From contig NW_027191455.1 of assembly GCF_011745625.1 (NCBI RefSeq), positions 62,001 through 126,000 on the forward strand: 64,000 bases of DNA, given 5' to 3'. Shown here piece by piece: positions 1 to 64,000 of this stretch (the first letter of the stretch is position 1; the number at the start of each line of letters is the position of its first letter). Both the position numbers and the translations under genes were made by a program. This DNA is from Cladosporium halotolerans. Lineage: Eukaryota. The notes beneath the pieces are model-generated. The model did no database searches. It had not been told where the DNA came from and saw only the letters and a program-made list of their open reading frames with translations.

Positions 1-552
1 ACCCATCTTTACTTCTCCGTTGTGAAATGGACAAAGACTTTTTCCGATGCCAGTGATCAGCCGCGGTAGCTCCAGCATTCATGGCTGGGGCCGGCGCGGC
101 GTCATCGTCCAAGGTGGATTCAGACCTGACTAGCACACAAGTGCACAGAGTAACGGAGGCGGAACCGGCTCCAGAATCACGCCAAAGTCGATGCTGTCAC
201 GCCATCGATGGGAAGCGGGTTTAATACGTCGATCCGTCGTAACTCCATCATCCACCCAATGGTGGCCTCCGAACAAGCCCTGCCACAAGACTTGTCGCCG
301 GCTATGACAAACAGCGACAAGCACTATGGAGCCAAACCTAGCTAACTCTTGCACGGCTTGTCTGCTTGCTGCAAGTACCGTTCGTGTCTGGCCTACTGCG
401 GTCCCTTTCCTGAATAATGAACCGCAGAATATGCGGCCTTTCGCACGTGGCTGAAATACTTTCTGTTCTCCCTTCGCGCCGATCTCTCTCGTTTCACTAA
501 GTGTCCCTTCTTCAATCTTCTCCTGTCCTTTCAGTTTCCATTTTGCCAAAAG

Positions 553-2620
553 ATGGCATCTATACAGGATCCCCATCAAATACATGGCGGAAGCGACTCC
601 GCTCCCACCCAAGCCTCGCCGCCACCTGGATTCTCGGATCTCGACAAGGACGATATCATTTACGATCAGCACAAGGGCGATGATCTAGCCGACCAGGCAG
701 AGTCCCAGGGTTCGAATCTCGACGACAATTACATCGTCTACAAGCAGCATGAAGGGGATGCTCCCGCAGACACGGCAGAGTCAAAACGTGTTCTGCGGAA
801 AATCGATTGGCGCGTTCTCCCTGTTCTCTGGACTCTTTATCTGATCCAGTATCTGGACAAGAATGGGTTGAACTATGTAAGTTCTTTCAAACTACAGGAC
901 TATTGCTTGTCCGGACGCTTGTAGCGTCCTTCAACGGATAGCTGCATGCCAAAGATCCGAAGGAGACGGTGGAAGGCTGCATTTCTGTCGTCGTTCCTAC
1001 TAAAAATCAGTAGCTCTTCTGACCATGAAAGACTCATTCGAGCATTTTAGTCTTGACCAGAGTTGGGCTCGCTATACGAATCTAAACAAGCGACGGAAGC
1101 CCTCTGCTAGGCCACAAGCTCATCAGAGAGAATTATTGACTGACCACCTCATGCCATCTAGGCAAGCGCATATAATTTACAGGACGACCTCAATATGAAG
1201 GGACAAGAGTATTCATGGCTCGCAACGATCTTCTACTTTGGCTACTTGATCGCGCAATTTCCAGCTGGACTGGCGATGCAGAGACTCCCCGTCGGAAAGT
1301 TCCTCGGTGCTACGGCTGTCAGTTGGGGCATTATCTTGATGACGACTCCGGCCTGCACGAACTTTGCCGGCATTGCCGCAAACCGCTTCATGCTTGGTCT
1401 TGTGGAAGCTGCGGTGAACCCAGGTTTCGTGCTGGTGATGTCTATGTGGTACACTGCGAAAGAACAGCCCTTGCGCCTCGAGATCTACTACTGCACCAAT
1501 GGCATTGCAACTATGTTCGGCGGCCTCATCGGATACGCCATTGGACACATTACGACCGGACTGGCTCGATGGATGTACGTTTTCATCATTTTCGGCTCTC
1601 TTTCGCTCTCCGCAGGACTGGCGACTTTGGTGCTGCTACCAGACCTTCCCTCTACGGCCAAATTCTTGACGGAGCGCGAGCGCGCAGTGGCCGTCGAAAG
1701 AGTCGCATCCAACCGACAGGGAGTCAAAAATCACAACTTTAAGGTTGATCAAGTCTGGCAAACCCTAGCCGACCCAAAGACCTGGATCCTTTTCATTCTG
1801 GCCGTTTCGGCTCAAGTGCCAAATGCTGCCATTACTAGTGTAAGTATCACCAGTGCCTCTAGCATAAGGAAGTGGAACACCACTTCTCAGATGCTTCGAA
1901 GTATATCCATAAGACTCATGTGGCAACCATTCTGACTCGATGTTCTAGTTCACATCTTTGATCATCAAGGGATTCGGCTTTGGCACATTGGGCACGCAAT
2001 ACTTGCAGATTCCTGGTGGCTTCGTTCAATTCGCGGCTCTGCTCGGAGGTGGCTTCATTTGCAGCAAGTGGCCAAATTCTCGCTGCCCGACAATGATTGT
2101 CGCCAACCTCATTTGCATTACCGGTGCGGCTATGCTCGTCGGTCTGCCGGACAGCAACCAATGGGCCCGCTTGGTCGGCCTTTGGCTGTGCTTTTTCCAG
2201 GGACTGGGTTTCAGCATGAGCTTGACCATGATTAGCAGCAACATCGCCGGATACACCAAGAAGCAGCTGACAGCTGCTATCCTATTCACGGGATACTGCG
2301 TGGGCAACATCATCGGGCCGCAGACTTTTAGAGACAGTGAGGCTCCTGGTTATCACTCAGCCTATATTGCGTAAGTCAATTATCGCCTCGATATGATGGA
2401 CTTTAAATGCTAACAATTCTGTAGGATGCTGGTAGGATACACTGTCAAGCTCCTGTCTGTCGTTGTTCTCTACATCTACATGTGGGGAGTAAACAAGAGA
2501 CGCGACCGCGAGGCAGCACAATCTGGCGAATCCCGTGAAGACATCGAGAGAGCCGGTATCGAGTGTGGCATGCAGGATATGACTGAGCTGGAAAACAAGG
2601 CTTTCAGATACGTGCTATGA
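553..2620 (+). CDS. MFS transporter, allantoate permease (Dal5/anion:cation symporter) family; 4 exons
   Basis: Motifs RKIDWRVLP, QYLDK, WYTAKEQPLR, NIAGYTKK, GNIIGPQTF and C-terminal DMTELENKAFRY. GT-AG introns at 877-1161, 1840-1948 and 2371-2424 join the ORF pieces in frame. Confidence 0.9.
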
Positions 2621-2877
2621 TTCGGCGGACATGTCGTAGAGCTTTACCAGCTGAATTGAATGTGAATATTTGCCAGGGTATGGGCGAGTTGCTAATCCAA
2701 CATCGTCAGTACGCATTGTATGCGATCAATGCCAAATGTCATATGCTGCAATTGTCCCGGGCTCGAACCTATCTCACGCTCACAATGATTCACACTTTCT
2801 ACCTTCTCGTCGACACCGAGTCTTAAGACTTAACAAGATACTAACACTACGGCGGAACAAGAAATCATTGAAGGACG

Positions 2878-5160
2878 ATGTCCTTCAACCCAGATCAATT
2901 ACGGCAGCAACAAGGCCAAATTTTTCAGCAGCAACCGCAACTCAGCTCTCCCGGTCAGAACACGTCGCAGAGCCATGGAGCGAATCATCAGCAAACCCAG
3001 CAGAATCACAGTTGGTCTGACGGCAGCTCACAATATCAATCGCAGCAGACCTGGTCACACCAAACACAGATTACAACACCCGTTCTCCAATCACCACTGC
3101 CCGTGCAGACTCCCAAATCGCCAGCGCTCGCCTTGTTTGCCGGGCAGACAACGTTGCAGAATCACAGCCATCAGCAATTGCACTCACAACTGCACCAGAG
3201 CGCACTAGACATTCATACCCAAGCACTGGCTCATCACCAACAAGTGCAGCAGAGTATCGCCGCGAGTATGAACAGCATGAACTCTGTTCTACATCAAACA
3301 CAGCAGCAATCCTATCCAATGATGAGTCCACCAGTCCCCCAGATTCAGATCCAGTATCAGAATATCCAGCTGCAGCGACCTCTTCAACAGGCTAAGATAA
3401 CCTACCAGACAGTGGCTCCAGTGGCTCCAGTGCCTCCAACAGCACCATTGGCGATCGAAGAGAGTATATATCAGCAATATCAGCAGCCGGGGCAGATTGC
3501 ACAAGTGACAACGCAGCCCGCCCCTGAAGGCTGTCCTAGAATCGAGTATATGAGCTCTCACACCGTCAAGGACGCCACGCAGCAGGTACCACATGTACTG
3601 AGGCACCCCGAGTCGCAACAAGCCCAGCCTGCCCCCAGACTTCAGATTGCACCCTCACCAGCCATCGGGCAGCAATTGCCTTCAGATCAGCTTGCCCAGA
3701 AACCCTCTCATAATCAGAGCCATGATAGCCGCTTCGAAGCGCTTGAGCGCCAAAGGGAAAGAGACCTGCAAGCCATGAATAGGGAAGGCGCGGCAATTCA
3801 GAAGCGCCTCCAGGACCTGGAGGATATACAAGCCAGGGACGTTCATGAGCGTGAAGCAAAGGACGTAGAGATTCACCGCTTACAGCAGGAGATGGCGTCC
3901 AGAGACCGCCAGCATCGCAAAGAAAAGGAAGACGACGCACGCTTGGGCGATCTTGAACGGTCGAGGGTATCTGCCAAGAAAGAGTCTGAGGCCAAAGATC
4001 GTGAGATCCGCGTTCTCACTAAGCAGGTGGCCGATATTAAGAGGCTACGGCAGCAGGACGCAGCGCGCAACAGCCAGCAGATGGCGGAGATCGTGCGTTC
4101 GCAAGCAACGACTCCCGCAGAAGCCTTCGACATGAGTGCTCTACGAAAGGTCATCGAGGAGACAAAGGCGCAACAACTGTCTAGCCGAGACATTGAACGG
4201 GTGATTGAGGACCAGGTGACTAAGCGACTTGCCGGCATGGCGACGAAGGCGGACATCCAGGACGCTGGATTGAAAATGCAGACTGCGCTGAGCGCTGTAC
4301 CCCAGGGACTGTCAGAATCACAGGTGCAAAATGCCGTCAAAAGAGAGCTCAATAATGTCATGGAGGATGTTGCAAGGCGTGTGAGACACCAGAGAGGCGT
4401 AGAGAACCAACGACAGCGTCAGCAAGTCTCGCAGGGCAGGGTGCAGACCGAGTTCGTGGTTGAGGAGCTGCGAGAAAATCCTATGGGGCCATCGACAAGC
4501 GGTAATGGCTGCAGGGGGAGTGAGCAGCGTAAGAATGTCGCTGGAGCTGCGAGCAGAGGTACAAGTGATGTCGCATCCAGGAGAGCAATGTCAGCCCTGC
4601 CTGCCATACCAACAAACCCTGGAGTCTCGTCCGCCCGGCCAAAGCAACCCATTATGACTGGCACACATAAATCTTCACCAGACGCGTACCAACTTGTGGC
4701 ACTCGAAGGACTGCCGAGGCGCTTGAACGAACCCGCCGGACAGATATCGAGACTGGAGACGATGCAACCCGTGATAGATCCTCCAAGCAACGCATTGGTC
4801 CGGCAGCTCAGCCAGGGCAACGTGCAGCCGCACGTCATTCCGCGTGACCAAGACCAGCATATTCGATTGCAGTCTGCTCAGACTCAACATCTTTCGAACA
4901 TGCAGGCGGGGTTACAGTCCCTGCGCATAGGGCCGCCTGGGGCTCAAAGGCAATTGGAAGCCCCACCACTACCTTCACATGACCAAAGATCGATCGCGCA
5001 GCAGGTTTCCTTGCCTGTTCAGCCAGCACTAAGGCAGATCCAGACGGCTGTACCGCAAGGACAAATAGAAGCTTCTAGGAGTGCCGCGCAGGACCATGTC
5101 GGAATCGGTCTGGAGCTCGTGCGTCAAGGATTCGAGGTGGCCAGGAAGACACCAAAGTAA
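2878..5160 (+). CDS. Hypothetical protein, Q/H/S-rich N-terminus plus central coiled coil (760 aa)
   Basis: Single 760-codon ORF with a glutamine-rich low-complexity N-terminus and an E/R/K-rich heptad region; no family recognised. Confidence 0.7.
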   Translation: MSFNPDQLRQQQGQIFQQQPQLSSPGQNTSQSHGANHQQTQQNHSWSDGSSQYQSQQTWSHQTQITTPVLQSPLPVQTPKSPALALFAGQTTLQNHSHQQLHSQLHQSALDIHTQALAHHQQVQQSIAASMNSMNSVLHQTQQQSYPMMSPPVPQIQIQYQNIQLQRPLQQAKITYQTVAPVAPVPPTAPLAIEESIYQQYQQPGQIAQVTTQPAPEGCPRIEYMSSHTVKDATQQVPHVLRHPESQQAQPAPRLQIAPSPAIGQQLPSDQLAQKPSHNQSHDSRFEALERQRERDLQAMNREGAAIQKRLQDLEDIQARDVHEREAKDVEIHRLQQEMASRDRQHRKEKEDDARLGDLERSRVSAKKESEAKDREIRVLTKQVADIKRLRQQDAARNSQQMAEIVRSQATTPAEAFDMSALRKVIEETKAQQLSSRDIERVIEDQVTKRLAGMATKADIQDAGLKMQTALSAVPQGLSESQVQNAVKRELNNVMEDVARRVRHQRGVENQRQRQQVSQGRVQTEFVVEELRENPMGPSTSGNGCRGSEQRKNVAGAASRGTSDVASRRAMSALPAIPTNPGVSSARPKQPIMTGTHKSSPDAYQLVALEGLPRRLNEPAGQISRLETMQPVIDPPSNALVRQLSQGNVQPHVIPRDQDQHIRLQSAQTQHLSNMQAGLQSLRIGPPGAQRQLEAPPLPSHDQRSIAQQVSLPVQPALRQIQTAVPQGQIEASRSAAQDHVGIGLELVRQGFEVARKTPK

Positions 5161-5563
5161 AGCAGGATAGCGCTTGTCCCAGAGCTTGAGGCGTGCCAGA
5201 TTGTATACGTGTGAACAGTTCCCAGTGTATGGTAGCACATCATTTTAATTAGCTGTATTCGCGACGCGAATTGAAGCGTGAAAACGACCTCTCTATGCTC
5301 CACGCAAAATTCAGCGTACGGTCGTCGCCCATTGAGTTTTCAAACCTGGTCTTGCTTGGCGTAGTCGCAATACGACATATGTACGCAACGGCGAATGGTA
5401 GCAGAAGTCGTAATTACATGCGGGTAACGCATGCATATCATCTTTCATTCGTAACCGTAGCTGCCCTTGAAGTCATAGCCAGCCGTGATTTTCATAGTCG
5501 TAGGATCCAAAAACACCATCGCTAATCCTGAACGCGCCACCCTTATGCATTGCAAGTTTCCAA

Positions 5564-6114
5564 TCAAAGCCCGAGGCTCTTCCTGACATCCGCCTTCACC
5601 CTGCTGTCAAACTCAGACCTTCTCTCTCTCCACATTCTTGCAGCATCTACATTCGCGGGACTCTCGTCGTTCGGCTCCGCGATCATGCTCATGACACTGA
5701 TCAAGATCTTTTCCACGCTCTGAATCGGACTCCATCGCTCGGATGCCTGCTCGTAATGGTTGGGGTCGTCGCCTGGAGGATGGAGGATGGATATGCAGAC
5801 AACGCCATTAGCGTAGACTAGTCATCATTAGCGGTTATCTCGTGCTCTGTCATCGACATACGCGACGTACCGTTCGGGTGCCAGATGTCGCATTGAAACT
5901 TCATGGTAGGCGGCATGAGCGGGTAGTCTTTGGGAAATTTGAGCTCGGCGGGGAAGACACCGCCTTCGTATGGAGTTCCCTCAGGCCCTTGGATCATGGC
6001 TTCCCAGAGAAAGAGATCATCTTCGTTGACGGGGCCGGCAGTGATGCCCTCGGGAGGGTCGGTGGTGAGGTGCTTGTACTCTTGGAAGAGTCGCTTCGAT
6101 GCGACGGAGTTCAT
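5564..6114 (-). CDS. UBC7: Ubiquitin-conjugating enzyme E2 (Ubc7/UBE2G type)
   Basis: After removing intron 5818-5870 it reads [26 protein letters not shown] (catalytic Cys plus the Ubc7-type acidic loop) and ends KSLGL-stop. Confidence 0.93.
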
Positions 6115-6705
6115 GGTCTTGAAACAGATGCAGTCGGGCAGTCGGAGTGAACAGAGGTAATCTGTGATGTGCTAGTCCCTTGGTATGGTTCAGTTTTGCT
6201 AGAGATCACACAAGGTAGCGTGGGTAGGTAGGTTCTCAAGGTGGTGGCTTTGTCATGTGACGCTGCCTCGGACTTTCTCGGCGATTGCCAGAATCGGGAG
6301 GCACAACGGCGTCTGATGGCGGTGACCACCAACGTGGACTTCATCGCATGAAACAAGGTAAGGTGTCAACGGTATCAGCATTTACAGCTGTGCGCCCTGA
6401 TTTACCCATGATTCTGTCGTGCACCACTCAACCCTTTTCTTGGAGTGACTAAAGGGACGACTCCATAACTGATACTGCAATGTCGGATCTCGGAGTTCCA
6501 CAACGATTGTTACAGCATTCTCACCACACATAACACGAATTCGTGAGAAGACGGTGAAAATCCGTGAACATAGACTGATTTCGATTCAGCGGAACATCTC
6601 CCATTTGACGCATTGTGCTCAATTTCAAGAGGATCAAGCTTCCCTGAACGCATGCCCAGCAACCGTACCTAAACCCATTCCTTTCGCCGTCCTCTCAACA
6701 CAGCC

Positions 6706-8493
6706 TCAGCAGTAGTCCTCATCCGACTCAGTATTACCGTCCTCAAGAAGCTCCACCTTCGCTCCGATCCGCTTTTGTATCGGGCCCCTGAGTAGCTGCA
6801 CAACAGCCCCCAGCGCCCCAGCTCCTGCGACACAGTCGCCATCCTCGATGTGCTGAACCAGGCCGCTCAAAGTCCTGAAGTTACGATCCGGCCCCGGGGC
6901 CGAGGTGGTAGTCAGGTCCCTTGGGCAGTGGAAAAGCTTCTCAGAGTGCGCGGGCGAGGTCATGTGCTGCTGCAGATGGATCTTCTTCGAGAAGTTGGTG
7001 TGGCAGATTGGGCACGGCCAGGTCTTTGACAAGCTGTCAAACCGGAGAGTCGAAACAGAAGACCCATCGATCGATGTCGGACTGGGGACGAGTACATGAG
7101 AAGTATCCAAAAAAGACCACTCGCCTGATCCTCCAAAGAGGGAGGGGACCGACGCGGTAAGCATAATTCCGCCTGGACTCAGCGAGCTTGTGGTGGGACT
7201 GAGGGCACCACTGTTCGAAGTGCTAGCCGACGGAGTAAGTATGACTCCCTCATCGCCAAAGGAGCTTGCACCAGGTGTATAGATTCCGCCTTCAGAAGAG
7301 CTGGCTGAAGGGGTGAGCATGCCTCCGACGCTGGATTTGCTTGATGTGATGCTAGAATGCGGCGTGGGTATGGCGGCACCAATCGACTCTGAGATACTTG
7401 CTTGACAGAGTTCGCTGACTCCGTAATTAATTACACCTTCCATTTCCGTAACCGTCTTTCCATCGCTGTCGTCAAGATCCAGAATCCGACCGTGAGCCTG
7501 GCCGCTACCGTCACTGCCAAGAGACAAGCGCCTCAATGAAGCTGCAAGGTTGGACACGGACTCGCGTGGAGCGATAGAAGTATGGGACGTGGCTGTAACC
7601 GCGGAGAAGTCGCCATGGCCATCGTGTTCGGCGAAGGTAATATGACGATCCAAGTCATAACGGCAGACGAGGGCGTTAAGTTTGTTGCGGGTTATGCCAC
7701 CACGGCACGTGTTGCTCTCCAAATGGCAGAGCATCGCGGAAACGAGACTGAATCCCTTGCCGCAGGCACATTTGATTCCGAAAAGAGGAGCCTTGTGCTT
7801 GCTGGACGCTTTATGCTGCTTCAGGCCAGCAAGTGTTAAGAAAGTATGATTGCAGTCTTCGCACCAAAGATTTAACTCCTCAGCGTGGGCGAGCCGGACA
7901 GCGACAGAAGCGGAGAGCTGTTCTATCTGCCTTGATTCAGTGCCTTCACGGTCATGAGCCTCGGTGATCAAATGGGTGTCGAGATCGTTTTGGCTGTTGA
8001 AGCCATCTTTGCGATTCATGCAGTCGAAGCTTTTGTTGGAGTCGGAATCACGAATGTGGTTGGCAAGATCCTTTAGATGCCCGAAGACATGATATTCGTT
8101 GCACTGATCCACACAGCAACAGTGACTCTCGACCTTCTGGTGCTCATCACGCTCGGCTGTGGTGTTGAAAATTTGAAAGCAGGTCGGGCAAGCTTTGTGC
8201 TCGATCTTCATATGCTGGTCGCGTTGCGCCCTACTGGGAATCGTCACGAACTTGTCTACGCATACGCCGCAAAAGGAACGTTTGTTTGCATGTGGGTGGT
8301 GATAAGTGACGATGAGCTGCTTGGCCGTTTCGGTCTGGCATCCTTCCAGTGCTTGATGGGCCGTGAGCGTGCTCTTGTCGACAAAGAAGGCGTCGCATTC
8401 ACACTGGTAGAAATGTCCAGACGTACGAATGTGTTTGATGAGCATCTTCGGAGTGCCAAAGACGGCGCCGCAGAGGCATGTTGGCGTTGCCAT
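6706..8493 (-). CDS. C2H2 zinc-finger protein with Ser/Thr-rich middle
   Basis: Several C-x2-C...H-x3-5-H motifs (CEDCNHTFLTLAGLKQHKASSKH, CPICHTNFSKKIHLQQHMTSPAH) and the C-terminal motif F.TLSGLVQHIE.G.C. Confidence 0.8.
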   Translation of the reverse strand: MATPTCLCGAVFGTPKMLIKHIRTSGHFYQCECDAFFVDKSTLTAHQALEGCQTETAKQLIVTYHHPHANKRSFCGVCVDKFVTIPSRAQRDQHMKIEHKACPTCFQIFNTTAERDEHQKVESHCCCVDQCNEYHVFGHLKDLANHIRDSDSNKSFDCMNRKDGFNSQNDLDTHLITEAHDREGTESRQIEQLSASVAVRLAHAEELNLWCEDCNHTFLTLAGLKQHKASSKHKAPLFGIKCACGKGFSLVSAMLCHLESNTCRGGITRNKLNALVCRYDLDRHITFAEHDGHGDFSAVTATSHTSIAPRESVSNLAASLRRLSLGSDGSGQAHGRILDLDDSDGKTVTEMEGVINYGVSELCQASISESIGAAIPTPHSSITSSKSSVGGMLTPSASSSEGGIYTPGASSFGDEGVILTPSASTSNSGALSPTTSSLSPGGIMLTASVPSLFGGSGEWSFLDTSHVLVPSPTSIDGSSVSTLRFDSLSKTWPCPICHTNFSKKIHLQQHMTSPAHSEKLFHCPRDLTTTSAPGPDRNFRTLSGLVQHIEDGDCVAGAGALGAVVQLLRGPIQKRIGAKVELLEDGNTESDEDYC

Positions 8494-9073
8494 ACCGTGA
8501 AAGTGTTCGCTAGGAGTGTAGTTGTTGAGTCAAACCAAGGAGCCGATCTTTGGAGACAGCGATGTGTTAGGTTGCAGGTCTGGTCACAACAAGCCAACAC
8601 ACTCGGTCGCCGCGGAAGAGGTGCGTCATGTCATGCGCACAAACGCCAGTTGCGAGGAAGGCGCGGTCCCTTACGTCCGTGCTTCAGATTTGAAGTGAAT
8701 GCAAGTTCACACTTCTCTGCCACTTCACTAAATACGCCAGCCTCCCTTGAGTAGCCACGGTATCGATCCAGGTTGTGAGTTGGGCGAGGGTCAGAATTGC
8801 AGTTATAAATGGCATACAATACAAGATTTCCAGACTAACAATCCATCAATTGACCCATTCGGCATCTTCCGCAGTGCTAACTTGCCAGTTTCCACCAATG
8901 TCCAAGCACGCCTTGCCGGTCGTGAGATCCTCGGTGGGAGGTGCATCAAATATCTCAACCAATTTGCCGCTTTGCAGCCATCGATGTTGATCGATTCAGG
9001 CCTGCCAGATGCAGTGGCTTGCCAAAAGCGCTATTAAGAATCTGGGCCGGGCTTGCAAGCCAATTGCACCCCC

Positions 9074-12000
9074 TCAAGTTAGGTCAACCGCATTTTCTTT
9101 TGCTTTCCTTTTAGCAGGTACAAGTGACGGCGCCTCCCCAGGGTATGCTAGTGAGCCAAGTCCTTGATGTATTGACGGCATGATACTTGTGCCGGTGGGG
9201 GAGTCTTCCGAAGGTCTTAATCGCCAGATTGCATCAAAGCTGGCACCCAGCATTGTTCTCATTGACTGCTCTGGCAATGCGGTGAAGAACTTTTGCCCCA
9301 GGACCTCATTACCAAGCTCTCTAGCGAATTCGAGGAGGTGCCCTTTCGCCTCTTGAGCTTTTGCGTTCCATTTACTGAATTCCTCGTTGTAGATGTTTTC
9401 CGGACACTTGACGATGATCAATTTATGAGGCCTTCCGCTTGTGTCTGTTGTAGTGATAATGTCTCTCCTGAACATATCGAAGAAGCCGCGCTCAGCGTGA
9501 TTGCGCTTGCCCGCTGGTGCTCTTAACTCGTATCGTTTTCGCGTTCCATCAGCGAGGAAGCTGTTTATGGGCGAACAGATGTCGCAAGTACACCGGTTCT
9601 TTGATAGCGCAAGCTGAGGAGGTGGAGGCTGTGAGCCTACCACGTTCTGCAGGTAAAAGCTCCATATTTCTGTGATAGCCTCGCTTACGGATGGCGAGCA
9701 GTATTCAGGCGAAGGTAGATTATGGGCCAGTCCAAGAGCAAGTGGCAAGACTAGCCTTTGAAACAGAGATGGTTCTCTCTGCGTCAGCTTCAACGCTTCG
9801 GCAACAAAAGTGTGAAGGTATTTGTCGCCTAGTTCCTGCTTTTCGTCGTCAAAAGCTTCCATAAAGCTGTAAACCTCCACAACAGCGTTAGGATCTGTGA
9901 CATGCGTAACGTGCCGCGTAAAAGGTGATTGTCCCGGCATGGGAGACAACCACGACGCAGAGTAAGGCAAATGTGCGTCAAAGTTCAGAAGTCGTGAAGG
10001 CTCGACAAGCATGGCAGGCTGCAATACGGTATTGTCGCCGCAACAAGAAGCTCGTACAATTTCAACAGCAGCTTCATGTAATCGTGATGTCTCCAAACCG
10101 GCGCCGACATTGGCGGGCGCAATTTGCGTCAGTTCCAGGACAAACCTCACTGAGAGCCATGCTTGCGACGCATGCGTCAGCACGCAGGATAGAACACTGA
10201 AAAAGAATTGGTTAGCAATGCCTGCGTCCACCGCTTATTAAAAAGTTCGTGACATGCTTGGCTTCCGCATTCTAATGAGAATGACAAGCCGTTACTCTCT
10301 GATTTGGATATAAGAGGGCAGATCCTTGCGCGGAGAGCTTGTGTATGGCGACCTGTCGGATGAACGGCTGGTACTTTGTAAGAAACGGAACGTACTGTTG
10401 TTCAAAGAAGTCTAAGCCGTGGCGACGACTCAACTCCACTAACGTTTTCACATCTTCTTCCTTCATTTCTAGATGGTGCGACTTGAGAAGTGTTCCCATT
10501 GTCGACTGGCACCACGATGCAACTTCTGGTTGCACGTTAGCCCCTTTGGATGCGCCCGTGAATACATCCATGGCATGTGCGGCATCTGAGATATTTTGCG
10601 TGCGCAGCACTGCGTCGGTCAGAAAGCCTTGGAACTGGGGAAATCTGCCTGAATCCAGAATGGGCTCTCGCAGTTCTTCGAATACCTCCAGAGGTATGTT
10701 GCTTCGCATTGCTGCAAGCACTCGCCTGCAACTTGACTCGTCGCCCAACCTCGACAGACACACCAAAAGAGTACCCCTGTCGCCGTCACTCAATTTGCGC
10801 TTGTCTTCAGCGGCAGTGCAGTAGCTTGTCTTGATGTCCTCCGGTGGATGATTCATTGTGAAGGCAAGACCTCTACAAAACTTTGAGAGATCTGTTGATA
10901 CTCGAGAGAGGTGACCGGGGTCTACTCGGTTCTCCAGATACTCCTTGAGCAACTTCCTCATGATGGGCTCGGCTGCGATCTTCCCAGAGTATACTTGCCG
11001 TTGCTTGAAGTGTATCTCATTCTCCTTTGGCACTAATAGCATCATCTTTATCCTAAGTTAGAGACACGGACGGAATCGAGAGTTGGTAAAGGCTTACCGT
11101 TCTTCTGTACCACAAAGTCATCATTGAACCTTCGTTCCCGGTGTATCCTTCATCGTCTTCCTCGTCAGGGCCGCGGTCTACAAGTCCCTTGGGATCAACC
11201 AGAAAGCTTGCGTCGACGTCGACATCCTCTGCTATCTACTCGCCGCACAGATCAACTATGGTTTGAAGCCTCCAATACTCGTCGGTCTCGTCGATGATCT
11301 CGCGGTCAAAGTCTTCCTCGTCATATCCACCAGAGATCATCCTCTCGAAGGTTGCCAAGTACAACATGCAATTGACGCTCTCTGCTGCACTGAAAGCCCT
11401 GCAGACGATTTTGTAGTCGTCGCCTACCAGCCTAGAGAGTTTGAGGCTCGCCTCGGTGTATTGATGGGATAGCTGATGACAGAAGAAAGCAGGCTGCCCT
11501 CCACCGTCGTCAAGTACACCTCTGTTGATCCGCTGCCGCAAAGCTTCTCTGATTTGATTTTCAGAGTCATTCAAATTCGATGCCGTCGGCAAATGCACAG
11601 ATTGCGCGTCGTTGATGACATTGTACGTGAGCACTAGTCTGTGCCCACTGGCAATTGGTTTGACCTTGTGCGTGACATCGGCATACCTGGATTGTGTAAG
11701 CTTTTGATAGAAACACTGAAACTCTCAACGGTATTACCATGCGGCAAAGGATAGGTCAACGGCGGAGGTATTTGCACTGTTCCAGACCTGACGTTTCCCA
11801 GCATGTTCCAGTATCAGTTCTCCTCCTTCATGCTCTGTAGGCAAGCATATTGCGAGAGTCGCAAACATATTGGGCACTTTTTCAGAATCTTGATGCGGCT
11901 TGAAATGTGCATCTTGTTCGTATAGGAGCAATTTATACAGCTCTGCGCGTAAATGTTCACGCGAAGTAGGAAGGATGGCTAGTGTCTCGAAGGCCATGGG

Positions 12001-12364
12001 CATAACCCTCTTTTGAACCCACTCGTCCCATCGCGTGTTCGCAAATGAAATGTCGGCCGCGTTGATCTGCCAGGTCTTTCGAACATTTTCATCAACGACG
12101 GTCTCAGTGCCTTTCCCTGTGGCTGGCTCGTTTGAGCGTGTCCGCTCCATCGGACGACAGAGGTAATTCGACGATACCAACGTCCTTGATCTTGAGGCCT
12201 GGATTGGGATACTCTTGACGACTGTTCTGATACATGAAAGATGCTTTTAAAAAAGTCGGAGACAGACTTGACTTGAGCTGGTCGCGGATCATGTTGGGTG
12301 CGACACATGGGTGTTCACGTACACCGCTGGGCCTATGAAGCGGCGCCGTAACCCAGGTGGCCAT
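9074..12364 (-). pseudogene. Disrupted 2OG-Fe(II) oxygenase-domain gene
   Basis: Motifs PNPGL, GKGTETVVD.NVRKTW, LYKLLLYE..AHFKPHQDSEK (HxD), YADVTHKVKPIASGHRLVLTYN and EGYTGNEG. There is a frameshift near 12118 and an in-frame TAG at 11236-11238. Plausible introns near 11687-11737, 11046-11097 and 10197-10395. Confidence 0.75.
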
Positions 12365-13288
12365 ATTCGCCCTTCAAATCAAGTAAGACCCTCTGTTGTA
12401 AATATTGAGAAATGCCACGCCAGAATTGCAAAAGGAAGACTTGGACACGCCTCGTAGACGCGTTGCAAAGGGAGCGCTGACGTCACCCTCTCGCGAGCAC
12501 GACGCGTGTGCTCGTGATGAACAGTGCCTCAGAATCAACCTGTCATCTTCACCCGGCGGTCAATATTCACGCGGTCCTTGTGTCTCTTTCCCCGCAGCAC
12601 GGTCTGGATGTTTGGTGGGTTCCCAGAAATCTTTCCACCGTTGATGGTGAGACAATCTTCAGCATCTCCAACGGCCACTAAACAGTGTAGTAAGTACTAG
12701 GTGCGCTGCGGAACGATCGTGAAGGTTGCTCTTGCGGCTCGCTTCAGTTCTATATTTGTGTTACGGTTCTGATCTAACAATTCAAGCTTCTCAGATGAAC
12801 GTTGTGGAAGACGAAAGATCGAGGGATATGCCAGAAAGCGATTGCTTCAAGCTTGCATTGCCCTAAGCCTCCATGTGACCCATTGTTGTCTCATGAGTTC
12901 TGCAGTCATCATGGATTGTAAGCGAGTATCTCAAGGTGACGCACCGTAAGGTAGGACTCAGACGACATCTCTTGTCAGCTTTCGTTCTCTTGTGATGACC
13001 AACAAAGGAAGCAACGATTGATTGCAGGCCACAACATGCCTCCGTCCTCCAAACGACTGATTCCTTTTGCTAACAATCGAACTTGTCATTGTCTCGACTC
13101 ACTCCGTCTTCCCCGTCACGATGAGAAGCAAACATAAGTCCATATCCAGATGTCTTCAAATCCGATCCATATGACAGCATATAAATACCTATATGACTGT
13201 CGCTATTCCAAGTAGTCCTGGTCACACACACTCAGGGAAAGAACACCGAAACCCGTACTCCATTCAACGGAAAAAAACCGACGAAAGC

Positions 13289-13792
13289 ATGCAGACCCCA
13301 TTCAACCCCCAAACCCAGCCCCTCGGCGACGGCAACCGCCACACCGACTACCTCTTCTCGCCCCAAGACACCCGAAAGCCCTCCACCATCCTAGAAGTCT
13401 GACACCCTGTACGCGCCAATTTCTTCGACCGCATCTCAAACGAAGAACTCCACGATCTCCTCTCACAACTGCTACTCACGCAAGGCCAGCGCAAAATGCT
13501 GCCCACGACCGCCTGGTTCGAAGTAGAGGGCCGACAGGCGACGATCGATGCCCTGGAGGAGGCGTTGAAGCCCCGTGGGCCGGTGGCGCAGTCGGCTGGG
13601 TCTGCGGAGCCGTGGGCGAGGATGGTGGAGGGACAGAGGGAGAGGGCGAAGCAACGGAAGGAGGCGAAGAGGTTGGAGATCGATATGAGGAGGGCCGAGA
13701 GGGAGGTGCGTGAGGTTGAATTGCGCGAGATCGAAACACGGGATGTGGCGAGGCGTATGAGGGATGAGTTAAGGGGATGGGGCCGGTGGTAG
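13289..13792 (+). pseudogene. Possible small coiled-coil hypothetical gene interrupted by an in-frame TGA
   Basis: ORFs 13193-13402 and 13496-13792 share a frame, and the only stop between them is TGA at 13400-13402. Confidence 0.35.
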
Positions 13793-14184
13793 GCGCATGG
13801 TGTTGCTAGAGTGGAGGATATGCTCTTCGAGCTGGAATTTGATGTGAGTAGGAGGGTAGTACGTTACCGTCTCCGATGGATATCTGAGACCAACACCCAG
13901 GTAGGGAGCTAGGATTCAAAGGTACGGACGGGCATTACAGGAATTTTGATCAAAGTAACGTGAATCAATTGTGGTATCACTGCTTTCCAACCCCGGAAGT
14001 GCGCGGCAACGCGACCCTATACACCATACCATAGCTCCACTGCTTCGTGATGTCCCTTACCACTGAAATCAAAGGACGTATCGACGTCCCACCCATCACA
14101 ACGCCTGATACTCCGCGAACGCGTCTCAATCATGACAAACATGCAAGCATCCAAAACTCATGAGAACGAACAACATGGACAGAC

Positions 14185-16507
14185 TCAAATGCCACTCCTG
14201 TGCACGACAGCGCCACCGCGTCTGAATTGCACCGTCTCTCTCCTGACCAGAACTTGCAATGCACGGTTCAGAGCTTGCTCGCTGTAGCCCTTGCGATCGA
14301 CAAAATCCCTGCGGAGAGTGGCCAAGCTGGCCGTGAAGCCCATAGGCAGACGGCGCCTGAGCTCCTCCTCAACCTTGTGCACTTCCTCGACCATCTCACG
14401 GTTGCCGCCGCCGCCGAGGGCGCTGGTATCGCCGCCTGCAGACATGACGGCGTCCATGGTGGAGCCGAGGAAGAGGCGGATGGCTTCGTCGACGTGCTTC
14501 TCTGTCGCGATGGGTTGCAATTCGAGCTTGGCGAGGGATTCCGTGATGCGGACAAGGGATTCGAGCTGACGGACTGTGATGGGGATGCTGGAGCGCTGGT
14601 TTGCGTCCGCTTCGGCGCGTGCGACTTGTCTTCGGATGCTGACGAAATGGGAAGAGAGCTTCTCGGCGGCTTCGGCGCTGAGGCGAGGGGCGCAGCGCGA
14701 TTTGGCGTACGCGATGTATCGCTTCATCTTCTCGACGGGAATCTCGGCTTGCGAGGCTTCGGGATTTGTGGTGGCTTGGCCGTTCATGTGCAGGTTCATG
14801 ACGTGCTTGGCGATGGTCTCGTCGCGGTTCCTGTCGTGGTTGTCGCGCACGATGAAGATCAGGTCGAAACGGGACAAGATAGTGGTTTGGAAGTCGATGT
14901 TCTCGCCGGGTGTCTTCAAGTCGTCGTAGCGACCGAAGATCGGGTTGGCGGCTGCGAGAACACTTGTTCGGGCGTTCAAGATTGTGGTGATACCAGCTTT
15001 GGCGATGGAGATGGTTTGCTGCTCCATTGCTTCGTGGATGGCAACACGGTCTTCATCACGCATTTTGTCGAACTCATCAATGCAGACAGCGCCGCCGTCT
15101 GCGAGGACCATGGCGCCACCTTCGAGGTAGAATTCCCTGGTAGTTGTGTCGCGCTGTACGGAAGCTGTAAGACCAGCAGCACTGCTGCCCTTTCCGGATG
15201 TGTAGATGGCGATGGGTGAGCATTTTTCGACGAACTTCAGGAGCTGGGATTTCGCAGTACCAGGATCACCAAGAAGCAAGACGTTGATGTCACCTCTGAG
15301 GCGCATACCGTCCGGCAGAATCTTCTTACTGCCGCCCATGAGCAGACATGCGATCGCTTTCTTGATGTCGACGTTTCCAAAGATAGAAGGGGCGATGCAA
15401 TTCGCAAAGGTTTCGTAGAGTTTAGGATCGCGGGACATCTCCAGGAATTCTTGCTCCTCTTCCTCTGTAAATTGCATGGTTGCACCGCCATTATTGTGTG
15501 ACACGTCGGTTTGGATGCCCACTGCCCTGAGATAAGGGTTACGGATAGCAACCGCGCCACTGTTCTTGCTGTTCTTTTGGCTGTTGTAAATGCTGAAGAC
15601 ACCCATCACAGTGCACCTTGAGCCAGGTACAACTCTGTTGGCCAGGTATCTGTCCGCGCTGACTAGGATATGTCGAGGAAGCTCACCGACCGGCACATCA
15701 TCAGGTGCTTCTTGCAGCTTCAAGACTTGTTGGTCGATGAACTGACTCTTTTCGTGTACCACAAAGTATGGGTCCAGGGGACATTTCTCGCCTGCGTCAT
15801 CCGGACCCTTGGGTCTGCTGCACACTCGGGGAAGTGAAATGCCGCTGAAGCCAGAGTTTACACCAATGTGTTCTACGTTCCCGCAATTCCTGCACTGAAT
15901 GTGAAGACTCGTGGCCTTGGAAGATAGTGTGCTGGCGCCGATGACAATGCCGGGTATGCGGACGAGATGTGAGACGTTCGTGGCGGTGAGTCCTCGGATG
16001 GAAGTTTGCGAAACCGAAGAGTGCAGCAGGAGCTGATGCGTGGGTAGCGATCTGGATAGCTCGAGATCTTCTTCGCTGCGTGAGGGGTAGAGAATGCGCT
16101 GGGTGCAGGTTCGCAGAGCTGCTTCAAACTGTCATACAGTCAGCATGGGTGCAATTGTGTGCAGTAGACGAATGCTTCCATACAATGGGAATGTAGTCGG
16201 CGGGCTCGTTGTTTATTTTTTGCGCCAGCTCTTCGTCGTACTGAATCAGGTGCGAGATGTCGACGTCGCAAAAGTACTGTTTCGACAGAACGTTGTCTCT
16301 GATCTGATCACTACAACAGTCTTAGCCCAGCCCGAAGAAGTCCAAAGATGTCCATATATACCGGTAAATGAAGGCATTGTCCACCGCAAAGGACAGGATG
16401 AAATCGACCAGCTTCTTTTGCACCTGTCTGTTGCTCTCCTGGCCCTCGGAAACCTCGCTCTTCTGCTCGCCCCAGAGGTCAAGTGAGTACACCGTCTGAC
16501 GATCCAT
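14185..16507 (-). CDS. MCM5: DNA replication licensing factor MCM5
   Basis: N-terminus MDRQTVYS, Walker [10 protein letters not shown], Walker B CIDEFDKM, arginine finger SRFD, and [15 protein letters not shown]. Introns at 16311-16361 and 16129-16183. Confidence 0.96.
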
Positions 16508-16630
16508 CCTGCTTGGTGGTATGTATGATTTGGGTGTTCGAGGTGGGCTGCACTTGACGGTGTGCTGTTGGCGATGGATGCGGGGATGCGACAGCAGCAA
16601 AGCGCACGGGGGTCGGCGTTGCTGGGAGGA

Positions 16631-16662
16631 AACGCGACGCGATTTCTCGCGACAAGACGCGA
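16631..16662. promoter_or_regulatory. Cluster of CGCG-core (MCB/SCB-like ACGCGA) elements in the divergent MCM5/VPS54 promoter
   Basis: Sequence aacgcgacgcgatttctcgcgacaagacgcga has four CGCGA cores about 125-155 bp upstream of the MCM5 ATG, consistent with G1/S MBF-type control. Confidence 0.5.
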
Positions 16663-17003
16663 CAGCATTTATCCTGCATTAGCGCCGGCCCCTAGCGTGT
16701 CGGAGGCTCTGAGGGCACAGCCGTCTCGGAAGGCTCGCGCACGTTGCAAGGCCCGTCCCGCCCGTTGCCGCTCCGTGTGAAGTCCGGGCGTCTGGAGATT
16801 GGATGGGGCGCGGCTGCGTACGAGTACGGGCAGTACGGGCGCCGTGCTCCTCCAACGACGCCAGCTGTTTGCTGATCCGCAACTCATACCGAGCCGAATT
16901 GTTCGCCCGCAACTTCGCATTCACGACCCAGCAGAAGGCGCCCGCTCCTCATGAGGTCACCAGCGACAACCTCATCACTCCCTTCCGCGTCCCTTCCTCG
17001 GCC

Positions 17004-20000
17004 ATGTCGGCGCCCTCTCCCCGTATCTCCATCGATACCAGCTCGCCAACATCTCCTCGCTCAAGCTCGGCATATCCCTTCCCGACCCAGGATTTTGCAC
17101 AAAACTCGGCCTCAAGTAGTCGCTACCAGCCGAGAAGAGGCAGTTCAAGTAGTATTGCGTCCATAGGCTCCATAGGCGGCGCCCTCGACATTAAGAGCAG
17201 ACGCGGTAGCACCGTTCGCGAAGCTAGCCACAATGCTATTTCTTCGTTGTTACAGCCGCCGATTGTGCGCACGGGACTTCTTCCACACACGCAGGCTACT
17301 GCATCCGCAGCTGGATTCAAGGCACCGACGACGAGAGACATCCCTCCCGTCACCTTGAGCAACATCCCTCACGTGCCGCCGGACAACTTCCGCGACTACC
17401 TCAATAGGATTGGACCTCTGTTCGAGAGCTTCCAGCGCGGCCGAGCAGAAGCAGATCAGGCCCAGCTGTTCAAGAAAGATAAGGATGGAGAGAAGGGAGA
17501 TCGCTTTGGAGATGTCTTGGATAGGCAAGCGAGCAGAGATGCTCCTGGCTCGCCGATGCTTTCGCGCCAGGGCTCTTCTACGATGTTGTCGCCCATAGGT
17601 TCACCGACTGCTACACCACGCCGGAGATCTTCCGCTTCGAATCGACGGAATAGGAACGAGCCAACACCTCTGTCCACAATACCACCTGTCTATTTCGATG
17701 AAGACTTCCACCTGGAGAATCCGCGCACATTCGACGTCGTCTCTGAACGCGCAGAGATTGTACGGCCACCGCCTGGTACTCCTGTGACTGAGCAGAAGGC
17801 TGCGAATGGCACTCCACTGCCACCGAGGAAGGCGCTGGCCACGAACGCCATACTACAAGAGAAGTTGAGCTGGTACATGGATACGGTCGAGGTCCATTTA
17901 ATCAACAACATAAGCACAGCGAGTAGTGGATTCTTCACAGCATTAGGGAGCCTAAAGGAGCTGCAGACGGAGGCAGAGGAGAGCGTCGCCAAAATACAAG
18001 GCCTACGGGAAGATCTCCGACGGCTTGACAAGGAGGTAGCTGTTGGAGGCCTTGAAGTTGCAGCAAAGCGACGGAGAAAAGAGAATGTACGAAAGCTTGG
18101 TCAAGCCACGGCACAGGTGCAACAGGTGGTGGATACCGTGAAGAAGACGGACGATTTGGTCGATGAAGGGCAGTTCGATGAAGCAGCGGACCAGATGGAT
18201 CATGCAGGACGCCTGATTTGCGGCCAGCCTGAGCCTGGCTCGCCGGAGAATCACGATCTTATCGATCTTCGACCCTTGAAAGCGCTGCAAGGACTGGATG
18301 CTGGCATGCAGGAAATGCAATACAGGATCGGAACTGGATTTGCACAAAGGTTCACAACGACACTTCTTACCGATTTGCGACAACATGTCGAAAAGGTACC
18401 TAAATCGGATACGCTGAAGCGCTGGTCGCGCCAACGAGGCATTGCTCCTACGTATATGGAAATAAACGAGGAGCTTCGTCAGGATTTGAGGGCAAGCCTG
18501 AACGGTCTTTCTAGATGTGGGCACACAGCGCCAGCAATTGCTGGGTTCCGTGAGGCTGCTACGAAGGAGATGAAGGCGTTGATCCGCAAGTACCTGCCTA
18601 GCAGTAACGATGACGATGCGGACAGTATGATTTCAACAAGCACTAGGGGCGGTAAGCAGATGTCGCAACAGGATAAAAGCAGTATACTGGCGCGGAATCT
18701 GCGAGCTTTGGACCAAGAAGATGCAGAGAAGATGCTCATTGATATTTACACGTCCGTCGGAGAAGCGCTTCGAAGACTGTCGACTCAGACGAAGGTATTA
18801 CTCGATGTCACCAGTCAGATGCAGTCGCCATCACCCGAGGCCAGGAGTTCTTCCGAGATTATGCGATCCCCACCCAGGTCGCCCAACATTGCTTCATTGA
18901 GCGAGAAGCTCGCAAACGGAGCGCCAATGCTCCCCCCTAGGATCAATGTACAGGACGACCTCACTCAGGCCTTGGACATGTCGAGCCTGCTAGGCCAAGC
19001 TGTAGATACGGCACAGACTCAAATCACTCGCGTTCTGAAGGTCAGGAACGAGCAAAGCATTCGCCTATCGAAGGGGCAGTTTCTTCGTTATTTCACACTG
19101 AACAGACTTTTCGCCGACGAATGCGAAGCCGTCTCTGGCCGAGGTGGCCAGGCGCTTCGAGGCGTTATCAATGCTCAGATCACTGGATTCGTTCAAGTCT
19201 TGGGTCAGGCAGAGACTTCTAAGATTTCCGACAAACTGGATGCAGATACTTGGAATGCGGTTGATGTCACCGAGGACCATCAAGCTCAAGTGGACAAGCT
19301 CATCGGTGCTATGGATAAGGATCCGCCTGAATGGGCCTCGAGTACGGCTCCCATTTGGGAGTCCCCTGCCCCGGCGAACCATCAAACGAACGGCGATGCC
19401 GGCTCGAACGGCACCACCGCCACTTCATCGCCCGAAAAGCCTTCGACACCGGTCCCGACCTCGAAATCGCAAACGAAGCCGGCAATCATCGATCAGAACC
19501 GTTTTATCCTGGTCTCGAGCGCCACCGCTCTCCCACCAATCATCACCACCTTCCTCTCGCTGACGTCCTCCCTCCCATCCCTCACACCTCAGATCGCCAC
19601 ATCCCTCCTCGAAGTCCTCCGAGCCTTCAACTCCCGCTCCTCCCAACTCATCCTCGGCGCCGGCGCCACCCGCATTGCCGGCCTCAAAAACATCACAACC
19701 AAACACCTCGCCCTCTCCAGCCAAGCCCTCGCCTTCGTCATCGCCCTCACGCCCTACATCCGCGAGTGCGTGCGCCGCCACCTCCCGCAGAACCAAACCG
19801 CCATCCTCGCCGACTTCGACAAGACCAAGCGCCTGTACCAGGAACACCAGTCCGGCATCCACGACAAGCTCGTCGAGATTATGACCGCGCGCTCCGCCGC
19901 GCACGTCAAGGCCATGCTCGCGCTGAACTTCGACGCCGCATCCGTGTCGCCCTCGCCGTACATGGAGACGCTGACGAAGGAGACGCTGACGCTGCACCGC

Positions 20001-20378
20001 GTGCTGTCGCGCCATCTAAACGAGGGCGAAGTGTCGATGATCGCGCGCAGGATCTTCGCGGAGTACAGGGCGCAGTGGACGAAGGCGTTCGGCGACGCGG
20101 TGGTGAAGACGGAGAAGGGCGAGCGCGCGATGTTGAAGGATGCGGAGACTTTTGGGGCGAAGCTGAGTAAGGTTGAGGAGTTTGGTGGGGTTGGGAAGGA
20201 CGTGCTGGGGGTTGTAAAGGGAAAGATTACGCATGTGGATAAGGGTGAGGGTGAGAAACCGGCGCCGCCGAAAAAGGATGAGAAGGCTGAGGATGGGAAG
20301 AAAGAGGAGAAGAAGGACGAGGTGAAAGTGGAGTCGAAGGCAGAGTCGAAGGCGGAGACTGAGAAGGCTCAGGATTAA
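17004..20378 (+). CDS. VPS54: GARP complex subunit Vps54
   Basis: Motifs LENPRTFDVVSE, LQEKLSWYMDTVEVHL and QLILGAGATRIAGLKNITTKHLALSSQ. The ATG at 17004 is the likely start. Confidence 0.92.
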   Translation: MSAPSPRISIDTSSPTSPRSSSAYPFPTQDFAQNSASSSRYQPRRGSSSSIASIGSIGGALDIKSRRGSTVREASHNAISSLLQPPIVRTGLLPHTQATASAAGFKAPTTRDIPPVTLSNIPHVPPDNFRDYLNRIGPLFESFQRGRAEADQAQLFKKDKDGEKGDRFGDVLDRQASRDAPGSPMLSRQGSSTMLSPIGSPTATPRRRSSASNRRNRNEPTPLSTIPPVYFDEDFHLENPRTFDVVSERAEIVRPPPGTPVTEQKAANGTPLPPRKALATNAILQEKLSWYMDTVEVHLINNISTASSGFFTALGSLKELQTEAEESVAKIQGLREDLRRLDKEVAVGGLEVAAKRRRKENVRKLGQATAQVQQVVDTVKKTDDLVDEGQFDEAADQMDHAGRLICGQPEPGSPENHDLIDLRPLKALQGLDAGMQEMQYRIGTGFAQRFTTTLLTDLRQHVEKVPKSDTLKRWSRQRGIAPTYMEINEELRQDLRASLNGLSRCGHTAPAIAGFREAATKEMKALIRKYLPSSNDDDADSMISTSTRGGKQMSQQDKSSILARNLRALDQEDAEKMLIDIYTSVGEALRRLSTQTKVLLDVTSQMQSPSPEARSSSEIMRSPPRSPNIASLSEKLANGAPMLPPRINVQDDLTQALDMSSLLGQAVDTAQTQITRVLKVRNEQSIRLSKGQFLRYFTLNRLFADECEAVSGRGGQALRGVINAQITGFVQVLGQAETSKISDKLDADTWNAVDVTEDHQAQVDKLIGAMDKDPPEWASSTAPIWESPAPANHQTNGDAGSNGTTATSSPEKPSTPVPTSKSQTKPAIIDQNRFILVSSATALPPIITTFLSLTSSLPSLTPQIATSLLEVLRAFNSRSSQLILGAGATRIAGLKNITTKHLALSSQALAFVIALTPYIRECVRRHLPQNQTAILADFDKTKRLYQEHQSGIHDKLVEIMTARSAAHVKAMLALNFDAASVSPSPYMETLTKETLTLHRVLSRHLNEGEVSMIARRIFAEYRAQWTKAFGDAVVKTEKGERAMLKDAETFGAKLSKVEEFGGVGKDVLGVVKGKITHVDKGEGEKPAPPKKDEKAEDGKKEEKKDEVKVESKAESKAETEKAQD

Positions 20379-20656
20379 AATACCATAACATTTAGCGAAG
20401 AAATGGGGCGAGGGAGACTCTTGAACAATTAAAGTATTCTTTTCACAAAACTATTCCGAAAGTCGTTTAGACTTCCCAACTGCTAATGAACGGAAAAGCT
20501 GCGAAGCATGCACCCAAAACAACCTCTTACGAGACCCTTTTACCCTTAAGGCGAATGACCAACAACGCCGACGCAAAACAAATGCATCCCTTAATATAAT
20601 TGAAAAACAAGCAAAAGCCAAAGAATTGGAAGAACGAAAAGTACTCATACACCGCC

Positions 20657-23600
20657 TCAGGCACACTCCCATTCCGCGAACACGCACCACCTCGCACTGC
20701 GGTCCGCCAGCACAAGACCGCGCCACGTTCCCCTCTCGCCAATCTTGATCACCGTCTCCCACGCCGTCGTGAGCCCAACATCCACCTCGTCGCCAGACCG
20801 GTTGCCGTACTCTTGCTTGCGCGTCAGGCGAATGATCTTCTGGCTCGGGCTCTGGATCGCCAACTTCGCAGGCTTCTGCTGAGCGGCCGTCATGGGGCCC
20901 GCTGGGTTGGAAGAGCTGTCTGAGCCGCTCTGGGAGACGGATGCGGTGCCGGAGACCATGCTCATGGCACTTGTAGGGCGGGCGATCATCGGATTTGGGC
21001 TTGGAGCGCGCGCACCGGCGCCAGCGGAGTTGGAGCCCCAGGTGTCTGGAGTGAAGCGAGAAAGGCTAGAAGGGTGCTGTCGGACGTGGAAGACGAAGGT
21101 GTTGTTCATGACGAGACGTCGGCACTGTGGTTGGACGATATAGAGGTCATGGCGCTGGGCGTGGGGCGTAGGATGGCGGGTCAAGAAGTCGTACGGAGGG
21201 TTCTGTCCGATGTGGGTGATCGGCAAGGCGAGGGCGAGAGCGTGCGGATTGTCTTTGATGCTGTGCATCATGCCACGCTTGCCTGCGTAAATCTTCAAGG
21301 TAGCTTGGCCATCGTCACCAGGAGGCACGGCCTTCACGGCGAACCGCTTGCGACCAGCAACCCACTCCGCTTGCGCGAGCGCTGACTTACGGATGGTCTC
21401 GCCGGATTCGAAAAAGTCGCCGTCAGCGTCACGTTCAAATGCTCTGCTCTCCGTCTCCGCAACAACCTCAATATCCTCCGGCACGTTCAGGTGGAAGTGT
21501 GCCATTTCGAGATTCTCGAGATGAAGGTTGCTAGTGCTGTAGTCAGACAGCTCAACGTTGTGTCGGAAATATGCCGGGCCTGACACTGGGAGGTGAACCA
21601 GTGTTTCATGGTCGACGGCAGGAACGATGTGCTGCTGCTCTGGAAGAAGAGGGACATGCGTGTAGCAGATCTCCATTGGCCTAGCGAGGAAATACCAATT
21701 CTCCGCGACCTGGGAGCTAGCACTGCTGTACAGGCTTCTCTTCGGGTGTGTCGGACTCGCCAGGGCGCAGTCCATGATGCGCCATTCACCGTCGATAATG
21801 ACAGCGTTCCACCAGTGATTCGGGCGGGCAATGCTTTGCACGTCGAGAATCTCGCCAGGACACTTCAGATAGCCGCGAATGACTTCGCAGTGCAAGCCGA
21901 CCGCGTTGCACATGTCGCGAACCAGAACAGCGATCTCTTCGCTGCATCCACGCTTGGTCTGAATAACTCGTCTCGAATCAGGCTGCGCCTCATATTCCTC
22001 TTCCCAGGTGATACGTTCCGCAGTCCATGTGAAGATCGCGCGAAGCCGCTGAACGTCGCTCCTGTGGGGGCGACAAATGTAGCTTTGGGCCAGCGCCGCT
22101 GCGTTGATCATAGGAGGAGCATTATTGATAAATCGTGTGCTTTTATCGACCAGTGCCAGGTGGGTCGTGAAAAAGTTGGTCGGTTCGTCGACAGGCAAGC
22201 CGTCCAGTCCCTCATCACCTTCGGCGCATTCGTGCAGTTGATCGATCGGATTCAACACCGGCAGATCAAGCATGTCACATCTTTCTGCTCGCTCCTCGCG
22301 CTCTCGACGGCTGATGGAATTAGACCTGTTCACATCCCGACGAACAGACATCCATTCGCTTCCGCCACCCAAGCCCATGTCCCGCACACCTTTTTCTGGC
22401 GAACTTGGCGCAGAAGCAAGGCCACCAGCAATACCAGTCGGGCCATTACCACCGAACATGCCCTTGGTCGGGCTTCCAGCGCCATTTCTGCTGCCGGGCC
22501 GGCTTGTGCTCCCGATGGTAGAACGAGCATTGGCGGCACCAGTCTTGGCAGTCGTCCTCGCTGACTCAATCATCTTCTTGAAGAAACCGCTCCGTTTGGC
22601 CTTGGGCGTTCCCAGGCCTCCAAGAACACCAGCATTCTCGATCGGGTCCGTAGTCCAGTCAGCGCGGGGTGTCGGTATAGGTTGGTTTTCTGAGGCGTGA
22701 CTCTCGTGATAGCTCGGTCCAGATCCAGAGAAGTCGCTTGCTGCCATGCTTCTGGCGCTCGAATGAAGGTTTGGCGTGGATTTGTTGTCAGTGAGGTTGA
22801 TCGGACGCTGCCCTCCACGGATGCTTCCCAGGCTGAACTTCTTGCGCGCAAGACTTCCAGCGCTGGTAGCGCTGAAGCCGCCCGCAGAATGTCCAGACAT
22901 GATACTCCGGCTAGTCAGCTGTGTACTGTTGCTGCTGTGAGTAGCTGATGAAGAATTTGTCGAGTCGGTGATGTTCGTCTTGGTAGTGAAGTTCCTTGTG
23001 AGCCTGTTCTTCCCTAGCTCATGCGCTGACTTCTGATGTCGCAAATTCGGATGCCTTCTCTGTGAGTGAAGAGTATATCCGTTTCCAGAGGACTCCTGGC
23101 TAGATTGACTATTTGCGGTTGTTGGTCGGGCTGAGTGTAGATGCGAAGGTGGCATTGGCGGCTGGTCCGAAAACTGATTTGATCGCGGTTCTCGGAATCT
23201 TTGTGTCATGCTCTGCACGAAGTCGTCCAACGGAGGCGGGCCATCTCTCGAAGATGGCGCGGACGGCGTCCTGGTACCATCATCGTAGCCATGACATTGC
23301 TCGTGCCTGGCGAAGCCCAACGAAGAATGAGCACGCATTTGTTCGCGAGAGTTACTGCGAATTTGCTCGTACTCGTCTGGGGACCAGATGCTTGACGATA
23401 TCGGCTGCCCCGAGGTGGGAGGTGATTCTGGTACCAAGCTCATGTCCTGCAGCGACGACATAACATCATTCATGGCGTCCCGAAGCGGCGAAGGGGTGTT
23501 ATGGCTCCCGTCGCCATTGTAACGCGGTGTTGGTGTATGAGAGTGGCCTCTATCATAATCCGCCGGATCATCGTCACGAAACTCCAGTGATGGTGCTCGG

Positions 23601-24640
23601 CTTGGCTGGTACAGAACTCGATGAGCAGGCGGTGGTGGTGGGGGCGGCGAAGAGCCGAGATCGTCTTCCATCATTTCGTGGGCAGGCGGTAGATACGCAT
23701 CTGGTATGAAGTCTGGCGCCGGTGATTGACCTCTTGGATTTTCTTCGTAGCCAAAAGAAGGTGCGCGAGGCGAGTACATCGATTCGGGCATTGGCGCTTC
23801 ATATTGAAGCGGCGAAGGCTCACGACTCCTCTGGGGAAGGAGTTGAGGGAATGCGGAGCCATCATGGTATGAGCTCGGCAAAGGTGCAGGTTGCGGCGAA
23901 TGCGCGCGGTAAGGATTCGGGGACGCAGCTCTGTACATGGGTTGGGAGGGAGAAGGCGCCTCGTATGGATTGGGCACCGGCGCGATATGCATTGGCTGTG
24001 GGGATGCTGCGCGGTACATGCTGCGCCGATTAGCATTTGGGTCGTGTGTGTATCCAGGCGTTGGCGTGGGCGAATTCGAAAGCTGCCTTGATCGTCTGCT
24101 CGTGCGCCTCTCGTTCGCTCTCGGCACCGGCGCAGGCATCCTAAACCCATTGTCTGTGTCCTTAGTTGGGCTATTGGAGCTCGCACCCTTCAGTGTCCCA
24201 GTAGGCGCCTGAGCTGTTTTCATACTCGAGAACGGCTTGAAGCTGCTCTTGGGCTTGGGCTTCTCTGGCAGCGTCTCTTGTTTTGCAGCCATCTTCTCCG
24301 CTCTTGAACCAATCTTCTCGTAGGCTTGGAAGGGTTTCCTAAAGCTCTTCCCTTGCTGTGCCCTGAGTGTGTTCGCTTGTTGAGGCGGCGTTGAATGGCG
24401 ACTGTTAGGTGCCGGTTGGAATCCGTCTTCCAGTACTTTGACGAAGTTCGATGGGAACATTCCTATTGCTCGTGGGTCGCGTCGCAATCTGCCCATCCAC
24501 CACAGGCCATCGCCGGCATTCAGTGCTTCGATCAGGTCGCCTTCAACAAAGCCAAGGTCGCGTTTCGTTTCGCCTCCCCAAGAATATGTTGCCCTGACCC
24601 AGCAGGGGAATCTTGAGGGCAGATCCGGCGGTGCACCCAT
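20657..24640 (-). CDS. CYK3: Cytokinesis protein Cyk3 (SH3 + transglutaminase-like domain)
   Basis: N-terminal SH3 (ATYSWGGETKRDLGFVEGD...WWMG...GMFPSNFV) and C-terminal transglutaminase-like region (NHWWNAVIIDGEWRIMD). Confidence 0.9.
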   Translation of the reverse strand: MGAPPDLPSRFPCWVRATYSWGGETKRDLGFVEGDLIEALNAGDGLWWMGRLRRDPRAIGMFPSNFVKVLEDGFQPAPNSRHSTPPQQANTLRAQQGKSFRKPFQAYEKIGSRAEKMAAKQETLPEKPKPKSSFKPFSSMKTAQAPTGTLKGASSNSPTKDTDNGFRMPAPVPRANERRTSRRSRQLSNSPTPTPGYTHDPNANRRSMYRAASPQPMHIAPVPNPYEAPSPSQPMYRAASPNPYRAHSPQPAPLPSSYHDGSAFPQLLPQRSREPSPLQYEAPMPESMYSPRAPSFGYEENPRGQSPAPDFIPDAYLPPAHEMMEDDLGSSPPPPPPPAHRVLYQPSRAPSLEFRDDDPADYDRGHSHTPTPRYNGDGSHNTPSPLRDAMNDVMSSLQDMSLVPESPPTSGQPISSSIWSPDEYEQIRSNSREQMRAHSSLGFARHEQCHGYDDGTRTPSAPSSRDGPPPLDDFVQSMTQRFREPRSNQFSDQPPMPPSHLHSARPTTANSQSSQESSGNGYTLHSQRRHPNLRHQKSAHELGKNRLTRNFTTKTNITDSTNSSSATHSSNSTQLTSRSIMSGHSAGGFSATSAGSLARKKFSLGSIRGGQRPINLTDNKSTPNLHSSARSMAASDFSGSGPSYHESHASENQPIPTPRADWTTDPIENAGVLGGLGTPKAKRSGFFKKMIESARTTAKTGAANARSTIGSTSRPGSRNGAGSPTKGMFGGNGPTGIAGGLASAPSSPEKGVRDMGLGGGSEWMSVRRDVNRSNSISRREREERAERCDMLDLPVLNPIDQLHECAEGDEGLDGLPVDEPTNFFTTHLALVDKSTRFINNAPPMINAAALAQSYICRPHRSDVQRLRAIFTWTAERITWEEEYEAQPDSRRVIQTKRGCSEEIAVLVRDMCNAVGLHCEVIRGYLKCPGEILDVQSIARPNHWWNAVIIDGEWRIMDCALASPTHPKRSLYSSASSQVAENWYFLARPMEICYTHVPLLPEQQHIVPAVDHETLVHLPVSGPAYFRHNVELSDYSTSNLHLENLEMAHFHLNVPEDIEVVAETESRAFERDADGDFFESGETIRKSALAQAEWVAGRKRFAVKAVPPGDDGQATLKIYAGKRGMMHSIKDNPHALALALPITHIGQNPPYDFLTRHPTPHAQRHDLYIVQPQCRRLVMNNTFVFHVRQHPSSLSRFTPDTWGSNSAGAGARAPSPNPMIARPTSAMSMVSGTASVSQSGSDSSSNPAGPMTAAQQKPAKLAIQSPSQKIIRLTRKQEYGNRSGDEVDVGLTTAWETVIKIGERGTWRGLVLADRSARWCVFAEWECA

Positions 24641-25348
24641 CGCGGCGAGGTATAACGAAGGATTGTAAGGACAGGTATTGTTTGCGATACCTGAAGTAAT
24701 CAAGCGTGGGCGTAAAACATGTGTCGCAGTTGAGCTGAACTGTTATTCCTCGAGACCAAGGTTGGTTGCTATGCGGATATCGGGTCTCCGCTACAGATGC
24801 GGGACTCGCTGCAAGAGCGTTGACGCGGCCTGAGACAGAACGAATGGAAGAATGAAAGACTGGGTAGAACAGAGCTACCCGATCGTGTAAATTGCAGTTG
24901 ATGTCAAGATGTAGAGAGGTTTGTTAAGCCAGATAGACATGTGGTCTATCAGCGATAGCCGCCATTGGTATTTGTACACAAACAAGCGAATCGCGGGCTT
25001 GCGCTAGTGGATCCCAGCTAGCTCCCGCGCAGCTTAAGCTCAAAATAGTCACGACGTCACGCAAGGTGCTGCAGGTACAACGTGGAGACGGCCAACGTTC
25101 GGCGGCCGGTACAGGCGTTGCGACAGTGACGGCGGGGTTCGCGTGGTTTCGAAGGCTGCAATCGAGCATAAAAGCGGCAAATGTGGGAAGCACGGCATGG
25201 CGAACATACCCGCTGCGGAGAAGATGGCGCCATGCCCTTGCTGCCCCACGCGTTGAGCGGATTATGGCGAGTAATGGACCCGATCGTACCTGTACAAAAA
25301 AGTATGATACACGGTGTTTGTACATTGGAGCTTGGACACTTCCCGAGT

Positions 25349-27433
25349 CTATGGGTTGCTCTTAGAGAGAGCATCTCTTGCCCTGTGGACGCCGTCGCGT
25401 GCCCTCTGCCACGCTTGCACGTCCTCAGGTTGCACCGCGACTCGCCCGTTTTGGCTGACAATCTGCCGAAGCTGGCCTTCAACCTCAGACAGTACTCGTC
25501 TCCCGTTCTCTTTCACGGAGACTTCGAACTCCTGCCGCTTGGCTCCCCACTTCTTTTGCATGCGACGTAGACTCCAAACCAGACCGAGAGACGCCACGGC
25601 CCCGGCTTCCGCACCAGCTGTGCCAGCAGATGCAACCAGAAGCCATGCACCCAAAGCAGTAGTACCGCTGATGGTGGTCAGGGTGCTGATGAGAAGTGTT
25701 TGCGCCCTTCTATGCAAGCTGGGCACGAGCGTGTGTAACATCGTTGCCCGAGCCAATGTAAGCATCTGTGGCCAGGGAGGATCAAACAATGCGTTGACGC
25801 CGCTTTGCTCCTGCAGCTTCGAGAGCATAGCGGGCATCTGCATGAGCTCGGCCACGCTTTCCTTGTGATCCTTCACCGCTTCGTAGACTTCCATTTCCTC
25901 TTTCCTGCCGCTTTCCAGCAAGCGCTTTTCAACTCCACTCTTCTTCAATTCGTCTGCAGTCGCAATCCCAGATTCCAAGATACGACCGCTCAGAAAAGCA
26001 AGGTTCTGTTCGGTTTCGTTCAACCAGCTACGTTGCAGTACATCTGCTGCAGAGAACGTGACGTCGTCGATCCTCCAGAGGAGGCGGAACCAGGCAGTTC
26101 GATGCCATGATTTCGAATCAAATGCGGCGGCGAGGTTCATTTGTAGGTCTTTGTGTGCTTCAGCCGACCAGGTGGTAATTGCGCCTTGCATTGCGTGGCG
26201 CTTTGCCTCTGTGACATTGGATTTCTGCACTTCCGTCGATTTCTCCAGTTGGATCTGATCAACAGCGTGTGCTGTCGTCTCTAGTGCAGACTCAATTTGG
26301 GCCTGAACCGCTTGTTTGAGCCCACTATGCGTCCGCGTAGTAGATGCCGTGAGCCACTCAGTGATGGCTGATATCCTGCTGTCCTCCCATTCTTCACTGA
26401 AGCGGGCGCCATTGGCATTGCTTTCGCGGAATAGATTCAAGGCGTGATCGGCCAGATCAACGTTGACGATCTTGCCTAGCTTGTCGTCCTGAGATGCCGC
26501 TTCGGCGACAGCCGGTGCGCTCATGGACAGGTTGACCGCGGAAGAAATGAGGTCGCTGTTCAAGCCGGCCCTCAGCATCTGCCCACACTCCACAGCGCCT
26601 TCCACACCATCTCCCACAATCAATGCCTTGTGTACAGGATACCTCACGAAACCTATTCTCCCACCGTTCGACATGGGCATTGATAGGCTGGGCACGAGCA
26701 CCGAGCTTTCCAGTTCTCTCTTGTTTGCTCCTTCCTGTCCAGTGAGACCGACCCCGTTCAACCCAGTGACCAAGATCTCTAGTCCATGTCTCTTAAGCAG
26801 CGGAGAAGGTACCAGCAAGGTCCTCACCATGGGGCTATCTGCGGGCAACGCATCTTCGGGCTCCCCATACCTAAGCAGCACGCTCCTCCCGTCTCCTGCG
26901 TCGCCCAATATCTTCCTCTCCCACTCTTGTGCAGATCCCAGAGCATCCGCGACCAAGACTCTTGCCAGCTTCTTCGCCGCAGCCGCGCCTTTTTCGCCCA
27001 ATCCAAGGAATGCGATTCGGATGACAGGGTCGTCGCTCTCCAAGCTCCGGAGCGCAAGCTGAAGTCGTGAGAGATCCACGAAACCGCTTGCTGAGTCTTG
27101 AAGCGCGTTCAATCGTTGGTGGAGTTCGCGGAGTTCCGTGGGGACGGTCGAAGGCGCATTGATGGCGGAAGATGAGGCGAGAGATCCGTTCAAGCGTCTG
27201 TCGGCAAAACCATTCGTGGGTTTCGGACCGGAATTGAATCGCTTGTTGTCACCGTAGCTCCGGGGTCTCGATTGAGCGTGTAAGGCGCGGGCCCCATGTC
27301 GAGTGCTAGAGGGAGCCTTCCGAATGGCGTGAGAAGGTTGCGGGGTGTGGTGAAGGACGCATGTTGGGCAGATGTATCTCTCTGCAGGCGAATATATTAG
27401 AGGTTGGAGCGCCAGAGGCGCGCGACGGGACAT
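25349..27433 (-). CDS. Conserved fungal protein, probably mitochondrial (Mmc1-like C-terminus)
   Basis: Arg/Ser-rich presequence-like N-terminus with YICPTC, motif W.RTAWFRLLWRIDDV, and a C-terminal hydrophobic hairpin followed by WSLRRMQKKW. Confidence 0.6.
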   Translation of the reverse strand: MSRRAPLALQPLIYSPAERYICPTCVLHHTPQPSHAIRKAPSSTRHGARALHAQSRPRSYGDNKRFNSGPKPTNGFADRRLNGSLASSSAINAPSTVPTELRELHQRLNALQDSASGFVDLSRLQLALRSLESDDPVIRIAFLGLGEKGAAAAKKLARVLVADALGSAQEWERKILGDAGDGRSVLLRYGEPEDALPADSPMVRTLLVPSPLLKRHGLEILVTGLNGVGLTGQEGANKRELESSVLVPSLSMPMSNGGRIGFVRYPVHKALIVGDGVEGAVECGQMLRAGLNSDLISSAVNLSMSAPAVAEAASQDDKLGKIVNVDLADHALNLFRESNANGARFSEEWEDSRISAITEWLTASTTRTHSGLKQAVQAQIESALETTAHAVDQIQLEKSTEVQKSNVTEAKRHAMQGAITTWSAEAHKDLQMNLAAAFDSKSWHRTAWFRLLWRIDDVTFSAADVLQRSWLNETEQNLAFLSGRILESGIATADELKKSGVEKRLLESGRKEEMEVYEAVKDHKESVAELMQMPAMLSKLQEQSGVNALFDPPWPQMLTLARATMLHTLVPSLHRRAQTLLISTLTTISGTTALGAWLLVASAGTAGAEAGAVASLGLVWSLRRMQKKWGAKRQEFEVSVKENGRRVLSEVEGQLRQIVSQNGRVAVQPEDVQAWQRARDGVHRARDALSKSNP

Positions 27434-28060
27434 TTCGGCCTGCCTTGTAGTGGTCGCTTCGAAACACCCAGTTTCATCAGACGAACGGCGAAAGTGAAGG
27501 GTCGCAGACGCGACATGCGTTGTCTGAGATACGCTGCGTAGATCTGGGGCTGGGCGTCGCCGACGGTGGGCAGCTCGACGTGACCAGGCCGTTCTACGAT
27601 TGAACTTCGCCTTTGATTTCCACGGTAACAATACAAGATCTTGACGAAACCATTAGAGCCAGCATGATTTCTCATAGCTTCGATGAAATCAGAGTAGCAA
27701 GATGTCAATTGGGAAATGCCCATTCGATCGATTTAATCGTGTCCACAGGTCTCTCAATGATCGCCATCTTCTTCCATCAACGCTCGTGCAAGGACCTGTT
27801 ATAATCAGGTGTCGCCTAAGTTAACAGACGAACAGGCTTGACGCTCATGATTTTGGGCTTCTGAGCGCATGGAAACACGTAGGTAGAACCTCTTCTGGAC
27901 AAGACACACGATAAGCAGCAGCCATAGGGATGTGTGCAAAAAGCCATCGGCCGTTAAGGGTACGTAACATTAGGACAGACATGCCGAAAAAGACCACAAA
28001 TAGCAAATCGCGCCAGCTACGCAAGACAGAAAGTTCACAACCGTCCCAAGCAAATCCGCT

Positions 28061-29638
28061 TTACCAAGCCTGCTCGCCAATCCTCGGGGCGCCACCCCTC
28101 CAGTCCAGGCGCTCGAAGTACCTAAAGACAAGCTCGTAGCCTTCGAGGTCGTGTACGACCCGGTCAACACGGCGGTAGCCCTTGATACAGTCCATGCGCT
28201 TGTCCCTCTTGGCCATGCCACTGTCGTCGCCGCTCTTAGCCTCGAACAGGGTGACGCTGAAGCGACCGGGCTTGAAGACGTTGACGACTTCTTCGACAAC
28301 CTCCACGGTCTCACGGCCGGTCTGACGAGTGGGCACATTGGTCTCGAAGCTGGCATAGGAGCACTGCGGCTCCGGCGTGACGTGGACTGTCCAGTAGTTG
28401 GTCGTCTCAGCGTCACCTGGCTTCGGCACGACGCCGTTAGCGGAGAAGCCGCAGGGCGTGAAGAGGTATGCGTCGATGCGAGCATCCGGGTATTTGCCCT
28501 GCGGGTAGACGTCAGATAGGCCGCAAGAGTCAGACACGACGGTTCCAAGGGTGTGACCCTCAGTGCTAAGCTCCTCAGAGAAAGTGAGGTGGTCATCCTC
28601 GGCATCAGAGTTGAAACCAGAGTGGTCAGTAGACGTCTGGGCGAATACGTCAAAGCCGGCACCCTCCTCCTTGCCTTGACCGTTCACAAGCGTGTTGCCA
28701 GAGATGCTGGGGTCAGACGCATTAGCATCAGAGATGACGCCCAGATGCTCGATAGCGTCCTTGCGAGCGGCATACGAGGCACGCACGTTCTCGTGGGCAA
28801 TGCGGCTAGCGTCTTCCAGGTAGAACTGGCGCGCGTTCTTCTCCTCGAGGTCGGTCATCAGAATCTCGAGAGTCTCGTCACCGGACTCGTCGAAGTCGTC
28901 ATCCACGGCGACGGCGGCCATCTTCTCGGGCAAATCCAACTGCTTCGTCGTAGTCGCATACTTCTCCTCGTCAGGGGTCGTTGGAGGCGTAAGTTGGGTT
29001 CCAGGACCGGTAATGTAAAGATACCAGTGCTCGCCGTTCATCTTGCCAATCATGTAGGCACTGCCACCACGGAACCTCTCGTCCAGGAAGCGAACCTCGT
29101 CGCGCCAGCTACGGTGCGGACCGCGCTGTTGGTTCGGGTACAGGAAGTTCTTGCGGCTGTAAAATACGCGATGCGGTGTAGCAGCGGCGGGAATTCCCTG
29201 CACCAAGTTCGCCTGCTGGTGCGGGAAGCCGGCCTCAAGGGCAGCGATTTCGAGCATGCGCGGTAGGCCATAGAGGAGAGTGGTGGTACCGCATGTTTTC
29301 AGCACAAGCTTGTGCGGGAAAACAAACATGCTTGATTCGGACAGGAGGTACGCATCCACGTTGCGAGACTCAATGACCGAGAGCACCTGGCAGTTCACCA
29401 GGTCCAGCATTTCCTTCCAGACATCCTGGGAAACACACTTTAATCCCAAGGGAGAAGCAGACGCAGGCAGCGCCTTCTCCGATGGCGAGAACCATACCTC
29501 TAGCAGCTTTTCCGGGCCTTCGAAGGCATTGGAAGAATCGAGATCAGCGGTGACCTCGCGATTGATGGTCAAATGCGGCGTGCCACTCAGGGAGGACGGC
29601 GAGCCGGTGTAGTGATCCGGAATTCCAGCGATAACCAT
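28061..29638 (-). CDS. SPE2: S-adenosylmethionine decarboxylase proenzyme
   Basis: Motifs AFEGPEKLLEVWF, self-cleavage site YLLSESS, LKTCGTT, FTPCGFSANG and TVHVTPEPQCSYASFETN. Confidence 0.96.
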   Translation of the reverse strand: MVIAGIPDHYTGSPSSLSGTPHLTINREVTADLDSSNAFEGPEKLLEVWFSPSEKALPASASPLGLKCVSQDVWKEMLDLVNCQVLSVIESRNVDAYLLSESSMFVFPHKLVLKTCGTTTLLYGLPRMLEIAALEAGFPHQQANLVQGIPAAATPHRVFYSRKNFLYPNQQRGPHRSWRDEVRFLDERFRGGSAYMIGKMNGEHWYLYITGPGTQLTPPTTPDEEKYATTTKQLDLPEKMAAVAVDDDFDESGDETLEILMTDLEEKNARQFYLEDASRIAHENVRASYAARKDAIEHLGVISDANASDPSISGNTLVNGQGKEEGAGFDVFAQTSTDHSGFNSDAEDDHLTFSEELSTEGHTLGTVVSDSCGLSDVYPQGKYPDARIDAYLFTPCGFSANGVVPKPGDAETTNYWTVHVTPEPQCSYASFETNVPTRQTGRETVEVVEEVVNVFKPGRFSVTLFEAKSGDDSGMAKRDKRMDCIKGYRRVDRVVHDLEGYELVFRYFERLDWRGGAPRIGEQAW

Positions 29639-29860
29639 CTCCAAGCGTCTAGGCCTGCACACGCAGCTCTTTCCTCAACTTTTTTCTCCTGGTTTCAATA
29701 TTTACAAGCTCTTCTTCAGCGAAGTGGAGCACTACCTGCTGCACAAACGAACCGGCGGTGTCCGCTTGAGGAGAATAGGCCCACTGACGGGTTCTGGATC
29801 GTGGAGGCTGGCTTGCGCCAGCAGCAATCGGGTGATCTGAAGAAACGACCTTAAAGGACG

Positions 29861-29911
29861 TTAAGGAGGGCGAGCAGAGAGGGGAATAAAAGAGCTCTTG
29901 CGGCGAGGAAT
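29861..29911 (-). promoter_or_regulatory. Candidate near-cognate (AUU)-initiated uORF in the SPE2 leader, (M)PRRKSSFIPLSARPP-stop
   Basis: Reads ACA-ATT-CCT-CGC-CGC-AAG...CGC-CCT-CCT-TAA inside an AUG-free upstream region; the stop lies about 220 nt upstream of the SPE2 AUG. Confidence 0.55.
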
Positions 29912-31312
29912 TGTGCCGACTATGCTCTGTATTCCAGAATGATGGCTCCGATACCCGGCGTAAGTATCGGGTGAATAGTTAGGATCCGCGGTTTATTTTC
30001 TCGAGCTCCCACGGTGAATGAGCAACTGTGAGTCGCTGTGGCGATGACGGTGTCCTTGTCGACGTTCGAGGTGATGGTGGACGAGTCGTGAAGAGGATCG
30101 GCGTGCGCTTCTTGCACACGACTGCGGAAGGCGCTCGTGTGCTCTTGGCAACCAACCACTTGAGCGCAGATGGCAGGTGTGAGTGAAGGCTGCAGAGCGA
30201 GAGTCTCTGCAGAGGCAGCAGAGATGTCAGCAAGGACTGTCCCGGACCAGGGCGAGAGATGCGTCGAGGCCGCAACAAAAATTCGCCTCTGCTCCTGCGC
30301 GAAGCTGCAGAGCCGCAGCCACACTGAAATTCCCTCAAAACCTGCCCAACTCCAACGTCACCGGCGCCCGAGGCCCGTCGCCCCGCCAAGCGACACGCGA
30401 GGCTGACCGCGGCTCCACCTGTGTTTACCTTCACCAACAATAGAAAGTCTATGCGGCTGATCGTGAGGAGAACGATAGTATTGTAACTTTCTGTTCCAGC
30501 CAGCAGAAGCTCGATCTTCGCAGCATGTATGTGGCTACCTTACTAGATCGTTTCGTGGGCTCCGTACATGCACCTTCACACTTTCACCTATCCTAAGAGT
30601 GCTAGATTAAGGACCAAGTATGGTTCGAGCCGTGGTGATACAGAAGATAGCATGGCCTATCAATCTAGTAGCCGCTTGGAAGCTATTTTGGCCAGTGACA
30701 CGCCATGACACTGGAAGAGACCAGCATAGTACATCCTTCATTGGCCAACGAATGACGGGGTTTGGAATGCGGAGGCGAGCCTCCGTTCTAGACTTCAAGT
30801 GCTTCAGATTCGACACGCTCTTTGAACTAACGCACCAAATTCTCGAGAGTACCAAAGTATAAGAGCTTCAAATTGGCACAATGCCTAGTGTCAGTGCTTC
30901 TAAACTATCGGTCCGTGTGGCCATGATCTTGTTGTGCGATGGTGGCTCTTTTGTGACGCCCCAGACCGTCGCCAGCAAGCTCAACGTCTGATGAAACGTC
31001 GGCTCAATGAGGGCCACTTGTTTCCAATGTCGAAGAAAGCAGCAGATTCAATAAGTAACGCTGACTAAATCGATGAAATTACGAGATATCAATTTCCGTC
31101 CTAATATGTAGGTAGGCAGGGAGGCCGAAGGAGATCGAGTCTAGGGGAGAACCTACAGCGGCCAACAGACACTCGCTGTCGCAAAACCAAAGCCCGGCAA
31201 CTCTGCCGAACAGCTCACGAACAACACCTAGCTTACGCTCGACGAACATGCAACAAGTGAACTTGTGACAAGACGCGGGGAAGCACCGTGGTCGCGCTCA
31301 CACGTTATCAAA

Positions 31313-32185
31313 ATGAGTAAATTCTTCATCGACAGCACGTCGCAGTCCGCAGACACGACGCCAGCGCACGTAGGCTCGCCTTCTTTCGGCTCAGACGATG
31401 AGGACACCCTCCCATACCCAGCTGAGCTCGCCCGCAACGACTTTCTCTCACCAAACTTTGACGCCCAGGAGTATCTGTCGTCGTTGCGGAATAGACATCA
31501 AACTCTCGAAGATTTGCGCAGCGACCTGCGAGGAAGGAGCCAACTTCTCAATCGTGAACTCTTGGATCTGGTCAATGGCAATTACGAGGAGTTCCTGAGC
31601 TTGGGAGGGGGTTTGAAAGGGGGAGAAGAGAAAGTGGAAGGGGTCACGGTTGGGCTGCTCGGGTTTCAAAGAGAAGTGGAGACAATAAGGAAGGCTGTAC
31701 AAGAGAGGGCAAGGGAGACTGGGGATCTTTTGCAAGAGAAGAAGGGACTGAGGAAAGAAGTCGTACTTGGGAGGGCATTGCTGGAAGTCAATGAGAAGCT
31801 GGAGGAGCTGGAGGAGAGGCTTGGTATCAAGTCGAAAGATGAAGAGGACGATGAAGAGGACGATGAAGACGAAGATGATGATGATGAGGCATCATCAGCT
31901 GCCGGAAACTCTGTCTACGCTGGTACTCTTAGACGTTTAGGAAAGCAATCAGAGCAGTATCTCTCGATTGTGCGGCAGTGTGATAGGATTGGCACCGGCC
32001 ACCCTTTTCTCGTGAGCCTGCAGCCCAGGATCGATGAGGTACGCAAAACGATCATTCTGGATCTTTCGGCTTCATTACGCCAAGCGAAGTCCTTGGACGA
32101 CAAGAGAGCTGTGCTAGGTCTGACTCAAGTCTTCGCGGCCGTGAATGCGGAGAACGATGCTCTGAGAGTTCTGAAGGGTTCCTGA
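31313..32185 (+). CDS. COG2: Conserved oligomeric Golgi complex subunit 2
   Basis: Motif LPYPAELARNDFLSPNFDAQEYLSSLRNRHQTLEDLRSDLR...LLDLVNGNYEEFLSLG. Confidence 0.85.
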   Translation: MSKFFIDSTSQSADTTPAHVGSPSFGSDDEDTLPYPAELARNDFLSPNFDAQEYLSSLRNRHQTLEDLRSDLRGRSQLLNRELLDLVNGNYEEFLSLGGGLKGGEEKVEGVTVGLLGFQREVETIRKAVQERARETGDLLQEKKGLRKEVVLGRALLEVNEKLEELEERLGIKSKDEEDDEEDDEDEDDDDEASSAAGNSVYAGTLRRLGKQSEQYLSIVRQCDRIGTGHPFLVSLQPRIDEVRKTIILDLSASLRQAKSLDDKRAVLGLTQVFAAVNAENDALRVLKGS

Positions 32186-33016
32186 CAGCCAACTCATCCG
32201 TGCGCTAAGAACATTCATCACCTGAGTACACCAGGAAAGAAGTCTTGGACAAGATGGAGCTCGTATGCTACACTGAGCAATGATTCTGCCCAACAAAGCC
32301 GAGTCTAGAACTCGCCACGCTCGGTGTATCTGATGATATATACATAGCCTCCACCAAGACGGGGCGGAAAGTGGACCGCAACACCACCCTTTGCCGTCCT
32401 CGACAATGATTTTGGTCTTGGTCGTAGAGGTCTTACATCTAAGTTACCCAGCCCAGGTCCACGCAGAGCCATTTCCGGCTGCTCGTGGAACGTGCCTATG
32501 CAGCGAGAAGACGACAAATGAATCGTCACTCCCATGCAAACGCGGCATTCGGTCAATGGCCTACGCAAAAGCGGACGTGGACGCCCATGCGAGCGAACGC
32601 CGCAGCAGTACGAAGACTAGGGCACTCGACTTCCGTTGAACCGTTGTGGGGGCGAGTTTCATGGTGGATGTCATGAGGAAAGTATTGAATACGAGGCTTT
32701 GATTGAATGAGTTATGCAGCATTGCTGCTACCTTACCGTTACCCGATCGACGTAATCAACACAACTGACCTGATCGCAAAAGACTACAATTTGCTGTGTA
32801 ATGAAATTCGAATTCTATGTATGGTACATGTGATCTCGCACACGAGGGGGAAGACCTCGTGGCGAGACGCAACCCTCGCTTGTCTGTGAGTTGGCCGCTA
32901 TTGTGCCCGGCTCATTCACCAATACAAATGCCATCCCTATCAGGCTTCATTCGGCCAAGAGGTCCATCTCGCTTGAATCAGACTCAGACTATCGTATCTC
33001 GAACTCCATCACTCGA

Positions 33017-33688
33017 TCACTGGCGTGGAGGTCCCCGAGGTCCCCTTGGTGCCCTTGGTGCCCTTCCACCCCGGCCGGTTTCCCGCCCACCGGGCTTTCC
33101 GCCTTGTCTCGGCGCCTTCAGTGCCAGCTTCTCTTGAAGCATGGTCCTCTGTGCCTTCGCCTCGTCGAAAAGATAAGCGTCGATGCGGATCTTGTGGCCA
33201 AAGTCCTTGATGCCAGCCTTGCTCACGTATACCCTCTCGGCGCTCTTCCTCTTAGCAGCAATACCAGACTTGGAGCTGCGCTCTCCGCCCGTGTTCTCCA
33301 AAACGGCGTACTGTGAGAGAAGCTGGTTTGTAGTCTGCGCAGCGGTTGGGAGTGTCTTGACCGTTGCTTTGTTGTAGCTGTAGGTTGATGTTCGCCATTC
33401 TTGCGCGCCGGGCACGGGGCGGGAGAAGCGTACACCTAGGCGGCGGGTAATGTCGGCGTGTGAAGGTGGCGGAGGGCGCGCATTTGGGTTTGAAGGCCCA
33501 TGGTGAATCTTTGACCTGGTAATGTGTAGTAAAGGTGCACTGGCGGGTTGCTCGGTCTGGGTTGTGGGTGTTGCTGGGTTCTTTTGCAGGGCGGTTCGTG
33601 TAGTCGCGAATGTTCGTTTTGCCGGCAGCGAGGGAGCAGCAGCTCTTGATGCGAAGGTCCGCGCGAACGAGCAGCTAGGACAGGCCAT
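33017..33688 (-). CDS. rps3 (N-half): Nuclear-encoded N-terminal half of mitochondrial ribosomal protein Rps3/uS3m, with targeting presequence (223 aa)
   Basis: QEWRTSTYSYNKATVKTLP and KRKSAERVYVSKAGIKDFGHKIRIDAYLFD resemble the fungal mt-Rps3 N-terminal blocks (approximately KEW.NSIY.YNKN..K.LP and R.S.NKIF.SKAEIKH...K..IT.Y.YN). The N-terminus is R/A/S/T-rich and acid-free, and the start context is caccATGG. Confidence 0.75.
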   Translation of the reverse strand: MACPSCSFARTFASRAAAPSLPAKRTFATTRTALQKNPATPTTQTEQPASAPLLHITRSKIHHGPSNPNARPPPPSHADITRRLGVRFSRPVPGAQEWRTSTYSYNKATVKTLPTAAQTTNQLLSQYAVLENTGGERSSKSGIAAKRKSAERVYVSKAGIKDFGHKIRIDAYLFDEAKAQRTMLQEKLALKAPRQGGKPGGRETGRGGRAPRAPRGPRGPPRQ

Positions 33689-33962
33689 GGTGATGTGTGT
33701 CGCGATTTTGCTGCGCAAGACTGCCGTGGATCTCAAGTCCGCCATGCGATGGAGTCGGGGTTCGGGAGTGAGAATCCGGATTTGGCTATTCGCCGCAAGT
33801 TCAATCAACTCACACCCATCAATGTTAATCAATGGACCCCTAATTGATTGATTAACAGCGCGGCTCACTCCCGCGGCGAACTTCCATCTAGTCTATCGTC
33901 GAGATATCCCACTCCATACGACTGTCACTGGTCGCAATCGCATTCCCGCTACAACATCAGCC
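33689..33962. promoter_or_regulatory. Putative bidirectional promoter between the two rps3 halves
   Basis: 274 bp between divergent ATGs, with a central AT-rich 11-bp inverted repeat at 33823-33857. Confidence 0.6.
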
Positions 33963-34568
33963 ATGCCGCCACCCCCAGTCGGCCGCGCCGCAAAGCGCCT
34001 TGCAGTTGACCTCTTCACCCCAACCGTGCAAAGGCCGCTCCAGTCCCTCCTCGCCAAAACGTACGGCAAGCCGGTCGAGCTCAACTTCGTCGAACTCAAG
34101 CGCCCACATCTGAACTCGGAAGTCCTCGCCTCTCTCGTCACCCAGAAGCTGAAGGATCGTCAAAATACGCCCCGCAGGGTCGTGCGAGAAGTCGTGCGAA
34201 GAGCGCAGCTACCCACATCGCAGTCGGAAGTGCCCTCGCAAGCCGACCATGCTAAAGCTGCCGCAAAGGCGCTCGCTAAGGATCCCTCGACCTCTTCAAT
34301 GGCGCGCGCGAAGGCCCCCATCGGCCACATCATGCACTCTCTGAGATTGAAGCAAGTCACAAGCATCAGCGTGGGCGCCGCCGGTCGTCTCGGCAAGCGT
34401 ATGACTGCCAACAGAGCGCAATCGAAGACGGCGAGGAAGGGTCTCACAAGCAAGGGCCCGGGTTATGTCATCAGGGGTATCGAAAAGAATCACACGGAGA
34501 CCGTTGTCGAGGCAGGCAAGAGGAGAGTCGGTGCGTTCGGTATCAGGGTGTCCGTTGGCCACTCATAA
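33963..34568 (+). CDS. rps3 (C-half): Nuclear-encoded C-terminal half of mitochondrial ribosomal protein Rps3/uS3m (201 aa)
   Basis: YGKPVELNFVELKRPHLNSEVL, AGRLGKRMTANRA and terminal KRRVGAFGIRVSVG resemble the mt-Rps3 C-terminal blocks (approximately YNKKVEFNIVNLK...LNSDI, KGRLTKRY.A.R, SKRRIGAF.VKGW). Confidence 0.8.
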   Translation: MPPPPVGRAAKRLAVDLFTPTVQRPLQSLLAKTYGKPVELNFVELKRPHLNSEVLASLVTQKLKDRQNTPRRVVREVVRRAQLPTSQSEVPSQADHAKAAAKALAKDPSTSSMARAKAPIGHIMHSLRLKQVTSISVGAAGRLGKRMTANRAQSKTARKGLTSKGPGYVIRGIEKNHTETVVEAGKRRVGAFGIRVSVGHS

Positions 34569-35251
34569 AACGTCTTTCAGCATTGGAGTTTGGGGAATTA
34601 TTGGATTTTCGGGTGATGATCAAAGGCACCAGAGAAGCATTCGAGATATGGACATTCCACGGGAGACTGAAGGTCTAGCGTCCGCGAATACGTCTCGATT
34701 CTTCGCATAAAGGCGAACGGATGCGGATGATCCAACCCCGCAGGCGCCTTTCCTTCGCAGAGAAGGGAGTGTATCGATAAACTTGCTGTATTTTAGACTA
34801 CATCAATTACTTCACGTCCCCTTTTCACCTCTATTTCGGCATTTGCTAGGCCAGGTGCTAAATCTACTCTAGGCCGCCGATTCATCTCAAAGCCCTGGGG
34901 CGGGGAAGAGACGGATGGCACGTCCGATGTCGCGAATCAGACGAGAATGCATCTACGAAGAGTCGCGAGCTCTTGCTGATCTAGAACTTTGCACCAATAC
35001 GAACCAAGGCGATCTGCCGGGTCTGGCGTGCACGGCACGCCGGACAGGGCTGAGCAGCGGCCATGCGGGCACCACTGTGTGTTCTCCAAGGTGTAAGCAG
35101 CTCTAGGCTGAGACTTGCAGTCACATGTGCTACACTGATGAAAGGCTTGAGAGACACTTCATGAAACACTTCTGGGCAGTTCGTCCTTCTTATTGCGGAC
35201 CAGCTCCTACCGACTTTCTTCGACTTTACTGCGCACAAGTCAACACCCAAC

Positions 35252-36163
35252 ATGGCCGACGGAAAAGCGGTAATGGACTCCATCGTCAATGATGACTTCA
35301 CGACCAAATGTCCAATGCGTGTGAACAATCGCCGCTGCGGCAACGTACCTACTTGCAAGCGTGTGCATTTCAACGATAAGGGCGCTCCAAAGAAGGCTGT
35401 CGAACTTCAGCGTCAAATCGTCTCCTCTGCCAGGGACAAAGAAAGCCAGGAGTCTTTGGCTGATATTGAATCGAGTGTGAAGCAGTTGTTGGGCTACTGT
35501 CTATGTCAAAAGCACCTCGCAATGATCAAGGAGTCGACGGCGAGCTCTATGAAGTTTTTGAGCGAGGAATGCGGCATCTTCAACAAGCAAGCGAACCAGC
35601 CAACGAAGAGCACCGGCGTTAGGCACCGTCCAAATCTTGAAACCTCCCAATCTACATCGACGAAGGCCGTGTCTACAGCATCTATTGGCTCCTCGAAGGC
35701 GACTTCCTCGACAGCCACCTTAGGACGTACTCCCTTCGCTTCTATCGGCTCGAACGCCACTGACTTCACTTTCCGTCACCATATCCCAATCAAGACCGAA
35801 GATGACTCCGGAACCTCCCAAACCCTTTCTACTGCTGGTTGCCAGTCACTGCTTGATAATCTTTTACAACGAATGGAGACCCTGGAGATCAAGTGCAACT
35901 CTCAAGACGCCGAGAATACGAAGCTTCAATCACGCGTGGACGAGATGGATATCAATATCCGCAAGCGCAAACTCGAAACTCGTGACCTCAAGAAGCGCAT
36001 TGAAACCCTTCAAAGCAACAACGACAAGCTTCTTGATATCATTGAGGAATTGAAGACTGCCAGTGACAATCGTCAGGGCGATGATGAGAAGCTACAGCAG
36101 GATCGTGAAGATCTGGAGGAAGAAAATGCGGCATTGAAGGCTCAACTGCGCGCGCGTCGTTAA
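35252..36163 (+). CDS. Hypothetical protein, Cys/His N-terminal domain + S/T linker + coiled coil (paralog A)
   Basis: 303-aa ORF with good start context (caacATGG) and co-linear similarity to the ORF at 37112-38116. Confidence 0.7.
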   Translation: MADGKAVMDSIVNDDFTTKCPMRVNNRRCGNVPTCKRVHFNDKGAPKKAVELQRQIVSSARDKESQESLADIESSVKQLLGYCLCQKHLAMIKESTASSMKFLSEECGIFNKQANQPTKSTGVRHRPNLETSQSTSTKAVSTASIGSSKATSSTATLGRTPFASIGSNATDFTFRHHIPIKTEDDSGTSQTLSTAGCQSLLDNLLQRMETLEIKCNSQDAENTKLQSRVDEMDINIRKRKLETRDLKKRIETLQSNNDKLLDIIEELKTASDNRQGDDEKLQQDREDLEEENAALKAQLRARR

Positions 36164-37111
36164 ATTCTGTAATGTAGAGCCAGTGTTTCGAGATGTTGGA
36201 GATTGGGTGCGGCTAGATGTTTGGGAACACCGAGGACTATGTCAAGGAATCATTGGAGGTGTCGCGGCTGGATCAGGGAATAGAGCGGAACATGTCCAAG
36301 TGGCCTATTGCATACGACGAACACTAGAAGAGGGCTCTGCAGCGCCGCAATTTTTGTTTTGCTCCTTCTGAGGTGTTGAGTCTGTACAATTACTCTGATC
36401 TCGCTCAAGACTAGATACCACACCGTAATTACAAGGAAGACCTACGATCTCATTTGGACTATCCTCGAGCCTTGTTCAAGATCTCAGCCCGACCGGATCA
36501 GGCAGTCGCTTGAGCGAGTTCAACGGAGGAGACAGCGCTCTCTTATACCAGGCTAGAATGTAATACGCCAACACTGGTAGCAATGTCTTTCTCTGGCAGC
36601 GGAATCTGAACGTATCAGCAGCGGATAGCAACATCTCAGCGCCACTGACTATGTAAGACGTTGCCTGATGGAACCCGACCGCCATTCCAGGTTCTTACAG
36701 GCACGTCGTTTACGCGCGGGCCGACATGGGAGCTTCAACAAATCAGATGTCAACGCGCCCACGGACATACCAGAGCTGCCATGCACCTGTCTCTCATGCC
36801 AGAGACCTTCACTGTATTCATTAGCGCCAGCGATGTCTCACGCAAAGGCGTTATTCACAGCAGTATTAGCACTCGCGGAAGTGCTAGAAAGTCAGGAGAG
36901 CTGTGACTTTCTGGACAAAGATGATGAAACACCATGTTGAGACTGGTTCACTACCAACAGACTCCTTCGCAGTCACAGAGCTCGAAAGTGTACAAAAGAG
37001 CTTCTTCTTCTTCCTCTTCGCATCGATCTCTTTCTTCCTAAAGCAAAACTCCACATCAGCTCTTCCTCCACCCCATTCATCTCTTCAACTTAGCACGGCT
37101 TCATTATCAAC

Positions 37112-38116
37112 ATGCATACCCAAACAACGTCCATTTTCAACGAAAACTTCATGGACAAATGTCCAGTTCGCGAGAACAACACGGCCTGTAGATGCCTACC
37201 CATCTGTAAGCTGGCGAACACCAGAAAGGTTGACGCAAACGCTCTTGACACCGCTTCCGCTTTGAGAGACGAAATCATCCACCAGGTCAGATCCAACCCC
37301 AGCGAAGAGGCAGTCGAAGGCGTTTCCGACCTTGTCGACTGTCTCCTGGCTTCCAGTCTGTGCACAAAGCACAACACCAACACCAAACTCGCGGCCGAGG
37401 CCAAAGCTGCCACCATGAACTACCTCTATCAGGACTGCAGAGTCTTGAATCGCTTGAACTCCCAGCCGTCGACAGGCATCGGTGCCAGCCATCACTCCCG
37501 CAAGCCTTCTTCGGCCTCCACTTCTACTGTTGCGGCTCCAATTGGGATGTTTTACACTCCACCGTCGACCGCCAACCCCTACTCGATCACCGGCGTGCCG
37601 TTGACTCCTCCCTATCAAACGCCTGCATCCATCCCGCCATCAGCCTCGCTGCCCGTCAAGGCCGAGGCTGAACTCAAGACTACCGACCCACCTCATTTCG
37701 GCGCATTCTCGTCCTTGATCGAAGACCTGCTGGCTAAGATGGAGGCCCTCGAACTGCAAGTGAAGATCTGCAGCACCGAGAACAACGACCTCCAGTCCCG
37801 CCTGGCAGGTTCTGAGGCCAAGGCCAAGCGGATTGAGAAGAAGTTCCGCGACCTGAAGGATGAGGAGGAGGACTTGAACGATTATTTCGTGCAGCTGTGC
37901 GGTGACCATGAGAAGGTGAGGCAGGATAAGAAAGATTTGGAGGAGGAGAATGAGGAGCTGAGAGCTTACATTAAGGTGTTGAAGGAGGCGTCGAAGAAGA
38001 ATGCTGAGGTGAAGGCTGATGGGGATGTTGAGGAGGACGTCGAGAAGGATGCTGAGGATGACGATGATTGGGAGAAGGTCTCCTCTTCGGACGACGGGTC
38101 TTGGGAGGAAGTGTGA
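37112..38116 (+). CDS. Hypothetical protein, Cys/His N-terminal domain + S/T/P linker + coiled coil + acidic tail (paralog B)
   Basis: 334-aa ORF with strong codon bias; shares F..KCP.R.NN..C...P.CK and LC.KH with the upstream ORF. Confidence 0.75.
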   Translation: MHTQTTSIFNENFMDKCPVRENNTACRCLPICKLANTRKVDANALDTASALRDEIIHQVRSNPSEEAVEGVSDLVDCLLASSLCTKHNTNTKLAAEAKAATMNYLYQDCRVLNRLNSQPSTGIGASHHSRKPSSASTSTVAAPIGMFYTPPSTANPYSITGVPLTPPYQTPASIPPSASLPVKAEAELKTTDPPHFGAFSSLIEDLLAKMEALELQVKICSTENNDLQSRLAGSEAKAKRIEKKFRDLKDEEEDLNDYFVQLCGDHEKVRQDKKDLEEENEELRAYIKVLKEASKKNAEVKADGDVEEDVEKDAEDDDDWEKVSSSDDGSWEEV

Positions 38117-38295
38117 TGATCGTGTGGAGAACTGTGACGATGAGTCGCCCAATGCTTTCGACTTGCGACGAGATTGATTCTATCTCCTTGTTTCATTGGT
38201 CCTATCGATCCTTACTCTTTGAACAACAGCCAAAGTTCTTTAGTACTAGATTCAGACAATAAGACAGATTAGATCCTGATAAAAGATTGATGAAA

Positions 38296-40068
38296 TCACG
38301 GCTCATACACAATCTCACCTCCCACACATCGATTACAAGCCATCAAACCCCTCGGATCAATCCTTCTCTTAATCTTTTCAAGCCTCCCATAGTTCGGTCC
38401 CCAAAATACATTTTTCCAGTCCGGCTCATAAGGATTGGCCTCGTTGATGTACGTACCGCTATCAGGTCCCACGATATCGCCTAGCTCCAGACTGACCTTG
38501 ACGAGCTCCTGCTTGCGTCGTTTCTTCTCTGCCGATGTTGCATTGTCTGGCCAATTGATGCCGTAACTCATAATTGTCCGGCTTTGCGCCCAGATTGGGT
38601 GGACGGAGGTTTTGGAGCGCTGAGAGGGATTGACTTTCCCGACTAGAGAGTTTTGTTAGTTGGAGATCAGGTTGGGTCGTGTGAGCTTCTTACTGAAGTT
38701 ATGCCCAGGAGTAACGTCCGGGTGCCGCAGTGCGAGATCAACCAGGTCGTTTGCTTTCTCCGACAACACCTCAGGGGTGAGGAGCCTGGTGGCGTCTTGG
38801 ATATTTGTTGCGGTGTTCGGATCTGTAAGGAAGAGGTTGATGTAAGCCTCCCAAGACGGCAGGGCGAAGCCCGCAAAAGCAACAAAAGTTCCGTCGGAGC
38901 CGTTCATTGCTAGCAGCTTCTGAAATCCTAACTTGCCTCGCTCAAGCGTCGCGTCTGTTCCATTTGGCTGCAGGAAGATGAATTGTACGAGACTGCCGAC
39001 CTCTGTGCTGCCGTAGCCTGTGTATCCAGCATCTGTCATCTCGGGCAGGCCTCGCAGTGCATGAGCGTAGGCTTCTTTCCAGATATCGACAGAGGTGGTG
39101 TTGACCTGCAGAAAAGCAACATCCATATGACTCGGAAGGGGATGTGTCTTATACGTGACACTGGTAACCACGCCCCATGCGCTGCCGCCTCCACCGCGAA
39201 CGGCCCAGAAATATCCTGGATCGGAATATTCGTTGATCGTGACGTGCTTGCCTTTGGGCGTCACAATGGTCATCTCCACAAGATTGTCGACCGCCAGACC
39301 GTAGAAGTAGCTGAATGGTGAGTGCCCACCGCCGAGAAGATACCCACCGGCAGCACCGACGGTACGCGCGGAGCCACCAACGACCGTCCGGTTGTGCACC
39401 GTAGCATCCCGGTATACGTCGAGCCACTGCTCTCCGGCCTGAAGCGTCACGGCTGGCACGCCAAGCGTATTGACAGGAGCGTTGAATGGAACGAAAGCGT
39501 CATGCCACTTTCTACCCTTCATATTGTGCGTCCAGATAGCGAAAGATCCATCGCCACTAGACCGGCCGAGATGATCGTGGCCCGTGTTCTTGACGGTGAG
39601 ATACAAATGGTATCTATCCGCAAAGCGAACAGCAGCCTCAACGTCTTCAACACAGCTCGCATTGACAGACATAGGCGGCACCAGCCCTTGCTCGCAGACC
39701 TCGTGCCGTGGGCCCAGGAAGCATTTCTCGTCCCCTACTTCCCAAAGTATGGCGGAGTAGGCGCCTGCCTGATCAGTGCGCCAGTCGGAGCTCGTCCAGT
39801 TGGTTTTTGCTTCGCTGCATAGCTCCTTGTCATATGATGGATCGTGACACACGGCGGCGGAAGGACGTGAGGCGATCAGACGGCCGGAGATAGAAGTATT
39901 GAATGCGGCCCAGGTTTTGGCATCGGGCCAGCACGGATCATTGGTCGTGCATCTCTTCAGGATCTTTGATTGGTCATGAGAGGGCAAATGCTGCTGTGGA
40001 GTTGCGAGAGCATTGAGGAAGGGGAAGAATAATAAGATAAGGGGAAATGGGGATAGTAGGAAGCGCAT
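38296..40068 (-). CDS. Secreted FAD-linked oxidoreductase (berberine-bridge-enzyme/VAO-like)
   Basis: Signal peptide, VKNTGHDHLGRS (covalent FAD His), GGYLLGGGHS, WAVRGGGG and BBE tail GTYINEA...FWGPNYGRLEKIKRRIDP. Intron at 38643-38693. Confidence 0.9.
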
Positions 40069-40430
40069 CTTGTTGATGTGATATGGCCTCGGTCTTACTA
40101 CATGAGACTACCACTTACCCTCTTTATATTTTCAAAGCTGTAGTTCGGACACATTGATATTACGCGTGACTAGTAGCACAGCTTTGGTGCGCAACGACAT
40201 TGCGCGCTGTTGGTCGTGAGGTGAGGTGTGATATCCAAGCTGCGAAGCCTCACGCAACGACGTTGCGCGCTGGAGCCAAGCCTGGGCGGTGCCATTCAAT
40301 CAATGTCCCGTGGACACAAGAAAACCATGCCATTCGTAAGTAGTAAATGCTCTGTAGAATTCCAAGCTTCTATGAAAAGAGTGCAAACTCATCATTAACG
40401 CTCATTCGCTCCTCAAAACAACATCCGAAG

Positions 40431-41882
40431 CTACAACCTCGACGTCCTAACCGGGTCCTCAAGGTCGCTCATCTCGTGCCTGGGATAATCGGCGAAAAGG
40501 CAAGGATCGGGCCTCTCGCGATCCCAAGCCCACTTCGTTTGCAGCTCGGGCGACAGAGCGCCCTCCATCATGTCCACGATGTACTTGCCCAGGACGGGGA
40601 AGAACTTGAAGCCGTGGAAGTTGCCGCAGGTGGCGACGTAGAGGCCCTTGGCGCCGGAGTGCGGCGAGATGATGAAGTCGGAGCTGGTTGTGAAAGCGTC
40701 CCTGCAGTGAGTGATTAGCAGCTGTTTCATCTTTTTTTTCTTTTTCTGAAATCCTGCTTCGAATACTTACCAGCAAATGCGGTGCTTCTCCATCGTCCAG
40801 TTCGCGCCGTTCTTTCCGTAAAAGACGTGGTTCGCATAGTCAATGTCTTCCTTGAGCTTGCCGGAAACCTTCCACTGGGCATAGTCGCGCTCGGCGGGAG
40901 GTGCAGACAGGAAGCGGCCGGGTGTCACCTCGCTGGTATTTCTGAAGATCTTCTGGCCCCACCACTTGAGTTCACGGTCTGGTGTTGGAGGCAGGCTGCC
41001 AATGAAAGGACCTGTATGCGATTGTTAGCTTCTTTTTCAGCCATAAAGCGGAAATAAATCATGCATACCTGTCTTCGCGGTGTAGCCCTGAACACCAACG
41101 GGCATGTTGGCAAATCGGGGGTAAGTGGCGTCGTCAAGCTTGGTCATGCCAGTAGTAATACCGCCTGCAACGATCCTGTCTCCGGCTCTGAGCTCCTTGA
41201 TTCCACTGCTTTGAGCGCTCCATTCGAGCAGCTTGGGTGTGAAAGCACCCGTGCAAAGAATTGTGTGAGAAGCAGAAAGGATAGCTCCGGTCGTGCTCTT
41301 GATACCCGAGCAACGGCCCTCGTCGTCGAACTGCAAGGAAGCCACATCGGCCGTCACATACTTGACGCCCAGCTTCAAGCACTCACGAGTGACTGCCCTC
41401 AGAACATCTCCCGCCGCGACCCAGCCACTGGTCTTGTTGACGAGCACCTCTTTGACGTCTCTGTAATCGGCATCCTCAAACAACCCGCCATACAGCTTCC
41501 TCGCCTCCTCCACAGGCAACGCTTTCAGGTCCGCAGTCCGGCCGAGCTTCTTGTAGTTGTCAATGACGTCCTGCGCGTAGTCGCTGCGGCACATCCAGTA
41601 AATGCCGGTCTTGTGGAAGTACGGTTGCCACAGCGGGTCGGTCTCGAAGACGTCCTGCGCCTCGAGCGCCATCTTGCAGTACACTATGTCATCGTAGTCG
41701 GCACGGACGACTTTGTTCCAGTCCCAGGAAGCGGCCACGCGGCTGTCGGCGTCGAATGGGTCGCGGTCCACGATCGTCACTGAAGCGTCTGGGAATTTCT
41801 TGATGAGGTGGTATGCGGTCGAGACGCCGAAGACGCCGGCGCCAACGACGAGGTATGAGTACGTGGCCGAGCCGTCAGCCAT
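40431..41882 (-). CDS. FAD-dependent oxidoreductase, sarcosine/pipecolate/fructosyl-amino-acid oxidase family
   Basis: Rossmann motif VVGAGVFG, ASWDWNKVVRADY, HRICWDAFT and GNFHGFKFFPVLG. Introns at 41012-41068 and 40702-40770. Confidence 0.88.
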
Positions 41883-42754
41883 GGTGAATGAATGGAGATT
41901 GAGATCCTGCGCAACCGCAGAAGCTGAATGCGAACGAATGTGTTTCTGTGGAAGTATTTTTGGCAGGCCAATGTTTTTCAAATACGTCCCGACTCTTCAC
42001 AATTCGAATGCAGCAGAGACGACAAGGATTCAAGGCTTTGCTTGTAAAATGGTATGACTACAGGGCGTGCAGAGAGTGGAGCGGCCACGGGCTGCTTTTT
42101 GACAAGAGACACAGTTGTAGGGCGTGTACAATGGACATTCTCGGTATGAGCTCCCCAAGCTCGACGCGCACGCAGAGCCCGCCATCAGAAGCCGAGCGGG
42201 CGGCGATGCGCACGAATTGCAGGGCGTGAATTAGAGCCCCGGGATGGGTTTGCCTCTCGCTCGTCGGCAGAGGGCGCCCGCAGGGTTCTTGGTGGGAGAG
42301 TCGATTGGCGATGGGTGGGCATTACCGTTTTGGGGTAGGATTTCCTTGTGCGTGCCGCTTAGCGCCGGCTCGTTGTGTGGCGTCCGTCCGATCTCGTCGC
42401 ATCCCTCCGACATCAGTGGACGACACCTTGGCCTGTCGACTGGCAGAGATGGTCTAGAGGACTGTCGCTACACGTCCACATACCATTTCACGGTTGCCTG
42501 TAGGTCCTCGGGGCCACAGTGGCGAAACGGTCAAGCTGAAGCTAGAACAAACCAGAACACACATCACACATCACTCGTGCCACCAATGACATCACATCTC
42601 AAGATCAAGATTCACTCATAGTCCAGGCAAACACCAGCTCTCAAATAGCTCCCCATTGACACCTTCATCTCACAACATTCTCACACATTCAGACATCTCA
42701 GCGAAGAACGTCAAAAACAAATCAACCCCCACACAAGATAACAGCACCACCACA

Positions 42755-43102
42755 ATGTCCTCCAACACCTTCACAACCAGCTCCTTCAGCTACAGCACCT
42801 CGTCCAGCAGCAGCTCCAACGGCGAGCAAACGACCGGCCACCGCAGCACGCACCAGTCCAACACGGACCCTGTCCACGGCACGACCGTGCAATCCACCTC
42901 CCAGAACCTCGGCGAGCCCGCCGTGCAAGAGACCAGGCACTACGACCCGCAGGGCCGCGAGCTGCTGGAAGGCGCGGGGTCCGGCGGCGGCGCGGCCGCG
43001 AGCAGGAGGATCGAAGACGTGACGGATGCGCAGGCCGAGAGGGACGCGCAGTACGAGGAGAGGATGGAGGATGAGTACGCTAAGAGGGAGGGTGGTGCTT
43101 AA
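42755..43102 (+). CDS. Small conserved-looking fungal hypothetical protein (115 aa)
   Basis: Start context cacaATG, strong codon bias, and C-terminus YEERMEDEYAKREGGA of a type seen in small ascomycete proteins. Confidence 0.7.
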   Translation: MSSNTFTTSSFSYSTSSSSSSNGEQTTGHRSTHQSNTDPVHGTTVQSTSQNLGEPAVQETRHYDPQGRELLEGAGSGGGAAASRRIEDVTDAQAERDAQYEERMEDEYAKREGGA

Positions 43103-43285
43103 GGGTGGTCTTTGAGTTGAAGGTTGGCAGTGTATGATCAGTGATGAAATAATGAAAAGGGCATGCGCGCAGCAAAGACGGTTATGATCTTCGAGAGACC
43201 AGTCGGGACGGGAGAAAAAATCTAGTGTAGCCAAGCAAGCAAGCAATGTAATCTATCTCTCCCCAACCCCAACCCACCCCATCAT

Positions 43286-44220
43286 TCACTCAGCAACCTC
43301 GCTCCTCCCCTCAAACTCCCTCAACCCCGCCTCCCCCTCGTACACCCTATACGCCTCCCTAGCCAAACTCCTCCTCGCAACCTCCACATCCGTCCTGATA
43401 TCCTCCACCAGCGCCTCGACACTCACATAATCGTACTCCGGGCGGATAAACCCCAGAATAACCAAATTCATATGGCTGCCGTAAAAATCCGTCTCGAAAT
43501 CGTGCAAGACGTGCACCTCGACGCTGCGCACCGTGTTCTTGTAGAACGGATTCCAGCCGATGCTCATGACCATGGGGAAGACGGCGGGCTCGGGGCCGAC
43601 GGCGGCGCAGGGCGAGAGGCCCGCGAAGCCGTAGTAGATGCCCGACGCGATGGAGGAGTGTCCGCCGACGGAGAGGCCGGTGAGGGGGATGTTGGCTGTG
43701 GGGATGCCGAGCTGGAGGGGCGGTTAGTTTGGTGTGCTTTTTTGGAGGCGTTGATGCTGATGGTCGCGCAAAGAATGGAGGGATGCGGGTGGCGGCAGGG
43801 TGGTGGCGGGGGATGGGGGTTGGACGGGGTGTCTGGCGTGGTGTGAGGGATGGACTGCTGTGCTGGAAGAGTGCTGTGATGTGCTATGCTGTGTCGTGCG
43901 AGCGTCCAGCTCCGCGGCTTTGGAAGTTTTCGTGATGCCCACGTGTAGGAGTGCGTTGCAAGGCGTTCGCATCGGTCGACGCAGGTGTGGCAGACGCAAG
44001 CTGCAGGCGAAAAAAGCAAGGCGCAGCGATATGCATGTTGGCAGACTTTAAGCGCAACAAACGAACGACAAAAAGCACAAAAGAAAGCAACAAGCAAACT
44101 CACCTCCTTGCTCCCCCTCCCAAACCCCTTGATCACCTTGCCATCGAGTCTCAGCGGGAACGGCTTCTCAGGCCCGGCGTCCGGGCCTGCGGTCGGGTCT
44201 CGAGGTCCGTCTGGCCGCAT
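43286..44220 (-). CDS. FMN1: Riboflavin kinase
   Basis: [22 protein letters not shown] across intron 43712-44103, then [21 protein letters not shown] and [10 protein letters not shown]. Confidence 0.94.
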
Positions 44221-44745
44221 GATGTGGGATGTACTGTACTGTCCAGCAGCGAATGAATTTCTTTGCGCCTGATCAGTCGAAGCGCAGGACCGGAGTGACC
44301 GCTATTTGGGCTCATCTATATTCTAGAATGCGAACGCGTGCGGTTACACAGTCGAACTGGACGCCGGGGCCAAATTTAGCAGTCGATCGATGTCACCATT
44401 CATCGAGCTGGGGTACCTGAGGAATGCCTCAGGCATTCTGTGTCATGGGAGTTCGTGACGACAACAGACGTGGAATAACATGCATAATGGTGATCAAATC
44501 ATTGCTAACATGGAAAGACATTTCCGCGGCTCAGAAGAGTCATTTCATAGTCGCCATTATAGAGACATAAAACGCATTCGAAATGCCCTCGAGGGCCAAA
44601 ATTCTTGCCGCCCAAATCCCCCCCATTCCCTTCCAGACCAGCGAACCAAGCCGGTCGGTGCCTGCCAACTTTTGATCATGCTATGCCAGCGAATAATACC
44701 GAACAGAACAATGAAATACAGGCGTGTCACACAATAATGACAACG

Positions 44746-46936
44746 TCATATGATGGGTAAAAACTGCGAGGCTGTCAGTGGAATCACCGATGGAAGGTAC
44801 AGGTAGTAGCAACTCACGTTCATGACGATAGACATGGGAATGTCGAAGACGTCTCTCTTGACGGTCCAGCACATGCTGCACTCGACCCGGCCGTCGCGGT
44901 CGCCCAGCGCTTTCGTGCCCGCCTCGCCTTTCATCAGAGGTTCGAGCTTGATCTCACCGGTCGAGGGACGCTTCTTGCTGTCGTCGCCGAAGTCGCCGAC
45001 GCCCCAGCCCGGGTCCTCTTTAGTCTTGTATTTTAGCAGCGAGACGGTGGATCCGATGATCGATGCACGCGAAGCGCCGAAAGCGAGCTCGGCGAAGTCC
45101 TCGTAGAATTGCACCACGCTGTCCTCGTCCATGATTTCTGCGAGGAAGACGGGCTGTGGACGGCCGGGGTCGATGTCGATCGGCGCGCGAGGCGTGACCG
45201 CGCCGCGGGAGCTGGTACCGGTTTGCGTGCCGGATCCGTTGGTGCCGGTGTTGATGTTGAGGTTCGGCTCTTTGCCGAGCAATACATCTCGGCGCCAACC
45301 AGTGACGAGAGAGAACTCTTTGCTGACAGCAGCAATCTCGCCTGTCCGTCGGCAAATGATAGTCGGCGTGCCGTAGTGATTCACGAAATCCTCATACTCA
45401 CAAAGAGTCCGCTGGAAGCACTTCTCCATAAAGATCAGATCCTCGTGCCCCAGATTCTTATTACAGGAGATGAACGAGGGTCTGATCGATGCGAGCGCTT
45501 TTGCGATGCGAAGGGTCTTCTTGGATGGGAAACGCTTTTGCAAGAACGCTGTCAAGGCGTGGAAGCCTTGCGTGTAAGGATAGGGTGCAGTGACAGAAGT
45601 GTAAATTTCTGAAATGTCTCTTCTCCTCTTGCGTTGAAGCCCGCCTCCGTTGTAATTCGGAGCAGGCTTTCGTTGTTGCTGTTGTTGGGCCGGCTGTGAG
45701 AAGCTTTGACGCAGCAGGTCCTGAGACTGGTTTTGGTTTTGATTTTGCTCGATCTGCGCAAACTGGTTTTCGGGAGACATGTTGCCTCCTTGGTAGTTGG
45801 AACCAAAGTCGAGGCTCTGTGAAGCTGGACTCTGGCCAGTCAAAGACGCCTCGCCAATCGCGAACGCGTCCATGCCGTTACTCGACGCCGTCCAGATGTT
45901 GCTGTTGCTTGTTTGGCGTTGCAAACCCTGCCAGCCCGGAAATTGGTTGTAGCTAAAGCTATTTCCACGGGTGAAGCCTGACGGGTTATCATACGACATG
46001 CTGCCATGGTGTGACTGGCCACTCATGGAGCCCAAGTCGACATCTGGTGTACCAACGGCTCCAGAAGACATATGGCCAAGCATGCCGAATTCGAGAGCAC
46101 CGTAATGGTTACCGAAGTTCAAACCAGAAATGTCAAAGTTGAACAGCGAAGGATCGTTTGGATCGATGAACGATTGATCGTATGATTGACCTCCCGAAGT
46201 CTCGATTGTAGGCGGTTGGTCTATGGAACCGGGAATCGTCTGTACCGGTGACACCTGCTGATTGGGAGTCGACTGATACTGAGAAGGTGTCTCAACAGTC
46301 TGCTGGCCAAAATTACCACCCAGCATTGGATCGTTGCCTTCGATCATGGGCGCGCTCATTCTACCCCTGTGATTTACAGGGTTGAATTGAGGGAAAGCAT
46401 TGTTGGACGCTTGCGGCATGAAGTTGGAAGGTTGAGATATAGGTATGCCGTTTGGCGGCATTTGTGGGTTTGTCGTAACGGGTGGTGCATTTTGTGAACC
46501 GTTCGTGGGGAACTGATTTGATGGGAAGCCCGGCATAAGAGCTTCGGGGGGAGCATCGTGAAGGTATTTGGCCTTCTTCCTGACTCCGTCATGGCATTGA
46601 TCCTGAAGCCCACGTTTGATACACCTCAAACAAGGGCGCTCGTCGCCTGCATCTCACGTCAGTCGTTCCTCTCCCAACTCGTGATCCAAACAACTTACCG
46701 CAGGTCAGATGTGCCCTCTGACACGCGAAACAAGCTCGACGAGCTTTCTTCCTGCGCGGGCGAGACGGGTCTTTAGCATTGCTCTTCGGAGGAGGCTTAT
46801 TCTCGACGCCACTGCGGGCAGGGCTCTTCTCGTCGGTGGAGGCGCGGTCGACCTTCTCGTCAGCCATCATGCTGGAGCTGTCCTGGTCAACGCCAGGTCC
46901 AGGAGAAGGCGAGGCATCCTCGGCGTCGGGCGACAT
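44746..46936 (-). CDS. acuK: Zn2Cys6 transcription activator of gluconeogenesis (AcuK/Ert1 type)
   Basis: [45 protein letters not shown]-like [13 protein letters not shown] and end [22 protein letters not shown]. Introns at 46647-46698 and 44764-44817. Confidence 0.9.
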
Positions 46937-47934
46937 ATTAAATCTTCGCTACGACGGTGTCGCGGAGTGGGCAGCACGATCCACCAGGGCAGCGCGAGGC
47001 GAGGCTGCAGACAGCGTGGAGGGCAGCGCACAAGCCGGGAAGGCGCGGGAACTGCAGTCACCCGCACGCCGATGGCCTGATATGGCAGACCCGCTGCTCC
47101 GGAATAGCAGCAGCGGACCCAACAGTTGGAGTAGCGGGGGCTGCGCCCAATCGCCCGCTACCTTGCCCTCGGTTCGAAGTCACGCGGGCTGTTGTGCGGC
47201 TCGCGACCGCGGTGCAACAGAGAATGCGCGCTTCAGCTGGCAAGAATATAGCGGCTGGATGCGTGCAGGGCTGGGGTGGTTCCCAGAGCGGTTTGTGCAG
47301 CGTCGGTCTCGAGCTTTCTCCAGACTCTTGCGCGCTGAGACGGCGGCGCAGCAATGAAGTGCCTGCAGGCGTGCGACGGGGCAGCCACCAATGGGCGGTG
47401 CGGGAGCGGTGCGGACGGCGAGGGTTCAGCCGGGTTCGAAGACACGGACGGGCAATGGCGTGGTACGGCAGGGTAGAGGCGAGAGCGCATGCGGTGGTAG
47501 CGGTAGGCGCATCGGCGGGCCCAGCAGTGGTGGAGGAGCTGATGCGGTGCGACGGGCTGTGCCAATCATGACGCGGCGACGACCATGCTGCCGGTTCGCG
47601 TTGGGTGTGGAGGGTGAGGGAGGTTGTTGGGCGGCGCGCGAGAGGGATACGCAGGGTTTTGCTGCTGCGCGACCGAGGCTCGTATGCAGGCGAAGACGCT
47701 GCTCAAAGGCCGGCGGGCGGAGGGGAGAGTGGAGAGTGGAGAGTGCGGACGGGCGCGGTGTGGTGAGAGGCGGGCGCGCGAGCCGGCGAGGTGCAGACGC
47801 GCACGGGAGGGCCAGCAGTGGCGTGGTGGGCGGTGGTGGGAGGAGGTGTTTGGGAGATGGATGTGCTGCAGGCACCGGGGAGGTGGTGCAGAGAGCTGCG
47901 AGCGAGCCGCGAGAGGATGTGCGGGCGAGTGCGG

Positions 47935-47961
47935 GCTGCTGCTGCTGCTGCTGCTGCTGCT
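47935..47961. repeat. (GCT)9 / (CAG)n microsatellite
   Basis: Nine perfect GCT units read directly from the sequence. Confidence 0.9.
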
Positions 47962-49018
47962 GGGCTGGTGCCGGCTCGGCTGTCGGTGGCTGCCCTCGTG
48001 GCTGCTTTGGCTTTGGCTGGTCAGCAGCTTCTCCAGCGCGCGCACGCACAGTCCTCAGCAGCTCCTCCATCTCCAGCTGCCCCCCGCAAACGCCCAGAGG
48101 AGACAGCCGTGAGAGCCTTGAACCTGAGGCTCGCCAGGCACGCCAGGCCCACCCGCCAAGCCCAGCAGCCGCGAGCAACGGCCATCTCGCGCCATCTCGC
48201 CAGCGCGAGAGCCACCGCGCAAGGTACCATGTACACCTGGATATTGCGAGCAACGCCCATGCCCGCCCGCCGATACACGTCTGCGCAGGTGTCCTGCCGC
48301 CCTCGCGTGGCCCACTATATTATTTATCTATAGCATCCATCAATCCGTCCATCCATCCAATCCACCCATCCATCCACCCTTGGCGCGCTCCTCCTGCGTC
48401 TGTGCTGCCCCGATACACCAGCATCATTGGCATGCCCTCTCCCCCTCGCTCCACCCGCTCCACCCCAAGCAGGCCGCGTGCAGCCTTCACCACCTGTCTG
48501 CCACGTTCGGCCCCATCACTCAGTGACACTCAGCCTGCCTGCGCCTGTGCAGCGTCGCGTGCGCCCGCCGGCGTGGGGCGAAACTGCAGCTGCCAGGCGT
48601 TGCTCGCGCGGCGGCAAGGCACGCGCAATCGCGCCGTCTGAATGGCTCCGCCCGCCGTCGCACTCGATCTCCCGTCGCACGCTGTGCGATGGCCCCCGGC
48701 ACGCTGACCTGAGCGGCCTGTGTCACGTGGCAGAGCCCGCCTTGCAGCCGAGCTGGCGTGCGCCGGCGAGCCGATGCTTCCATTGCTTGCTTGCTTGTCT
48801 GGCACGGCGCGGCTCCCAACGCTGCGGGCTGCTGCGGCCTGCGCGTGCGGCAGTGAGATGCGCTGGGAACGTCTGGCGGGATGGACTGGACTGGACTGGA
48901 AGGAAGACGGGAGGGTTCAACAGCACGGCGGCGGCGGCGGCGTCTATTCCGGGCCGCGGCCCTCGTGCGCTGTATTGCACGGCATTTAATCTAATAGATA
49001 TGTAACGCATGCGCATCC

Positions 49019-51835
49019 CTACGAGGCCTGCGCGAAGCGCGAGGTGCCCCTGAGCCTCTTGCCGAACTTGAAGAACAGAATTGCTGCCGGAAGCGATCAG
49101 CGGTGCCGGCCCACGGTACTGGGACGTGGGAGGGTTTGCAGGGAGACGTACGGAACGGCGCCATGGCGAGCGCGACGAAGCCCAGCAGCGAGCTGGCCCA
49201 TTGATAGTCCAAGGCTGGAGGCGCATCCGAATCAGTCACCGCTCTTTCGCCGCCGGCGAAGCAATCGTCGCCCTGAGAGCACTCACCGTTGTACATCTGA
49301 ACACCGAACAAGCTGTTGTCTCGGTTAGCGAGCTTTGTCAAACGGACTCGAGCGTATCCCTGGGGTTGGGGAGGGGTGCACGCACGGAAAGGCCGCTGCA
49401 AAGGACGAGCGTGCGAACGAGTTTGCTGCGAGCGCTGACGCAGAATACAGGGGATACTGCGCGTCGTGTCAGTATACCGACCCAGCCTTTGAGACGTGCG
49501 ATCTGGCCCGCCAAGCCGCATGGCCAGGCCACCTACGCATTCGACGAGGAATGTACTGCGCGCGCGCCGTGTCAGCAGAGGTGCCATCGCTTCCCATTCG
49601 CGGGAAATCGCCATGCGGTCACTTACAAGATCCCGGAAAAGCAGAAGATGTTGCCTATGCCGAACAGGCCGCTGAAGATGATCGGCACTGCAAGCAAAGC
49701 GTGTCATTAGCATGTGCTCCTGCTCCTGCGCCCGCCGATGCAATGATCACCACCACACGCAGCGCATGATGCGAGCTGATCGTACCTATCCAATGCACCC
49801 TGCACGAATTGAGATAAGAGTCAGCGACACGCAGGTCCCAATCCGGTCGTTCTCAACCCAGGAACAAGGCAGTGCAAGTGTATAAATGCAGTGTCCGGGT
49901 AGCGTACCATGGGAAGGTGGTCCAGCCAAACCCTGCAGGCGTCAGCTCGCTCGATCTCTCGTCTAATATCACGTCGCGATAGGACGTTCGAGCCCTAGCT
50001 CTCTACCAAACTCACCAAACAAGCTGATGGGCACGAGTGCCGCTCCCCTGGTCGCACGTGTTAGTATCTCTATTCTGGTCTTCGAATCCTTGACGCCGTG
50101 CTCGTATGCTGCAGCATGTGCAGTTTCCCTGGTCTGGGGTCGATTTCCAAATCACAACTCACAAAATGGTTGGTGGCAATCGGAATTCCGGCTCTGATAT
50201 TCCACCGTTGTTGCGCACGAGCCGGTCGTCTGCGTCGGGTCAGTCACACGTGGCAAAAGAGTGCGCCGGCTGGGCATCAACGTACAGTTCCGTCGCCAAA
50301 GGGGGTCGCAAGAGACGCCAATGACGTTGCCAACGAACAAGCCCAGGAAGGTTAGGCCAGTCTGCCACAGGTTGAAGCCGTGGTTGTTTCCGAAGACTAG
50401 GGGAAAGGCCTGGGCGAGATGTCAGCATTGATGAGACGACAGATCTCAACGATCTCACACTCACGCCGAAAAACAAGTACAACACGCCCAACAGAATTGC
50501 TGACAGCAGGCAGAGGTTGAGACACATCGGCTAAATCAGCTGTTAGTCAAGCCGCCAATCACCGTGACAGCATGCACCATACCTCGAAGAACAGCAACTG
50601 GAAGGGGCGAACGCAGCTCAACATGACGGTCTTGGTCACTGACTTGTTCATCATCTCGATGGGGGCTTTCCAACGCTGGTCACCTGTCTCCTTGCGCAGC
50701 TGCCTTGCCTTTCTCCTGAGCAGGACAGGAGAATAAGTCTCGGGCACGAAGAAGAAGAGCAGCAGCCAGTTGACGCCTGCCCACATCATCAGCACGTAAA
50801 AGCACCACCTCCAGCTCTTGTAGCTAGCGATGAAGTTTCCCACAACGGGACCCTGTTCTTCATGTTAGCACACAATGTAGAGCTAACAACCTCGCAGACA
50901 AAGATTGGTGTATCGTTTGACCTACCAAAAGAGGTCCACAAAACGGCGCAGCACTGTAAATCATCATCGGCATGCTCAGTTTCTCCTTCGGAAACGTATC
51001 GCCAACCGTCCCGCCTGTTGTCATGTCAGCATAGCATCCACTCACTCCAGAGACAACCCAACAAACCAGCAACACTCAAAAACGCCGACCCGCTCAACCC
51101 ATCCAAAAACCTCGCAACCAGCATCGTCGCCAGATTCTCCGCCCGCGCGCACGGAATCAACCAAACGAAATACATCCCAAACGCGCACAGATAGATCGGC
51201 CGCCGCCCATAAAACTCCGACAGCGGGCTCAAGAACATCGGCCCCAGCCCCAGCCCGCACACGAAGATGCTCAGCCCCACCGTCGCCGCGAGCCGCGAGA
51301 TGGCGAACTCGCGCTCGATCCCGCCGTACGCGCTCGTGTACAGCGCCGACGCGAACGTCACGCACATCGACGACGCCGAGCCCAGCAGCACGATCGTCCA
51401 CTTGCGCCAGAGCGGCGCCCAGCCGGCGCTCTTGGGGTTCTGCGGGTCCTCGGGCCCCGTCCAGCGCACTTCGAAGTCTTTCTCGGAGGCGTCGCCGTCG
51501 TTGCCGTGTGCGTTTTTCGAGCCTGCTGCGCCGTTGGCGCCGGGTGGTTCGGGCCTCTCCTCGTCCTCGTGCGCGAAATGCGTGTACCCGTCCGCGCCGG
51601 CGTAGGATTTCTGCGAGCGGACGGACGACCGGCTGCGCGTCGAGTGCAGCGGCGTCAAGTAATTGCTGTTCGACGTCTTCTTGCGCGCTATGGACGTCTG
51701 CGCGGCGTCTTCGTCGTCGTGGACGTGCGGCCCGTCGGATTCGACGCTCTCGCGGCGCCGGTCTGCGTTGGCGGCCGCGTCGGCGGCGAGGGAGCCTTTT
51801 TCGGGGTCCATTGTTGAGGTGCTGGAGGAGTCCAT
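49019..51835 (-). CDS. MFS drug:H+ antiporter (DHA1 family), about 15 exons
   Basis: W.GPEDPQNP, SPLSEFYGRRPIY, WRWCFY, VPETYSPVLL, EPEFRLPP, VHWIVP, YPLYSASALAANSFARS and end FFKFGKRLRGTSRFAQAS-stop, reconstructed across 14 GT-AG introns. Confidence 0.85.
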
Positions 51836-52372
51836 GCGTCTTGTTTTGTTTCGGCAGGTAGGTGATTTGGAGTAGGTTCGTTTTTTTACCAGGTGGATAT
51901 AGATAGATTTGTACTCCAACGTCGAGACCAGACTTGTCTTTACACCCCAAATATCCAGACAAATGTGGCGGGGCTCCCGTGTACGCAACCCCGGCGATAT
52001 CGGCCGGCAATCGATGAGGTCGTCCAGAAATCCAGGTCCAATGCCAGAACTGATAAGCTCAACGACCAAACCACTCGTCCACCACTTTCTAGCCTCGCGT
52101 TGCAAAATCCATCCCTGACGCTACGACAGGACGTACAGAAGAGAAGGATGAAACTCCACAAGGGGAAGCGAAAACAAGCTCGTCTAGCACGAGTCTGCCG
52201 ACCGAGCCGTCTAGCTCGTCGCTTGCAAGGGTACGGGGGAGATCATGGGGATAGTGGGATTTTATCGCCATTGCCGACGTCACGGGCTGGCTGGCGGGTG
52301 ATTCTTTCTCCGCCCGCGCGCGCGCGCGAATGCCGATGCTGAGCTGAGCTAAGCTGGGGAGTGGGCGATTTG

Positions 52373-52412
52373 GGGTTAGGTCATGAAGGGTAAGGGTTAG
52401 GGTTAGGGTTGG
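52373..52412 (+). repeat. Short interstitial telomere-like TTAGGG tract
   Basis: Sequence gggttagg...agggtaagggttagggttagggttgg. Confidence 0.6.
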
Positions 52413-53115
52413 AGAATAGAGTGCATTGAGGGTTGCTGTATCTGATTGAGGTCTTATTGTTTTCAAACGCAAACTCGACTGACGACTTTCTGAATATGCT
52501 GAATTTGCGATGACATGGCGTCCTTCTGGTCGTCACATTGTGTTCGGTGGCGACAGCCATAAAGTGTTTTGACCATGCCGACGAAACACGGCCGCACCTT
52601 GAGATGCCATAGACTCTCTATCACACGTGTTTCTGTTGCATCAATGAATGATTGATTTGCCATTCCCAGATTCGTAATCGATAACGCGATAAATCAAGAC
52701 AATGTCCACCTCGTGGTCCTGAGCTAAAAAGCTATCGTATACAACTACCTATGACGATGGATTGAATCGCCCATTGCCTAATTTCATGAGACGTACAGAA
52801 CATTAATCAGAGTGCCTTCGCGTTTTGACACGATCAGCCATTATCAGTATCTGGTCCAGTCATGACAGCGTATAGCTGTGCAGATTTTACTTCAAATAGA
52901 AACCATACTGGAAGAACAGAAAGTTGTTCACGAGCAACTCATCGATTCTCTCTGGGTCGATAGTTCGATCACACGAGACGAGCTCAACTCAGCAGTCCCG
53001 CTGAGGCCTGGGTCATAATCTGCTCTTGTATTATACACTTGTATCCTCATTTGAAATGCTCATGCCCACCGTCAAGGCAGGTCTCGCAGCTGGATCGCAC
53101 CCCGCGAAACCCGAC

Positions 53116-53936
53116 CTACTTCTGCTCCTCGGAGTCCTGCTTGCCCAGCCCGTGCTCCTTAAGCAGCGCATCGATCTCCTCCGCCGCCCACAGGTGGTGA
53201 TACACCTTACCCTGCTTCGTCCTGCCGACCGTCGCGAACTCGATCTTCTCCGCCGACAGCTTGGTCGAATCCATCGTCTTGCTCAGCACCTTGACCGCCA
53301 GCTCGCACGCCTGCTTCAGGTTGCAGTCCTCGTTGTAGTCCTGCTTCAGCAAGCTCTGCGCCGAGGCGTTGTTCGCGCCCACGCTCGTCGCCTTCCAGCC
53401 GCCGTAGTTGCCGGACGGGTTGGACTGGTAGAGCTGGAATTGCCGCTGGTTGTCCCAGCCGGCGTAGATGAAGGAGACACCGAAGGGCCGGAGACCGCCG
53501 TGCTGCGTGTAGCCCTGCTTCAGGTCGCATAGGCGGCGCACGAGCTGCTCGCAGGGGATGTCGGAGTTGTAGGTGAGGAGGTACTGCTGGGCGGCTTGGC
53601 GGGCGTAGTTGATGAGGATGTTGGCGTCGGCGGTCATGCCTGCTACTGCGGTGATCATGTTGCTGTTGAAGGGAGATTTGGTCAGTATCATGTTGAGATC
53701 TGGCCCGGCTGTTGGGTGTCCACCTACTCGTTCAGAATGTACAGCTTCTCGGCGCTTGTGTCTTGCTCCAGGAGTTTGCTCGTGACTTTGCGCTCTGCTG
53801 CGAGGACGATGCCATCGTTTGCTAAGATGCCTAGGGCGGTGCCGGCGTGTGAGATGGCCTCGAGCGCATATTCGACCTGGTAGAGACGGCCTTCGGGCGA
53901 GAAGATGGTCGTGCGGGAGTCGTAACGGCGTGACAT
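53116..53936 (-). CDS. PRE9: 20S proteasome subunit alpha-3
   Basis: [32 protein letters not shown] and [13 protein letters not shown]; intron at 53663-53727. Confidence 0.96.
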
Positions 53937-54213
53937 AGTGGCGGTATCAGTTGTGTGTGTGTCGAGTCACTCAGTATCTCCAAAACTGTATTGATCGAGC
54001 GAGCGAGTGATGGTATTTGGGTTTGTGGGTGGGTGTAGTTGGGGCTTTGATTGATCTATGGGCAGCTCACTGACAGCTCCAGGCAACGCGACGTTGACGT
54101 GCACCCGCTCGGCAGGTGCCGTTTGGCCGCAGCTTCACTCCCGCCGCCAGCCATGCCATGACGATTTCTATAACAGCTCTACATTCTTGCTTTGTGCATG
54201 CGCAACAAGCGAC

Positions 54214-55935
54214 ATGGAGTCGCCGAACAAGCGACAGAAAATGCAGCCGGAAAACATGAGCAACCAAGGCGACTTCGTTCCCTTGGGCGGCGACGACGAA
54301 GCAAATGGCCAATATGGCTATGGCGCGGAGCATGAAACGCATCAGCCACCAGGAAATGCACCGACTGGACCTCGCGAAAGGCACACTCCCAACGGACATC
54401 CAGGGCGCCAAAGAAACGCGCGACATGATCCTCGAAACGCGAAAGACCGCCCGAAATCGAAGCATATCCTGCCTGGATACGAGCCATGGGTTCTCGTTCG
54501 CACCAAATACGGTCGGCGCTTTGCACACAACACCGAGACCCGAGAGAGTTTCTGGTACATTCCCAAAGAGGTAATGCCAGGAGTACTGGAGTTTGAACGC
54601 CGCGAGAAGGAGGACAAGGAGAAGGATGACAACCAGCGATGGGCAGAAGAGCAGCTACGCGAGATGGAAGCGAAGAGCAAGGCTGCTAAGATCAATAAGG
54701 CAGCGGATCAGGAGCAGGGGAGGGATCGACGCAGGAGGAGCGAGAGCTTGCAGAGGGAGGACGAGGAAGCATTCATGGCTGAGCTGGCGGCTCAAGCGGA
54801 GCATGCAGAGGAACAGGATGCGAAAGAAGCTGTACAAGCGACTGAGCAGCAGCCTCAAGGACCGCAGGCTGGCGACTACGCAAGTGACAGCGAGTATGAA
54901 TATGTTGAGGTCACCGATACCGAAGGCGAAGAGGGTGAAGAGGAAGTGGAAGGTGAACCCTCAGCAAGGCCAACTACTGAACAAGAAGAACAGGATGAGC
55001 CTGAAGGAGAGGGACCTGTTGAATTTGGTGAAGATGACATAGCCTATCAATTGGCGGCCATGGGTCAAGATTACGGCTTGGATCCTGGCGAGTATGGAGA
55101 CGATCAGGGAGAAGAATGGGAGGAGGGCGCGGAAGGACTTCCACTGAGTGACGAGGACGCGATTGGCTTGTTCCGCGACATGCTTGACGACCATCGCATA
55201 AGCCCATACACACCTTGGGATAAATTGATCGCAGACGAGTCTCCGGACAGCATATTGATGGATGATCGATACACCGTGCTTTCCAGCTCGAGATTGCGGA
55301 AAGAGGCATGGGAAGCGTGGACCAAGGACAAAGCAGCACAGCTTAGAGAGGAACGGGCGAAAATGGAGAAGCTGGACCCCAAGATTCCATATCTTGCCTT
55401 TTTGTCTGAGAAAGCAACGCCCAAATTGTACTGGCCTGAATTCAAGCGCAAATTCAAGCGCGAAGCGGAAATGAACGATCGCAAACTAGTCGATAAAGAT
55501 CGCGAGAAGCTCTATCGAGACCACATCAACCGACTCAAACTACCAGAGTCTACGCGCAAGGCCGACCTCATCAGTCTTCTCAAAGCTCAGCCTTTGAGCG
55601 CTCTCAACAACTCCACCAGCGTTGATGCGCTCCCTCAACAGGTCCTTAGCCATTTGCATCTGATATCGCTACCTCCAAGCGTTCGTGGACCGCTCCTTCA
55701 AAAGCATATAGACAGCCTGCCTCCTGCACCTGATGCGGACGAAGGCGAGTGGAGCGAAGAACAACGCGCGGCAGAAGAGAAGAAGCGTGCAGAGCGTCGA
55801 AAGAGGGAAGCCGCTCTGGCAGAGCGCGAAAAGCAGGTAGAAGAGGAAAGGCGGAAGGCAGAGTTCGACGAACGACGGGCAAAACGCGACCTGAGGGAAG
55901 AACAGGCCGAGTTGGCCAGGTATGCTAGGATATGA
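54214..55935 (+). CDS. WW/FF-domain nuclear protein (TCERG1/Dre4-like)
   Basis: WW-like W.LVRTKYGRRFAHNTETRESFWYIP, FF-like FRDMLDDHRISPYTPWDK and YWPEFKRKFK, with an acidic linker. Confidence 0.75.
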   Translation: MESPNKRQKMQPENMSNQGDFVPLGGDDEANGQYGYGAEHETHQPPGNAPTGPRERHTPNGHPGRQRNARHDPRNAKDRPKSKHILPGYEPWVLVRTKYGRRFAHNTETRESFWYIPKEVMPGVLEFERREKEDKEKDDNQRWAEEQLREMEAKSKAAKINKAADQEQGRDRRRRSESLQREDEEAFMAELAAQAEHAEEQDAKEAVQATEQQPQGPQAGDYASDSEYEYVEVTDTEGEEGEEEVEGEPSARPTTEQEEQDEPEGEGPVEFGEDDIAYQLAAMGQDYGLDPGEYGDDQGEEWEEGAEGLPLSDEDAIGLFRDMLDDHRISPYTPWDKLIADESPDSILMDDRYTVLSSSRLRKEAWEAWTKDKAAQLREERAKMEKLDPKIPYLAFLSEKATPKLYWPEFKRKFKREAEMNDRKLVDKDREKLYRDHINRLKLPESTRKADLISLLKAQPLSALNNSTSVDALPQQVLSHLHLISLPPSVRGPLLQKHIDSLPPAPDADEGEWSEEQRAAEEKKRAERRKREAALAEREKQVEEERRKAEFDERRAKRDLREEQAELARYARI

Positions 55936-56219
55936 GGTGGCATTGCCAGCCACTTGAATAGGCACTTGAGACTAGCTGCATACGCGAGTGACGATCACAT
56001 ACCCTTGTAATAATAAAATGCACAACTCATTCTTGCTAGCCATTCGGAATTGGTGGTAAAAGCAAACTTCCTGATTCAATCGTCTTTGGCTCACGTAACC
56101 GCGATGCAACGAATGGCAACAATATATTCTTGAACAAAGATCGATTGCAACGCTACCTGTAAACATGAAATCCTTAACCGGGTATCATTACATTATTTGC
56201 CGTCCATGTTCCCCATACT

Positions 56220-58552
56220 TCAATTCATCTTGGGCGCAGTGTTCGGGTTCGCAGGCTGGTCCGCAACAACGCTGTTGTGCCTGGTCTCTGGCTCCTCATC
56301 AAATTCATAGAGAGGCGCGATTGGCATCATGTCGCGGCGCAAGATATACTTGCCAGCATACCACGGGAGCTTCTCGGTATAGTACTTGGCGTGGGGACGG
56401 TTGCCGACGTTGAAGACCGTGTCCAATTCCTCGAGCGTGAGCGCCTTCGTCTCTGGCAAAAGGAAGTAGCAGTAAACCGTGCCGAATAAGTTCCAGCAGG
56501 CATACCAGCAGAAAGCACCAGTCGGGGTAAAAGCCGTGCGCAGTGCGGGCCAGCTAAAAGCGATGATGAAGTTGAAGCCCCAGCAGGTGGCTGTCGCGAA
56601 AGACATGCCAACATCGCGAATGTAAAGGGGAAACGCCTCGGCGGAGTAGGTGAATGGCACGGGACCTTCACTCGGTGAGTAGATCGCCATGAAGCAAAAG
56701 ATGGCTGCTGCCACGGAACCGAGCTGGGAGGCGGGAACGTTCTCTTGAACGCCGTCCGCATTCAACGGTCCTCCGATCAAGAAGCTGAATCCACCCCAGA
56801 AGAGACAGACGGCCATGAGGGGGAAACCGACAAGGAGAAGGTTTCGTCGGCCGAAAGTGTCGATCGTGTAAATACTAGCAAGAAGTCAGTGATCATTCGG
56901 TATCTCATCGTCGCCCACAACCAGCTTTTCTCTGGGAAACTCACGCAGGGATAGCGAACAACCAGTTGACAATACCAGTGCCGAGAGAGACAAGAAGCGC
57001 GTTGGACAAGGAGAAACCTGCATCTTGGAAGATCTGAGTGCTGTAGTATGCAATGACGTTGACACCACAGAACTAATTCAAGTCAGCGCCGCCGATTTAA
57101 AACACGGAGAAAGGCGGCTTACCTGTTGCATAAACATGACGAAGAACGAGCTTTGGGCTGCACGGCGGTTGCGTTTGACCGTGAAGAACTCTTTCCACAG
57201 AGACTTGCCCTCACGCTCGCCCGCCTCGACATCAAGAAGTTTGGCGGCATAGTACATATCGCGAGCGGCCTGAATGTCGTGGGACCGGAGTCGGCTGCAA
57301 GCGTGGAACGCCTTGTCCCACTTGCCCTTCTCCATGTACCTGCGCATAAGAGTTAGCTTAGCAAAGCAACATGATTGGGTTAGTAGGGTTAGTGTTAGTG
57401 TTACGGGGACCAGGGTAAGGGTAAGGGTATGAGTTAGGGTTAGGGTTAGCGTACCATCTCGGGCTTTCTGGGCAGAAGTATACTTGGAGCATGACGATCA
57501 ATGGCGGGATCGAAGTTGATGCCAACATCCAACGCCATTGCGTATTCTCGCCGAGTATGGTAGTATTCTGGAATGCAACGGAGGCAACAAAGCCGAGCAT
57601 GATTCCAAAAGCCGTCCACATTTGCCACATCATGGTCAGTGCGCCTCGGATATTCTTCGGCGCAGACTCGGCGGCGTATACCGGAGTGGTACTTGATTTC
57701 GCGCCGACTGCGAATCCAAGAGCGAATCGGGCGATGAGCAGGTTTACCCAGTTGTTGGCAGCGCCCATCCAGATACCGGTGACGAAGGAGATGAAGCAAG
57801 AGATGAAGATGGTTCCGCGGCGACCGAAAAATTTCTGTCAAGGTCAGGCGATTAGCAATTGAACTTTCGCATTTGCCGACGGAGTGATGTCTGCGATAAG
57901 TGATGTCTGAGTGAGGTGATGTTTGAGATACTTACATTCAGAGGTGCATTGCTCCAGCATCCGAGTAACGCAGAACACAGGTACGGTGCGCCGTTGATGA
58001 GACCCTGCAGCAACTCGTTCTCAGGACCTTCCAGGTTGAACTCTCTGAAGTAGTACAGCTATGAAAAGAGTCAGTCCGTCGAATCGTAGGGTACCCGCTT
58101 TTGGAGACACGTACCTGTGCGCCATTGACAGCTGTCTGATCCATTCCCTGGACGATAGCCGAGCCAGCGCATAGGACAACCAGGAAATAAAGCATGAAAG
58201 GCTGACTCCAGCGGTGTTGATCTTCGTGTCGCAACCAGCCCTTCTCTTCTTCAGACAGGATGGAGATCCTCTCATATCCTTGCGGTCGGTTTTGCACGCG
58301 AGCCATCAGGGCGCCCTTGTGGAAGGCGTCGCGCTTGTCGGACAGACCGCGGGCATCGACGAAAGCGTCAACATCCCTGAGTACCTCGTCGTCGGTCATT
58401 CCAATCAGCGGGTTTCGAAGCTTGGCGGCGACGCTGGCGCGCCTGGTAGGCTGGTGCTCGTCGTGGGTGACATCTTCGCTGGAGTTCCCGGTTGCGGGCG
58501 AGGGACGCTTCTCCTCGTAGACGGCCTCTTCGTCAACCTTGGGAGCAGGCAT
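56220..58552 (-). CDS. MFS sugar porter family transporter (polyol/inositol-like), about 6 exons
   Basis: VQGMDQTAVNGAQ, YAAESAPKNIRGAL, PESPRWY, IDTFGRRNLLL, YSAEAFPLYIRDVG and PETKALTLEELD; five introns, including 57340-57454. Confidence 0.9.
57377..57449 (+). repeat. Degenerate TTAGGG-like tract inside a sugar-transporter intron
   Basis: Sequence gggttagtagggttagtgttagtgtta...agggtaagggtaagggtatgagttagggttagggttag. Confidence 0.65.
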
Positions 58553-59344
58553 GTTTGCGGTTGTTCAAGCTAGGGAGGCCAAGGCAAAACGCCGATTATG
58601 AAGCGGGAGGAGGGGAAGATCATTGAATCAGGGAACGATGAGCCTGCACTCTTATACCGTTCCTCTCACCCACAACTCACCCGCCTTCCAAGCCCATGGG
58701 GTCCTGTCCACACTCTCCAGCTCGGTGGCATGGCACATGTGGATAACTATTGGCAGACGTCAAATGAGAGCGACATCTGCGACGACCAAGGCCGCGCGAT
58801 CACCTTTTCGGGGCGGCAACACGTGCACTAAAGGCTCAGCGCCATGGCAGATGGCGTGGCGTTGGAAAGCAAAGCTGGGCGAAGAGGCATAAGACTTGGC
58901 GAAGTCGGTGTCCGGGACGCCACGCAGCTGCAGAGCGGTCCGTGGCATTGCTTGAAGTGCGGTTGGGGCGCCGACTCGAAGGGCTGCGGCCGGCGTGCCA
59001 TGGGGCGCCGCAAAACCCTTGGCCGATGACGTGTGGGGAAAATCCGCGGAGCAAGCGACCGCAGGCAAACTCTCATGTGATACTTCGACGAGGGAGAACG
59101 CCTGGCGAAGGATTCCTCCAAGCCTTGTGGTACTTCTTGGAATAAGTCAGCGGCTGAATGAGACCGATGCGGTGTGTGGTTCATTTTGGTCCAGGTGGGA
59201 GGTATTAGATGTCGGCGACCCCGGTCGTAGTATTCGCAGCCAGCACGGCAAGACGGACCACATTATTGAACCCCAGCCAAGACAGGAGCACGTGTCGCAC
59301 GCGCTAAGAAGGCCGGTGGGACTGGTGTAGACGACCTGCTGGGT

Positions 59345-59370
59345 GTCAGTAGTCAGTAGTCAGTAGTCAG
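59345..59370. repeat. (GTCAGTA)n short tandem repeat, about 3.7 copies
   Basis: Sequence gtcagtagtcagtagtcagtagtcag. Confidence 0.8.
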
Positions 59371-60171
59371 CCGTCTCCTCCACTTCCTCCGTTGCCAACA
59401 TGTGGAACCGTTGACAACCTGCGTCCAGAATCTCCACTGGCACTCGCGCTAGCAGTACGAATACCGATCGCCGAGATGCCTCCACGTGCCGGATCCCTGT
59501 GTATTTTGCATCGATGCCGTCGAGTTGGTGTTCAGCATGAAGGTCCGTTCGCTTTAAGGGCTCGTTGCTCTTTCAGCTCGATATCGCGTGTCGGCAGGTC
59601 GTGGCTTGTCTGAAGATAAGAGGTTGCTTGGTGTTTCTATGTTTCTGCGGAAAGAAAAAAGGTACACACACCCCGCAATGTGCTTTCACTGACCTCGCAA
59701 TAGTCGCCTGGCTGTTGCCTAGCCACTACAGTAGTGGTCGTGAGTGAATGAATACATAATCACATCACGACCCCTCACACTCCCCTGACTAACGTTCCTG
59801 CGATTTTCGTCAAAGCCGTACATCCGCTTTCACTTCGGAATGCCATGATGGTGGGTCTTCCACTCATCTAGACTTCCAACTAGATGCGGCCCACCGCTGG
59901 TGGGTCCCTGCCAATGCTGTCTATCGCATCGGGGCTCCCGATGATCTGCTAGTGCTCGGTTGTGTTTGCTTACTCCTAAGCTTGTATGAAACGAATCCCA
60001 GTTCGCTTGGTAAGTACTTGCGCGTCGACTGTGACAGAACAATCCCGACGCCTTGGCAAAGTCTCAGATTTTTTCCTGACAGGCGGGAGCGTTCAACAAA
60101 GGTATGCAATGCTGTGATTGACGTTTCTTGCGAAGCCGGCCCTAAGCGAGGTCCCTTAGACTCGCTCTCAT

Positions 60172-61529
60172 TCACTCAGCAAGTGGCGTCTGGATCATTG
60201 GTGTTGGGCCGCGACTGCCAACCGATAGCCATTCGTCTTGCACTCCGCCTGTGGTCTCGATCGCTGCCGCGCCGAACTTCATGCCAGCGTTGTCTGAAGC
60301 GATTTCTTCCTCGCACCAGCTCATGTATTCTGCTAAACGGCCGTTCAGCGCCAATCGTATGCCATCGTATGCGAGCTTGCCCCAATCAGAGATGTACCAG
60401 GTCTCTCGGAGCATCAAGGTGGCCACGCAGAAGTGCGCCGTGATGACTAGAGCAGGCGGGAACTCTGACTGCACCATCTTGATGAAGTCGTAGGATAGCA
60501 TGGCCGTCCAGCGCCATATCTGGCCCATCTCAAGACTTCCAGACGCGTATGTGTAGATTATCGTCTCGAAGACATCGCGCAGGTGTCTCAGTGCCTCTGA
60601 GCACTGTTTGCGCTGATCCGGCTCCGGGCAGTTGATAAGGATCATTTTATCCAGCTCCCGAAACATGGCAAACATGCTCGCGGACATCGTCACTTGGATA
60701 TCGGCTGATAGTGCGTGCCCATAGAGTACGACAGAGAAGGGGCCGCGGCTTACGACACTCCCCGTAGCCTCTTTCACTTCCCGTACGCCCCTCGTCAAGT
60801 ACAGCAATTCGCATATACTGTCGACGCTAATGTATTGCTGTCCTTCCATCTGTGAGGCCTTCAGAGTCGCTCTGGTCATCGAGGATATGGAGAGTATAGT
60901 CGCCAAAGCAAACAAAGCATTGGCTACTTCGTCCGTGATATGGGTCAGGATGTGCCGGTAAGACGCCAACGCGGAAGCCTGGTGTTTGTCGCACAACGCG
61001 GCATACTTGGCCACCTCTTGAGGATTGGTGCACGCAAGGTGTAGAGCCGAAAGTGCAAGTACGCCGTGCATCAAGAAAGTGTGTCTGGCAGCTTCGAGTG
61101 GTATGTGTTCTTGCCAGACGTGCTGTAACCTAATGTTGTTTCCCAGCTTAGTCCGACTGGTCCTATGGCTGTAGTGATGCATCAGCTCAAGGTCTTGCAG
61201 CCATTCTTGAGTATCCGTGGAGCTGGTGCTCTCACTAGGCCCCTACGGCTATGCGTCAGATATTTGGGGTGCTTCTGCGTGAGACATCGCAAGACTTACA
61301 CTTGGGGAAGCTGGATATAGCAGGCTGCATTGTTCGGCTCTCCTCACGCAATTGGAACACGGAGCGTTTTCGTTACACTATAGGACGGCAGGTTTCAGTC
61401 TTTACGTTCATGTAGAAACTCTAAGTCGAAAAGGGAAGGAATCTAATCCACATAACTACCAACCTTGACCCTCCGTTTCTTACACTGAGCACAACCTTTG
61501 CGGGACTTCTTAGATCCAAGTTGTGTCAT
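60172..61529 (-). CDS. Zn2Cys6 transcription factor, Upc2/Ecm22-like
   Basis: KKSRKGCAQCKKRRVK|CNENAPCSNCVRRAEQC across an intron near 61378-61463, second intron near 61243-61299, then DLELMHHY and FLMHGVLALSALHL. Confidence 0.85.
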
Positions 61530-62160
61530 CCTATCTCCAGCTGCACGGATAGAAGCTCTAACCAGTGAGAGCCGTAGTCTGTAGTCGGAACTGTTCGATG
61601 CGATGGCACAGTAATGAATCTGCGTGACTTTGTGACCTGTTGCCTGATCGTGCCCGTGCGAGGTGAGAGAACTGGATTCGGCAGAACGAATGAGCGCGCG
61701 AAAAGGTTATAACCGCTAGATAATACACGCAGAGAGTACGCTGCTTGAGGGTATATGAAGACTCGGTATCAATTGCTGTTATATAACGCAGAGTTGTTGA
61801 CTTGGAAGTCCCATCTCACATCGGCTGAATGCAACCAAGTTCAGAAGCTTCGGCTCGCACGGACTCCTGACATAGGGTTCAATACGCTGTGTACGGGACG
61901 ATTGTCTCGTTCGATGCAGCAAATTTATTCATGGTAATTTTGATAAGAGCAGAATTTTGAGCGAATGCATATGCCGGCGATTGAAATCGTCCTTAGACTT
62001 CTTTTGTCGTTGCATCAGTGAACTGCATGACCTCTATCAGCTATATAAGACCTATCTAACACCAGAACGCCGTGCATCTACTACCAAACTGCATCCAAAT
62101 ATGTCGACTCGCGTCAAAACACCGCCTGCAAGCCCGACTATCTCATGATTCACAGAACCT

Positions 62161-63196
62161 CTAAGCGGGACTGTACGAACCAACCCCCAGGCGATCCACG
62201 TCTTCCAATTTCCAAGCCTTTGTGAAAGCCTTGCCGCCGCGCAGATAGGCGCCAACCTCACTGGGGTGGACCCAGTTCATGATGACCACCGCAAGCCACA
62301 TGACTAGCGCGTCGAAGATGTATAGGAAAGCCTCGCGTGCCATGATGTAGCCGTCGTTGCCCTGCGCGTACTCGACAACTCTCACAATGGATCGGATGAA
62401 GATGAGAATACTGACGATGTACAAGGACACCATGTGCTTCTTACAGGGAGTGCTGTGGCATTTGACGGTCGGCATCTTGTTGATGCTGGTGTGGAAGATT
62501 GCGGCGGCAATCACGAAAAGGCCGAAAAAGATGACTTGGAGGACCAGACCAGCGATGATGATTGTGTTACCGGTGTCGGAAGAGTCAGCGCTGTCGGCAG
62601 TCGCGAGGAGGCCAGCACCTATGCAGAATCGTTAATGGTGGTCACAGATGCTAGAAGGTAATGATATCCGACCTACCAGAAGACTGCATCAAGAAAGACA
62701 AAACGTCGCCAGAAACGAAAATCTTCGTCAACCAAGTGCGACGAATGAATAACGCACGCTCTCCTTCGACCATGAGCACAATCCTGCCCAACTCCATGTA
62801 GATGCTGGCAGCAAATAGCGCTGGTGCGACGAGCAACAGCACGCTCTGGATGATGTACGGGTTCAGGGTGTAGGGTCCAGGGTTCTCGTTCGCAGACATT
62901 CCACGACCGATGTATCCAATCGTTTCAACTGCAAGCTGTCAGTGAATTGCTTGTCTTAGAATGAAAGAAGTGCTAGCTGATTTCATGGACTTACAAAGAC
63001 ATCCGATGAGGAATGGTATCATGAACCATGTCCGAGTTGCGCTCATTTGCACTGCGTGTAGAATGGTAGAGAGGCCGAATAGAATGACGAAAATAACCGC
63101 CGCCGCCATTGAAGGCTCATAGTGGTAGAAAACAAAACCGCCATGAGGATCTTCTGTCGAGTCCTGGCGCGCAAGGAGCGTATTGAGCGCGTCCAT
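62161..63196 (-). CDS. RTA1-like lipid-translocating exporter
   Basis: FYHYEPSMAAAVIF, IQSVLLLVAPALFAASIYMELGRI, TKIFVSGDVLSFLMQ and IRSIVRVVEYAQG..GYI...EAFLYIFDA; introns near 62929-62994 and 62618-62677. Confidence 0.9.
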
Positions 63197-64000
63197 AATC
63201 CCGACTCCCTATACGAATACTGGTATGGCTTTGGAGTGCGCTAGGCCAACAGTCGACCGCTCGGGATGTCGATGAGGTGGAGAACGAAAACAAGTTGATG
63301 AGAGAGGAACAGCACCTGGTTACAAACGCAAGCAGTGGAGAATGGTTGATGAAAACATTGGAGATACCTGCCTTCTATATGAGCAACGTGTGCCGCTGCT
63401 GACGCGTGAGCGCCACGATCCATGCTGCGGCCAGTTTGATGTTGTTTGAATGCGAGGCCGAGCCCGAAGCAGCGCGAGGAGGGATTTCGCTGAAAGTGGA
63501 GCCTCGCATTCAAGCCCGAGGGCCCTTCAGGGCTTCGCGAAGCCTGCATGTGTCCGTGCTTTCACTTTGTCGGTATCGCTACCCGCGATGATTGGTTCGG
63601 TATCGGACCTTCGAAGACCCGCTATCTGCGTTGTGGATGGGCTCAATTGCAATTTGAGGCTTTGGCAAATGCATTGCTGTGCATGAATGCGTGAGGAACC
63701 TACCAGTTAGGACGCCAGCACAAGGAGCGGAAATGTGCTTCTACAGCAGCGATCAGCAACAAAATTCACAAATAGGACTGTTCACCTGCGCTGGCTAGGA
63801 TGCGGCGTGCCACTTTGGATTAAGATCAATGCTTCTTCCGCAATAGAAGTATTATGTCGTTTCCCATGGGAAGTCTGAACTTTCCGCGAATGATAGGAAT
63901 GCTATCAGCGGTCATCATGCGGTTGTTCCTCGATTCTCCGCCGCGCTGGAGCGGGGCGTACGATATTACACTAATCAAAGCTGATCTTCTTACCCGTGAA

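Follow-up and report, generated by a model that had tools for sequence, protein, structure and literature searches.

Two divergent nuclear genes in Cladosporium halotolerans that apparently encode complementary pieces of the mitochondrial ribosomal protein uS3m

uS3m/Var1 is the one ribosomal protein still encoded by the mitochondrial genome in most fungi, usually as one gene, and its resistance to transfer is a long-standing question. In the window analysed here, a 64,000-nt stretch of Cladosporium halotolerans DNA, two divergent nuclear genes lie head to head. We consider, with a probability of about 85%, that these encode complementary pieces of uS3m which are imported and rejoined, and that the pair arose by transfer to the nucleus followed by fission; so read, the locus is a naturally occurring case of transfer to the nucleus with later splitting of the gene. 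The two genes, referred to below as the N-half and the C-half, and the DNA between them are placed as follows.

33017..33688, minus strand: N-half gene of uS3m, 223 aa plus stop
33689..33962, no strand: divergent intergenic region, 274 bp
33963..34568, plus strand: C-half gene of uS3m, 201 aa plus stop

The first-pass annotation had described two intronless, GC-rich ORFs with 274 bp between their starts, and coordinates, GC content (N-half 59.5%, C-half 60.4%) and RNA-library contigs all agree with it; no intron joints were seen in the RNA-library contigs covering the ORFs. The minus-strand ORF, 33017..33745, encodes 242 aa and is open upstream of 33688, but this extension is not conserved. 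By comparison, the methionine at position 20 of that ORF ('MACPSCSF', 33688) is invariant in all 16 aligned N-halves, and on this alignment the N-half coding sequence most likely comprises 33017-33688; it is with the start taken at this conserved M20 that the start-to-start gap becomes exactly 274 bp. Both halves begin and end at conserved start and stop codons of their own, the two are on opposite strands, and the window contains one copy of each. The pair is flanked by COG2 on the left and by a bZIP-like gene on the right. Both are nuclear in composition with intact frames, and the single Trp codon is TGG, as had been claimed. The motifs quoted in the first pass (QEWRTSTYSYNK..KTLP, KRKSAERVYVSKAGIKDFGHKIRIDAYLFD, YGKPVELNFVELKRPHLNSEVL, GRLGKRMTANRA and KRRVGAFGIR) were all found in the ORF translations.

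Similarity to uS3m is far beyond chance, as judged by a Pfam pass for the C-half and by the sole PDB match of the N-half profile. With 36.2 bits (E 8e-9), the C-half scores above the VAR1 (PF05316) cut-off of 33 bits, and the match spans positions 47-190 of the 195 in the profile. When a C-half profile was run against the PDB, Neurospora crassa uS3m (6yw5_CC) was matched over residues 240-307 and 402-502 (E 1.4e-18), together with bacterial uS3 over residues about 83-142 (E from 1.2e-5). The C-half also carries the strand-helix KPVELNFVELKRPHLNSEVLASLVTQKLKDR, which is common to bacterial uS3, and the C-terminal domain blocks GRLGKRMTANR and KRRVGAFG. There is no long presequence (residues 1-20 contain 3 K+R and 1 D+E), so that an import signal for this half is not evident.

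The N-half comprises a presequence-like N-terminus (6 K+R and 0 D+E in residues 1-45), a conserved core at about residues 90-176 and a tail that is rich in Gly/Arg and little conserved. No Pfam family was found for it. A phmmer search against the PDB aligned it to N. crassa uS3m residues 48-139 (E 9.5e-4), and the N-half profile matched a single PDB entry, the same protein (6yw5 chain CC), over residues 16-147 (E 5.8e-8). The profile matches of the two halves to N. crassa uS3m therefore do not overlap (16-147 and 240-502), in keeping with the earlier proposal that one ORF holds only N-terminal and the other only C-terminal Rps3 blocks. An exhaustive search of 1.84 billion representatives with the N-half profile returned 275 matches at E<=1e-3 and aligned it to the N-terminal ~30-140 residues of long AT-type proteins. 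Of 11 such proteins (411-774 aa) examined in Pfam, nine pass VAR1 in their C-terminal part; one of the remaining two scores 32 against the cut-off of 33 and the other is without VAR1. A family of "hypothetical proteins", the N-halves, is in this way identified as half of a ribosomal protein. Stand-alone N-halves are also among the proteins.

Both halves are under purifying selection, with dN/dS about 0.16-0.18. The median for the C-half is 0.16 (45 pairs); that for the N-half, the less conserved of the two, is 0.18 (28 pairs), at synonymous distances above 1. Across 27 N-half sequences, including Teratosphaeriaceae-like ones, the core residues E97, W98, Y103, N106, P114 and L123 are invariant.

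Co-folding of the two halves, a check suggested in the first pass, was run without use of the supplied alignments and gave a score of 0.63, against 0.00 for the best control; the same mark is attained by 51 of the 78 complexes with solved structures and by 2 of the 108 mismatched pairs. Runs agreed in at least 74% of contacts, with partner pLDDT at least 67, and the last N-half strand (residues 164-176) was placed beside the first C-half strand (residues 36-48). This predicted inter-chain strand pairing speaks for likeness and not for binding, since it may reflect model memory of intact uS3/uS3m folds. The single-chain models are of low confidence (mean pLDDT 62.6 for the N-half and 55.4 for the C-half), that of the C-half being poor beyond residue ~85. 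With C-half residues ~20-85, Foldseek listed ribosome chains including 6yw5_CC at E 0.018-0.7, none at or below 0.001; superposition on these chains gave an rmsd of 1.6-2.3 over 57-68 columns. For the N-half model alone, the best Foldseek E against the PDB was 0.82; the best Z from VIA-align, run over 48,161 chains, was 3.4, and no chain stood out. These null searches are uninformative and give no ground for claiming a new fold.

The modelled strand pairing suggests that the halves probably reassemble into one protein. The N-half would have kept the original mitochondrial presequence and would supply the initial strands of the N-terminal domain of uS3, with the last strand of that domain and the whole rRNA/mRNA-channel C-terminal domain coming from the C-half. 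Both would be expressed from the short shared intergenic region, imported separately, and rejoined non-covalently by beta-strand complementation (N-half 164-176 with C-half 36-48) during assembly of the small-subunit head. The inter-chain sheet would be expected between 'KIRIDAYLF' of the N-half and 'PVELNFVEL' of the C-half.

To place the pair in relatives, upstream DNA was inspected at metagenome loci. At 11 of the 14 loci (of 23) with at least 650 bp upstream, an N-half lies upstream of the C-half on the opposite strand, and two further loci with shorter flanks carry partial N-halves; as L004 is the same as L005, and L012 the same as L013, the pair is present in 11 distinct metagenome sequences. 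Carriers include Cladosporium-like and Teratosphaeriaceae-like sequences, with contigs that are Oleoguttula/Meristemomyces-like and Friedmanniomyces-like. In Cladosporium fusiforme, the pair is found as the adjacent locus tags Q7P37_000453 and Q7P37_000454. The head-to-head order, with starts less than 1 kb apart, thus recurs in relatives, where the first pass had suggested that synteny be checked. Adjacency is not obligatory: no N-half was found within 3 kb upstream of the C-half in the Cladosporium-like L006/L007 (one sequence) or in the distant L020.

These data also bear on whether a contiguous nuclear rps3 was wrongly inverted in assembly, an artefact that the first pass had named as fatal to its reading. 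Logan contigs of both DNA runs, which are from two other strains, do break inside the N-half (X2 at 33458-33487, with one 27-letter loose end, and X3 at 33565-33568), yet the contigs that run from those breaks bridge the junction (X2 33458-35100; X3 33565-35100), reaching from the N-half start across the intergenic DNA to beyond the end of the C-half. The same order is seen in 11 distinct metagenome sequences from several samples, the C. fusiforme genes are annotated side by side, and each half has a start and a stop that are conserved. Mis-assembly can be regarded as ruled out for practical purposes.

The intergenic region is 274-292 bp long in nine Cladosporium-like loci and the window, while three loci that are Teratosphaeriaceae-like or more distant have ~179-273 bp. 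The region contains conserved sequence blocks, which were located by alignment of 10 intergenic regions, those of the nine loci and the window.

33815..33880, no strand: conserved intergenic core
33815-33823: core block CCCATCAAT
33826-33834: inverted-repeat arm TTAATCAAT
33847-33855: inverted-repeat arm ATTGATTAA
33868-33880: core block CTCCCGCGGCGAA

At the position of the inverted repeat, most of the nine aligned relatives have the near-perfect palindrome CAATCAATATATTGATTG. On its conservation in the alignment, the core is a putative regulatory element, and the intergenic region as a whole would presumably act as a shared bidirectional promoter and contain both 5' UTRs.

Two studies provide RNA-library contigs that extend over both ORFs and the 3' flanks; these are assembled contigs of metatranscriptome/RNA-seq libraries with approximate ends, and are no proof of transcription, strand or transcript ends. 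None of those examined (X15, X17) lies on 33623-33953, whereas DNA contigs run through, and this gap, together with the lack of RNA-library contigs past the 3' flanks, is only a weak hint of separate transcripts. The covered flanks are probably 3' UTRs.

32893..33016, minus strand: putative 3' UTR of the N-half transcript (X15 record 1 covers 32893-33622)
34569..34797, plus strand: putative 3' UTR of the C-half transcript (X15 record 4, 34341-34751; X17 record 10, 34467-34797)

It was also considered whether the C-half alone is the working uS3m, the N-half being a decaying remnant or a protein recruited elsewhere. The N-half has no Pfam family and no fold match, is the less conserved half, ends in a low-complexity Gly/Arg tail, and is not beside the C-half in L007 and L020; a precedent exists in Holozoa, where, according to PMC7326499, part of uS3m has been lost altogether. 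Against this stand the N-half dN/dS of about 0.18, the core residues invariant across 27 sequences, the retained presequence, the RNA-library contigs that cover the N-half, and a predicted interface that is specific to the C-half. In a census of 286 fetched proteins, moreover, an N-module followed by a C-module in one chain was found in 96 mitochondrial-type and 29 nuclear-type proteins, and no unsplit form, nuclear or mitochondrial, lacks the N-module. We judge a solitary working C-half to be improbable.

Unsplit nuclear uS3m proteins of 357-366 aa were identified in seven named Mycosphaerellaceae: Zasmidium cellare, Zymoseptoria tritici, Cercospora kikuchii, Septoria linicola, Dothistroma septosporum, Lecanosticta acicola and Pseudocercospora musae. 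Both halves align collinearly onto these proteins, the break falling in a linker of ~25-35 residues. Transfer and fission are consequently separable steps; the first-pass proposal of transfer plus fission holds in that the gene is nuclear and split, and is amended in that these were two separate events, since the Mycosphaerellaceae gene is nuclear yet unsplit. The forms make up a graded natural series, from mitochondrial (free-standing rps3 in Pleosporales) to nuclear and whole (Mycosphaerellaceae) to nuclear and split (Cladosporiaceae and Teratosphaeriaceae).

The unsplit proteins are new and correct a published claim. PMC5626475 states that a nuclear counterpart of rps3 was found in no Dothideomycete; as nuclear-type uS3m is present in Z. 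tritici and Z. cellare, the search described there missed it. Taken at face value, that statement would favour a reading of both ORFs as non-ribosomal nuclear copies, derived from old NUMTs, with the real uS3m still encoded in mtDNA. However, the mtDNAs of Z. tritici and Z. cellare are described as being without rps3 in PMC5626475 and PMC6221350, and both species do have nuclear-type uS3m. The ORFs themselves have nuclear codon composition and intact frames, evolve under purifying selection and are conserved across families. This reading of the ORFs is very improbable.

The reading as a nuclear-encoded, two-piece uS3m was then compared with known systems. Mitochondrion-encoded uS3m of the N. 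crassa type (Rps3/Var1/S5; PDB 6yw5 CC) has both modules in the same homology order and the same hallmark blocks. The protein differs here in being nuclear, in its GC-rich codons, in its two genes, in the absence of the long AT-rich variable inserts, and in the presequence and Gly/Arg tail that the N-half has gained. The unsplit Mycosphaerellaceae uS3m is the closest relative, with 43-54% identity in shared parts; it too is nuclear-type and compact, and its presequence resembles those of Teratosphaeriaceae-like N-halves, but it is one polypeptide with a linker where the gene of the window is cut.

Outside the fungi, split forms of uS3m are known. As solved and described in PMC7326499, the N-terminal sheet of uS3 is built from separate polypeptides in Tetrahymena thermophila (mS92, mS31 and uS3m), a single strand that completes it being contributed by the C-terminal piece, much as is predicted here; the Tetrahymena protein is in three pieces from two genomes, in contrast to the two adjacent nuclear pieces of Cladosporium, and is of independent origin. 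In Polytomella magna, uS3m is made up of two nuclear-encoded fragments, as here, according to PMC9576764; this is a green alga in which mitoribosomal rRNA and proteins are generally fragmented, and the likeness concerns the two nuclear-encoded fragments. The uS3 N-terminal domain is cut at one and the same structural seam here and in ciliates, which suggests that this protein has a general weak point, or tolerance point.

Literature searches returned no description of nuclear or split rps3/uS3m in Dothideomycetes and none of split uS3m in fungi. Korovesi et al. (2018) reportedly dealt with mitochondrial rps3 and perhaps discussed its nuclear transfer. The first-pass statement of novelty is accordingly narrowed: a split uS3m as such is known from PMC7326499 and PMC9576764, and what is undescribed in the literature searched is solely its occurrence in a fungus and the head-to-head arrangement of the nuclear genes. 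The pair provides testable material for import constraints, for gene fission by inversion and for co-regulation via a shared promoter.

With respect to origin, rps3 would have left the mtDNA in an ancestor of Mycosphaerellales and Cladosporiales, shedding its long variable insert, and the whole nuclear stage would survive in Mycosphaerellaceae as one gene. On the way to Cladosporiaceae and Teratosphaeriaceae, this gene would have been cut in the linker between its two conserved modules. The simplest route would be a single inversion of promoter and N-module, which would leave the promoter between the halves.

Alternatively, and with regard to origin only, the pair could stem from an inverted duplication of the whole nuclear gene with complementary loss, or from repeated fission. 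NCBI taxonomy places the split state in two orders and the unsplit state inside one of them, Mycosphaerellales, which implies either two fissions or one fission and a re-fusion. A free, quick gene tree likewise nests the unsplit clade (support 99) among split forms, and convergence on head-to-head order is plausible, as both halves would stay expressed in no other geometry than that of an inversion or duplication which carries the promoter. A constrained tree with all split forms in one clade, on the other hand, was not rejected and scored 9.29 log-likelihood units higher (p-AU 0.715); because outgroup composition differs and several ingroup rows are on long branches, the gene tree does not decide the order of events. 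Remnants of the missing halves were found neither in the flanks nor in the intergenic DNA (best E 0.35-0.7 in a tiny database, i.e. noise), each half is single-copy in the window, and spacing is similar in both families (179-292 bp). A search for flanking inverted repeats, as traces of an inversion, turned up one pair only, 25 nt long and 84% complementary, which falls within the two coding regions and was taken as chance. Duplication or repeated fission is a serious possibility that falls short of even odds, and a single inversion is preferred.

One sequence may represent a further, permuted stage of the series. In P0096, the C-half is followed by the N-core in one 316-aa chain; the exact sequence is present in the ESM Atlas, with only generic uS3m clusters, a match that has no bearing on where it comes from. 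It is conceivable, though rather unlikely, that the split is ancestral to Cladosporiales and Mycosphaerellales, that the Mycosphaerellaceae gene is a re-fusion, and that P0096 is a rejoining in reverse order, a natural circular permutation of a ribosomal protein that is universal. Were this the case, the clade would be a natural experiment in cutting, rejoining and permuting an imported core ribosomal protein.

The head-to-head pair of half-genes reported in the first-pass annotation is confirmed: the ORF listing and a conserved start point agree on two GC-rich ORFs whose starts lie 274 bp apart. They are referred to here as N-half and C-half, after the modules of the mitoribosomal protein uS3m (Rps3/Var1/S5) that they resemble. 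The features of the region are as follows.

31313-32185, left flank, COG2 N-terminal domain protein (E 1.5e-22)
33017..33745, minus strand, N-half ORF (242 aa, standard code)
33963..34568, plus strand, C-half ORF (201 aa, standard code)
35252-36163, right flank, weakly bZIP-like coiled-coil protein (bZIP matches sub-threshold)

All 16 aligned N-half sequences share the start 'MACPSCSF' unchanged, and the annotated N-half protein of Cladosporium fusiforme starts at the same point; the N-half CDS is therefore most likely 33017-33688 (223 aa), on which the 274-bp distance between start codons is based. GC content is 59.5% in the N-half ORF and 60.4% in the C-half ORF, within 64-kb surroundings of 50-63% GC where neighbouring ORFs resemble ordinary nuclear genes, and the single Trp codon of the two ORFs is TGG, as the first-pass annotation had stated.

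Each ORF had been proposed to hold only N-terminal or only C-terminal Rps3 blocks, and the profile searches bear this out. The C-half passes the curated Pfam VAR1 model (36.2 bits, cut-off 33). A single-sequence search with it matches residues 241-302 and 401-502 of N. crassa uS3m (PDB 6yw5 chain CC) and approximately residues 84-142 of bacterial uS3; a profile of 24 sequences reaches 6yw5_CC at E 1.4e-18 and bacterial uS3 at E from 1.2e-5. For the N-half, Pfam returned no family. Its single sequence matches residues 48-139 of 6yw5_CC (E 9.5e-4), and with a profile of 27 sequences this chain was the sole match in the PDB (residues 16-147, E 5.8e-8). An exhaustive search of 1.84 billion representatives with the N-half profile gave 275 proteins at E<=1e-3. 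The top matches are 190-340-aa proteins of nuclear-type composition without a Pfam family, and from about E 1e-12 onward the matches are proteins of 400-800 aa with a high N/K/I/Y/F content, in which the matched part is the N-terminal ~30-140 residues. When 11 of these long proteins were run on Pfam, nine passed VAR1 in the C-terminal part, one scored 32 against the cut-off of 33, and one gave no match. Because of these PDB, Pfam and exhaustive profile matches, the two ORFs are assigned, at the level of sequence, as homologues of non-overlapping N- and C-terminal modules of fungal mitochondrial Rps3.

Mis-assembly as the source of the orientation was excluded by bridging DNA contigs of other strains, by 11 distinct metagenome sequences and by adjacent locus tags in C. 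fusiforme. Logan contigs of two DNA runs, X2 and X3, differ from the window at several positions and therefore derive from other strains. They run from inside the N-half through its start, the intergenic region and the whole C-half (33458-35100 and 33565-35100, respectively). In both runs a contig break falls inside the N-half gene and none at the junction: at 33458-33487 in X2, where a side contig of 57 letters and a loose end of 27 letters also occur, and at 33565-33568 in X3, both close to variant sites. These breaks, within 33458-33568, probably reflect strain heterogeneity in those runs and leave the junction unaffected.

With the C-half alignment as query, 23 loci were found in JGI metagenome contigs. 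The N-half lies just upstream on the opposite strand in 11 of the 14 loci with at least 650 bp of upstream DNA, and its beginning is visible in two loci with shorter flanks (L012 and L019); seven loci with <300 bp upstream cannot be judged. With two pairs of duplicates (L004 and L005; L012 and L013), the head-to-head loci amount to 11 distinct sequences, in four groups according to the named protein each matches best: Cladosporium-like (76-82% identical to C. fusiforme; start-to-start gap 274-292 bp), Oleoguttula/Meristemomyces-like (L013, 76%; about 196 bp), Friedmanniomyces endolithicus-like (L019, 96%; about 179 bp) and one more distant locus (L015; about 273 bp). In C. fusiforme the N-half and C-half genes carry consecutive locus tags. 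The left-flank ORF of the window was also seen in locus L011, and the right-flank ORF in L002. No N-half was found in the available upstream DNA of L006 (1,167 bp), L007 (3 kb) or the distant L020 (3 kb), L006 and L007 being one sequence. L007 (1-3000) is Cladosporium-like, with an intact 201-aa C-half 78% identical to that of C. fusiforme; the place upstream is taken by another gene, a 399-aa ORF with a Cys-rich 'CENCRDKFDDFD' motif at its end. With no N-half within 3 kb upstream of this C-half, the pair has come apart in at least one lineage. An NCBI protein of 193 aa, P0073 ('MAG: DUF4394 domain-containing protein, partial [Haliea sp.]'), has a fungal N-half as its first ~91 residues, 79% identical to that of the window, and a bacterial DUF4394 protein as the remainder; it appears to stem from a chimeric contig of a bacterial metagenome-assembled genome.

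Both halves appear constrained. Median pairwise Nei-Gojobori dN/dS is 0.18 over 28 N-half pairs and 0.16 over 45 C-half pairs, with 0.16-0.24 and 0.13-0.21 in comparisons with the window, figures that are rough given synonymous distances near saturation (0.86-1.85). Both ORFs and their 3' flanks are represented among the RNA-library contigs of two studies, at 32893-33622 and 33954-34751 in library X15 and at 33074-33590, 33972-34248 and 34467-34797 in X17. These contigs cover neither 33623-33953, which includes the 5' end of the N-half CDS (33623-33688), nor DNA past the 3' flanks. The ORFs had been described as intronless; no joints were seen in the RNA-library contigs, which, being assembled, hint only weakly at a separate intronless transcript for each half. 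The intergenic region has conserved blocks across 10 aligned sequences, among them the palindrome CAATCAATATATTGATTG, present in most relatives (window arms 33826-33834 and 33847-33855), and a second block, CTCCCGCGGCGAA; the region may well act as a shared bidirectional promoter.

Searching with P0101, an unsplit nuclear-type uS3m, identified a one-piece nuclear-type uS3m, 357-366 aa long, in seven named Mycosphaerellaceae: Zasmidium cellare, Zymoseptoria tritici, Cercospora kikuchii, Septoria linicola, Dothistroma septosporum, Lecanosticta acicola and Pseudocercospora musae. At source, some of these unsplit proteins are labelled 'ribosomal protein S3-like', 'putative ribosomal protein VAR1' or 'uS3m'. 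Named proteins with the C-half only measure about 200 aa; they belong to Cladosporium, Cryoendolithus, Peltaster and the family Teratosphaeriaceae (Teratosphaeria, Meristemomyces, Recurvomyces, Oleoguttula, Friedmanniomyces and Elasticomyces). The mitogenomes of Z. tritici and Z. cellare are reported to be without rps3 in PMC5626475 and in a table of PMC6221350, the former stating that a nuclear counterpart was found in no Dothideomycete. Nuclear-type uS3m is nevertheless present in these two species, Capnodiales that PMC5626475 itself lists as rps3-less in mtDNA, so that, contrary to that statement, nuclear rps3 counterparts do exist in Dothideomycetes.

For a wider census, 286 fetched proteins were scored with profiles of both halves, mitochondrial-type being set in this analysis as N+K+I+Y+F >= 0.33. 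Nuclear-type proteins comprised 29 with the N-module then the C-module, 1 in the reverse order, 53 with C only and 63 with N only; the corresponding mitochondrial-type counts were 96, 0, 0 and 44. The unsplit proteins can be aligned collinearly with both of the window's halves, the break falling in a linker of ~25-35 residues. Past the break the N-half continues into a non-conserved Gly/Arg-rich tail, and the C-half starts 12-15 residues ahead of the conserved 'L-x-P..Q..LQSLL' helix. In alignment, the unsplit proteins have presequences similar to those of Teratosphaeriaceae-like N-halves, as expected if there was a single transfer.

In the NCBI taxonomy, Teratosphaeriaceae and Mycosphaerellaceae belong to Mycosphaerellales and Cladosporiaceae to Cladosporiales, with Peltaster incertae sedis; the split state is therefore found in two orders, one of which also contains the unsplit state. 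For the C-module a quick maximum-likelihood tree was built from 94 rows, with six mitochondrial proteins serving as outgroup and fragments <150 aa omitted. In it the unsplit forms make up a clade (support 99) that joins Teratosphaeriaceae-like split forms (support 84), and Cladosporium and Peltaster make up another (support 96). A tree constrained to hold all 58 split rows together, the fragment P0251 being left out of the constraint, was not rejected and was 9.29 log-likelihood units better (p-AU 0.715). Because the split spans two orders and this constrained tree is not rejected, two histories are compatible with the data: a single fission, either followed by re-fusion or leaving the gene tree at odds with taxonomy, and repeated fission. 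The transfer and fission of rps3 proposed by the first-pass annotation are supported in amended form: transfer to the nucleus came before fission, and an unsplit nuclear uS3m survives in a sister family. A single inversion of the promoter and N-module would give exactly the geometry seen; the N-half would then face away and keep its old presequence, with the promoter between the halves, and would gain a new read-through tail, while a start for the C-half would arise anew in the linker. A search for inverted repeats on either side of the segment found none, and no remnants pointing to duplication with complementary loss were found either.

Co-folding of N-half residues 50-190 with the C-half was carried out in three runs with three controls; supplied alignments were not used by the tool. 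The pair scored 0.63 (best control 0.00), a mark that 51 of 78 solved complexes attain, as do 2 of 108 mismatched pairs; contact agreement between runs was at least 74% and partner pLDDT at least 67. The lowest-error contacts join N-half 167-174 ('IRIDAYLF') to C-half 37-45 ('PVELNFVEL') in parallel register. The two parts of a split protein may pass simply because they resemble intact structures already solved. The pass therefore shows a pair resembling one uS3 N-terminal domain, a sign of likeness and not of binding. The C-half strand and the helix that follows are the part aligning to bacterial uS3 residues ~83-142, and their superposition on ribosome chains, 6yw5_CC among them, spans 57-68 columns at rmsd 1.6-2.3, with Foldseek E of only 0.018-0.7. 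AlphaFold models of the single halves are confident only at N-half ~110-190 and C-half ~20-85. As for targeting, the first 45 residues of the N-half hold 6 K+R, 0 D+E and 23 S/T/A and are presequence-like in composition; the C-half has only a short basic stretch at its N-terminus and hence no evident import signal.

The split-uS3m interpretation is supported, with three changes, which concern the order of transfer and fission, the surviving unsplit form, and precedents outside fungi. Our literature search, within the scope of work outside subscription journals, found no description of a split nuclear uS3m in fungi. The multi-piece principle is already known outside fungi. In the Tetrahymena mitoribosome (PMC7326499) the uS3 N-terminal sheet is built from separate proteins in a solved structure, one strand coming from the piece that bears the C-terminal domain; a comparable assembly is predicted for the pair in Cladosporium halotolerans. 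In Polytomella (PMC9576764) uS3m consists of two nuclear-encoded fragments. The present pair, both pieces nuclear and conserved as a divergent pair, is the first fungal case found, and it is embedded in a natural series of uS3m states.

Two further arrangements were noted. P0096, a fetched nuclear-type protein of 316 aa, carries the modules reversed in one chain (C-half at 4-199, N-core at 206-312), with a start like that of stand-alone C-halves and an N-core without presequence. It is the sole C-then-N chain among 146 nuclear-type sequences, has a letter-for-letter copy in the ESM Atlas, and could be a natural circular permutation or a gene-call artefact. In Bipolaris sorokiniana mtDNA (PMC7225605), 'rps3' (399 bp) and 'rps5' (555 bp) are adjacent on the same strand between cox3 and nad1; because N. 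crassa uS3m is deposited in the PDB under the name S5, these could be a mitochondrial rps3 in two ORFs, or else a frameshift or annotation artefact.
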